From assembly GCA_965202585.1 (NCBI GenBank), contig OZ241827.1, positions 59,024,001 through 59,088,000 on the forward strand: a stretch of 64,000 bases of DNA, read 5' to 3'. Source of the DNA: Thalia democratica (taxonomy: Eukaryota). The notes beneath the pieces were generated by a model that saw only the letters and a program-made list of their open reading frames with translations, was not told the origin of the DNA and did not search any database. How positions within the stretch are numbered: position 1 is the stretch's first letter; each line of letters begins with the position of its first letter. The position numbers were made by a program, and so were the translations under genes. Shown piece after piece: positions 1 through 64,000 of the stretch.

Positions 1-202
1 CAAACTTATAAACGACAAATTAGATTAACTGAACTTTATAGTTGTTAAATTTATACAAGTAATTAAGTACTTAGTCATTGTAAGTTACATTTGAATACTA
101 CACAAAAACTAACAAACTCTTAATTGAAATAGTTTGTTTGCACTAGTTTTAAAACTTTTACTTTTTAGTGTGTACGAACTTTTTTAATATTTTCAACAAC
201 AG

Positions 203-3200
203 ATATCTTCCAACAATCTTGTAATAAAAAGTTTGCAGCCTGAAGACAGGGGCTTTTACACTTGTCGAGCTAAAAACAATGCTGGAATAAAATACAGTTT
301 GTCTGCAGAACTTCGTGTATTCGGTTAGATTAAGTTTAAAAAATTAATAAACTATTACTTTCATTTTATATTTTTTTCAACTTTTTTAAAGTTAAAGTTT
401 TTATATGGGTATATTCGGATTATACCGTTTTAAAGTAGTATAAAAATATTTTAAGTGATTATTAGTCATTATCGTGTTGCGTAAGTAATTACTAACAACC
501 TTAAAACTGATATATAAACATGTTGCGTGCATAGGGGAAATAATACGGGTTCATATGAGTACATTTAAGCACATTTCGCGTTTTTATAATATACCTCTGA
601 GACATGCTTGTAACTGCACAAACATATGTAAAAGCTAAGGTTTGTTTATGTAGTTCCTAATTAGTAATAATTTTTGGATACTAAGAAATTTACAGAAAAC
701 CTTTTACTTTTTTAGATGTTTTTAGTACAAACATTGTAGTTACATAACTGTTAAGCAAAAACATATTTTAAAGCCTCTTATTTTGCATTTTAAAACATTA
801 AGAGACTAGTTTAACATACTTTATATTTTACTTTTAATTTTTCTATGTATCTGTCGTTTACTTATTTTTCCTAATAAAATTGCTTGTTAACAAATATTTT
901 ATTTAGCTCACATGTAAAGTTTTTAAACTAAAAAGAAAATACTTCACAGTTCCGTGTGCTTAAACTTTTACTTCTGAAACTAATTTTCACAGTTTTTCGA
1001 TGCTCTTTTATTTTTTCAGCTACAAATAGTTTTGAGTTATGTACATTTAATTGTTTTTACAATATCTACTTTGTTATAGAGCCTCCAGTTTTCATTCAGC
1101 TACCAGCAGATAGAAATGTTAAAATTGGTGAAAGCATCACGTTGGACTGTCAAGCTGTTGGAAATCCTGATCCTTGGATCGAGTGGTACAAAGATTCAGA
1201 AGACATTAAAGATAGTGATCAGTTCGGAAAAAAGTAAGTTAACACTACGATCTATGTAGAATTTTCAGTAGTGAAAGAATATATAAAATTGCACTCAAAA
1301 ATGGTTAAATTATTTCAGTTACAACCTGATAGAAACGAAATTACAAGTGAATGTCGATAGTAATGAGCAATCAGGTATTTACACTTGCAAAGCTAAAAAC
1401 AGGGCAGGTTATGTGCAACACAATGTCCGTCTACAAGTTGATAGTTAGTTCTTATTAGTAATAGACTGTTGCTTAATTTATAATTAAAAACGAAGGCTTT
1501 TATCACTTACTTTTAGTTTTTTATGAACGTTTTTCGTAAAAAATATAAATGAAACTGTTTGTTTTTATAAAAAGTTATTATAATCAAACTATCACATAAA
1601 AAATTTATTACAACATATAAACAAATGTGGTTTTAAATGAGTTCTTTAGCTTGTTTTAGCTTATTGTATGTCTCTTTTATCTTATTAGATCAGACATTTA
1701 TTAGTTTTCAAATAAACACGTATCTTTCAATACATTTTACTTAAAGCTAAGACACGTAAAAGACATTATTGACCGCATAAATTACATAAGTACATTTAAG
1801 TAGCTAGCTTTGTGACAAAAAGTGCATAAAAAGAAAGTTTTATCTCCTTGTAATGACATTTCACAGGACTTTTGTAAAACTTTTGTGCTTGTTTTACACA
1901 GCTCACTATTTTATGAAAAAAATGTTTCGTTTAAATTCTTGTACTATGTGCGTGTTAAGTAACAAAAGAAGTATTTTTGACCTTTGCTAACAGTACAAAA
2001 CTGAGATTTATTATAGATGATGATTAATAATATCGTGCTTTAAATAGTTTAAAAAAAAAGAATAAAATTAAGGTTTAAAAATAATTAAATTTAAATTGAT
2101 AATTTAGTTTGTAAATATTACAACATTAAAATACTAAATTAAGAAACTTATATAAGCATTAGTTTTTGTAAAAAATCATGAACAATAAATTAAAAACAGT
2201 GATACTAAAAAGAAATTCATCAACAGATCAATTACAAATTGATAAGTATTCATCAAACAAAGTAGCAAAAGTTGGTGAAAATGTAACATTATTTTGTAAT
2301 CAAAGCGGAAAACTTCAATCAGTAGTTACATGGTTTGTTATTAAAGGTAAGTAAGTTTTTTTTTTCTATTATACTTACTTTTTTAAGCCTTTTCCACAAC
2401 AAATTGTAAAGTTACTAACTTTCACCACATAAAAAAAAGTAAAAAAAGTATTTATTGTATGTTTTGAGTGCTAGGTCTGTAACGTATAGAGCTGTAAACG
2501 TTTTTAGTTTTAAAGCTTTTTATTCAAGAAAGTTTTGTATATCGAAAAAATTATTAAAAAAATTAACTACGAGTAACTTTTGAACTTTTGTAAAACACCT
2601 ACTACATGAATATTTAGGAAAACTATATGCAGATTAAAAGTTAAGAAATTAACAAAATATACTTCTAAGAAAACACTTCATCATAAACTTAGTCAAATTG
2701 TTTCTATTTTAGATTCTTATATTCATAAAAAACAAGAATTCAGAGCTATACCTGATCTAAATGGAAATTTGGTAATTTCGAAAGTTGGTACTCAAGACAG
2801 TGGAACTTACAGTTGCATGATTGAAAATGGTCAGAGTAAATATATTGAACTTCAGGTAAAAGGTTAGTAAGGTCCTTTTAAAAGTCATTGAAGATTTAGT
2901 TGAAAAAAATGGCTTAAATTAAACAACAACTTAACATTAAAAAACAAAAAAACAAATGGTCTTGTTTGAAAAATTTTCAAATATATTTTATAAGTAATTG
3001 AACGGTTTTACAAACTAAGAAATAAAAGGTCTTAATTTTGATTGTTTTCGTTGTTTAAAGAAGTATTAAAACTACTGAAACAGGACCAAGCGACTTTTAC
3101 CCGCCAATAATAATAAGTAAGGTGAAGAACTCGTTTGCTACAAAAGGCGAAACAGTAGAAATATTTTGTGAATTAGGAAAAAATGACAACGCGTGGAAAA

Positions 3201-6200
3201 TTGAATGGTATTTTATAAAAGATGATCTTATTACTGTACTTGATAGCAGCCAAGAAAATTCAATTAAAATTGAAAAACTTAATTTAGCTGTCGGTGAAAA
3301 ACTTGTCATAAATACATATGAGGTAAATATAATTTACATTAGTAAAATAAATCCGAAATAAAATATTTTTATCTTGAGAAAAATGTTTTGATATAAAAAG
3401 ATATATATTTTAAATAATATATAAAATTTGAAACCATAACAAATCAACAATTTAAGATTACTTTAAGCAGAATAAGTTTTGTCTTTAAAAAAGTAGTTTT
3501 AATTCTACTAACTTTTATTCTTCGTAAAAATTTCTTAGGTATTTCTAAAACTAAATAAAATATCAGTAAGGATTTATAAAGTTGTTTTAGTTTTCTTTTC
3601 GGTCGATATTTTATTTAAATAGCTTAAAAATTTATTTACTTAGCAAATATTTTGACACTTACGTCTTTAACCACGTTTTTTACTACCGTTCACCAACAGC
3701 ATTTTATTTACACAGTCAAATTTTGACATATATCGTATAAATGTTTTTAAAATCGAGTTTAAATTGACGGCTATGCAGATAATGTAAAGCTTAAAAAGTA
3801 ACAAATACTTAAGTATCACCACTTCTTGAAATTCTGAAAGAATAATAAACTGTTATTTTATTATGCTTTTATTGTATACATTTAGGGTATAAAATAGTTT
3901 TTTAAGGCTTTCACATTCTAAAAGGTATACCCAAAAGGTTTGTGCCATTAGTGAGAAAAATGTTAAAACTTTTAATTATTATCCTTGTATATTAATTCCG
4001 GCAACTTAAAACACAACCAATAAATAGTTTTAAAAATCGAAAAACAACTTCAAGGAACTTCTTAAAGTTATTCGTTACAATCAAAATAGTAAACAAAGTT
4101 TATTACTTACTTGTAGTTTACTTATCTGTATAACTAGTATTTAAACTGCTTTTAATACGGACATTTCTGTTTAACAAAATAATTTAAATTTTTGTCTGTA
4201 TAAAGTTTTACGTTCGTTACAGAACGACAAAGCAAATATTAAAAGTCCGGATTGTATTCATAATTAAAATGATCGAAAGTAAAAATTGTTTCTAAAACAA
4301 GCTGTAAACTCTCGTTTATATCTGTTAACTGAATCATAAATAGCTTTTTTTTATCAATTTAATTTAAAAAATAATTTAACTAAACTTAGTTTATTTTTTA
4401 CAATTGTAAATTTGATTTATGAACGCGCAAAAATAAAATTTTAAAGCCACCTAAGCTTTTTTATCTAAATAACGAATACAAATTCAGTTGTTTTTTAGTT
4501 TTTGGCCTTATTAATCCAACAAAGTATTTATTAATAGGCAAGCAATTACGGAAAATACAAGTGCGAAGCATCAAACAAATATGGTTCAGATTCCATGTGT
4601 GTAACTGTAAAATTTTCAGGTAATTACCAAAAAATAGCATATATTTTTTTGATTTTGCTTCAAAACTTAAACTGATAAGCTAATGTATTATAATAATTAC
4701 TAATTTATATTTTTAGAGTCAAAAAAAGATGACAATGACGTATTAGATGCACCAGAATATTTAAATTTAGTTTCATCTGAATTAACGTCACTTCATGTCA
4801 AATGGGCTGATAACTTTAATGAAAAAAGTGATGAAGTTTTCTACGAATTATCATACTACAGGTGCGTTAATGTATTTTGCAGTTCATTAATTACTAAAAA
4901 AAATATCTTTAGATGATTAAAAGTTTTTTCATCATAAGTTTGTAATTTAATGTACTTCAGCTAATAATAAATTGGTTTAAAAAAAAACATATCTTTTTGG
5001 TTTATAATGTTTCAGGTGTTTAAATATTGCATTATTTGTAAAATTTGTATGATTAAGTTATCATAAATTTAGCTTTGTTTATGAATATAAAAAAATAAGC
5101 ATTTAACTGCAAATGTGATTATAATATAAATGTGATAACTATTATTTAAACTTTCACATAGAATAAACAGCAATAGCCATTCGTGGAAAACAATAAAAAA
5201 TATAAAAAAATTCGAATACAAAATTACTGGTTTAAAACCTTCCAGTGGCTATTATATTTTTGTTAGAAAATACAAAGAAAATATTACAACTGAACCCGTG
5301 CAAAATTATCAACCGTTTTATACAACAGGTTTAAAAATACAGCTGTTTTAAATTAACTTTAAATAACGTTTAGCTTAAAAAGCTGTAAGTAAAATTAGTT
5401 TTGAATGGGAATATTTTTTTTAGTACTACTAGTTTATTTTAAATGTCTTTAAAAAATATATAGTTTACAGAGATTAGTAACTGTCTAAAAAAACAAGTAT
5501 TTTGATTTTTCAAACAAAAATACACAATAGTTAATCACAAATAACAATCTACTTAAATCACTAGATATCACCGATTCTACAACACATTCGAACTCAGTCC
5601 TAGTCGCCATGGAAACCTTAAACATAAACGTCACCAGCATCACTCCTATTAGTGGTAACCAAGGTTACATCAGGTTGGTATCCTGGGTAACCGACAAGGA
5701 TGCGTGTAAAGTAGCTGACGGGTTTATTTTGAAAATAAGACAAATACAAGATGAAAAATATCCAACATACCGAACTGTTGCTATTCCGTGTGAACACAGG
5801 TAGTAAAATATTTACAATAAGTAAAGTACATCAAGACATGGAATTACATTTTTTGTTTCAAAATGACTATTAAAACTTTAAAGACTGAAAAAACTAACAA
5901 GTACTTGATTTTTCACTTCGTTTATTAACTGAATTAATTTTACTTTTAAAACCTTATATATAAACTATTTTTTTTAAGTTCTAAAAATTTCTTATCAAAA
6001 GTGACCATTATTTGTATACTTAAAGAAAAAACTATACTTATATATTTATATAATGAACTTATCTATGTATTTCTTTTATATGCATCAACACTACAAAAAA
6101 CAAATGGACCACCATAATAGAGTTTGGAAAGTAGTCACATTTTAACCAGCTTTTTTTATTTCACACAATTACTTTTCATCACATACAACGCACGATAATT

Positions 6201-9200
6201 TTATCAAATTTTTGACAGATCTTACAAACTTGTAAACAATATTTTAACACAAACTACTTCTTTTTATGAAGTTCATGTACATCTGTACAGAGATAAGCTA
6301 GTTTCAAAATCAAGATCTGTCGCGTTTCTATCAACAAGTAGAAATGGTAAGCTACTTTCTAAAGTGCACTTAGCTTGTATAAATCTTAATTAAGTAACTT
6401 ATACTTTTAAGCTTTTATTTTTCAGTTCAAAATCAACAACCAGTAAGCTTCACTTTAGAAAAAAATGAAAATAAAGATCAAAGCTTAATAACAATACGCT
6501 GGAAAAATTTTCAAAATGACTTTCAAAAAACCTTCAAAAACTTTGTTATCTCTATTAAAAGCAACAACAAAAAAATAAATGCACTTGTATACGCTGATGA
6601 CCAAAACGTATATGAAGGATATTACAAAGCAGAGTATTTATGCAATTTTGAGAACATTGACTTATTAAATGTGACAGTTATTCCAGTATCAAGCTTAGGA
6701 CTTGGTGTTGCTTCTAAAAAGTCTTTTAGAACAAAAAATCGTAAGTTTTGGTTTTTAAGGAGAGAAAAAGGTAACAATTATTCCACTTTTAGTGCTATAC
6801 AGCTTTAAACAGTTAACAGAAGCAATGTTTCATTAAATGTAGCTTTATAAAGTTTTAATGTCTTTTTACTTTTTAGTAAGTTTTTAAGTTTATAATTATA
6901 ATACACCTTGTTTTTTTACTTAAATTTTTTTTTTAGTGAACAACTCTACGGTAAGTGACAACAAATTTTCTGGAAATTTTGAAAAAGAGAAAACTACAAT
7001 TGTGACGTCACAAACAGATAACTTCCTAACGACACCCGTTGGCATGGCAACCATAGCAATCACATTTTTCGTCATGATTATCATTATAATAGCTAGTGTG
7101 AGCTGCTGGCTTAAGAAAAGACGAAACTCAAAAACACGTGACCGAAGCGGTAAGTTATTTGTACTATACTGAATACTAAAAAAACCTAAGCGTTATAATT
7201 TGTTATATTTTTTCATGTTACGCCTCTTCTAATTGGTGAAAAAATGCCGTGTTTGCAATAAATTCAACAGCTAACTCATTCAGTTTTAGTTCTTACACAG
7301 GTTTGTACTGTTTAATTGTTTATTTGTATTAGTCAAAACTTTACAACGAATATTTGTATTTCATGCAAAGTTTTATCGTTTGTTCTTTGTAAGACACATA
7401 CTTTATTCGTTTATAATCTGATCAAAGTAAGTTTTTCTTCTTGATAAAAAATCTAACATAAATTATCTCCAGGAAGTACAAGAAAGAACAACAAATTTGA
7501 CCACCAACCAAACTATTCTAATAATTTTAACTTTACTTTGGTAAATCGTCAAAGTGGTTGCCAAAATATAAACAGCTACAGTGAATGTAACTATTATCCT
7601 ACATCTTGCAATTCTACTGTCAACAAAAGATATATTCCAATATCTCAAGAAAGTTACAGCGACCAACCATCTGACTATACGTTAGTTTAACTTAGTCTAA
7701 AAACGTTAAGAATAAACCAAAAATGGGTTTATGTATAAAAGCTAACTACGTTCCTTTTATTTAGCTTCATTTATAGTATTAATTAATTAAGAGACAAAAT
7801 GTTTCTAAACTAGTGATTTTTAAACTGCAGTCAAAACCAAGCAGCTAATAGATTTTTCAGTAGCAACACAAACCCTCAGTTTTCTAATGATCAGCTTGTA
7901 TCACTTACTTCAAATCGTGCCCGATTTTCTCAACAAAACACTGCAAAGTTTGTGAATGAAATTTTTTTGTATGAGTTATACCTTTACTTTGTTTATAAGT
8001 AGTGTTGTGTTTTATTTTTATTAGTTTCATAAAAACTTAAACTTTAAAAATAACTATGCTACAGCATTATATTTACATAAAAGCAACTTTTTAAATATCA
8101 AAAATAAAACCTTGTAAGTAAGTGATTTTGAAGTGGAAAAAAAAACAACTGTTTTTCATTTTAAATTTAAAACAAAATTAACGAAGATAGCTACTCAAAA
8201 CTATTGTAAAACTCGATTTAATCAAAATTATATTAAAACTTTTTAGCTGTGGTATGCAGCGTATCAATTCCTTTCCTCGTGAAAATTTCCATGGCATCAC
8301 AAAAGTTAATAGACAAAATTCAACTTCTACAATTCTTTCTAACTACTCTACCCCTTCTACAAATGTCATCCAACAACGGTAAGAGTTGTTTTTGGTATCT
8401 AAACAACGATTTGTTTACTTTCAGACCGTTTACAATTAAAAATGTTCCACATACAGACAAATAAAACAATCATTTATGCCAGGCACGATTAACAACACAT
8501 GGGACCAAAACTCACTTCTTCAAGATGCAAGCAGTCACACTCTAGGTTTGTTTTTTTTTAATTTTTGTTCTTTACAAAAGTAAAGATGTATTTTTTAAAC
8601 TGAATCAAATAAGTATATCTGCTAACTTACATATGTCTAAATTGATTACAAAACGCCAAATTTAGAAAATAGAACGGTTGTTGCTCCTGTCGTCTCCTAA
8701 GGTATTTAAAATATTTAATGAAATATTTTAAAAATACAAAACTGAATTGAAAGCTGTTTTAGTTATAACGCATTTTATTGTACAAGTAGAATGTTCTAAA
8801 TATGGTATTATAATATAGTGATAACCGCTAATGATACTAAACAAAAGTTTAAACTATAAGATTTATTAAAAAAAACATCATATAGTATTTTTTGTTTTAA
8901 AAATCTAAATCAATATCTTAAACCCGACAGACTACCAATACGCGTCTTCAGGTGACGAATCTTTCGACATGCCGTCCGTATCTCAAGTAGGAACAAATCT
9001 CCCTAACAACCAAATCCTTGGAAACCAACCCACAAACTACCAACTGCCGACCGTTGATGAAGCAAACAAAAATTTCCATGACAACGACCCGTTGTTAGGT
9101 AACCGTCAGAAGAATAATAAAAGAGCTAATAAAAAAGGAAGCAAACCAATTTCTAGTGTGACTTCATACAAAAACATTACGGATGACAGCGGCATGAGCA

Positions 9201-9841
9201 CTGAAAATTCTCAAAGTTCTCCAAATTTAGAAGAAGGGGTTCAGATAATTCCTGAAATTGACGAACAGTTTGTTGCTAGGGCGGTATCACCCCAACCAAG
9301 TGCTGTTACTATGCACAGCGGCCACAACAGCACAGCTTCAAGTTGTGTTAACTTTCAAAAGTCGTCTTCAAATAATGAAAAAATTCAGCAACCCAACTTT
9401 AACTTCAATAAGAACTTTCATAAGACTCAAAAAGCTGCAAACTTTAAAAACAACTTTCAGGAAAAAATCAAAGTGAAACCTGAACTTCTTACTGGTTAGT
9501 GTTGATTGCTGAAAATTCTTGTTAAATTCGTAGCAAAAAAAATGTTTTTTTATTTGAAAAATGTAAAAGTTAAATTTTAGTAGTTTTTGCAAAGCAAATT
9601 TTTAACTTAAACAACAAAAACCGATGACGAGTTTAGAAGATTTTTTTACGCTTATTAAGTTTACAGTATAAATAATATACCCATAACAACAGAACCACCC
9701 CACTTAACTTCGTACCACACAACGCGTCATGACAACAAATCGAACTTTAACGACCCAACTACATACCCATCAAAATCCTTACCCCATTCCCATATGACTG
9801 AAGTTTCTACCTCAGATTTCTATAGTGACCTGAGTCAATGA
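203..9841 (+). CDS. Ig-superfamily/FN3 single-pass receptor (>=4 Ig, 3 FN3, TM, long S/N/T-rich tail); Robo/CDON-BOC-like architecture; 5' end lies outside the window
   Basis: Phase-consistent exons with AG/GT boundaries: 203-323, 1080-1233, 1319-1443, 2227-2346, 2713-2862, 3084-3322, 4538-4619, 4717-4861, 5162-5328, 5565-5799, 6219-6346, 6426-6740, 6937-7149, 7473-7680, 7831-7947, 8247-8378, 8457-8545, 8931-9494, 9693-9841 (3453 nt, 1150 aa plus stop). Ig motifs: DRGFYTC, LDCQAVGNPDPWIEWYKD..SGIYTC, LFC..VTW..DSGTYSC, IFC..IEW..YGKYKC. FN3 motifs: APEYL..LHVKW..GLKPSSGY, plus two more divergent repeats. TM: GMATIAITFFVMIIIIIASVSCWL followed by KKRR. No kinase or phosphatase domain. Confidence 0.88.
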
Positions 9842-12800
9842 AAACCATGTTCAAAGAACAGCAGTGCTTCTCAAAACATTAGAAATGGTTACAAAACAGT
9901 TAAATTCAAAAAATAAATTATCGGCATTATACAATATTTTTTTACGTTTAAGTTTTAAACAGTTTTTTTGTCGTATTCAACCCTTTTTGTTAGTTTTTTA
10001 GGTAATTACATTGTATAACATTATAGCAACTTTGTGTTATTTTAAGTACGGCTATGTTTGATTCAATTTCTACCAATCATCAAATTGACTGAATCAATTT
10101 TAGCATTTTAAACAACTTTTAATTAAAACCTTAGCGATTGCTTACTCAGAGTGTTATAGTTTTTGTTTTTTGTTTATGCTGCTCGTAATCTCGATTACAC
10201 ATAAAAGTTTACGCGTTTTGAAGCCTAATGTTAGTTTAGTTTTTTAAGCTGTAAAAAATACCTGATTTTTTCTAATTTTTGCACACTTTAATCGTACATT
10301 TCTTTTCTTTTCTGAAAATAGTTCTAGAATTTTTTGTTTTTATAAGTAAACAAAAAGTATATATATTTTATAATAACATTAACTATTTGCATTTTTATTA
10401 AAAGTTAAACCAATTTTACTTTAAAACTAATCTATTAAGAATACTAATGTGTATAACAATAAAAAATCAAACTTAATCATAAAAAAGTAAATTTATAATG
10501 TTTTTTGTTTTAGAATTAAAAAGCGTATATTTAATATTAAAAATATTTTTTTAGAAAGATGCATTGACCGCAATTAGTTTTTAAACAGAAAATACTCATA
10601 AATTAAAAATTGAGTTTTTATACTCATTCTAACATCAAACTCTTTTTTAAATTTGATCAACAAAGTTTAAAAACAAACCTAAAAACTAAGTCTATGTTAA
10701 AAAATGTTTTCATAAAATTTTCATCAAAATTTGTAAAGTTTTGAATTTTTAACGGAAAGAAACCTCTTTAAAATTCTTGCTATTGTTAGAATTCTGTTTT
10801 ATTATATATATTGGTTAAAATTATAAAATGTTTACCACAGTTCAACTGATAATGTATATTACGATGATGCACCTATTATTACTAACTTAATGACTGGTAG
10901 TTAAAGCTGACTCACTACAGCACTTGTAAGTTACTCCGTGAAAAAAATTGCTTGTTTTTACAACAGAAAAATCCTTCAAGAGTTGACATAAACAAAAGCA
11001 GTGGCTTGTATGACTAAAAACAAAACTGTCACACACTAAGTTGCTTGCTTAGTGAATGTATTTTTGTCAGTTTAAGAAGTTAATACAAGCTAAAATGACC
11101 TTTTAAACCGAAAGTATATGATATACCGACAGTTATTGTTTTATAACATATTTATAACGTTTTAAAATATACATTACAAGTAGTTTTAAATTTTATTTGA
11201 AATTAATGAGCAATTTTAATTTTTTGAACTTTAACCGTTAAAAGTTTAAATAAAAAATAATAACAACTATCTGAGTATGTATTTTTCGTTTTTAACTAAA
11301 AAGGCTGATACTTTGATGTCAAGAAAAATCAAACTTAAACAAAAAATACTAATAATGTATTTTTTGAATTCGCAACAACAAGCATAATTAAAGCAACTAA
11401 ATTTTTGATCTTTTTCAACTATTACAACTGTCACTGTGAGTTTAGATAAAGAACTTAAAGGTATCTTAAGTTTTGTTTATATCATACATAAAAATAAAAA
11501 ATCTACTTTACTGTTTTTTATGTTTTGATTTTTTTTAATACTAAAACTTAACTTATTGTTTTAAGTACAGTTTAAAATGACAATGAAATAACAATAATAA
11601 AACTAAGGATATTTTTTGAGCGCCCATAAACACTTTTCGCCGACACACTTAATTTATCTAATACTTACGTCAGGCTTAATTGCGCTTAAAATGCTAAATT
11701 TAATCAAGCAAATTTTAGGTAAAAATATAATAAAAATATACTTTTAAACTTAAGCTATCAAAGTTTATCTAGTGATAAAGGCACAAAAAAAACAACATCA
11801 ACTGTTTATTTACAGTATACGTTCTTAGTTTTAAGTCAGTTTATTTTAAATACTTGCATAATTAAAAAAAAAAAAAAAAGTTTTTAAACACAGTTCAATA
11901 AAAAAAAATATTTGTAAAAAAGGTTGATGCGTTTAATGCTAAACTCTGATTATAATTTTAAATTAATATTGTAATAATTACGCTTCTTTGAATTTATAAG
12001 TTAGTAAACTCGTTGATTGAAATTTAAATTCAAAAACAAGTATTATTACAAGAAAACTTTAGCTTTCTTTATTTTTTCGATTTTTTTTGCAATCCGTCAA
12101 CTTTTCTTGCTTTTTAAAACCAAAATAATTCAAGTAGATTAAACTTGTATTTTGTTAAGTCACGCTGTTAGCAATTCAATCATTTCTGAATTATTCATTA
12201 TAAAATAACTTTACGGACTATTTGAAATATATGAAAACACATGCTACATAATTAAACTTGCAAAGTTTTTTAAGAAATCTAAATAAAAATTTTACAAATA
12301 TTGATCACGTTGAATTCAGTTTTGTTCATTATATGACGTAAGTTTTAGATAGACGACTTTCAAGAAATATTTTACTACCTTTTTTTATTGCAAACAAGGT
12401 AGTTAAAAACGGTTTAGTTTTTTCTATATGTTATTTTTTATATAATCAACAAGTCCGTTTTAGCTTCCTTCATAAACTGAGCATTAATCAAATAAACTAT
12501 ATAAAGCTGTTTATAAGCTGATTTTATTAAAATTAGAAAGTATGTAAGAATATTTTACCTATACTTGAGAAAAATTGTACACAATAACAAACTATTAAAG
12601 ATAAAGTTTGCTAATTGTATTTTTTATAGTTAATTCTAAAAACAAATTAAAATACGTTAAGTATATTTATTTTAATAAACTATTTAAAACTTTTAAAGTA
12701 TAAATATTGAGTTGTATATTGTTTTTCATTTTTAAGTTCTTTTAATTTAAAGCAATTTGTTGCATATCAATTTTTTTAACCAGAAAACAATTTGCTGGTT

Positions 12801-15800
12801 TAGATTTAAAATAAAGAGCAGGTAACAATATAAATTATTCTTCGACAATTATTTGACTTGAGTTTTTGTTTCTTGAGCTGAAAACATATTTATTGAAAGT
12901 TAATACATTTATTACTGTTTTTATAAAAACATTCCCTCAGAAACTCGATTCAAGCAATAAGCAAAAATGTACTCAATGTTTTATGAATTAGTAAAAGGTT
13001 ATTTCTTACTTTTTACTTACAATGCTAAACTATACTAGAGTAAATGTTACACGGATAGTACCAAGACTTTGAAATTTCAAAGATACGAAGAAAAGTTTTA
13101 GCTAGTTTTAAAGGAAGTAAAACACAAAACAATATGAAACGACAAAACAACATAAGGTAACCGTAACTGTTATTTGATTAATTTATACATTTCACTCATC
13201 GATTCGCCAATTTGCATAGTTTGTATCTTGATATCGAAAAACAAACACTAATGCCTTTTTTTCTAGCATATTCTAAGCCATATTTTTTCTTGTTTATGTT
13301 AACTAATAAAGTAAAACAAATTATATACTGATGTTTGAAAGCAATAAATGAATTAAAAGTACAGCTTTTAGACCTTTACAAATAGGCTATACAGTTTTTT
13401 GTTAGCTAAAAAATGTATTAATATTATTCATTAGTGAGTATAAAGCCTTGTTTATAATATGATTAAAAAAACACAATAAAAGTATATTTTTATACTTTTC
13501 CCAGCAAAATATGTAAATCAAACGTTACAGCAAATATTAAGCCGGCAAAATTTGAAACAAAAGTAGCCCTTTTAAAGGTCAACCGGTAAGCTGAGCATAA
13601 AAACTAAAATGTTAATGTAACAGGATCTACGTTCAACGGAGTTAATTTTGCAATAATGGTCAAAACATGTAAGCTAGGCGCCTCATAAGGGTACACTTAA
13701 GCGGTGCATAAAAGTTAAATATCAGTTAACTTCTTGTGTGTAAATGTTTTGTTTTGAAACTTGAAATTAACTTGTTTTAAATTGACTTGTAAATCCGAAG
13801 CAATAGTAATAATGCAATGTTTTACTTATAATGACATTCTGAGTAATAGTACAGCCTAAAATAAATAAAAAACTTTGATCTAAAAGGCCTTTAAATCTTT
13901 AAAATTTTATAAATCTAAGCAGTTTTTACCTCTTTGTTACAAATGTAAAAATAGAATAAGAATCAAAATTTTGTTTTAAGCAAATATACTGTAATTAAAC
14001 TGTTTTCTTTAACGTTATTCTGCTACTGAAATAGTTTTAAAGATGTTTTATAAAATTGAATTAAATTTAAAAGTAATACAAGTTTTATAATAATCTATTA
14101 TTTATTAAAACTGAGTACACAAATTTTAAAAAGTGTTTCTTTTTGTTTATAATAAAACTTGATTGTAATTTTTCAAGAATAGGAGCAAATCAAAGTTATC
14201 TTCAAATAAGTAATAGTTTATAGGAAACTTCACTTAATTTTACTTCAATTATTAATTCGAAATGCAAAAAATCGAAACTTATTTAATGAATACTTACCTG
14301 CATTCTAGTAATCAATAGTGCACCTTTTATGTATGCTTAAACCTACAATCTGTATAAAAGTAAAAAAGTAGTAATCAAATTAAATACTTTAGACTTGAAT
14401 TTATAAGTTTAAATGTTTTATTATTAAAACAAACCAAGTAAATATAATGGTATATGGTACTGTAAAAAGTAAGTTTGTAATTCGATTTTTCTATGATTAC
14501 TGTAATGACTAAAATGGTTGTTTTAATATAAAGAAAGCATAAAAAATCTGATTACAACGGTGAAAAAGGCTAATTTTATTTACTTAATGGACTTATTTTG
14601 AATTATTTTTATAGTTTTGTTACATTATAAATTTGACATTCACAAAGTAAAAGTTTATATTCACAAAGTAAACTAAAACACTTTGTTTTTTTTATTATTT
14701 CATAAAATTATTTAGCTTAAAGTTATAATTTAAACTTAAAAAAAACTTTTGAATAGGATTAAACTGTTAAAATTCATTAATTTGCAGTTAAACTGTGCAA
14801 AAATTTTAATTGTTGAAACTTTTTTGTTTTTGTTTAGATTGATTTCTATATGTGGTTCAAATTAGCATTTATTTAACCTATTTTTTGTGTAATTCTGCTA
14901 AATTTTGTTTTATCAAACTATGAACTTTTCTTTTATATTTAGTAATCTCTATGTACGATTGAAAATCATGAGTTAGTTTTTTATTTTATTTTTTTTAATT
15001 ACACTGATTGAAAATTTTTGATATTTTTGCTTTAATAGTTATCTGTTTAAAAAAAATATTAAAGCAAGTATAAGATACTTTACGTGCCAAACAACAGTTT
15101 TTCAAAAGTATTCATGTTACTTTCACAAAAAAACAGCTGATTTATACTTTGTACGTGCCATCGAACAAAAACATTTATTACGATTTTATTATAATTAAAA
15201 ATGATTAACATCAAGTTTTAAATTACATAGAAACACTAAAATAAAATAATTTTTGAACTGAAAAAGTCTTAAGTAATTTAAAAAACTTTAACTAAAAACT
15301 TAAAAACTTATTATAAATAGTTTTATGGAAATAATCTTGTTTTATAGCTGTAAATCCTTACTTATTTATGTTTTAAAAGAGAAAACCTTAAGTTCTATAT
15401 CCATGAATTAAGCCAAGTTTTTTTGTTAATAATAACAACTTATTGTTATTGAAATTTTAGTCAGTTAACTTTTGTTAGCTTTTTATCTTATTTAATTTTC
15501 TTGTTAATCAACATTTTTTTTCTAAGAACAAAAAGGGTAACAAATTGTACTATACACAATAAACATATTTAAAAAAAAAATCCTTTTGAACTTTATTCAA
15601 CTAAATTTTTTTCAAAGGTTTATTTATATCTACCAGTTCTGAATATTTTTTAATACAATTCACTTATAGTAAATGATAAAAAGCCAAACAAGTTTAAAAA
15701 ACGGTCAAGTAGCAAACTTAAAGGCTACTAAGCACAATAATATAAAAAAATAAAACTTTCGAAAATTAAATTTTGTTTACATATACAATTAAACCAAACA

Positions 15801-16328
15801 TTTCTTAATCTTCCTATAAAAAAAAAAATTTTAACTTCGCTTTTCATAAATATTTTTTTATTTGTTAATACTGCTAATTAAAGTTTGTCATTTCATTTAA
15901 GCAATTTATGAGTAATAAAATATACTAAATATTTTTTTCATTTTGCTTAAGCAACTTGTAAACATCAAATTTTTTTATTGCAGTTAGTCAAGTATCTTTT
16001 TAATATATTTAAGCATGTCAAGCTGTCAACAATAAAACAGTTTTGATGACGTGCTGACAATTAAAAATAGATAAAAAGTTTTACCAATTAGTTTTACATC
16101 TTACAACTGTCGCTTTAACGAGATGACTGCTACTTTAAAAACTACAACACAAGTTTAATTAGTTTGGTAGAAAGCTAGGAAAAAAGTTAAAATTAATAAA
16201 TAAGGTTTTTATTTCTTGAACATACAATTACGTAGAAACGCCGTGTTGACAGTTTAAATTAAATACTTTTTGATAAAATATACAACGGATATAATCTTGC
16301 GTCTTCAACACTATTTCTACCTATACTT

Positions 16329-18949
16329 CAGTGGCGTAGCGTGGTATTTTTGTCAGGGGGTGCGCAAATTTTTTTCTCAAAAAATCCCCTAAATTAAAAC
16401 TTTTAGGCCGCAAATTTTTCGGGGTCAATTTTCTCGGAAATTTAAAAAATTACTAAAAATCTATCTCCTGCTTTATTTTTCAAGTAATCTTCTTTAAATT
16501 TTTGAAAATGTTCCTTAGATTACAAAAAAAAATTACTTATGAACTTAGATAATTAAAATAAATAAAAAATTTATAAAAATATTTAAAAAAAAAAGTCTTT
16601 ATTTTTTCAAAAAAAATATTTTTACTACAAATTTTTAAATTCACAAGTAATGTTTTTTTGTTATTGTATAAAGATTAAACTGTTTAAGTTTGAAGAAGAT
16701 TGCTTGTAAAATATATTAGGAAATAGATTTTAAACAAACTAGCCTTTTTTTGCTGTTTTAGTTTTCCCTTCCCATAGGGAACCTATTATGCGGCCCGACT
16801 TTGACTGGTCATATCTCAAAAAATAGTTCGAATTTTTTAAAATAACAAAAGCATCTTAAAGCTTTAAAAAAAATCTATAAAATAAGATCAACTTCTAAAA
16901 AACATGGCTTGACCCCCCCCCCCTCCCCCCTATGGCCTTAAACTACAAATAAATAGTCAACTAAGTATAACAATTAATACCTCAAAACATTTTTCTCTGT
17001 GCAATTTCTAAATAATGTTCAATATCTATTTTATAACAGCAAAAAAGAATTGTATTAAACTCAAAATAGCTAATACTTTTAGTTTGTTGCAGCTTTTAAT
17101 ATACTATTTCAATCTTATATATAAAAATGTTAAATCTTCAGTATTAAAATTGAAAGTTTTAATTTTTTTTATTTTTTGTAGAAGAAATCTAAAGCTCTAT
17201 TTTTTTTTTAACTTCTACATTTTTACCTATATTACAATATAAAACTGTAAAAATAAATCTTAACAAATGAAGAAAATTTATAATATAAAAAAAATTAAAA
17301 ATAAAATTTCATACCACTTGAACTGCAGTCTTGAGTAATAGCAATATCTCATGTTGGTCTGCTATTTTTCAATTCAAGCTTTTGAACTTCAGATAATTTT
17401 ACTATCTGACATATTTTTAGACTTGCAGCATTCCATACAATATCACTTTGCATATTTTTTTAAATAATATACTAACAATTAATAAAAACAAGTGTTTACT
17501 TTTTCTTTAGTATAATAAAACATATTTTACAAAAAAAACAAAAAACAATTAACTTAGAAGATATCAGGATTGCCTTGCCACTCTTTCAGTCAAAATAACT
17601 ATCCTGAGTTAGTTTTTTATGTCATGTGTCATCATAAGCATTTTAAATTCTTTTATAGAAAATTTTTATTGTTTTTAAACTTCTAGAAACTAGGCAATTT
17701 AACAAAGCTTTTAAAACCACTAAATTTACCCTGAGTTAAAAAAAAACAAATATATCCTTAGTCAGCCTGAGCTTAAAAATACTTAAAACATTCTGAGTTA
17801 TCATAATTTTTACTGAAACATACTAAAGTTTTCCAAAACTTCATAAAATCCTGAGTGTGTGGAAAGATTTTTCTAAATGTTTTTGATACAAAACAAAATG
17901 TTTAAAAGATAAATTTTTTAAGGTCAATTTTTTCAATGCTTTTAAAAATTCACAAGAAATATAACTTTTCATTATCTTAAAATGAGTTTTTCTAAGATCT
18001 TTAGGAAATAGCATTTTTAAAATACTACAAACAGTTGGTAGAAAAAAATTTTAAAATTTGATTTAAAACTAAATAAATTTAAATTCAAAATTAATCTGTT
18101 ATGTCTTTTAGACTAAAAATTGATTGTAAAAATTATTTTGTTTTACAAGTTGCTATAAATTATTTCATGATGTGACTACAGAAATTTTAAAATAACTTGC
18201 TACAAAAATTGTTTAATTTTTAAACTTTATGGCTGATAGAATAACAAAGTTTGATTTGTTTCTTATCTTAATAAAAAAAGAAACTACTTTTAATAAAAAT
18301 TTCAAGTTTAAATAATTTAAACAATACTTTTTGTATAGTAAGATAGATTAAAACTGTCATCACAGTATGAACTGTATGTTTATTATTTATTTTAGTTTAT
18401 TATTTTATTTTTTTCTGTTTTTTGTTTTTTTCTTTTAAATTATGTTGTTATTTTTTTTTATTCTTATTATCAATTTATTTTTATTTATTAGCAGTTGTTT
18501 ATTGCTATCTTGACTACAATTTGTTTATTCTTGAATCTTTATCACTATAAAACAGGTTTAGCTTTATGGTTTGTTAACAAAATGTTAGCATTTGTCCTTG
18601 TAAAAAAATCTGTCATAAGGTTATACTACTGCGGTGCACTAACTAGTTGCGTACTGTTTGAGTCTAAATTCTTATGAAGTTAATGAAGTTATAAAATGTT
18701 TCCTTATGGAGTTTTTCATCAACATCGGTGCGCATTTGCAATTACGCACCGAATCAGTATACTGGGTAATTTCCCTAACTTGTCACTAATTGTTATTCAA
18801 AATTTCGTTTCACTTTCCAAATACTAAAAGAACATAGTTAGTTATAGAATAAAAATAAACAATAAAGGATTTCGATATTGCATTTTTTTTACTTCTTTTT
18901 TTTTGGGTGGCACGCATGCGCCAGCGTCCCTCCCCACGCTACGCCCCTG
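16329..18949. mobile_element. Non-autonomous hAT-type TIR element (~2.6 kb) carrying nested repeat fragments
   Basis: Left end cagtggcgtagcgtgg (16329); right end ccacgctacgcccctg (ends 18949); 15/16 inverted match. Same terminal family as the 50194 element. No clean 8-bp TSD (ctatactt vs gtagatat) and no transposase ORF. Confidence 0.6.
17566..17860. mobile_element. Decayed fragment of the CAGGGTTGCCA-terminus repeat family
   Basis: caggattgcc..gccac start plus repeated cctgag motifs, similar to the reverse complement of the ctcaggga motifs in 38851-39287. Confidence 0.35.
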
Positions 18950-20908
18950 GTAGATATTAGTGTTGTTTTGCTTATTTTCTTTACCAATTTTTGAATTAGT
19001 TGGTGCTATTCATAGTTAATTTAAAACTGTTATCTTTTAATATTAATATTTTTTAAACTGTGTTAATTTTTTACCAAACAATTATACTTGTATTTATTCA
19101 AGATATTATAACACATTTGTTGATAAACCATAAGGAAAATATAAACAGCTTTTTAAAAAAGATGAGAAAACGTAAGATTTTTTTAAATATTTTACACTAA
19201 CAAGATTAAGATTTTGGAGATCGATAGAATATTAAAAACTTATAATTAAGTATTAAATTTATAAATATTCAAAAAGTTTACCGATCAAATTATACATGTA
19301 CGTTTCAGTTCACTTATTTTAAGAAGTCGCTACAATTGTGAAGCTAAGTAATATTTACAAGAAAAAATAAACTTCAACAAACTTATACTATTAAGTAACA
19401 TTTTTTTCTTGAAACTTAAGTCTGTAGACCAAGTGTATACTAACTCAAAGTAGTGACGTATAGAGTAGTGCTTTTCAAAAAGTACAGCAAGAATTTACAT
19501 AAAAATTGTCTTACTTTACTTAAAAAACTTACCAGATAGCATAAGTAGTAATAAAAAGTTTATATTGTGTTCTACTACTGTTAAAACGTTTTTTAAACAC
19601 TTCTTTATAATTTGGAATAAGCTTTCCTATTGTTAGAGGCAATTATTCTGTTGTAGAAGTGTACTTTATCAAAGTTTTAAAGTGTTTAGCAGTCTAGTGT
19701 TTACATAATTATTCATTAGTTGTATGTGAACAGGTTTTTATAAATTCTAGAAACTACTTCTGTATTTAAAACGTTTTTTTTTTTGTTTTATATCTGAAAC
19801 TGTTTTAGTTAACATCAATACTTTATTATTTACAATAAATAGATTGTATATTAGTAAAGTTTTTGCTAATTTTAAATTCAAATAATTCTAAGTCTTCCTT
19901 TTGTTTTCATACAGCTTAAAATTACAAAAAGTATTTTATTGTATTCATTTTTTAAACTTTTAACTTGAAAATATTGTAATCGCATGTTGTAGCAGCTTTG
20001 TGAGCCAAACTTAACGGTTATTAAAGTGTTACACATAATTTTTAACTTGAATCCACACTTTATAATTTAACAGTTTTTACAAAATGTTTTTGTAAACATT
20101 CAATTAGCACTTGCTCAAAGCTTTTTAAATGTGTTAAAAGAATTTTAGACAATCGATTTTAACAACCTTTATTAAGACAAAACTTTATTTTATCTTAAAG
20201 TTTATTTAAAATTGTTCTTTATTATATACATACATTTACAATCGTATAAGAATGTCTTTTACTTCAATTATTTATCAATTAGTTAGTGTTTTGATAACAT
20301 GAGTTTATAGTTTTGAAACTGTATTTGTCTTTCACCAAAGCTTTAAGCGTTTTAAATTTGTAAAAAAATTTAAAAGTACCTTTTTATAGTTTTTCAATTA
20401 ACCTCTATAAATCAAGGTTAGTTTTATATACAAGATGCATTCAAAATAAAATAGTATTGCTATTGATGTTTGCATAAATTTCTTTATTAGTGTAGTTTAA
20501 AATTAAATTTATAAATAATAAAAACAGTTAAAACTTGGAATTGATTTTTTTTTTATAATAATGAAACCATATTACACCAAAGCTTAATGATTTTGTTTAA
20601 AAGTAAGTAAAACTTATTAAAAGAAAAAATATCAATTCTTAAATCAATTTTGTATAAACTAGAAGCTTTTGATAATAAATAACTAGCTTAAGATTTTATA
20701 CATCGAAATTAGTATTTCCTAAAATACCCGTTCTTTTCATGTTACAAATAGAAAAAATTATTCTTTAAGTTTTAAGTATACTAAATATATTTTTTTTCTA
20801 GTTTGAAGTCCTTACACTGTTGTGTGTACTTCTTGCACCATTTTCTGAAACAATTAAATTAAAAACAGCCGCAACTTTGTAAACATTTTTATTGTCGAGA
20901 TCAAAAAA

Positions 20909-22888
20909 TCAACAATCAAAGACTTTGATCTCGCACAATCCGTACAGCTCCGCATCGCAAGGATAGTCGTGCAGCCTCAAGTTGTCCCTCATCTGGGCGC
21001 AGTCCTCTCCGTGGTTGTCGTTGGGCTCCCCAGAATCCCATTTGAACAGGGTCCCGCCCCAATTGGGGTCGAAGTACTCGCTGTTGCTAGGAAACCTCCA
21101 CGCACCCTCCTCCCCATGGTCGTCTAGGCCCACCCACAGAGAACTCACGCCCGTCTGCGTCACCAAGTTCTTGATTGACCTGTTATGACGTCATAAACAT
21201 TAAAAGTGGCTCATCGAATGGGTTTGTAGTTAATTTTTTTAAGGGTTTTAGCTGCTTAAGTTACAACATAAACTTTGTTAAGTCATTTACTCTTTAAAGT
21301 TAACATTAACATGATTGCTAAATCTTTGAATTGTTTTAATTTTTTTTTTTTTTTTGATGATCTATAGAGTTTAGTAAGGTTTATTACTTTTTAAACTCAT
21401 ACTGTTAAAAAAGATATAAAACTTAAAGTTTATTATGTATTAATTTACTTTGATTTCAGAACACGAAAAAAAAACTATAGATAGTTTATATACTTATCCT
21501 AAGCTAAATTAAAAATTAGTATATTAATGCAGACTATCAAAAATAAAGCTAATATTTTAGTCTGGATAAGAACATTTAGAGACAAATTAAGATAATTAGG
21601 AATATAATAACTTTCTATAAATTTGACAAAGCTAATACTAAAAGCTTTCAAAAAAAAAATTGTTTTCAATTTTTTCTTATCTAAGTGTATGTATAACACG
21701 GAACGCTTCTTTTTAAGTAGTTTGAATCATTAACAAAATTACAAAAGTTCATACTATTATCCTACTTTTCATTATAATTCAAATATACTAAAAAAGCAAT
21801 AAAGCAGCCGTTTGTTATATTACTAAAAAGCGTAATAATATCATAACTGAAACTAAAACTGTTTCCAAGCTAACTATTTCAAGTTGCATACATACTCGTG
21901 ATACTGGGAAGCCTCTGACTTCATGTTGACGCTTATGAGGTCGCCCCCCATCGCACCACATTGCACGCGACAGTTGAAGTAGCTACCTGAACTCGGTGTG
22001 ATCCTGAACTCGTACCTCACTGTGCAAAAATTATATTTGTTTTCAGTGTAGGAACTGTTAATACATCAATATTCTTTTATTATATCCGTAGAATTCAATA
22101 TATGTTTTATATAAGTATAATTTTAGATACTATTAAATTTTTTTTTGTGATTTTTTGTATTTTAGAAAAATATTTAAGGGTGTAAAGTTTAATAGTCTCA
22201 TTTTTCATAAAGTTTTTGTTTTAGAGTTAAAATTTTGACTTTAAAGTTTTTTTTTCCTTTTTTTCATTTTAGCTCATTATAATTTTGTTTAAGTTGGGTA
22301 TGCAACTCGATGACCGAAAGGTCTTTTTGTGTATCCAGGTCCTTGAACCAAAAAACTATTCGTTTTTTTTCAATAAACCACCTACTTACCACTTGCTATA
22401 CACCAATTTACGTCCAGGACAAAACGTTAAAATCTATTCGTGGTGTGGGACTTGATAACCGAAAGGTTTTTTTGTGCACCAGGTTCTAGAACCAAACACG
22501 TTGAGCGTCTTTTTTTTGTCGTTCACTAAACTATAACTACAAACCCTATATGCTTACAAACATATGATGTTCACATTAGCTTATGTTTTATCAAATTGTT
22601 GTAATAAACTGACTGAGGATCTGCCCTGTCTAACAGAGCAGTGAAACAAATGTTTTTTATGCAAACATATATAAAAACAATACAATTACATATGTACTAG
22701 TCAATTACACTTTTTACTTTAACTGGACACAAACAAAGCAACAAACCATTGTAAGACTGTTCAACCTCATCTACTTTATCCTGTACAGCCGGGCAAGTGG
22801 ATTGAATGAAAGTGGAGACATCAGATTTCAAGCTGAAAACTCCACTTGTCAGTCCGATAGCAAAACACAAAGTTACAAGTATTTTCAT
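20909..22888 (-). CDS. Secreted single-domain C-type lectin (178 aa), EPN-type, TC14-like
   Basis: Exons 22888-22747, 22019-21896 and 21179-20909 (537 nt, phases match). Signal peptide MKILVTLCFAIGLTSG. CTLD: YFNCRVQCGAMGGDLIS..LWVGLDD..WDSGEPNDNHGEDCAQM..LHDYPC..GLCEIKVFDC*. The exon-1 donor (AATG|gtttgt) was chosen for phase compatibility. Confidence 0.88.
22296..22378 (+). repeat. SINE-like ~120-bp dispersed repeat, partial copy (lectin intron 1)
   Basis: gggtatgcaactcgatgaccgaaaggtc..ccaggtccttgaaccaaa..caataaa; aligns by eye with the copies at 22412 and 25901. Confidence 0.6.
22412..22530 (+). repeat. SINE-like ~120-bp dispersed repeat (lectin intron 1)
   Basis: gtccaggacaaaacgttaaaa..ggtgtgggacttgataaccgaaagg..gtgcaccaggttctagaacc..gtcgttcactaaa. 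Confidence 0.65.
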
Positions 22889-25800
22889 ATCTTTATAATT
22901 CTGCACAAAAATAGTAGAAATGTTCAATTTCGTTCTTGGTATAAAGAAATAAAACTTATGAAAAAATTAAAACACTAGTCCTAAGCTCTTTTAGTTTTTG
23001 CTTCTTATATATAAGAGGTGAATAAAAAACACAATTTTCTATAAATAATAACTAAGAAATACTTTGATGTTTTTGCTTATTCATACACTCAAAACATAAA
23101 TTGCTTCACCACAGCATAAGCTTTTTTTCACACTGAACTAAAAGCAAACAACTGATCGTGTTGTATCATAGAATGAATCAAGCTCAACCACTTTTAAATA
23201 AACATCAAACAAATTTAACGAACCCTGTTGAAAAAGTAAAGGTAAAACTTAAATCTATAATTCTTAATCCTTATTGTATTTAAAAAATTAAAAACTATTG
23301 ATAAACTTACCATTAATTTGATTAAGTTATGTTCAGTGGACTCTAAAATAAACTTATTTGTCTACTTTTTTTTGCAAAAAGCCATGAACTTTTGATTAGA
23401 CTTAAACTATCAAATAAAGTTCTATTTTCTACAATATCTACATGTATATTAGTTATATTTTACGTTGTATTTGGTTGACTAGTTTCCAAAAAGCTGTAGC
23501 TAACTATTTGATGAAATTTTAACTTTTGTACTCAAGTTTTTAAGTTTTTATACAGTGTTTAGACTTTACACTAGCTATAAAGGGTATCTTTATAGAGTAC
23601 TTGCTTTGAAAAACTATAATTTTTAAATATGTTTATGAAAAAATATAAAATATAAAATAAAAAAACAACTTGTTTGTTCAAACTCTTTAAGATTTTCTAA
23701 CTACATCATGCTTCTGGTGATAGTCTTTTTTTTTGTCTTTTTATTAATTTTCGTTTTGTTTTATACCTTAGCGAGATGATTTTATAAACGTGTGAAAGCA
23801 TTAATCATTTTTAGCTAAATTGTATCTATTTTAGCGTTTCATCTCTCAAGAATCATCAAAGCACACAACAATGCAGTTCACTTGAACAAACAAGCTGAAA
23901 ACGTAAAGGACTAAAGACTTGACTTTCGGTAACTTAACCTTAAACTTTTGTAGATAATAAGCCATTTGAATGAAAATTTATTTTCTAAAATGCTTGTTTT
24001 TATTTAAAATACAGCTATTTAAATCTTTAAATATTTAAAAGTTAAGTATATATAAAAATAGGTTATAAAGTTTACAATGTAAGCTTAAGTTAAAAAAATA
24101 GTAGGGTTAACTACATTTAGCATATAACTTATTTATTTCAAACTAATAAAGGTATTAGTTGCACAACATTTTTTTTTTCTTTAACTTTTTTCTGTCACTA
24201 CTTTTAGTTTTTTAAACAAAGAGAAATGATTATTAGATGTGTTTTTTTTATAAAGATATTAAAAACTAACTTGTTTTATCTCTAAAAGAAGTGATTATCA
24301 CATTTAAATTAAAAATCTGAAGGACATTTCCAATGAACATCAAAGTAAATAAAAAAGAGCAAAAGGGTTCTGCTGTAAATTTTACTGCAATAAGGTTTTA
24401 GTAGATCTAACAAACTAACAAATAAAAGCACAATGAGCAATAATAGATAAAAAAATATAAACAAAAATTTGATTCCAAGTAATAAGATCAACGAATATAG
24501 TGAAACATTGTAAAAGAAAGTAATTTGAAGTCCTACAAATATACTGATAAGAGAAAAGACAGGAATGTTTGCCTTTCTACATTCAATCACCAATGAATAG
24601 TGTTTTTCTACCAATAAGTTTATCTATCAAGTAATAAAGTATAACTTTCAGCATTGACTAAAGCAGGTTTTAACATAAGTTATTAAAAAAAAGGTTAACA
24701 AAGTAAACTTTTTGGTAAACTAAGTTATTTTGGTTGATATTTTAGTAAAAGATCTATTAAAATATTTAATAACAAGCAATGAAGTTAAAATCGACCCTAA
24801 ATATTTCTTGTTGTGAACTACAAAGAGTTGGTCATTTTACATATTTTAGTTTAACTAAATGTATAAATTACACAAACGTCTACCAACCAAAACTAAAAAT
24901 ACATACAGCCAAGTGAAAAAACAGGTGTTTTTTACAGTTAATTGTAGAAACTATAAACTATTTACAACATTTTAAGTTAAAAGTACGTAAGGTTTTAGAG
25001 CGTATATTAAAACAAAAATTAATCGTTTTGCTGTTTTTAGTACTGTTTAAAGTTTAAAGAATGTTTCGTAGTCAAAATTATAAAAGTTACCGAAAGTTTA
25101 TACCTCAAAAAGTAAGTTTAACTTCAACTGTTTGGTGTATTAAATTAATACCATTTACAACAAAACCTATTTAATCACTGCTTTAGCTTTTTTTATTATT
25201 GTTTTACTGTTTGCTACTTTTGTTAAAGTATGTTTATTTTTCTTCACATTGCTTATAACTTAAACTTTTTTGTTCTTTTCTTTTTATTTATAACCTAAAG
25301 ATATCTTAGTTACAGTGAAACATTGTAATTTAAATGAAAACAAGTAGTTTAAATCTTGATAAATGAGCCTTATCAAAAGTTTTTAACTTGTTTAAAAAAA
25401 ATTAATCTGTTTTTTGTTTAACATTTTATAATATTAAAACAAAATTTATAACTTTTTTAATTACTTTTTTTGTATAATTTACTCGTTATTTTATAAGTTA
25501 CAAAACTGAAACTTATTATTCAGTTTATACAGACACAGAATTATTACTTAAATTAGCAAAAGTAAAACTTTCTTTTTTATTTGCTTGTATTAAAGTTTTT
25601 TGTGTAGCAGTTGTTTAGTAAATTAGTAAGCATCATATATAATAAAAGAGGTTGTATAAGACAAAACTATATAATAGAGAATATGTTTAAATTGAATAAG
25701 TAACTTATTAGAATACTTAAAAAATTAAAACTGTTTTAAAGCACTTGGGTTAAAATAACCTGGTCTTCAAACACTTAATTTTTACAAATCAAAAGGTAAG

Positions 25801-25900
25801 TACTTTATTTAAACTGTAAACAGATTTTATACAAAATTTAATATAAAAAACAATTATTTTATTTAATTACTATAGTAATCCTGGAACAGACATTAAAATT

Positions 25901-26016
25901 GTCCTGGACAAGACGTTAAAAGGTATCCGTGGTGTGCGACTCGATAATCTAAAGGTTTTTTCGTGCACCAGGTCCTAGAACCAAATATTTTAAGCGTATG
26001 TTTGTCGTTCAATAAA
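25901..26016 (+). repeat. SINE-like ~120-bp dispersed repeat
   Basis: gtcctggacaagacgttaaaaggtatccgtggtgtgcgactcgataatctaaagg..gtgcaccaggtcctagaacc..gtcgttcaataaa. Confidence 0.65.
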
Positions 26017-27268
26017 CTATTCAGTAAGGAATGAACTGTGTGACAGAAGCATGCTTATAAGATTAGTTAGACCAAGGATCGCCATACTATGTTCGGGTAA
26101 GACCTTTTATAAGTAAATCTGACCCGTTCTTTAAAAAAAATTGTTAAAAAAAATTTATGTTTGCTGATCATTGGATAGAGAGTGCAATGATTTAGCTGAT
26201 GTTAGGTAAATAAATAAAGGAAACATTTTCTGTGAATGGTCTTTTTTTTTGACTCTGAACTAGTAAAAGTTGAAAACGTAAAGCAAAAATAGTATTTAAA
26301 GTATAAGCAAAGGAGCAGTGACGAACTTGTCCGTGGTTAAATTCAAATACAGCTATGCATTTTAACGTTGTTAAAAGTTCTATATTTTAATTATTTTTTC
26401 ACAAAAGAGGTTTTTTAGAAGTTCTTGGTTAATTCTCTCAGAAAAATAATTGCGATTATGAGTTTTAGGTTTAAAAATTATAGATTAGTTTTATTTTTAT
26501 TGGTAAAGTGTGAAAACATTCATCACAAACTTGGATTTTGAACAAAATTAGCGCTGATATTGATAATATATTATATTTTCCATTTGTAAACCAAGTCAAT
26601 AAAGCTTATCAGTTATTTTTATCTCATTATATATAATTTCAATTAAAAAAAATATTTTTGTAAAAAAAGCTCTGACTTTGTAAAATTATTCAAAGATAAG
26701 CTTAACTGAAATTGTTAAAAATGAGACGACTGATATATAAGATGCAAATATTTTTATAAACATTTGTCTTTTAGCGTACCGCAAAAAGGCAAAATGTTCA
26801 TTTTGGTGGAAAGTAAAACTTTTTTTGTACCATATTTTAAAATTATCAGAGTTGCCATTAGACGGAAAGAATAGTCGTTGTTTGTTTAAAATCTCGAAAA
26901 CGTTCGGATCCTTAATGCAGTTATATTAAAACCACTGGGCGTGCATGTTAATATCTCTCTTTATGTAATACATTTCTGTATGCACAAAAATATGTTACAA
27001 TAAATGCAAAATATTTTTTGGGCATTCCCATTTTCTATCATAATACTAAAGATATTAAATTTTAAATAAAGCTTCCAAACTTTCCAAGGTATTGAAAATT
27101 ACTACTTGTCGGTTTTATTAAATCCAACTCTACTTGTGAACCAATAAGAGCAGGACTGAAAACATATTCTTTAAACTCTACGTTTGCATTCAAAAAAAAT
27201 AACTTCAGATGATCTAGACTAGGGCAGCTACAGGTTTTTGAGAAATTTGTTCCAGGATTTTAAATGTA

Positions 27269-28033
27269 CAGTAACCTTTCGCTTATTTACGCACATTGTG
27301 TCCACAGAAAAAGTGCGTAAAGATATGAGAGATCGTAAAGAAACGAGAGGTACCAAATATACTCACTAAAATGGCTGTTTTTTAATATTGCTTCTAGTTA
27401 AAAGCAGACTGGGTACTTTCCCACTTATAACAATTTGTTTACTTTATTTATAAATATGAAAACAACAGATAAAACTATACATATATTAAAAAAAAGATTT
27501 GAATTTCTATAAAATAATAATATGAGTAGAAATAATTTTACTATTTTAACAATAAGTAGAAATTATCTTTATTTTTATTTATATGTGACATTTATATTCT
27601 ATTCTACTTAGCAAATTCAATTTATAATTAAACATTTCTTTACAATTATAAATTGATGTTTATTAATATATAATGCAAGACTGCTGTATTATTTCTTTGT
27701 GTTTTAAACTCTCATTATTTCATTATTAAAAACATCATGTTTATATCAGAATTATGATTTAATCTCTTATTGTTTACAAATTTCTGATATACTGAGGTAT
27801 AACTAAATGTTTATCAATTAGTCAAGGAACATAAATTTACAAATTCTAAAGATATAGAGAGGTGTGTTAGCATTCAAAAATATATTTTAATTTAAAAATA
27901 TACATTAAACCTAATTTGTGCAATATTTAAAAAAATAAAAATATTTATTTTCTGAATTTTATAGAATTCTGAAATGCGTAACTAAACGAGAGTGCGTAAC
28001 GTCACGAGTGCGTAAAGATCCGAGAGGTTACTG
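27269..28033. mobile_element. Tc1/mariner(pogo)-type MITE, 765 bp
   Basis: TA|cagtaacctttcgcttatttacgcac ... gtgcgtaaagatccgagaggttactg|TA: ~26-bp imperfect TIR, TA duplication, subterminal gtgcgtaa repeats, no ORF. Confidence 0.8.
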
Positions 28034-29168
28034 TACACGTTTTTGGGTCTACTTTTGGTTGAAGTAAAGTTTTAAAACTATTAAAGTAGTATAAAATCAT
28101 TGAAAAGATACGGTAAAACTAATTTAGTTGTTTTTTTAATAAAATCGTTTTAAGGATGATAAAAAGTTTATCTAGTTGATTTTTCATGTCAAATAAAAAT
28201 TAATAATATTTAAGATGCTTAAAAATTCCCGGTTATTTAGTAGTTTTTGTTTGAAATTCCTGGGTTTGTGGCAACCCTGCAGACACAAGAAATAGACGCT
28301 GTGAATTAACATTCAATATTTAAGACATGAGTAGTCTATATCTCTCTCTTACTGAGGTCTCCATATGTTAAAATCATATAAGTTTATTACTTTATAGGTA
28401 AAACAATAATTTCCTTAAGTCAATATAAAACATTCAGTAACAGGCAGCAAAGGCCCATCAAATTTGAATGTAGCGAATTAAAAACAAATTAGAATGTTCC
28501 AGAAATTACTAAGCACAATTTTTCAAAACAGGTATATATATATTCTGTGCGGACTGTTATAGGCGAAAGTACGGGCATTAGGTAATATTTAGGGGAAATT
28601 CAACTGTCATGTGCAACTTACCATTTTTATATTTAGACTGTTAAGTTTACATGGTATATTGCAGCACTGTTCCTACTGAACATCTTTGGCTGCAGTTGTT
28701 TAGTTTTGAAAATGTTCTCATCTATAATATTAGGCAATTGAGGTATAGAGATTATACAGAAGAATATCGAGAACATCTATAACATTATTCCTACCCATAT
28801 CTCTCACCCCTAACCCACCTTACTAAGATACATTTAAATAAACAGATACAAATTATTACTTCAATTAGAATTTTAGCCCATTAAAGCGACCTTAGAACTG
28901 CAGCTGGCGCAACTTCTTTTAGCAGCTAAACTATATTCCAGTTTATTTGTCGAGCTTAACTTTTTTGTAAGCTTACAGCTTTTAATAGCGTAAATAATTT
29001 TTAATTTTCTAAACTCAAAAAAAACAGGCTCAACTATAATTTGAATAACTCAAATGATTAAGTAATTCTTAACTATATAGTTTTAATTTAGTACATATTA
29101 GACACAATAAATCTTTTTTTATTTGAATAAGTTTTATTACGCATTTACTATACAAATACAAACAAATC

Positions 29169-29310
29169 GGCGTTGCCATTCCCCGCTCTAGAACACGATT
29201 CAGCTTCAGTTGGTGACAACCCTCTTGAAGCATTCTGCTCGTACATTCAGGTGCTTTCCCAACTTCCGGATGGTGACAACCCCGCAACGCCACTTGCTCG
29301 TACAGTTTCA
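29169..29310. other. GC-rich structured block preceding the hairpin array
   Basis: Perfect 8-bp inverted repeat ggcgttgc (29169) / gcaacgcc (29284); two direct copies of tggtgacaaccc...gctcgtaca; CpG-rich within AT-rich surroundings. Confidence 0.55.
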
Positions 29311-29740
29311 GTAAACAACCTGAGAAACTTTTTCTAGCCAGTAAGGAAGCTCAACATAGCGTAATTAATTTAAAAGAATTATTCATGTCATAATCATTTT
29401 AGTTATCAAAAATTGAAAAATTTATAAAAAATTAAATAATAAGGAATCATTATAGATTTATATAAACTTTTTGCTCTACCAAAAAAATAAATTTTTCAAC
29501 TGCTTAGTCAAAAGCTTTATAGAACTTCTTAAACTTTAGTAAAGCATCACTTTTAAAAGCAAATTTTGGTAGTGTCTTAAAAGGAACAAATTTCCTAACA
29601 TGACAAACTAGAACTAACATGGACAAATGTCAGGTAATATTTATTAATCTGACTAAAACAAATGAAAGTTTTTGAACAACTTTTTTATAAGTATTAACAA
29701 TTTAACTTTTTCAAATCTTTAAAAATTAAAAATTGAACAA

Positions 29741-32700
29741 CTGTACATTTGGTTGGGGTCTGATTAAACGATCAGAACTTTACCATTATCCCATTGTAGT
29801 AGGCTGACTTTTAAAAACGTAAGACGATTATAAAACACTGTACAAGTAGTAAAAGATTTAATATCTGTCGATCATCAAATCATAGCAACAAAATTACCAA
29901 AAATAACATCGAAACAAAACATTTAAAAAACGACTTTAATTGTAAATCACAACATATAAAACTGTACAATAGGTAGGGATCTAATCAAAAGATCAGAATT
30001 TTACCAAGATCCCATAGTGGTAACCGTAGCTCACAATTCAAAAAAAAAGTAATACACTGTACAAGCAATAAAGGAGTTAACACGGGCAAATTATCATTGT
30101 GATACAAATCAATTATTACGTCATAGCAACTTATGCGTGGTCTCAATTTAAAAAAACTGTACAACAGGTAGGGGTCTGATCTAAAAATCAGAATTTTACC
30201 AAGATCCCTATGAAATGCTTATTGGATAAAAAAAATCAGCTGCGTAAAATAAAACAAAATATGTACGTAATATACACAAAAGCAAAGAGTCAGGTGTGTG
30301 ATGGCCGCAGTACTCGGAAAGCTTTTTGATTTTTTGAAAAATGTAAAATATTTTGATGAGAACCAAATCACAACAAGAAAAAAACTGTACATTTGACAAG
30401 GGATTCGCACGTTTTAGCGTGGAAAATTCGTCAACTAAGCCCTTTATAAATGTTTATCCTTACGTCGTGAAAGAAGCGGAATCTCAGAAAAACAACAACA
30501 AAACAATATTTACATTTGGTAGGAAATTGATCGGTGGATCACATTTTACCCAGATTCCTACCCAGTGCTGGTTTGCAATCAATGAAGGAGCGAGATAACT
30601 AACATGTAAAATATACAGTCTGCCTGTCCGCAGCACTCAGACAGCGCATGGTGCGAGTTTGAAATTTTTAAAATTTTTCTTAATAAAAGATGGCGCGCAA
30701 AACAACAATACAAGTAAAACTGTACATTCGACAAGGGATTCACACGCTTCACGTGGAAAATTCGTCAACTAAGCCCTTTATAACCTGTCAAGTGATTTGT
30801 CATTTAGTTTATAATCAGGCGAAAAAGAAAACGTTAAACACAAATTACAATTCAAAAAACAAAAAAATTTACAATGCAGTATATACACTTGAAAAGTAAA
30901 ACATAATTGAAAAACTGTACAATAGGTAGGGATCTGATCAAAAGATCAGAATTTTACCAAGATCCCATTTGTAAGGTTCATTGTCATAAAAATTAGCAAC
31001 TGCAAGTAAGCAAGGCAAATAAAATAAAACGTACTAAGTCAAGAGTCTGCTGTTACGCAGCACTCTGAGAGTATGTTTAATGTGCGGTTTTGAAAAGTTT
31101 CAACTTTAGATCAAGCTTAGCAAAAGATAGCTTAAATCAGAAAAAAATTACAACAAATGAAACTGTACATTTGACAAGGGATTCACACGCTCCACGTGGA
31201 AAATTCGTCAACAAAACCCTTTAAATTGATTTATAGTAAACAATTGGACGAAAAAAAAGTCAACACAAATAACAACTCAAAAAACATCAATATTTACAAT
31301 TCGGTAGGGGTTTGTGTTTCAACAAACTTTTCCAAGATCCCTAGGTGCTCTGCAGTCCTTCCAGTCAGGTTAAAATACACACGCTGATCACTGTACAACA
31401 AAAATAAAGGGAAACACCCCAAATCGATATTCAATTGACAAAATGGGCATTCTTTATACAACTTTATATATGTACAACAGAAGGGATGAGCCTTTTGACT
31501 CATTTTACACCCTTTAACAGAAGTAGTGCGAAGACAACTGCGAAAGATAAGATAACAAAGAAAATTTAGCTGTACAAATATACAATTTGAGTTTTTTATG
31601 CCGATAACAATCATCAAGAGCAATAGCTGTTTTAGCTTAGGATTATAAATATGATACAAACATTAAATCAAAGATACTTTTATTTATCTTAATTTAATTA
31701 AACAAAATCAACTTGGTTGATAATGCAATATGCACAACCTAAAACAACATTCCTAAGCAAAACAACTGACGTGCTTGAAAAAGAATAAAAACTTGGTTAA
31801 CTAAAAATTAATGCGATTTAGACATTAAAGTAAAATACATTATAAAATGGTGCGATCCATTGGATGAGCAGTTGGACGAACATCTTTAGCTTAGGGAAAA
31901 CCAAAAATTAAGTCTGTACAATTGAAGACGTTAAATAAAGTTCAAATACACGGAAAATCAATATTAGGTACTCTTCCCTAGTTTCTTTTTATAACCTTTT
32001 TGAGAGAACTTATATTAGTCAAAAACGGAATTTAAAATACAACTGAACAACACAAAAAATCTGTACAATTGAAGGGGACCGCTCTTTTACGAGGGTTCTT
32101 TTCAACAACCCTCTTTTATTAATGATAATACTGCTGATGACGCTACTTCTAAACTTCAAATACACAAAAGTCCTGTACAATTAATATGAAGTACTCACAT
32201 GGTTCTTTTTGCACCCACGCAACAACGAAATTCTGAACAAAACTGAATTACACAAAAAAATTTGTACAACTGAAGGGGACCACTCTACACGAAGGTTCTT
32301 TTCAAAATCCCTTTTGCTTAATGATATTAGTGTGTTGTTCCAAAAACAATATAAAACCTCAAAATAAAAACTGTACATTTGAAAGGGGACCATTTTCAGG
32401 TTATGGTGCTTTTCAAAGCCCTTTAATTACTGATATCACTGCATTCTTTAAAAATATATAAAAAAATCAACAAGAATATGTATACAAGAAAGAAGCCATG
32501 TATGGTCCTTTTAAGAAGCATCTGTCTGTATTTAGCTATGCAAAAAAAAAACTGTACAATTGAAAGGGGACCATTTTCAGGTAAATGGTGCTTTTCAAAG
32601 CCCTTTAGACATAATTGAACGTATATAATAAATCTTGGGACACAAAAAAATATCTGTACATGTGAAAGGGGGACCAAACACTGCTAGTAGCAGCGTGGCT

Positions 32701-33760
32701 CTTTTCAAAGCCCTTTTGATTAATGATATCAGATTCAAAAACTTATTAAAATTCAACAACAAGAAATATGAACATAAGAAGCCATGTAAGAGTTCTTTAG
32801 GGAGCATCTGTTCTACATAAGTTTGTCTGTGTTTAGCTATCGACAAAAAAAAAGCAAATCTGTACAATTGAAAGGGGACCATTTTCAGTTTATGGTACTT
32901 TTCAAAGCCCTTTTTATGACCAACCTTGAACAATGATACAATTTGAGACACAATAAAAAACAATCTGTACATGTGAAAGGGGGCCAAACACTGCTAGTAG
33001 CAGCGTGGCTCTTTTCAAATCCCTTTTGATTACCTTTGAACCTTTTGAAGCAACACTAATTCATTTACAAAACACAATTTTTAAGGGACTGAGAACCCTC
33101 TTTCATAGAGTGGGAACAGCAAAAATTCTAAAAGTTCGGATGGTAAATGCGTTACACTAAAGTAAGTTATAAACACAAAACAAAATATATACATGACACA
33201 ATTTTTTAGGGACTGAGAACCCTCTTATACAAGTTTTTTCACTAAAGGTCAGAAGCAATAAAAATTTACAAAGAAACTTAAAAATTAAAGTTCCTCAAAC
33301 CTGCATTTTGGCATCAATAAAATGTGGGTCAAATAATCAACAACAAAAAAACAAAATATATACAAAACACAATTTTTTAGGGACTGAGAACCCTCTTATA
33401 GAAGTTTTTTCACTAAAGGTCAAAAGCAATAAAGATATATTTGTACAAAGAAACTTAAAAATTAAAGTTCCTCAAACCTGCATTTTGGCATCAATAAAAA
33501 TGTGGGTTAAATAATCAACAACAAAAAAACAAAATATACACAAAACACAATTTTTTAGGGACTGAGAACCCTCTTATAGAAGTTTTTCCACTAAAGGTTG
33601 ATCAGAAACAAAAAAAATTATACAAAGAGAGTTTGACAAACACAAGTTCTGGCGAACCATTTGGTCATCTGAAGTGCATCAACAATAAAAGCTCAGCATA
33701 AATAAAAAACTATAAATAAAATATATACAATACACAATTTTTTAGGGACTGAGAACCCTA
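29741..33760. repeat. Array of ~25 hairpin units (CTGTACA leader + AGGG..CCCT stem); candidate ncRNA cluster
   Basis: Class A at 29741, 29962, 30157, ~30507, 30915, ~31293, 31471; class B at 30385, 30720, 31163; class C at 32061, 32262, 32371, 32552, 32654, 32860, 32965; class D at 33072, 33196, 33367, 33545, 33732; plus degenerate units. Spacers are A-rich and variable. Confidence 0.85.
33072..33760 (+). repeat. Five copies of the near-invariant core ACACAATTTTT(T/A)AGGGACTGAGAACCCT at 124-187 bp spacing
   Basis: Read directly at 33072, 33196, 33367, 33545 and 33732; the two central spacers are near-identical, the outer ones are not. Confidence 0.9.
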
Positions 33761-34410
33761 TTTTTCAGCGACTTATGTTTAAAATTTTAGGCGAAAACAA
33801 CAAAAAAAATCATTATATTTATAAATGTACAACCCACATCATTAGCCTACACACATTGTTGTCCAAAAAAATATTATTTCTAAAACAAGACTTTGGTTCA
33901 TTAAAAAAAAAGCAATTAACTATTACTTTTAAATATCTTTTGTTCGCAGAGTAAGAATTCAGCTTGATAAAAAATTAGTTTGCATGACAACAATGTGCAT
34001 AGTTACCAGGGTGTGCCGATGGGAGGCTGATGTGAGAAAAACTTTTAATAAATTTTCCAATAAATAAGTTAAACAAAAATAGTTGTCTAAATTCAACTGC
34101 AAATTGAAAAATTTATTAAAAGTTTTAACACCCCGCAGTACTTAAACAAAAAACTTCAAAACTTTTTATACAAACAGAGTTCCAAAGGTTTAATAAGAAA
34201 TTTCTTTTAGGTTTTGAAAATACAAGTTTTAAGGTCTATTTTTAGTATAAAATTAAGTTAAATTTTAAAAACTGCATTAAATAGTATTACAACATTGATA
34301 AAAAACTGTTAAGCTACTTTAAATGTGTTTTTTAGTAGAAATAAATTACTTCTATGGTTATTTATTTGTGTTAAATTAAAACTTTTTTTACATGTAAAAA
34401 TTTTTTTAAA

Positions 34411-34465
34411 TTCCAGGTTTTTTTTTATTCAAAATTTCAAAATTCCAGGTTTTTTGGCAACCCTG
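34411..34465. mobile_element. Isolated right end of the CAGGGTTGCCA TIR family
   Basis: ttccagg repeats followed by tggcaaccctg (34455-34465); a similar end gtggcaaccctg lies at 28268-28279. Confidence 0.45.
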
Positions 34466-36829
34466 TCCAACGATTAAAAAAAAATTAAGTTGATAAAGTT
34501 TTGTAAATCTAACTCTATAAATATATTGTTGGTTTTTACTATGTTTCTTTTTTTTTTTGAGAAAATAATGGCTGAGAAAGATAAACACAAGTTTTTTTTG
34601 GATAAAAAAAAAGCATTAATGGAAAAAGCTTACTTCAAAATTAAAGCATTATGACAAAAAAGGATAGCTTCACTGACACTTTGTACCACTGAAAAGTTGT
34701 TGCTAACTGTACTTAAGATCACAAATTCTTTGATTTATCTGCAAGAAAAAAATAGTTGAGTGGTATGCAAAAATCAACATAAATAATTATAACTAGAAAT
34801 AATGAAGAGTAATACACTACAATTTGGGGTTAATATTTATTCTATTTACTGCAACATGCCTTGTAATAACACTCAAGTAACTTAATTAAGCAAATTTACA
34901 ATATTTGCCTTATATTTTAACTCTTAACTACTACAAAAATTTCAAATTATTTTTAACTGGTATTTTCTACACAAGAATTTAATTGTAAATTTTTTCAACT
35001 TTTAATGTTGATAACTAACAAAAAAAGTGATATAATTTTTATCACACAATCTAAGCCATTATCTTACATCATACAAGCTAACATAACAAAAAAAGTATTA
35101 CTATTGTACATGTAAATTACCTGTAATCTTGTAAAAAAAACTATGAAAAGTGCACTTTGAATGAAGATATGTGAAAATTTAAGAATTTAGTGTAATTTAT
35201 TTATAATTTCCAGAAATTCAGGCTGATCTGACTCTTATTTAGAAGAAATAATTTTTTGAACCATAAGGTAACTTATAATCCAGGAAATTTTAATTAAAAC
35301 CAGTATTAAACTATCTTTTTTATTTTGAAAAACTCAGTTTTTTTAAAAACAGGTTAATAGATAATTTAAAATTAATTAAAACAATATAATTTTTTTTAAT
35401 TAATCTCTGAAAATTACAAGGGATTTCTTTTATAAACTAAACTTTGAATTAAAAACAACAAAATACTGATTTAGCTAGACTATAGCTGTTAATGGCAGTT
35501 TAAAACATCAATTATGGAACATATTGTTGTAAGAAACATATTAATAACTTAATAGATAATAAAATTTAATTTAAATGTAATATTAAAACAAATATTCTCT
35601 AAAAATATCCTATTATTATAAAAGCTGTCAATAGATAATCCAATAAAAACAAAACTTTCATTTCAAAAAATAAATGGAAAAAAATTTAATACAACAAAAA
35701 GTCGTTCTATAACATTTATTTAACAAAATAGAACCCTGTAAAAAAGAGTTGAAGTCATGTTATAGCTAGTTTTATTTATTGTTACTGAAATTTTGAATAC
35801 ACTACAGTGAACAAAATTTTTATAAAAATAGATTTTTTTATATTGATTTGCTTTTTTTGACTTAAACAAATATGTCAACATAGAAGCAAAAAATAAGCAA
35901 ATTGACTCAGTATATTCTTTTATTGGATTTGTAAACTTAGTAACTATTGTACATAAACAAATAGCATATTCTACAATGATATAAAAATACTAAATGCAAA
36001 AAGAGGTCTTTAAACTAAACAACTTAAATTCAAAATAGATATTTTATATGGAATCACAGGTTACTTAATAAGATTGCCACTATATATTAAAAGTAGAAGT
36101 AATTACATATACCTGTGTTATACTAGGAATATTTTAATTAATAATCAAGTAGGGAATAACTAATTTGATAATAAATAATGTAAACTATAATTTTAATGAA
36201 ATATAATTGAAGATGACTACTTAGGACTTTTGACTAAAACAACATGAAATAGTAGATGATAACTAATTTTTATGAAATAAAACTAACAGCAAACATTGCC
36301 TCTTTTTTTTTTTGAATGGGTGAAACTTACAACTTTAAAGATACAACATGGACATCATTAATGAGTTATAAATAAAATATTTTTTATTTTTATTTTTACA
36401 ATATTTAAAATTTTAATAGGTTTTGTTCATTGTAATTAACTTAAAATTTCATCATTGGTGGTAAACCTGTGTTTAATAGAGTTCAAAAAATTATATTGCC
36501 AATAAAACCTGAAACTTTTGACTATTTTTAAAACTATGATTTTTTTTTAATTTAGTTGTTATATTTCATCAAATTTATTTACTTATACTTTTATAACTTT
36601 ATATTTTTTGCCATAAAAATTAATTTCAACTAAATCAACTAGCTTATGTATGTTAATGAAAAGGAAATTATAATGAGTTAGATGTTTTAATTTAAAAACA
36701 TATTGAAAGCTAGGACCTTTTACTTAAAATAAAAACAGACTTCACATTCTTAATTATGAGTTAGAATTAATGGTTAATTATGGTCACCTCTTTTTTAAGT
36801 ATAAGATAATACAGCATGAGTGAATAATA

Positions 36830-38059
36830 CATGGTTGCCACTGATCAAGCTAAGAAAAATTTCCTGACTTTTTATCAAAAATTTCCTGACTTTTCTAAAT
36901 CAAACTTTTAAATAAAACTTATTCTAAAATACATAATCTAACACTTGAAACTATATAAAGCTTTCAATCTATTTTTGATACAGGTTAAAAACAACAGTTT
37001 TTTTGCTAAATTCTATCATCAAACTTCCAGTACATCACTTAAATCATCTGTGTATGATTGATGTTTGTAATAAACAGCTCTATCAGCAAAATACTTGTAT
37101 TATTACCTTATAAACACAGCTTGTCTGAAAAAAGACACAATTTTTTAGCATTTCCTAGCATAAATGTATCTAGATAAACAAATGACATATAAGGAACTTT
37201 TACAATTAAAACCTTGAATTAATAATTAACTTTCACAACTAAAATCTTAAAGCAACAATAAAACTGTACAGTTGAAACCTTAAAACTAAACTATATATCT
37301 GTTGTATAAAACATTTCATCTTATCATTTAGTATAAAATTTGTAACAAATAAATATACTCTTATATACTTTAAAAACTTCAGTTTCTCTACAAAAATACA
37401 AATAATAAGTAAACTTAATCTTGACATATACCTCTCTTATAACTTATTTTATAAATTTATTATTTCACTAAATTTAAAAATTATAAAGAGGTAAAGTTAC
37501 ATAAAATACTAATCTAACTGATTAGTTATAAAGAACTCAATTATTAACTTAAACAAAAAACACTTTGATTCTAAAATTATGCTAAATCAACTTTTGTGTA
37601 TATATCACAGTTTCAATATTAAAGTGTCCTTGCTACAGATCATCAATACTAAAAAGCTTAGAAAATCTGCTTGTTCAAGTAAGCTACTTGTTCAATATGT
37701 TAATAGAAAATTTTTGCAGTTTTATAAAGGATATTTTACTAATTTATACCAGATAAAGGCATTGGAAATAAAATTAAGTATTTTTGTAAATCTCTAGGAA
37801 AATTTTGGAATTTTTTCTGACTTTAAAGGACTTTTTATTAATTTTTACATTTTGAAGGCTTTTGAAAACAAGGAATTCTGAAATTTAAACTGACAAAATC
37901 TGACTCTTTTTTTTTAATTTTATCAAATTTCCTGACTTTTCCTGACATTTTTTCAAAACCCCCCATTTTTTCCTGACTTTTACTGACTTTTGACATTTTT
38001 TAGAATTTTTCCTGACTTTTCCTGATTTCCTGACTTTTCCTGACCGAGTGGCAACCCTG
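36830..38059. mobile_element. Non-autonomous TIR element, CAGGGTTGCCAC family (~1.2 kb)
   Basis: Left end ta|catggttgccac, right end gtggcaaccctg; subterminal tttcctgac repeats near both ends (36861-36895 and 37930-38045). Confidence 0.6.
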
Positions 38060-38850
38060 ATAATAACTAGCCTTAGTTGTAGCATACCTTAGTCAGCCAG
38101 TGCTAGTGAGAAACCTAAAACTAAAAGTATTGATATCAAAATAGCTTCAAAAGTTATGTTAATTAAGTTTTAATTTATTGAAATAATATAATGAAAACAA
38201 TATTAAATATTAAGAAAAAAGATGAATAACAAGAAATTAATGTCAGGAAACTAGTTGAGCTATCTGAAAAATCTAAAAAGCTAGATTTTTGCACAAAAAA
38301 CTGCAAAAAAGCTTGATTCAACTTTATTTTTCTGAGGTGTGTGGCAATTTGTATTGTAAGGGTGTGTCAACCTTAGTTGAATAAAAATTCTAAACTTAAC
38401 TGAAAAAGAAAAGATTTAAAGCATGAAACATAATAATTAGTAAACCATTTTGGTGTATTAATATTACAAAAAAACATGTCTTATTTTTCAGTAAAAGAAC
38501 ATGTTTGTACTACTTACATAAACATACAAACATGCATAAAGCTACAAACAACCTTTATACTAATATAGATATATCTAGAGATTATATTATGAACAAAAAA
38601 AGGTTAAATTAACTAACGTATCATATTTGAATTACAGGACTACATATCGAGTATCATATTTGAATTTTGACATAATTTTATTTAAAATAACATAAGTGTT
38701 TTACAGTACTAGGTTTTTTTGTGTATGTTGTCGACCATGGGGTTCAATTTTGCAACATGAAAGTCAGTGAGTAAAACAGAAGTTAAACTACTTATAAACT
38801 TACTATATTTATTGAATTAAAACTAATTAATTTATCAAAAAAAATCTTTA

Positions 38851-39287
38851 CAGGGTTGCCACACACTCCAGGAATTCAGGGAAACTCAGGGAATTTTTAA
38901 GTTATAGAAAATCTCAGGGAAACTCAGGGAATTTTAATTCTTTTTTTTAACTCTGGGAAACTCAGGGCAGTTTTGGTTTTTTCTAAAAATTTTAGGGAAA
39001 TTTTTAGATTTTTTAAAAATATCAGGGAAAACTTTTTCTCGATCTAGAATGAGATTTAATTAATCCAGTGTCAATATTTTGTTCAAAAAAGTTAATTTTA
39101 TTAATTTTTAAGTGCTTATTTGGAAATTGTTTAGCCTTGCCGCTAGTTCTATAATATTCTTAGGATTACCATTGTAATTTTTCAATAAATAATAAATTTT
39201 TCAAAGATTTTAAAAAAACTCAGGGATACTAAGGAAAGTTTAAGGTTACTCAGGGAACATTCTTTGACTCAAACAGTGGCAACCCTG
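38851..39287. mobile_element. Non-autonomous TIR element (437 bp), TA-flanked
   Basis: TA|cagggttgccac ... gtggcaaccctg|TA: perfect 12-bp TIR, internal ctcagggaa repeats. Superfamily not assignable from sequence alone. Confidence 0.85.
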
Positions 39288-39600
39288 TATTAAACAGTTC
39301 ATGGATATAACCTAATTTAGATACTAACCTAAATGTTCTCCTAAACACTATGGGTGTGAGGAACTTGGAATCAGCTTCCTGTAAAACAAAAGTAAAATAA
39401 GAAAAATGACATAATAGCTACAAAATATCTAGGATTCAGTTATTTTAATGTTTAAAAAAGTATTTATTAATTTAAAAAGACAAATTTGATCATTTAAACT
39501 GTAAGTAGTAATAAACTCATATATAATTTGGTACAAACTCTAAGTAATTTATTCAGAAAGAAAGAAAAAGAAAGAAAAATGTGAACGCTCACAACTAAGG

Positions 39601-39660
39601 TCGATGGATTGGTGTGGAGAAAGACCTTTCGGTCATTGAGCTGCACACCATTTACTTGTA
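39601..39660 (-). repeat. SINE-like repeat, partial copy
   Basis: Reverse complement ggtgtgcagctcaatgaccgaaaggtc matches the family core. Confidence 0.5.
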
Positions 39661-39776
39661 ACTATTCTTTGAGCTAACTTTAAAACAATAATGAAAAAAT
39701 TAAAACAAAAACTTAATAAGTAACTGTATATACAATTTTTTTTTTTTTTTTAAGTTTAAAAATGGTAAGCCCCTTT

Positions 39777-39810
39777 TTTTAACCCATTACTGCCAATATT
39801 GACCATGGAA
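39777..39810. mobile_element. Possible piggyBac-like terminus (TTAA|CCCATTACTGCC), partner end not found
   Basis: ttaacccattactgcc resembles piggyBac MITE ends; no matching ggcagtaatggg|ttaa was seen. Confidence 0.25.
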
Positions 39811-42800
39811 ACCATAGTCTACCATGGGCTCCACACCGTCTCCTCCCCTAGATTTCTATTTTTATGATCATGTACATTCACATTTTTCTTGTTGCCCTTT
39901 CTACAAGAGCAACCACATAAAATGCAACAAATATCTCAAAATTGAATAAATGGGGAGAGTTAGTAATGTCAGTATATATAAAATATTCAGTAATGTCATA
40001 AAACTGAAAGAGCGCCATGTATTTTAAAAAAGTGTCTTTAAATTTCTAGTATATGTGTTTGTAGGTAAATAAAAATAGAGCAAAAAAAAAACTTTGTCTA
40101 ACTGTTTTATAGATTTGTAAACACTTCAGTTTTAAACAATAAAATCTAGCACTAATAATTGATAGAATTTGTTTAAACTACTTAAAATATAATCACTTCT
40201 AACAATAAACAGCTAAATTTAAAAAACTAAATAATAAAACTTCACAAATATTCTGAAAAAAATAATTCAATTATTATGAACTACACAACTTTTTAATTAG
40301 AATATTATTACTAGGTTTTAGTGAAATAGAATTAAAAATTAATTAAATATTATTACATGATAATAAAGAGCCATTTCTCACCTTGTTATGGTCATGTGGT
40401 CAAGCAAAGCAAAAAGAGAATAGAAAGCTTTTTGGGTTTAGCATGTGCACAGAAGAATCCATTTTTTCCATAAAAAGCATAAAACCTATGAAGCGTAAAC
40501 CTTTAGCCATATTAGTATTCTATTCAGGTCTCTTTTACACTAACAAATGTTGTCGATACAGTTTTACTGTAATATTTCAATTAAAACTAGTTGGTTAAAC
40601 AAAAAAAAAGTGACCTCTCAATGATTTTTTCTAGAATTTTGTAAACTCGTTGTAATAAAAACGTAATTCTGCTTTCATTTATTTTGGTAAAAAGTTTTGT
40701 AGTTATAAAACAAACTAGAGTATTATTTTAACGATATATATTGACAAATAAAATGTTATTTAATCTTTTTTTTTTTAATGCAAGCATCCCAGAAATTTGA
40801 GCGGAATATAAAAATAAAGTATATAACTGCGTTATTTGGGACTTCCTGTATTTAAATCTTTAAACTTCGTTTAAAATTAAGTTAAATGTTGAATACCTTT
40901 AGATAATATTTTTTTGTTGTTGACTTTTGTGCTTTATTTTTTAATACTCTTTTAGCCGTTTTTAATTTTTCCTTTTTTCAATTTAATGGTTTTAGTTTAA
41001 GTTATTGTACTAAAGGTTTTAGTATACAAAAAGTCTTTATTTAATTTAAGATTTGTTTAATTTTTGGAATCTATTTTTTATTTTTTTCAAATATTTTTCA
41101 TTGAAAATGTTTTTTTTTTAATATAAAGCTTAATCTATTTTTTGATAACTAATGTACAGGTATACCTGTTGATTTAACATTTTGTTTTACTTATTAATAT
41201 TTTTATTGTTTTTTAACAGTTAACTTAGTATGTTTCATTTAAATTGAAAAAAAAGAAGAAGTTAACTTAGCTCTCAACATATACTAAACAAATAAAAATG
41301 AGAGTTTAAAATAAAAGTTATCAGATTATGTTGTTGGTTTAGCTTTATTTTATCTTTAGGTACAATCCAGTTTTGCATTTGACTTTAATAGAAGAAAATA
41401 TATTTAAGAATAAAGTATTAAAGGGAACGATTGAAACTAATCTACTAAACCTTCAGCTCTTGCACAATTTAATTTTCACTAAAGTAAATAACCATTACTC
41501 ATTTAAACTTTAAAAGTAGTAACTCACTTTTGTTAAGCTAGCTTTATTTAAATATTTGTAAAATAAAACTAATGATTTGTAACTTATTTTTATGAGTTAT
41601 GAAGACTTTTCTGAAAGTTTAAATAAAATAAATACTTATAATACTACAAAGATTGGTTTTCCAGTGTGATGACCATTTTTTTTAATTAACACTAGGACCT
41701 TTAGTCAAAATTTTTGAGCGGTTTTTTAGTTTTGTTTAATAAACTTCTTTTTTAATTTAATCAGTTTTTAGAACAGTATAACTCTTACTACTATCACTAA
41801 ATCTTTTCTAGTTGATTGTTTTTAACAGTCTTTGTAGTATGCTTTTTTAAATTTTACTTTAAGTTTACTTGTAATCAAACTCAAATACTTTAAAATTTAT
41901 ATTTGAATACAATTTGCAACATACTACCTTTGAAATTTTATTGAAAACACCATTAATTTTGAACGACTAGAAATTTAAATACAAGTATTTTTAAAATGTC
42001 TGCTGCAAATGATTTATAAAAGTTTTTGGAAACTATCAGTTTAATAATTTACTTGGTCTTATGTAATTTGCTTTTTTATTGTTGTCTGATTTTTAAAATA
42101 CAACTACTTCACTTGTAATTGTATTTTTTACAAAATCAGTTGTACTCAAACTATTTGTAAACTATGCACAATAGATAAAAGCAAATGTAATACGTTTGTG
42201 AAAAGTAACTTTTCGATTTGTTTAATTGTAAATGTCCAAAGATAATAACACTTAAACTCAATTTAGAATTTAAACTAAAACTTAATACAGCATTTATTTA
42301 AACTATGTTTTAGTTTTCCTCAAAATTTTTTACACACCGTAAAGTAGTCGTGCATAGTGCACACTTTGAGAATTACTGTATCAAATAACAACAAAAAACT
42401 GTGTACTACATTCTTTAAATCAAACACTTGCATGAATTAAGTTAATTTCCGTTATTTATAATATGCAGTTAATTATTTTATCAATTTTAATTTTAAAGCA
42501 GAGACATAAACTTAAAAGTCTTTACTTTAAAGTAATTATGTAAAGTTTAGTATTTTTAGCCGAAGTAAAGGTTTGACTAAATACGCTTTTTATCTGTTTT
42601 TTTAATGTTTTTTAACCAATATACAACTCTAAACTTTTCTAAATTTTGCTCAAAAAAAAAAAAAATCAAAGAAATAGTTCACATTTATACTTGTACGTAA
42701 ACTTTCTTTTTATTTCACAAATATAGTAATATTGAAGTAAAATTAAAAAAGTTGTTTAAATGAAGTACACAAAATTGTCTTATGTTATTAATTTGTGTTT

Positions 42801-43317
42801 TGAACTTTAACAAACTATCACATAACAAACTTTAATACCATTCTTTAAATAAAATAAAAACTTTGGTTAAAATATCTTACAAAGTTTTATCTAAAACTTT
42901 AAATAATACAAATTTATATATTTTTGACTTGTTTGTAGACTCAAATAACTTAATAATCAAAGTTTTCACAGACAGAAAAATTTTTTTAAATTTTTTTTAA
43001 AACACATCTTTACTTTTGTAAGAATTAATTAAACCAATTATATAAAACGCGGAACTGCTTAAAAACAACAAATATGTATAGTGATATATTTAAGTTATAA
43101 CTTCAAAAAAAACTACGAGTAAAAATTATTGACAAATCAAAAATACTTACTATATTTTTATAGTTAATCACAACTTTGTTAGAAAAATTGTTGTACAACT
43201 ACACTTATATACAGATGAAATTTTAGCATATTTCATTAGTGTAACATTTAAACGTTATTAATGTTACGAAAACGAATAAAATTTATCAAACTTTACACTG
43301 TTCGTACAACTTTTCAA

Positions 43318-49152
<5,835 letters not shown>

Positions 49153-49930
49153 AACAATAGTTTCTAAAAAAGTTACGAACACTTAAAATAAAACTTAATA
49201 AACTTGTAGAAGAAGCAACAAACGGAAGCTAAGTAAAAGGTAAAAGATGATTAATTTCTATTTATCAAGTAGTTTCGGAAAGCTTTATCAGTTTTGTAAA
49301 CTTGTTTATAAACTTACAGTCTGAAATGTATTAAGCATGAAGAAAAATTAAAAGTTATCAAAAACTCTTTAATTATGAATTTTAACAATTAATAAGTACA
49401 AGTTTTGTTTAAAAATCAACTGCAATAACAAATAGCATCCTAGTTTGTTAAATTGATTTAACTTATTTAAGACGAATCAGTTTTGTTAACCAAATAAAAC
49501 CATGAAAATGTCATATTAAAAATAAGATTTAAATTTTTTATAAAAACATTTTTTGTTACGACTTTTATCATATTAATTTTTGTAAAAGTGTTACAATAAT
49601 TTTCAAAGCTAGTACTGTTATAAGTTATGTTAACAAATAGCTGTAAACTTAAGTTAGTAAACTACACAAATTCCTATTAAAATTTTATCTTTTTAATGAA
49701 TATTACAATAATGTTTGAAACCTTGAAATCAGTCAAACATTTTACCAAGTAAGTTTGTAAAAAATTAAAAAATGCTACATTTTAATAGTAAATACAAATA
49801 AAAAAGCTTAATAATTTATAAATAAGAAAAACGAAAAAAATGTATAAATTTGACAGAAATTTAAAAAAGGTTATCAGACAAGATATAAGCTTCCAGTTTA
49901 AAAGAGAGGCAAGACATAAGTTTTAACTGA

Positions 49931-50185
49931 CTAGATATATGTGTTGCGGGTGCTTAGTCTCCCTGCCTGAATTTGAACTCCGCAGTAAGTTTTACCGTTA
50001 AAGCTTCTTTCCTTCCCAAGAAGAAACCGGATGTTGGCAGTATCGCTTGCAATTCTAACAAGAATGTTGTCACACTGAGGGTTCAGGTCCTGGTGGAGCC
50101 TGTCGAGGACCTTATTCGAAAACTCATTGCGAGCTGCTTTGTCGTTGTAAAAATCAGGTGGTGGAGACTTACGATAGCAGACTAA
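49931..50185 (-). CDS. Terminal coding exon of an unidentified gene (~84 aa)
   Basis: Open frame LVCYRKSPPPDFYNDKAARNEFSNKVLDRLHQDLNPQCDNILVRIASDTANIRFLLGKERSFNGKTYCGVQIQAGRLSTRNTYI*. It coincides exactly with a GC-rich block with C-ending codons. Candidate acceptors precede 50185 or 50181. Upstream exons not resolved. Confidence 0.55.
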   Translation of the reverse strand, partial: LVCYRKSPPPDFYNDKAARNEFSNKVLDRLHQDLNPQCDNILVRIASDTANIRFLLGKERSFNGKTYCGVQIQAGRLSTRNTYI

Positions 50186-50193
50186 CTATGTTA

Positions 50194-50952
50194 CAGGGGC
50201 GTCGCGTGGGGTGTTGCACTGCTGCAACTGCACCACCTTAAAATTTTGTAAGAAAAAATTAAGTATCTATAACGTTTTCGTTATTTTTTAGAACAAAATC
50301 TCTTATAAAACTCCAATTTAGAAAACGACCATTTTGCTCACTTCACTGCCGCAAACTCTTAGCTGACTGCCGCAAATGAACTCAAAAGCTAAGCAGAGCA
50401 CAGGCAACTCGAGAAGAGGCAACTCGAGAAGAAGCAACTCGAGAAGAAGCAACTCGAGAAGAGGCAACTCGAGAAGAAGCAACTCGAGAAGAAGCAACTC
50501 GAGAAGAAGCAACTCGAGAAGAAGCAACTCGAGAAGAAGCAACTCGAGAAGAAGCAACTCGAGAAGAAGCAACTCGAGAAGAAGCAACTCGAGAAGAAGC
50601 AACTCGAGAAGAAGCAACTCGACAAGAAGCAACTCGACAAGAAGCAACTCGAGAAGAAGCAACTCGAGAAGAAGCAACTCGAGAAGAAGCAACTCGAGAA
50701 GAAGCAACTCGAGAAGAAGCAACTCGAGAAGAGGCAACTCGAGAAGAAGCAACTCGAGAATAGGCGACTCGAGGAAAAGCAACTCGAGAATTAGCAACTC
50801 GAGCAGAAGCAACTTAAGAAGAAGCAACTCGAGCAGAAGCTACTCTAGCAGAGGCAACTCGAGCAGGGACAACTCAAGTAGGGGTATATCGATCACCTTC
50901 AACTCGGTTTTTTTTTTGCACCACCTAACAAAAATACCACGCGACGCCACTG
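50194..50952. mobile_element. hAT-family MITE (759 bp) with perfect 8-bp TSD
   Basis: ctatgtta|caggggcgtcgcgtgg ... ccacgcgacgccactg|ctatgtta; TIR match 15/16; TSD copies at 50186-50193 and 50953-50960. Confidence 0.93.
50403..50880. repeat. 15-bp minisatellite (gcaactcgagaagaa), about 32 copies, inside the hAT MITE
   Basis: Read directly; homogeneous centre, degenerate toward 50760-50880. Confidence 0.97.
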
Positions 50953-53900
50953 CTATGTTATGTAAAACGTCTACAACTTCAACACAAAAAAACTAGCTTT
51001 TGTAAATAAATATATGTTTAAATCATGTAAAACTTTTTTATAGAAAAAAAACCTGGTTGTAGATTTTTCGAGAAATGAAATTACTTTATTAGTAACTATT
51101 TTGTTTAAAAAACTAAAATCATTCTTTTCGTCTTTGTATCAAAAATTTAATGCATTATAACAAATGTTACATCGGCAAGTTACTTTTCATAGTAACATAA
51201 CTTAACAATTTCTCCTAAACACTTTCGCATGCAAGCTTTAACTTATGAAGCGCATAAAAATTACCGTATCATAGATGTAATTACAGTTTGTTTAAAATAA
51301 ACCCTTATAAAAGTTTATTGGAATAAATATCGTACTTAATTTGATAGGAAAACTCTAACTGCATATTTTAGAAACAAGGTTGAAAAACAAAACATAAAAA
51401 GTTTACAGAAAACAATAAAATTGCATTTATTAGATAAACTTAAAGATCGAAGAAAACATCGGCGAAAGTCTACAGAGCCTTAGCCTGCACTTTTGTATGC
51501 CGTGAGACAAGCTTAAGTTAACGAAAAAGTTTGATAATGCTTTAAAGGTGGTACATTTATAAGTGCAGCGGGTATAGTAGTAAGGTTAATTTTTTTTTAG
51601 TTCTTAATATAACTCAAATGGGGTGAAGTAAAAAATAGTAGTACATTAAAAACATATTAACTTTTATCTTAAACCAATTTTACTCAATACTCTTTATTTA
51701 TATCCTTAACCTTAACCGATCAAAACAAAACATATAACAAATAAACAGAAGAAAAAAATATTAATTAAAATTTATAATTAAAAGAAGTAAAATTTTAGCC
51801 AATAGGCAGCGCCTGAAATTTACAGCTGATAGTTTTTAAATTATGCACCGAATAGTTTTATGTGTCCTTTAAAAGTTTTATTGAAACGTTACTGACTACG
51901 CGACAAATATCAACAAACTAAATATATTTCAAGCAGTTCTCATCAGTAGAATACAAAGTAACAAGAGATAAAAACTATTTAAAAACTTATATAGTTACAA
52001 AGTTATCAAAAGAGTAAAAGACAAAAACAATTATCAAAATTAAAAAGTACTTTGGCTTATAATTTACACATGTTTAACTCAGTAAATACACATTTTAAAA
52101 ACTATTCTAATTAATCAAAAATAAAATTATGTGGCTAATTGAGACGATTTCTCATATATTCTAAAAAATTCATTAACGATTTTCAATTACATATAAATTA
52201 GTAAGCTCCTTTAAAACTTAAGTAAGAAGTTTAAGTTAACAAATACTATACTAGCTTTGCAAAATTAATTGCTTTGTTTTGTCAATAAAAAAAAAGAATA
52301 GTTATTTAAATCGTAGTGAAAATTGTATAAGCGTTTGTATATGCAACATATTAGACTTGTTTAGAATGTTTTATGAGTTATGATAAAAAACATTTTTCTA
52401 AACTTGATTTAAAGGTTGTTGAGTTAAAAAAAAATCTGTAGTTAAATTAGGTAAAATCTATTGAAATGTTTCAAGCTATTTCGACCAAATTTTTAGTAGA
52501 GATAAATAAGTAAAACCGACATATAGTTAGATGAACTAGAAGATCTTGAAATTGAATATATAATCTTAATTATAAATAACATAAACTACTTCATAAACAA
52601 ATTTTCACCTTTGTACTATTTTACAGCAATTATGAGTTTTAATTTAAGAATCCTATTTTAGTTTAACAATCAAAGTTTTGAAACAAAACAAATTTAATTA
52701 CTGAAATAAACAAATAAAGACCCTAAAATAAAAATATTAAAATATAGAGAAATCAACTCTACAATAACTTTAAAGTAATTATTTTAATCATACGGTATTA
52801 TTTTAATTACTAATCTCGTATAAAAACGTTTTTAATTCATTGCATTAACTATTTAAATAAATAACTTTTTGCATCTTTTTAGATGCTATTAAAATTTAAT
52901 TACGTATATAACACAAAATAAAGATTTTTTTACTTTTTTATTTAGTCAAAATTATTCCTACCAAGATTTGTTATGTACAATATTTTGTTCAACATATCTT
53001 ACTTTAGAACAAAATTAATAAAAGCCTTATACTTAAATTATTTTATCTAAAACCAGCTTATAGATCACGTTTTATGATCAACTAGATCAAGTTTTGAATT
53101 AAAACACGTTAATTTTGATTGATTAGTTTTGGTTGCAGAAGCAATACTTATATTTATACTGCACGTGCTTTGCGCGTGTTTCAGTAAAAGTAAAGAAAGT
53201 TGTTAAACAAACGCAATTTTCAAACACGCTTTGTTCGTATTTTAACATCACTAGTGAAACAGACACCTCGTTTGAAAACTGAATGAAGTCACGGTTTTAT
53301 CACGCGTTTGTCCACTTTAGGAACCACAATTTTTTGTTAGGAAGTTATAAAATTAAAGCAACTTTTGAGTAAGAATTATTTGATAAGAAAAAATAATCGG
53401 TTAAAGTTTCAGAAAAAAAGTTCACTAAAACAATTAAATCTATTTTCTGAATATCCAAAGCTTCAAAACTTTTTGGTTTAAGCATTAATTTTTTGGTTTC
53501 TGGAATTAAATTTAATCTTCAAAGTATGCTTTGTGGGCATTTGAAAATTATTTTTTGTTTTTTTGTTTAAACAAACCCCCGATTATTTAAACTTTATAGA
53601 ATTTGATTTAACCTAAGCTGCATGACTGCAACTTTTAATCTTTTTATTATTCTCTTTTTTTAGTAACCTCCAACCACATAGGTCAGAAAAACTATTTAAT
53701 TTTTCAAACAGCCAAATGTCAAATTTGTATAATGCAATTAAACTTTAATCTTGTACAATGTTTTAGAAACTCGCAAATGTGTAATTCGAAAACTAAAGTT
53801 CAGAAATTTCTAAAAACAAGTACACATAGTCATAGGATTGTATGCCATAGAAAATAAAAAAAAATTGACAAAAGAAATTGATATTTGACATTGATAGTGT

Positions 53901-53974
53901 CACTTAAAACGATTTAGTTCACCGGGTATGAAACGTGCAACGTCATAGACTATATGGAGCGATGTAAATTACCT

Positions 53975-56630
53975 TCAAACATCATCAGTATCTCTTACTC
54001 TTAAATGTTTGTACTTGAGTGTTTTAAACAAACTTAACATAAGTTACACTTTCATTTTACAAAGCAATGACATACGAGGTATTTGCTCAGCAATCTATTT
54101 AAAACGTCATCACGCGTCAGCCCTGCCGTTTTTAAACCACTTAACGAGTTCGTAGCTTATTCAATTGTAACAAAAAAGGAATCTTGTTTGTAAACAGATA
54201 TGTAAATATGTATATTATATAAATTGTATATACTGTAATACGTAAATGTGTAATTTATTCACCGTAAAAGGCGAATAAAAAGTTCTCATGTACTAATGAA
54301 AAAGAAAACAAGGAAAATATCTCATGTACTAACAGAATTAAAGGCAGCTTTTGAAAATACAAAGTTAAAACAGTTTTAGCAAGTATTATCTAAGTTCTCT
54401 ACACAATTAAGCAAAAGTTAGACGTTAAACAAAACATAAAAAAAGACTTATGACAAGAAATGTTAATTTGTAATATAACTGTGCAGAAAAAAAAACAAAA
54501 CAGTTGTTTTATATGAAAGTATAACTGTACAAAATACATTTTTCATTACTATCATTCTATAAAAAAAAGAAAAACAAACTGTTCAATGAAACATAAATTT
54601 TTCAGTTGAAGCTATTTACTTGGTATATCAGTGTTAACATTAACTTAAGATGTGCAAGTTTTAATACAGTAAAAAACACATTTTATATTTATAACTAGTG
54701 TTAAAACAAGCATAATGTAGTAGTTCTGTAAGTATATAAAGTTTTGTACAAAAATTGAATTAATTTTGAAACAAATACATTTATTTCTATTAATTTTTAA
54801 TTAAGTAAATGTTACACAAAGCAACATTAATAATTAAAAGTCTTAAAAATACATAGAAAAAAAATTGCAAAAATCAACTCAAACGTCCTCGAAAGACGGC
54901 GGAGGCGTCTCATCTTTTTCAGTTGTCAGCTGCAGTTTACCTTTTATTACGTCATAATAGTTCGGAGGGAGAACTGGCTTGCTCTTTAGCTCCATAGTAA
55001 GCGCGATGCTGTACGGAGGAGGATTTCTTGCTGCTAATTCAGCTGTATTTTTATTAAAACTTTTATTGATTATTTGTAAACCTGTATTTTGCAATTGTTT
55101 TGTTACCTTAATTAAGTTTTTCGCTTTTAAGTTAAGTTTAAAAAAGGTTTAACATTAAAAATATTTTGTTTTTGCAAATTGACTTTTACTTAACTTTTAA
55201 CATACCCTCATGTTGTATTTTTCTTTTCATTCTGTATTTTATTCCACAATATACAATTAGTATAAACAACAGAGCAGTAATCGATGAACATATTGCAACA
55301 ATTGGTCTGAAATTTTTAAGTTAAATTCAGAATTAAAAAGGCGAATTTAGAGTTGATTTTAGTTTCTGATTAACAAATTATAAAAAGAGATTATTTCTTT
55401 AAATTTAACTTTAAATTCGTTTAAAACTTTGTATATATGTATTTCTTACCTTTTCTGTATGTGAAACTTTAAGCGATTTATAAAGTTCAAGTTGAGTGTC
55501 TAAGCTCATATTTACTAAAATTTTTGTTTAATAGACATTAAAAAAACATTTAAAACAACCATATTAAATGAGGTTGAAGCTGAAAAATAAAGTTTAAACA
55601 GATAATTAACTACGTGAGAGCGTTTTAAAATTAAGGTAATTTCAACAAGTTTAACAGATAAGTGAACAATAAAATCAAAATTACACTTGTTGCCTATCAG
55701 GATCGCAGCAGACGTAGGGAGGTGTATTTTTCTGCCTGAAAATCGGTTCGCAGCAGCTCAGGTCAGACTGGTGACAGTTCAGTGCCGTGCAGAATTTTGT
55801 TGCTTCATCACTAATTGATGCACTAGTGTTTGACACTGCAAAAAACATTGTTGTTTACAACAGCTTTAGTTTGTTTTATTAAACATAAATTGACTGTCAT
55901 GTTAATTGGTAGGTTGTTAACTAAAAAAAAAGTTTTTAATTATTGTTTTAAAACAAAAGTGTAAGAAAAAGTTTACGTACTTAAATAAAGAAATGTCAAG
56001 CTGATCGACTGACGTAAACTTGCCTTTTATGAGGTAAGTAAAAATTAAAGTCAAAATGGTGGACCTAAAAGTTATTATTATTTTTGTAACTTTTTAAAAC
56101 CATTTATTTAATGCATGATTTTTTTAGCATTTAGACGATTGATTTTAATGATTAAAAAAAATAACATATTATGAACATGTTTTATTAAAACTTTTAAAAG
56201 TTAATTGGAAAAAAACAAAACAATTTTTATAAACTGTTAGGCTAACAACACCCCTTTTGAGCGCAAACTTTCAATATAACAAAACCTCTGCGGCAACTAA
56301 ACATAAAAAATAAACAAAACACTTAGGTTTTAAGTGCTTATACATGTGACATTAATTAACAATTGGTCAAATTAGTGAATTTATTTTATTGATTAGGTTA
56401 GGTGGGAAATACTTTACGCATAAATTTTTAAAAAGTATTTGAAAACCTAATTTAGAAAAAAAAAATGTTTAGTCTGTTAACTAACAAATACGTTTATTGA
56501 CATTTTTAGCAAATAATAGTTTAAAATAACTTTATTTTTAAATGTATTAAAAATTTATCAAATATATTTTTTGACTAACCTATTTTAGCCGTAACAACAC
56601 TTATGTCCATTGTAGTACTCATTTAGATTT
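53975..56630. repeat. Segmental duplication, copy 1 (paralogue at ~61330-64000, offset ~7.35 kb)
   Basis: Collinear from tcagtatctcttactcttaaatgtt through all exons and introns of the PY-motif gene. Confidence 0.92.
54879..56622 (-). CDS. WBP1/VOPP1/TMEM92 (Shisa-like, six-Cys) single-pass PY-motif adaptor, copy 1 (~181 aa)
   Basis: Exons 56622-56580 (tentative), 55835-55687, 55499-55450, 55306-55206, 55081-54879. Ectodomain C-x4-C-x6-CC-x12-CC (FCTALNCHQSDLSCCEPIFRQKNTPPYVCCD); TM IVAICSSITALLFILIVYCGI followed by KYRMKRK; tail PPPY, LPPNY, PPPSF. Confidence 0.82.
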
Positions 56631-56920
56631 TAAAATAACTAAAAAGATTTATATATCTTTGTAATAATAAAAAGATTATATGAAAATATAAATACAAACT
56701 TTTACTTCTAAAACAAAGTTTTAACGAAAGTTTTATGTTATTAAACAAAATGAACAATGCCTATCATTAACAGCTTGCTACTAAAATCTGTAAGTAACTT
56801 AAAAAAAAACATTGACTTTCATATAGTCTAGGAGAGTTTCTAAAGTAAACTACTTTTTTTTGTTAAGTTTTTGTGTCTTCAAACACTTTGTACTAACATG
56901 CAGAAATGTGCTGTAGAAAT

Positions 56921-57016
56921 ACTTACATGTGGAAATCTTTGCATTCCAAATTACCTTCTTTGTTTCTAAACCACAAACCGAATATCAGCTCAGGTCATAC
57001 GTAGCTTGCTTTGCAC
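56921..57016 (-). repeat. ~100-bp repeat, copy 1 of 3 (others at 57341-57440 - and 60938-61036 +)
   Basis: Shared gcaagctacg..agct..ggtttgtggttt..aagaa..gaatg..agatttccacatg. Confidence 0.75.
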
Positions 57017-57340
57017 TTTTGATAAAAAAATCATTTTTTTATTAGATCATTCACTGTTTATGTCTTCTAACAGTTTTTACCATTGGCAACGCGTACGGGT
57101 GTTCGAAAAACACACAAGAATTAAAAACTCGTTTGTTTAACTAATTTTAAACTAATCTAACAAGATTAAAACACCACAATTAACAAAAACTGTTTGTAAA
57201 CAAAATTTTATTCGTAAAAAACTAAGTTTTAACAGTTTTAGAACATTATAAAAAGTTTTTTCTTTTTAGGTGGAGCATATGTTCAAATGCTAACCCCACG
57301 CGACGCCCAAATTATGCACTATTTTATCGCAGAGGTGTTG

Positions 57341-57440
57341 CCATGTGGAAATCTTAACATTCCGATAAATCTTCTTTATTTCCAAACCACCTATTGACCA
57401 TGAGTTCAAGTGCAGCTATCACGCGTGGCTTGCTATGTAC
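57341..57440 (-). repeat. ~100-bp repeat, copy 2 of 3, next to an orphan hAT right end (ccacgcgacgccc, ~57297)
   Basis: Direct sequence comparison with 56921 and 60938. Confidence 0.7.
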
Positions 57441-59094
57441 TTTCAGCAAAAAAAAGTGGCTTAAAAAATATGCTTAACTTGAATAAAAGTTTAAATTTTA
57501 TAGTTAATTGTTAAGAAGCATTTTGGTATAACAGTTTTGTAAAAAAAATAAACCTAAATTTAAAGTTTTGGAAAGAGTAAACTAAAAATTCAATTTTTAA
57601 CTTTTTACTTTCATTAGTTTTACATCAATAAAATTCAAGTTAAACAAAAAGAAATCTTGTAGATATTACTATCTTTTGATCTAGAAGAAAAATGTTTTTT
57701 TTTTAGTTTTGAAATAAATCATTATAAAAATATTAGGCATTAACATACACATGCTTTAAAGTTAAATTTCCTTTAAAAGCTGATATAAATGTAAGTTTTA
57801 GCTTTACTTATCCAACAACTTTTAAATTTTTAGCTTACAACTTTATTTATTTAAAACTTTCAACCAGCTTCTTTGTTTAACATCACGTCGGTATATTTCA
57901 GCATTAAAATCACTGGGACTAAAGGCGAACATGCATAAAACGTTTTTATAGTTAAATGAATATACAGTTTGAAATTGAAGTCTCGAACTTTCGAATATTA
58001 CGTGCCTTGTATAATTGTACATGTAACATTATGAAGTTTTTCAAAATAATTTTCTAACAGCCAGTTTTTCAACTGAACTCCATCTTAATTACAGATCATA
58101 TTATTCAGTTGACAAAGTGCAAATTTTACAGCTTGTAGTAAATTGTTATTCAAATCATATTTAAAAAGTAAACAAAAAATTTAAACTGTTAGGTTTAATA
58201 TATAATACAAACATAACAAATTTTTATACATAAAAACGTACTGACACAACTTTTAAACTAAAGGAGACTACAATTTTTGCTTATTGCAAGACTAAAAAAA
58301 GCGAAATTAATAGAAGCAAGATGAGGTTTTACAGATTTTAAGTAAAATTAAAGCCGTGGGCTAGTTATTTGGTATTTGTTAGAATAATAATTGAACTTGT
58401 TTTGCATAAACTATTTTTATAACTACTTAATTACTATTAACTAATTAAAGTTTTAAGTATTTGTAACTTTTATTATTATTTGTTTTTTAGTAATGTTTGG
58501 TATAACTAGTTTCAAATAAATTTAATATAATCTCGTAAGTGCATTTAAATATTTGTTTTTAAAATATTAAAAAAAAAACTGTTTTTAAAATTACAAGTTT
58601 AGTTATCAAAAAACTCGCCAGTCTTTATTATTGTTTCTGATAAAAATATTTTAATTTTCGATGTTTGTGAGTAAATATTTTAGACTAATGAAATCCAATT
58701 AGTTATCTAAATATAAAAAACAGAAAGTTAGTAGTATTTACTAACACTTCTTTTTATCATTTAAACTAAAGAACTAACTTAATTATTGAACTTTCAATAA
58801 AAAGAAATAGTAAAACTAAACTATATAACATTACCACGAGTTCTTAAAAACCGTTTGTAAGGTATGCTACAAACAAATATTAATTGCAATTTCACCAATT
58901 AAATAAGTATTTTATTAAAAAGAAAATTAAATATTTATTTATTATGTTATGTCAAAGAAGATATTAAAAATAATAATTGCAACTTGAAACTTATTTTTCC
59001 TTTTCAATAATTTAAACACATGTTTATTAGACGACTTTAGAAATTATTATGTGGTACATTAGTTGCGGTTTTAAGGTGAAATATTTTCAAATTA

Positions 59095-59586
59095 TAAACT
59101 TTTTTGTTTTAGTCTAAGTGGTTTTTTCGGGCATAATGTATGTAATGTAATGTGTAAACCATTTAAAAGTGGTTTATTAAGTATATGAAATTAAATAAGT
59201 TCAACTTAAAAGTCATAATGGTCTTTTAAATATAATAAATTCAAAGTAAATTGACATGTTGTTATATGCAGCAAACCTTAACATATATATTTATATTTGT
59301 AATGTACAATGTTCAATTCTTACGTCATATTGTTTTTGTTTTTTTGTAAACTTTTGCATCGTTGTTTACCAAAGTGCTTTTTATTTTAAATTTGAACTGG
59401 CTGAAGATTAAAGACAATCTTTTTTGTTATTATGAAACAAATGTTCAAGTATTTTTAAAATCGTCATTTCAATAAATTATTTAAAAGCCCTTCAAGTGGG
59501 ATCAGTAGAAGGTGTTCAAGTTTTAATATAACTTTATTTTATATATATACATATATATAGAATAAATTACATAAATTACATACATT

Positions 59587-59617
<31 letters not shown>

Positions 59618-60780
59618 GTGTATTGAACGATAAAAAAACTCTCAAATATTTGATCCTAGGACCTAGTGCACGAAAAACCTTACGGTTGTCGAGTCGCACA
59701 CTACGGATACCTTTTAATGTCTTGTCAAGGACACCAGAAACAAAAAACTCATTTCAATTATGAATTCCAAAAAGGAATTCAAATAAAAATAAATAATAAA
59801 TTCAAATTTGAAAATAGTTTGAATATGTATCTTATAATTCTATGGGAAATTTAAGTTTTGCACTTTTAACCAATAAAAGCTAATATTTTTTGTTTATACT
59901 GTTATGTTATTAATTTCAATTTTAAGAGTTTCTAAGTTGAATCTTAATCTAGAATGCATGCGTACACTTCTGTCTCACATTTTTACTATGATTGACTTTA
60001 AAATTAAAAACACATTTTTGTTCAATATCAAAAGGTAGCAATACTTAAAATATATATTTAATTGTTTACTTAACTGTTATTGATTTTAAACTAATTAAAG
60101 TGAAACAGTTCCTTTTTTTGCAATTACAAATTAAATTAAATACTTTTTCGTTTTAGTCTAAATGGTTTTTTTTGACATAATGTATGTAATGTAAAGTTTA
60201 AACTATACAAAATCGGTTTATTAAGCATATAAAAATTGAAAAAATTAAATTCTAAAACCATAATGGTCTTTTTAATGTAATAAATTTAAAGGAAATTGAC
60301 AGAAAACTCTAACAAACTCATTTCAATTATGAAATTCAAAAAAAAAATCAAAAAATAGTAAACAATAAATTTAAAAACGAAAAATAAATCAAATAAATAT
60401 TTAATAATTATATGGAAAACTTAAGTTTTACACTTTTTAATAATAAAAGCTAATATATTTTGTTTATACTGTTAAATTTTAATATACGTTTCAAGAGTCT
60501 TTAAGTTTAAGTTTAATCTAAACGCATGTTATTGTTTATTAAACGATAAAAAAAGCGCTGAAGATAGTTGGTTCAAGGATTTGGTGTACTAAGAAACCTT
60601 TTGTTTATCGAGTACACTTCTATCTCACATTCTTATTAAGATTGATTTTGAAATTAAAAAACTTTTTTTTTTCAAGATCGAAAGTTAGTAATATTTAAGT
60701 TATTTGTTTTACTTAACTTTTATTGATTTTAAACTAATGAAAGTAAAAACTGAAACAATTGCTTTTTTAATTCAATTTCT
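59095..60780. repeat. Local A-B-C/A'-B'-C' tandem duplication including SINE-like copies (59621-59735 and 60535-60617, both -)
   Basis: A: ttttagtctaa..cataatgtatgtaatgtaa (59105/60150); B: aaactcatttcaattatgaa..taataaaagctaat (59745/60315); C: acacttct.tctcacatt..gattttaaactaat (59963/60613). Confidence 0.75.
59590..59616. repeat. (AT)n microsatellite
   Basis: Read directly. Confidence 0.9.
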
Positions 60781-60937
60781 TCGAAGACTTATGCGTTATA
60801 TTTCAACTTTGTTTAAGCAAAGTTTTATTTTACAAATTTAAGACAAATAAATGCATCTTAACAATTAATCATAAAATGTAAACTTTTACCCGAGTTAAGC
60901 ACATTTTTGTAAGGCACAGTTTTCGCTTAATGTGTTA

Positions 60938-61036
60938 AGCAAGCTACGCATGATAGCTGCACCTAAGCTCATGGTCGGTTTGTGGTTTGAAAATAAAGAA
61001 AGTAAATAGGAATGCTAAGATTTCCACATGTAAGTT
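60938..61036 (+). repeat. ~100-bp repeat, copy 3 of 3, inverted relative to the other two
   Basis: aagcaagctacgcatgatagctgcacctaagctcatggtcggtttgtggtttgaaaataaagaa..gaatgctaagatttccacatgtaagt. Confidence 0.75.
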
Positions 61037-62210
61037 AAAAGTGGGGCAAGGTATAACATTCTGTAAGAAGCCATAATGACTTTACAAAAAAAAAGTGCAT
61101 TTTTAAAACTCATGCAGACTATAAGAAACTGTATAGAACGAAAATTTACATATGGCTCGGTTTATAAAGTAATTGTAACTAACAATTAAAGTAAGTTTTA
61201 AGGTTATTCACGTGTTATGTTTGTATTTTTCTTCTATTTATAAAACACCTAGTGGTATTTTATATTAAAAACGAAGTTTTAGTTAAAGCTTTAACTTGTA
61301 ATATATTCAAATCTTGTTAACTTTTAGTCTACATTATCAGTATCTCTTACTCTTAAATGTTCCTACTTGAACCTTTTCAGCATTTTTAACAAAAGCTAAA
61401 TCTTTTATTTTACAAAACAGTGACGTACGAAGTAGTTGATACTGCTCAGCATTCTGTATGAAACGTCATCACCCGTCATCTCCAGCAAACAAACTCGTAG
61501 CTTATTCAATTGAAACAAAAAAGAAATCTATGTTTACAAACGAATACGTAAATGTGTACAATATAAGGTGAATAAAAATAACAGTTTATTTGTTTATGAA
61601 ATTTAAAGAAATAATCTCACGTGCCTACGAAAATAAACAAGAAATATATCTCATGTACTAATAGCATTTAAGGCAGCTTTAGAAAGTATAAAGTCAAAAT
61701 AGTTTTAGCAAATATTATCTCCACACAATCATACAAAAGTTAGACGTTAAACGAAAAATAAAAAAGACTCATGACAAGAAATGTTAATTTGTAATATAAT
61801 TGTGCAGAATTATAAAAAAATTATACAAAACAGTTGTTTTATAAGTACATATTTACAAAAAAAAGTATAACTGTACAAAATACATTGTGCATTACTATTA
61901 TTTTATAAAAAAAAAACTGTTCAATGAAAGATAAGTTGTTACGTCGAAGCTATTTACTTTGTATATAAGTATTAACATTAACATAAGATGTGCAAGTTTT
62001 AAAACAGTAAAAAACACATTTTATATTTGTAATTAGTGTTAAAACAAGCACATTGTAGCAGTTCTGTAAGTATACAAAGTTATGAGATAGAATTATTTTT
62101 GAAATAAATACATTTATTTCTATCAACTTTTAATTAAGTTATTTTTTTACAAAGCCACATTATTAATTGAAAGTCCTAAAAAAACACAGAAAAAAGATGC
62201 TGCAAAAAAG

Positions 62211-63983
62211 TCATATATTCTCGAAAGGCGGCGGAGGCGTCTCATCTTTTTCAGTTGTCAGCTGCAGTTTACCTTTTATTACGTCATAATAGTTCGGAGG
62301 GAGAACTGGCTTGCTTTTTAGCTCCATAGTAAGCGCGACGCTGTAAGGAGGAGGATTTCTTGCTGCTAATTCAGCTGTATTTTTATTAAAGTTTTTATTG
62401 ATTGTTTGTAAACCTGTATTTTGCAATTGTTTTGTTTCCTTAATTAAGTCTTTTACTTTTAAAATAAGTTTAAAAAAGGTTTAACATTAAAAAACATTTA
62501 CTTTTTGTAAATTAACTTTTACCTAACTTTTAACATACCCTCATGTTGTATTTTTCTTTTCATTCTGTATGTAATCCCACAATATACAACTAATATAAAC
62601 AACAGAGCAGTAATCGATGAACATATTGCAACAATTGGTCTGAAATTTTTAAGTTAAATTCAGAATTAAAAAGGCGAATTTAGAGTTGATTTTAGTTTTT
62701 GTTTAACAAACTATAGAAACAGATTTTTTTTTAAATTTAACTTTAACTAAACGATTAGTTTAAAACTTTGTATATATGTATTTCTTACCTTTTCTGTATG
62801 TGAAACTTTAAGCGATTTATAAAGTTCAAATTGAGTGTCTAAGCTTATATTTACTAAAATTTTTGTTTAATAGACATTTAAAAAAAAAAAAAACATTTTA
62901 AACAACAATATTAAATGAGGTTGAAGCTGAAGAATTAAGTTTAAACAGACAATTAACTACGTGAGAGCGTTTTAAAATTAAGGTAATTTCAACAAGTTTA
63001 ACAGATAAGTGAACAATAAAATCAAAATAATTACACTTGTTGCCTATCAGGATCGCAGCAGACGTAGGGAGGTGTATTTTTCTGCCTGAAAATCGGTTCG
63101 CAGCAACTCAGGCCGGACTGGTGACAGTTCAGTGCCGTGCAGAATTTTGTTGCTTCATCACTAATAGACGTACTAGTGTTTGACACTGCAAAAAAAATTA
63201 TTGTTTACATCAGCTTTAGTTTGTTTTATTCAACATAAATTGACTGTCATGTTAATTGGTAGGTTGTTAAATAAAAAAAAAGTTTTTATTTATTGTTTTA
63301 AAACAAAAGTGTAAGAAAAAGTTTACGTACTTAAATAAAAAAATGTCAAGTTGATCGACTGACGTAAACTTGCCTTTTATGAGGTAAATAAAAATTAAAG
63401 TCAAAATGGTAGACCTAAAAGTTATTATTATTTTTGTAACTTTTGTAAACCATTTATTTAATTCATGATTTTTTTAGCATTTAGACGATTGATTTTAATG
63501 ATTTTAAAAAAATAACATATTATGAACATGCTTTGTTAAATTAAAACATTTAAACTGTTAACAGGAAAAAATAAAACAATTTAGATAAATAAGCTAACAA
63601 CACCACTTTCGAGCGCAATTTTTTTAATTTAAAAAAACCTCTACGGCAACTAATCATAAAAATAAACGAAACAGTGAGGTTTCAAGTGCTTACGTATGTC
63701 ACATTAACTAACAATCAATCAAAGCAGTGAATTTATTTTATTGATTAGGTTAGGTGGAAAATACATTGAACAAAAATAATAAAAATGTTCGTTAAAACCT
63801 AAATTCAATAAATTTGTTTAACTTGTTAACTATTAAACACGTTTATAAACATTGTTTTAGCAAACAATAGTTTGAAATAACTTTATTTTTAAATACTTTT
63901 AAGCTTTATATATATTAATCAAATATCTTTTTTAACTTACTTATTTTAGTCGTAACAACGCTTATGCCCGTTGTAGTACTCAT
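62211..63983 (-). CDS. WBP1/VOPP1/TMEM92 (Shisa-like) PY-motif adaptor, copy 2 (~181 aa)
   Basis: Exons 63983-63941 (tentative), 63185-63037, 62838-62789, 62639-62539, 62413-62211. Intact frame with the same six Cys, TM and PPPY/LPPNY/PPPPF motifs. Confidence 0.82.
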
Positions 63984-64000
63984 TTATATTTTTGAATTAA

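What the first reader, a model, noticed from the sequence alone, without database searches (positions are those of the whole stretch)
29741..33760. 4-kb array of ~25 hairpin units with a shared CTGTACA leader and sequence-divergent but paired stems: candidate small-RNA cluster
Seen: units begin (A)nCTGTACA(A/T)T and carry AGGG...CCC(T). A5 (30915) = ctgtacaataggtagggatctgatcaaaagatcagaattttaccaagatccc. B3 (31163) = ctgtacatttgacaagggattcacacgctccacgtggaaaattcgtcaacaaaacccttt. C4 (32552) = ctgtacaattgaaaggggaccattttcaggtaaatggtgcttttcaaagcccttt. The apical stem changes completely yet stays paired: ctgatc/gatcag, cacg/cgtg, accat/atggt, ctgct/agcag, acc-ctc/gag-ggt, atgag/ctcat. Spacers are poorly conserved and non-coding, and classes are ordered A/B to C to D along the array. 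Inference: this looks like selection on structure rather than ordinary satellite drift, i.e. a tandemly expanded family of structured RNAs or DNA elements. If read from the C, the first 22 nt of all A/B/C units share UGUACA at positions 2-7, as a miRNA seed family would. However, that segment is unpaired in the hairpin, which does not fit a canonical Drosha/Dicer duplex. I recognise no known family.
Basis: partly seen in the sequence, partly recalled or inferred. Interest (0 to 1): 0.85.

Follow-up and report, generated by a model that had tools for sequence, protein, structure and literature searches.

The report
Transcribed array of motif-plus-hairpin RNA modules
A single-copy, unspliced, well-expressed ~4.7-kb non-coding RNA locus in an AT-rich marine animal genome consists of about 30 same-direction short modules (a CUGUACA tag, an AGGG...CCC pair and a weak two-state hairpin) that are conserved while the DNA between them has decayed; it is a modular long non-coding RNA of unknown function, not a microRNA cluster.

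Summary
CTGTACA occurs 25 times in 64 kb, and 19 of these lie on the + strand within 29741-32965. The extended motif CTGTACAWNNGNNNRGGG gives 13 hits against 0.03 expected. A covariance model finds 17 full units, all inside the array.

Within duplicated super-units, the modules are 75-91% identical and the spacers only 38-49%. DNA-run depth across the array equals that of the flanks, so this is neither a satellite nor a high-copy transposon.

Metatranscriptome contigs, an oligo-dT library and a probable RNA run of the organism cover about 29.1-33.9 kb continuously, spacers included, with no GT..AG joints. The flanks are silent. This points to one long unspliced RNA. The strand was not shown; + is favoured.

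The miRNA reading fails. Stems are 12-16 bp, 8 nt of the conserved 22-mer are unpaired on either strand, and Rfam gives no match. Each unit has two exclusive closings (X:X' or GGG:CCC) within 0-7 kcal/mol. Folding z-scores are modest (mean -1.5) and covariation is weak to moderate.

Best reading (about 0.4): a NORAD/hsr-omega-like multivalent RNA-binding-protein platform.

Leads: the hsr-omega nonamer ATAGGTAGG and UAGGGA, and a 12-nt exact complement of miR-133 in class C. An earlier scan note (s1-274610) described the two folds on this same stretch.

The parts
29133..33900 (+). Extent of the non-coding transcript (about 4.7 kb). The strand is inferred, not shown.
   Evidence: The probable RNA run X2 covers 29100-33900 only; 28700-29099, 33900-34099 and 34500-34699 are zero. 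Metatranscriptome contigs cover 29000-33924 and are zero at 33925-34121 and 34516-34900. No ORF with protein-like features.
29133..29371 (+). 5' unique, GC-richer domain with an internal ~50-nt duplication (TGGTGACAACCC...GCTCGTACA.TTCAG twice)
   Evidence: Sequence. Recurrent 233-nt contigs 29133/29140-29365/29371 in all runs, with highest metatranscriptome depth. Fold z -1.8 on + and -2.2 on -.
29741..29795 (+). Class A unit 1
29838..29889 (+). Class G unit 1 (leader kept, no GGG..CCC hairpin)
   Evidence: (D14)
29962..30015 (+). Class A unit 2 (contains ATAGGTAGG)
30057..30130 (+). Class G unit 2
30157..30210 (+). Class A unit 3
30289..30322 (+). E element 1 (spacer module, ...CGCAGYACTC...)
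30385..30446 (+). Class B unit 1
30509..30564 (+). Class A' unit 1 (leader TTTACA)
   Evidence: (D2)
30618..30646 (+). E element 2
30720..30781 (+). Class B unit 2
30915..30968 (+). Class A unit 4 (contains ATAGGTAGG)
31045..31071 (+). E element 3
31163..31224 (+). Class B unit 3
31294..31345 (+). Class A' unit 2 (apical stem replaced: GUUUGU/ACAAAC)
31391..31420 (+). Minimal unit: leader + AAGGG-AAACA-CCCC
31470..31518 (+). Class F unit (leader ATGTACA; stem AUGAG/CUCAU)
31570..31576 (+). Leader only (degenerate unit)
31914..31935 (+). Leader + ATTGAAG, rest decayed
   Evidence: weak model hit 31906-32007, E 0.009
32061..32118 (+). Class C3 unit a (TTGAAGGGGACC = exact complement of miR-133 nt 3-14)
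32173..32222 (+). Partial C-type unit (leader + 3' arm only)
32262..32316 (+). Class C3 unit b (leader TTGTACA)
32371..32425 (+). Class C1 unit a
32478..32525 (+). H element 1 (spacer module, leader-like TGTATACA + CCAT/ATGG hairpin)
   Evidence: (D10)
32552..32607 (+). Class C1 unit b
32654..32719 (+). Class C2 unit a (apical insertion CUGCU/AGCAG)
32766..32811 (+). H element 2
32860..32915 (+). Class C1 unit c
32965..33029 (+). Class C2 unit b
33063..33762 (+). Five class D units (cores AGGGACTGAGAACCCT at 33084, 33208, 33379, 33557, 33744). They form a young 171-187-bp tandem repeat. UGUACA has mutated to CACAA, and only the GGG:CCC mini-hairpin is kept.
   Evidence: (D1, D4)

Best explanation
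The locus encodes one long, unspliced, abundant non-coding RNA, most likely read from the A-rich + strand at about 29.13-33.9 kb. It has a unique 5' domain followed by about 30 modules that arose by tandem duplication. Selection has kept three things in each module: (i) a single-stranded tag (A)nCUGUACA; (ii) an (A/U)AGGG(A/G) element 11-14 nt downstream, with a matching CCC(U) 30-45 nt further on; (iii) a short hairpin between them whose sequence is free to change. The 5' arm can close with either of two 3' partners (X:X' or GGG:CCC), so each module can expose either the tag-proximal arm or the CCC tail. I propose that the RNA is a multivalent platform or decoy for sequence-specific RNA-binding proteins, presenting 20-30 copies of the same short motifs on a structured scaffold, as NORAD, hsr-omega and the Xist A-repeat do. 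Candidate binders are a UGUA-reading PUF-type protein and a UAGGG-reading hnRNP A/B-type protein. What is shown: the array, its single-copy status, module-restricted conservation, transcription across spacers, absence of splicing, and the two alternative folds. What is inferred: the strand, protein binding, and the identity of the proteins.
For: Motif statistics. The family is confined to this locus within the window. Units are 0.75-0.91 identical against 0.38-0.49 for spacers within super-units of equal age. Single copy: DNA runs X1/X3/X4 show about 70-330x across the array against about 90-110x in the flanks, whereas a neighbouring repeat reaches 36,000x. Transcription: metatranscriptome contigs of up to 999 nt span units and spacers at depths of tens to hundreds, with silent flanks. 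X2 covers only 29.1-33.9 kb, and an oligo-dT cDNA library also holds the locus. No GT..AG joints. No coding potential. The two folds are near-isoenergetic. GGG:CCC is the only stem common to all classes. Fold 1 has double changes at 3 pairs, and its covariation score is reached by 1 of 500 shuffles. Strand-biased motifs: RAGGGR occurs 13 times on + and 2 on -; UAGGG 10 against 4. ATAGGTAGG, the hsr-omega repeat nonamer reported to have affinity for the hnRNP A1 homologues Hrb87F/Hrb98DE (10.1101/695486), is exact in two A units and has close variants in four. NORAD has the same plan: about 12 tandem-derived units, each a UGU-type motif plus short stem-loops, in an unspliced abundant lncRNA (PMC4947167). 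UGUACA is the first six bases of the classical hunchback-NRE Pumilio element UGUACAUA.
Against: No binding data exist. There is no canonical Pumilio element UGUANAUA on the + strand (0 hits); only 8 units have UGUACAU. The strand is not determined: contigs are unstranded, and classes B and F fold better on the - strand. Hairpin stability is barely above shuffles for B and some C units. In fold 1 the AGGG element is base-paired (G.U), which would hinder single-strand binders. Variants between individuals are not clearly depleted in units: about 14 of 60 listed variants fall in units against about 31% expected (partial tables only). No orthologous locus from another species could be examined.
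Confidence: 0.4

Rival explanations
1. Polycistronic precursor of a new family of small structured RNAs. The long RNA would be cut at or near the CUGUACA tag into hairpin RNAs of about 55-65 nt, or into about 22-nt products made by a non-canonical route, all sharing a 5' tag. This is.
For: The modules are discrete, with sharp conservation edges. The most conserved block is a 22-nt stretch (leader + 5' arm), as in miRNA paralogues. Loops are free to vary. The modules are co-oriented with regular 95-210-nt spacing.
Against: Stems are only 12-16 bp. Eight of the 22 conserved nucleotides are unpaired, and adding flanks gives no basal stem on either strand. Rfam (miRNA, snoRNA, ribozyme and snRNA families) gives nothing, even at E up to 10. 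RNA-seq contigs run evenly through the spacers. Small-RNA data could not be consulted.
Confidence: 0.2
2. MicroRNA decoy or sponge of the CDR1as / linc-MD1 type. The conserved leader + 5' arm would be a binding site for trans-acting small RNAs. Class C modules would be miR-133 sites, with the cis hairpin gating access.
For: TTGAAGGGGACC at 32069-32080 is the exact complement of miR-133 nt 3-14; a second copy has 1 mismatch. The expected count is 0.01. The miR-133 sequence was checked in PMC3603954. The 7mer-m8 seed match GGGACCA occurs 6 times in the window, 5 of them in class C units on the + strand, against 0.47 expected. C1 units add a one-base bulge opposite miRNA nt 9-10, as non-sliceable sites do.
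Against: The match was noticed post hoc among many known miRNAs. Classes A, B, D and F match no miRNA that I could identify. The site is base-paired in fold 1. No mir-133 or mir-1 gene lies in the window, and the organism's miRNAs are unknown. The five sites descend from one duplication, so they count as a single evolutionary event.
Confidence: 0.12
3. Selectively neutral transcribed tandem repeat. The modules would look conserved because of recent duplication or gene conversion, the hairpins would be incidental palindromes, and the RNA would be transcriptional noise.
For: Class D is exactly this: a 178-bp period and 94% identity including spacers. Folding z-scores are weak. Variants between individuals are not significantly depleted in units.
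Against: In the A-E-B super-units, which are of equal age, spacers have fallen to 38-49% identity while units stay at 75-91%. All 19 leaders are co-oriented. Three classes with different X and Y sequences keep the same X-Y-hairpin-X'-Y' plan. Depth in independent ocean metatranscriptomes is high.
Confidence: 0.15
4. DNA-level element: a cluster of binding sites for a DNA-binding protein at the palindrome TGTACA (enhancer, insulator or origin). The RNA would be a by-product. Alternatively, the units are small genes on the - strand, each ending in the T-run that follows TGTACAG.
For: TGTACA is a perfect palindrome. On the - strand most units are followed by T4-T10. B and F units and the 5' domain fold better on the - strand. 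Leader variants TAT(T/G/A)TACA read as perfect UGUANAUA on the - strand: 7 in 4.8 kb against 17 in the remaining 59 kb.
Against: The conserved flanks of the palindrome are asymmetric (an A-run and C on one side only) and always in one orientation. A and C units rely on 3-4 G.U pairs that exist only in + strand RNA. On the - strand, A and B units contain internal T4-T5 runs, so Pol III would stop inside them. Long contigs span the spacers.
Confidence: 0.1

Closest known systems
NORAD (LINC00657), the mammalian Pumilio-binding lncRNA
   Same: It is an unspliced, abundant RNA of about 5 kb whose central part is a dozen or more units derived by tandem duplication. Each unit keeps a short single-stranded UGU-type motif followed by short stem-loops whose pairing, not sequence, is kept, while the rest diverges (PMC4947167).
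   Different: NORAD units are about 300 nt and carry canonical UGURUAUA elements. Here units are 50-65 nt with 40-150-nt spacers, the motif is CUGUACA(W), and there are no canonical PREs on the + strand. There is no sequence similarity. The host is an invertebrate. The two-state closing of the hairpin is not described for NORAD.
hsr-omega-n of Drosophila (omega-speckle architectural lncRNA)
   Same: It has a proximal unique region followed by kilobases of fast-evolving tandem repeats in which only a short motif survives. That motif, ATAGGTAGG, is reported to have affinity for hnRNP A1 homologues (10.1101/695486). It occurs exactly in two class A units, with close variants (ACAGGTAGG, TTTGGTAGG, TTCGGTAGG) in others. 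UAGGGA-type elements recur in classes A and D.
   Different: No omega intron, ORF-omega or mir-4951 landmarks were found or expected. The nonamer is limited to class A. The invariant element here is CUGUACA, which hsr-omega lacks. The nine-base match was recalled after seeing the sequence and could be chance (about 0.03 expected in 4 kb).
Xist A-repeat and roX-box stem-loops (repeated hairpin modules of dosage-compensation lncRNAs)
   Same: These have multiple short GC-containing hairpin modules separated by A/U-rich linkers. Alternative, mutually exclusive pairings are part of the proposed mechanism. (This comparison rests on my own knowledge and was not checked here.)
   Different: The motifs, organisms and chromosomal roles differ. 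Nothing links this locus to dosage compensation.
CDR1as / linc-MD1 (natural miRNA decoys)
   Same: Repeated, duplicated modules keep a seed match. Class C carries five GGGACCA (miR-133) matches with pairing extended to nt 13-14.
   Different: Only one of five classes matches a known miRNA. The sites sit inside hairpins. The RNA is linear, not circular.
Polycistronic animal miRNA clusters
   Same: Tandem, co-oriented hairpins lie in one primary transcript, and paralogues share a 6-7-nt block at a fixed position.
   Different: The stems are about half the required length. The shared block is unpaired. No Rfam miRNA family matches.

Membership tests
Canonical animal miRNA cluster | Hairpin with about 33-35 bp of stem (at least about 22 bp for Dicer) that contains the conserved ~22-nt sequence in one arm | tested here: not met
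   Stems are 12-16 bp. The first 8 nt of the conserved 22-mer are unpaired. Adding 20-40 nt of flank gives no basal stem on either strand.
Canonical animal miRNA cluster | Match to a described miRNA family model | tested here: not met
   Rfam 15 search: no hit at gathering score in 64 kb. At E up to 10 in 29000-34500 there was only a chance bacterial sRNA hit.
Canonical animal miRNA cluster | About 22-nt reads with fixed 5' ends and 2-nt 3' overhang duplexes | not testable with these tools
   No small-RNA library of the organism was available. Logan contigs cannot hold reads of 22 nt.
NORAD-type Pumilio platform | Long, unspliced, abundant non-coding transcript built of tandem-derived units | tested here: met
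NORAD-type Pumilio platform | Many canonical Pumilio elements UGUANAUA in the units | tested here: not met
   0 on the + strand of 29101-33900. UGUANAU occurs 8 times. UGUACA is conserved, but positions 7-8 are not.
NORAD-type Pumilio platform | Binding by PUM proteins | not testable with these tools
   Needs CLIP or pull-down.
hsr-omega-type architectural lncRNA | Repeats carrying the nonamer ATAGGTAGG or close variants | tested here: inconclusive
   Exact at 29969 and 30922; variants in A3, A1, A'1 and A'2; absent from B, C, D and F.
hsr-omega-type architectural lncRNA | Omega intron splice junctions, ORF-omega, stress induction, nuclear speckles | not tested
   No splicing was seen. Localisation and induction need experiments.
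miRNA decoy (CDR1as / linc-MD1 kind) | Multiple conserved seed matches to one miRNA | tested here: inconclusive
   Five GGGACCA matches in class C against 0.47 expected for the whole window, and a 12-nt complement. The other classes are unassigned, and all five sites descend from one duplication.
Satellite DNA / transposon-internal repeat | High genomic copy number | tested here: not met
   Depth in DNA runs equals that of the single-copy flanks, whereas the adjacent repeat reaches 36,000-52,000x.
Satellite DNA / transposon-internal repeat | Homogeneous monomers including the linkers | tested here: not met
   Spacers are 38-49% identical against 75-91% for units. The feature is met only for the class D sub-array.
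Spliced-leader RNA genes | Shared leader exon followed by a GU donor and an Sm site between stem-loops | tested here: not met
   Only class A has AG|GUAGGG and an AAUUUUA stretch. B and C have neither at the aligned positions.
C/D or H/ACA snoRNA cluster; self-cleaving ribozyme array | Boxes C/D or H/ACA; hammerhead, twister, pistol or HDV cores | tested here: not met
   No Rfam hit at E up to 10. No box shared across the classes.

The most novel reading that the evidence does not exclude
The modules are the working parts of a new kind of small-RNA or riboregulator system. Each would be a two-state hairpin with an 8-nt single-stranded 'toehold' (CUGUACAA/U). It would either be excised from the polycistronic RNA as a tagged RNA of about 55-65 nt (an animal analogue of a processed guide-RNA array), or be opened by a trans-acting small RNA such as miR-133 in class C. 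In the second case the array would work as a hairpin-gated, multi-specificity decoy.
Probability: 0.12. Interest if true: 0.85.

Novelty: new variant of a known kind. Interest (0 to 1): 0.55.

Why it matters
Modular lncRNAs that titrate or organise RNA-binding proteins, such as NORAD, hsr-omega and Xist repeats, are known from only a few model animals, and their sequences are not conserved between phyla. If the proposed reading holds, this would be an independently evolved example in a marine, probably tunicate, zooplankter. It is abundant enough to appear in open-ocean metatranscriptomes. Within one locus, the contrast between conserved modules and decayed spacers marks which 50-60 nt matter. 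The invariant CUGUACA tag, the AGGG...CCC pair and the two alternative closings give directly testable hypotheses about protein or small-RNA partners. The exact 12-nt complement to miR-133 is a concrete lead for a muscle-related decoy. If the modules are instead processed into small RNAs, they would not fit any described biogenesis pathway.

Tried and rejected
- **Rfam.** Searched at gathering score (64 kb) and at E up to 10 (29000-34500). Nothing was found except a chance bacterial sRNA hit. No tRNAs.
- **Metagenome scan.** It returned more than 120 loci, all unrelated minisatellites, with no blastn similarity to the array.
- **Covariance model R1.** Searched over the whole window. No units outside the array.
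- **miRNA precursors.** Tested on both strands with flanks and rejected.
- **Canonical mir-1 and mir-133 genes** in the window: none.
- **Spliced-leader RNA reading.** Rejected: no shared GU donor or Sm site.
- **Pol III mini-genes.** Both strands have internal T4+ runs in several classes.
- **Pumilio sponge in the strict sense.** No UGUANAUA on the + strand.
- **Protein-coding or micropeptide reading.** No credible ORF.
- **Composite transposon** bounded by the direct repeats at 28254 and 34440. Rejected because the interior is single copy.
- **Salpa thompsoni small-RNA paper.** Checked for matching sequences, but no supplementary text was held.
- **Earlier scan notes.** A search by sequence gave nothing.
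- **Strand assignment from G.U pairs.** Inconclusive: 10 units favour +, 6 favour -, 1 is tied.
Full report
**What is there.** The window is AT-rich (about 25% GC). It is animal DNA: exon-like ORFs for an Ig I-set domain, a C-type lectin and an astacin are present. Public runs holding the stretch are two coded organisms plus open-ocean metagenomes and metatranscriptomes.

- CTGTACA occurs 25 times in 64 kb. Nineteen copies lie between 29741 and 32965, all in one orientation.
- The extended motif CTGTACAWNNGNNNRGGG gives 13 hits, all in the array on the + strand, against 0.03 expected.
- A covariance model built from 17 units retrieves only those units at E below 1e-5, plus one weak hit at 31906. 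It finds nothing else in the window on either strand.
- The locus also holds five class D units, several leader-only or partial units, and three further recurrent spacer modules (E, G, H).

**Not a satellite or transposon.**
- Three DNA-like runs (X1, X3, X4) cover the array at about the same depth as the unique flanks: roughly 70-330x against 90-110x.
- A neighbouring repeat at 34.1-34.5 kb reaches 36,000-52,000x.
- The short direct repeats at 28254 and 34440 belong to that high-copy element and do not make the interior a mobile unit.

**Selection on modules.**
- Same-class units are 77-94% identical, while sequence 60-180 nt away is at background level.
- A stricter test uses the A-E-B super-units, which were duplicated together and are therefore the same age. 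In their alignment the A unit is 75% identical, the B unit 91% and the three spacers 38-49%.
- Class D is different. It is a young 178-bp tandem repeat, 94% identical throughout, and it has lost UGUACA.
- Variants between individuals or strains in the partial tables fall mostly in loops and linkers of the units. They are not significantly depleted in units, so population-level constraint is unproven.

**Transcription.**
- Four ocean metatranscriptome runs hold contigs of up to 999 nt that run through units and spacers from about 29.0 to 33.9 kb, at summed depths of tens to hundreds. Depth is zero at 33925-34121 and 34516-34900.
- Run X2 of organism A has only 47 Mb of contigs, which is transcriptome-like, though its kind is not on record. 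It covers 29100-33900 and none of the flanks that the DNA runs cover.
- An oligo-dT cDNA library also holds the locus.
- No joint has GT..AG ends, so the RNA is unspliced.
- Contigs are unstranded, so the strand is not shown. I favour + at about 70%. That strand is A-rich (AT skew +0.19), with A7-A10 runs that would explain oligo-dT capture. A and C units depend on 3-4 G.U pairs that exist only on that strand. RAGGGR is 13 to 2 in its favour.
- Against +: B and F units and the 5' domain fold better on the - strand.

**Structure.**
- Every A, B and C unit has the plan leader - X - Y - apical hairpin - X' - Y'. X pairs with X': GGUA/UACC in A, UUGAC/GUCAA in B, UUGAAAGG/CUUUUCAA in C. Y pairs with Y': GGGAUC/GAUCCC in A, AAGGG/CCCUU in B, AAAGGG/CCCUUU in C.
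- The two closings cannot coexist. They differ by 0-7 kcal/mol, and X:X' is usually the more stable.
- RNAalifold keeps only GGG:CCC as the stem common to all classes. On it, 89% of cells pair, with weak covariation: 10-12 of 500 shuffles reach the observed values.
- On a model-fitted alignment, fold 1 has 67% of cells paired and double changes at three pairs (AU/GC, AU/UA, AU/UA/GC). Its covariation score is reached by 1 of 500 shuffles and exceeds all slid controls. That alignment leans towards the structure, and the changes are few inherited events.
- Thermodynamic support is modest. z-scores run from +0.1 to -3.5, with a mean of -1.5 on + and -1.1 on -.
- So hairpin potential is real and is maintained through different sequences, but these are weak, probably dynamic, structures.

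**Why it is not a miRNA cluster.**
- The stems have 12-16 bp.
- The best-conserved 22 nt (leader plus 5' arm) have 8 unpaired bases.
- Folding with flanks gives no basal stem on either strand.
- No Rfam family matches.
- Spliced-leader RNA, snoRNA, ribozyme and Pol III mini-gene readings fail on their defining features (see the membership table).

**Leads on function.**
1. UGUACA is the first six bases of the classical hunchback-NRE Pumilio element UGUACAUA. The overall plan matches NORAD: tandem-derived units, each a UGU-type motif plus short stem-loops, in an unspliced abundant lncRNA. However, positions 7-8 are not conserved, and no canonical UGUANAUA exists on the + strand.
2. Class A carries ATAGGTAGG, the one motif conserved in the hsr-omega repeats and reported to have affinity for hnRNP A1 homologues. 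UAGGGA-type elements recur in classes A and D.
3. The class C 5' arm contains TTGAAGGGGACC, the exact complement of miR-133 nt 3-14. Five of the six GGGACCA seed matches in the window are in class C units. This was noticed post hoc, and the five sites descend from one duplication.

None of these leads is a test of function.

**Verdict.**
- The small-RNA/miRNA part is not supported.
- The most likely mechanism is a multivalent protein-binding (or small-RNA-binding) lncRNA of the NORAD/hsr-omega kind, with a new module architecture. Confidence is about 0.4, because the strand, the partners and the processing are untested.

Noticed in passing
It ends two bases before the point (29133) where RNA contigs begin. 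It is followed by TT, not GT, so it is not an SL RNA gene. A hit with up to 2 mismatches somewhere in the window occurs in 36 of 100 shuffles, but the position is striking. It could be a remnant of a retro-copied trans-spliced RNA, or chance.
   Followed up: partly
window 29133-29371: The 5' domain of the transcript is GC-richer and contains a ~50-nt internal duplication. Its depth in one metatranscriptome is 3-10 times that of the array (1733 against about 130-500). A variant 233-nt contig with the same five differences recurs in all runs. Some RNA contigs join 29371 or 29599 directly to 29736, the start of the first unit, which suggests a shorter allele or a paralogous copy of the locus.
   Followed up: partly
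window 28225-28281 and 34100-34500: A very high-copy dispersed repeat (AAATTCC[AT]GG...GGCAACCCTG) flanks the locus on both sides in the same orientation. Depth is 36,000-52,000x in DNA runs, with many alternative joints. It looks MITE-like.
   Followed up: no
window 30507, 30880, 31291, 31469, 33186, 33357, 33722: Leader variants TAT(T/G/A)TACA read on the - strand as perfect Pumilio elements UGUA(A/C/U)AUA. There are 7 in 4.8 kb against 17 in the other 59 kb. This is partly explained by duplication of the D and A' units.
   Followed up: partly
window 30289-30322, 30618-30646, 31045-31071 (possibly also 31348-31369): A third recurrent element (E) lies in the A-to-B spacers: GTCTGC..CGCAGCACTC(A/T)GA with its own small hairpin. 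It has no CTGTACA leader. It is only 41% identical in the super-unit alignment, so it is much less constrained than A and B.
   Followed up: partly
window 54517-55150 and 61863-62480: Two copies about 7.3 kb apart of a segment that includes a CTGTACAAAATACATT element and a - strand ORF with PPPY and PPSF motifs (54882-55148 and 62214-62480). This looks like a local segmental duplication of a gene.
   Followed up: no
window 50376-50996 (+): A 15-bp coding minisatellite with 30.7 copies at 93% identity gives an ORF made of (S/G)NSRR repeats. It looks like an arginine/serine-rich low-complexity protein exon.
   Followed up: no
window 43318-44343 (-): A 341-aa Thr/Ser-rich ORF with eight 30-bp repeats ([10 protein letters not shown]) looks like a mucin-like exon. 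An astacin-like exon lies at 46429-46602 (-), and a C-type lectin exon at 20912-21190 (-).
   Followed up: no
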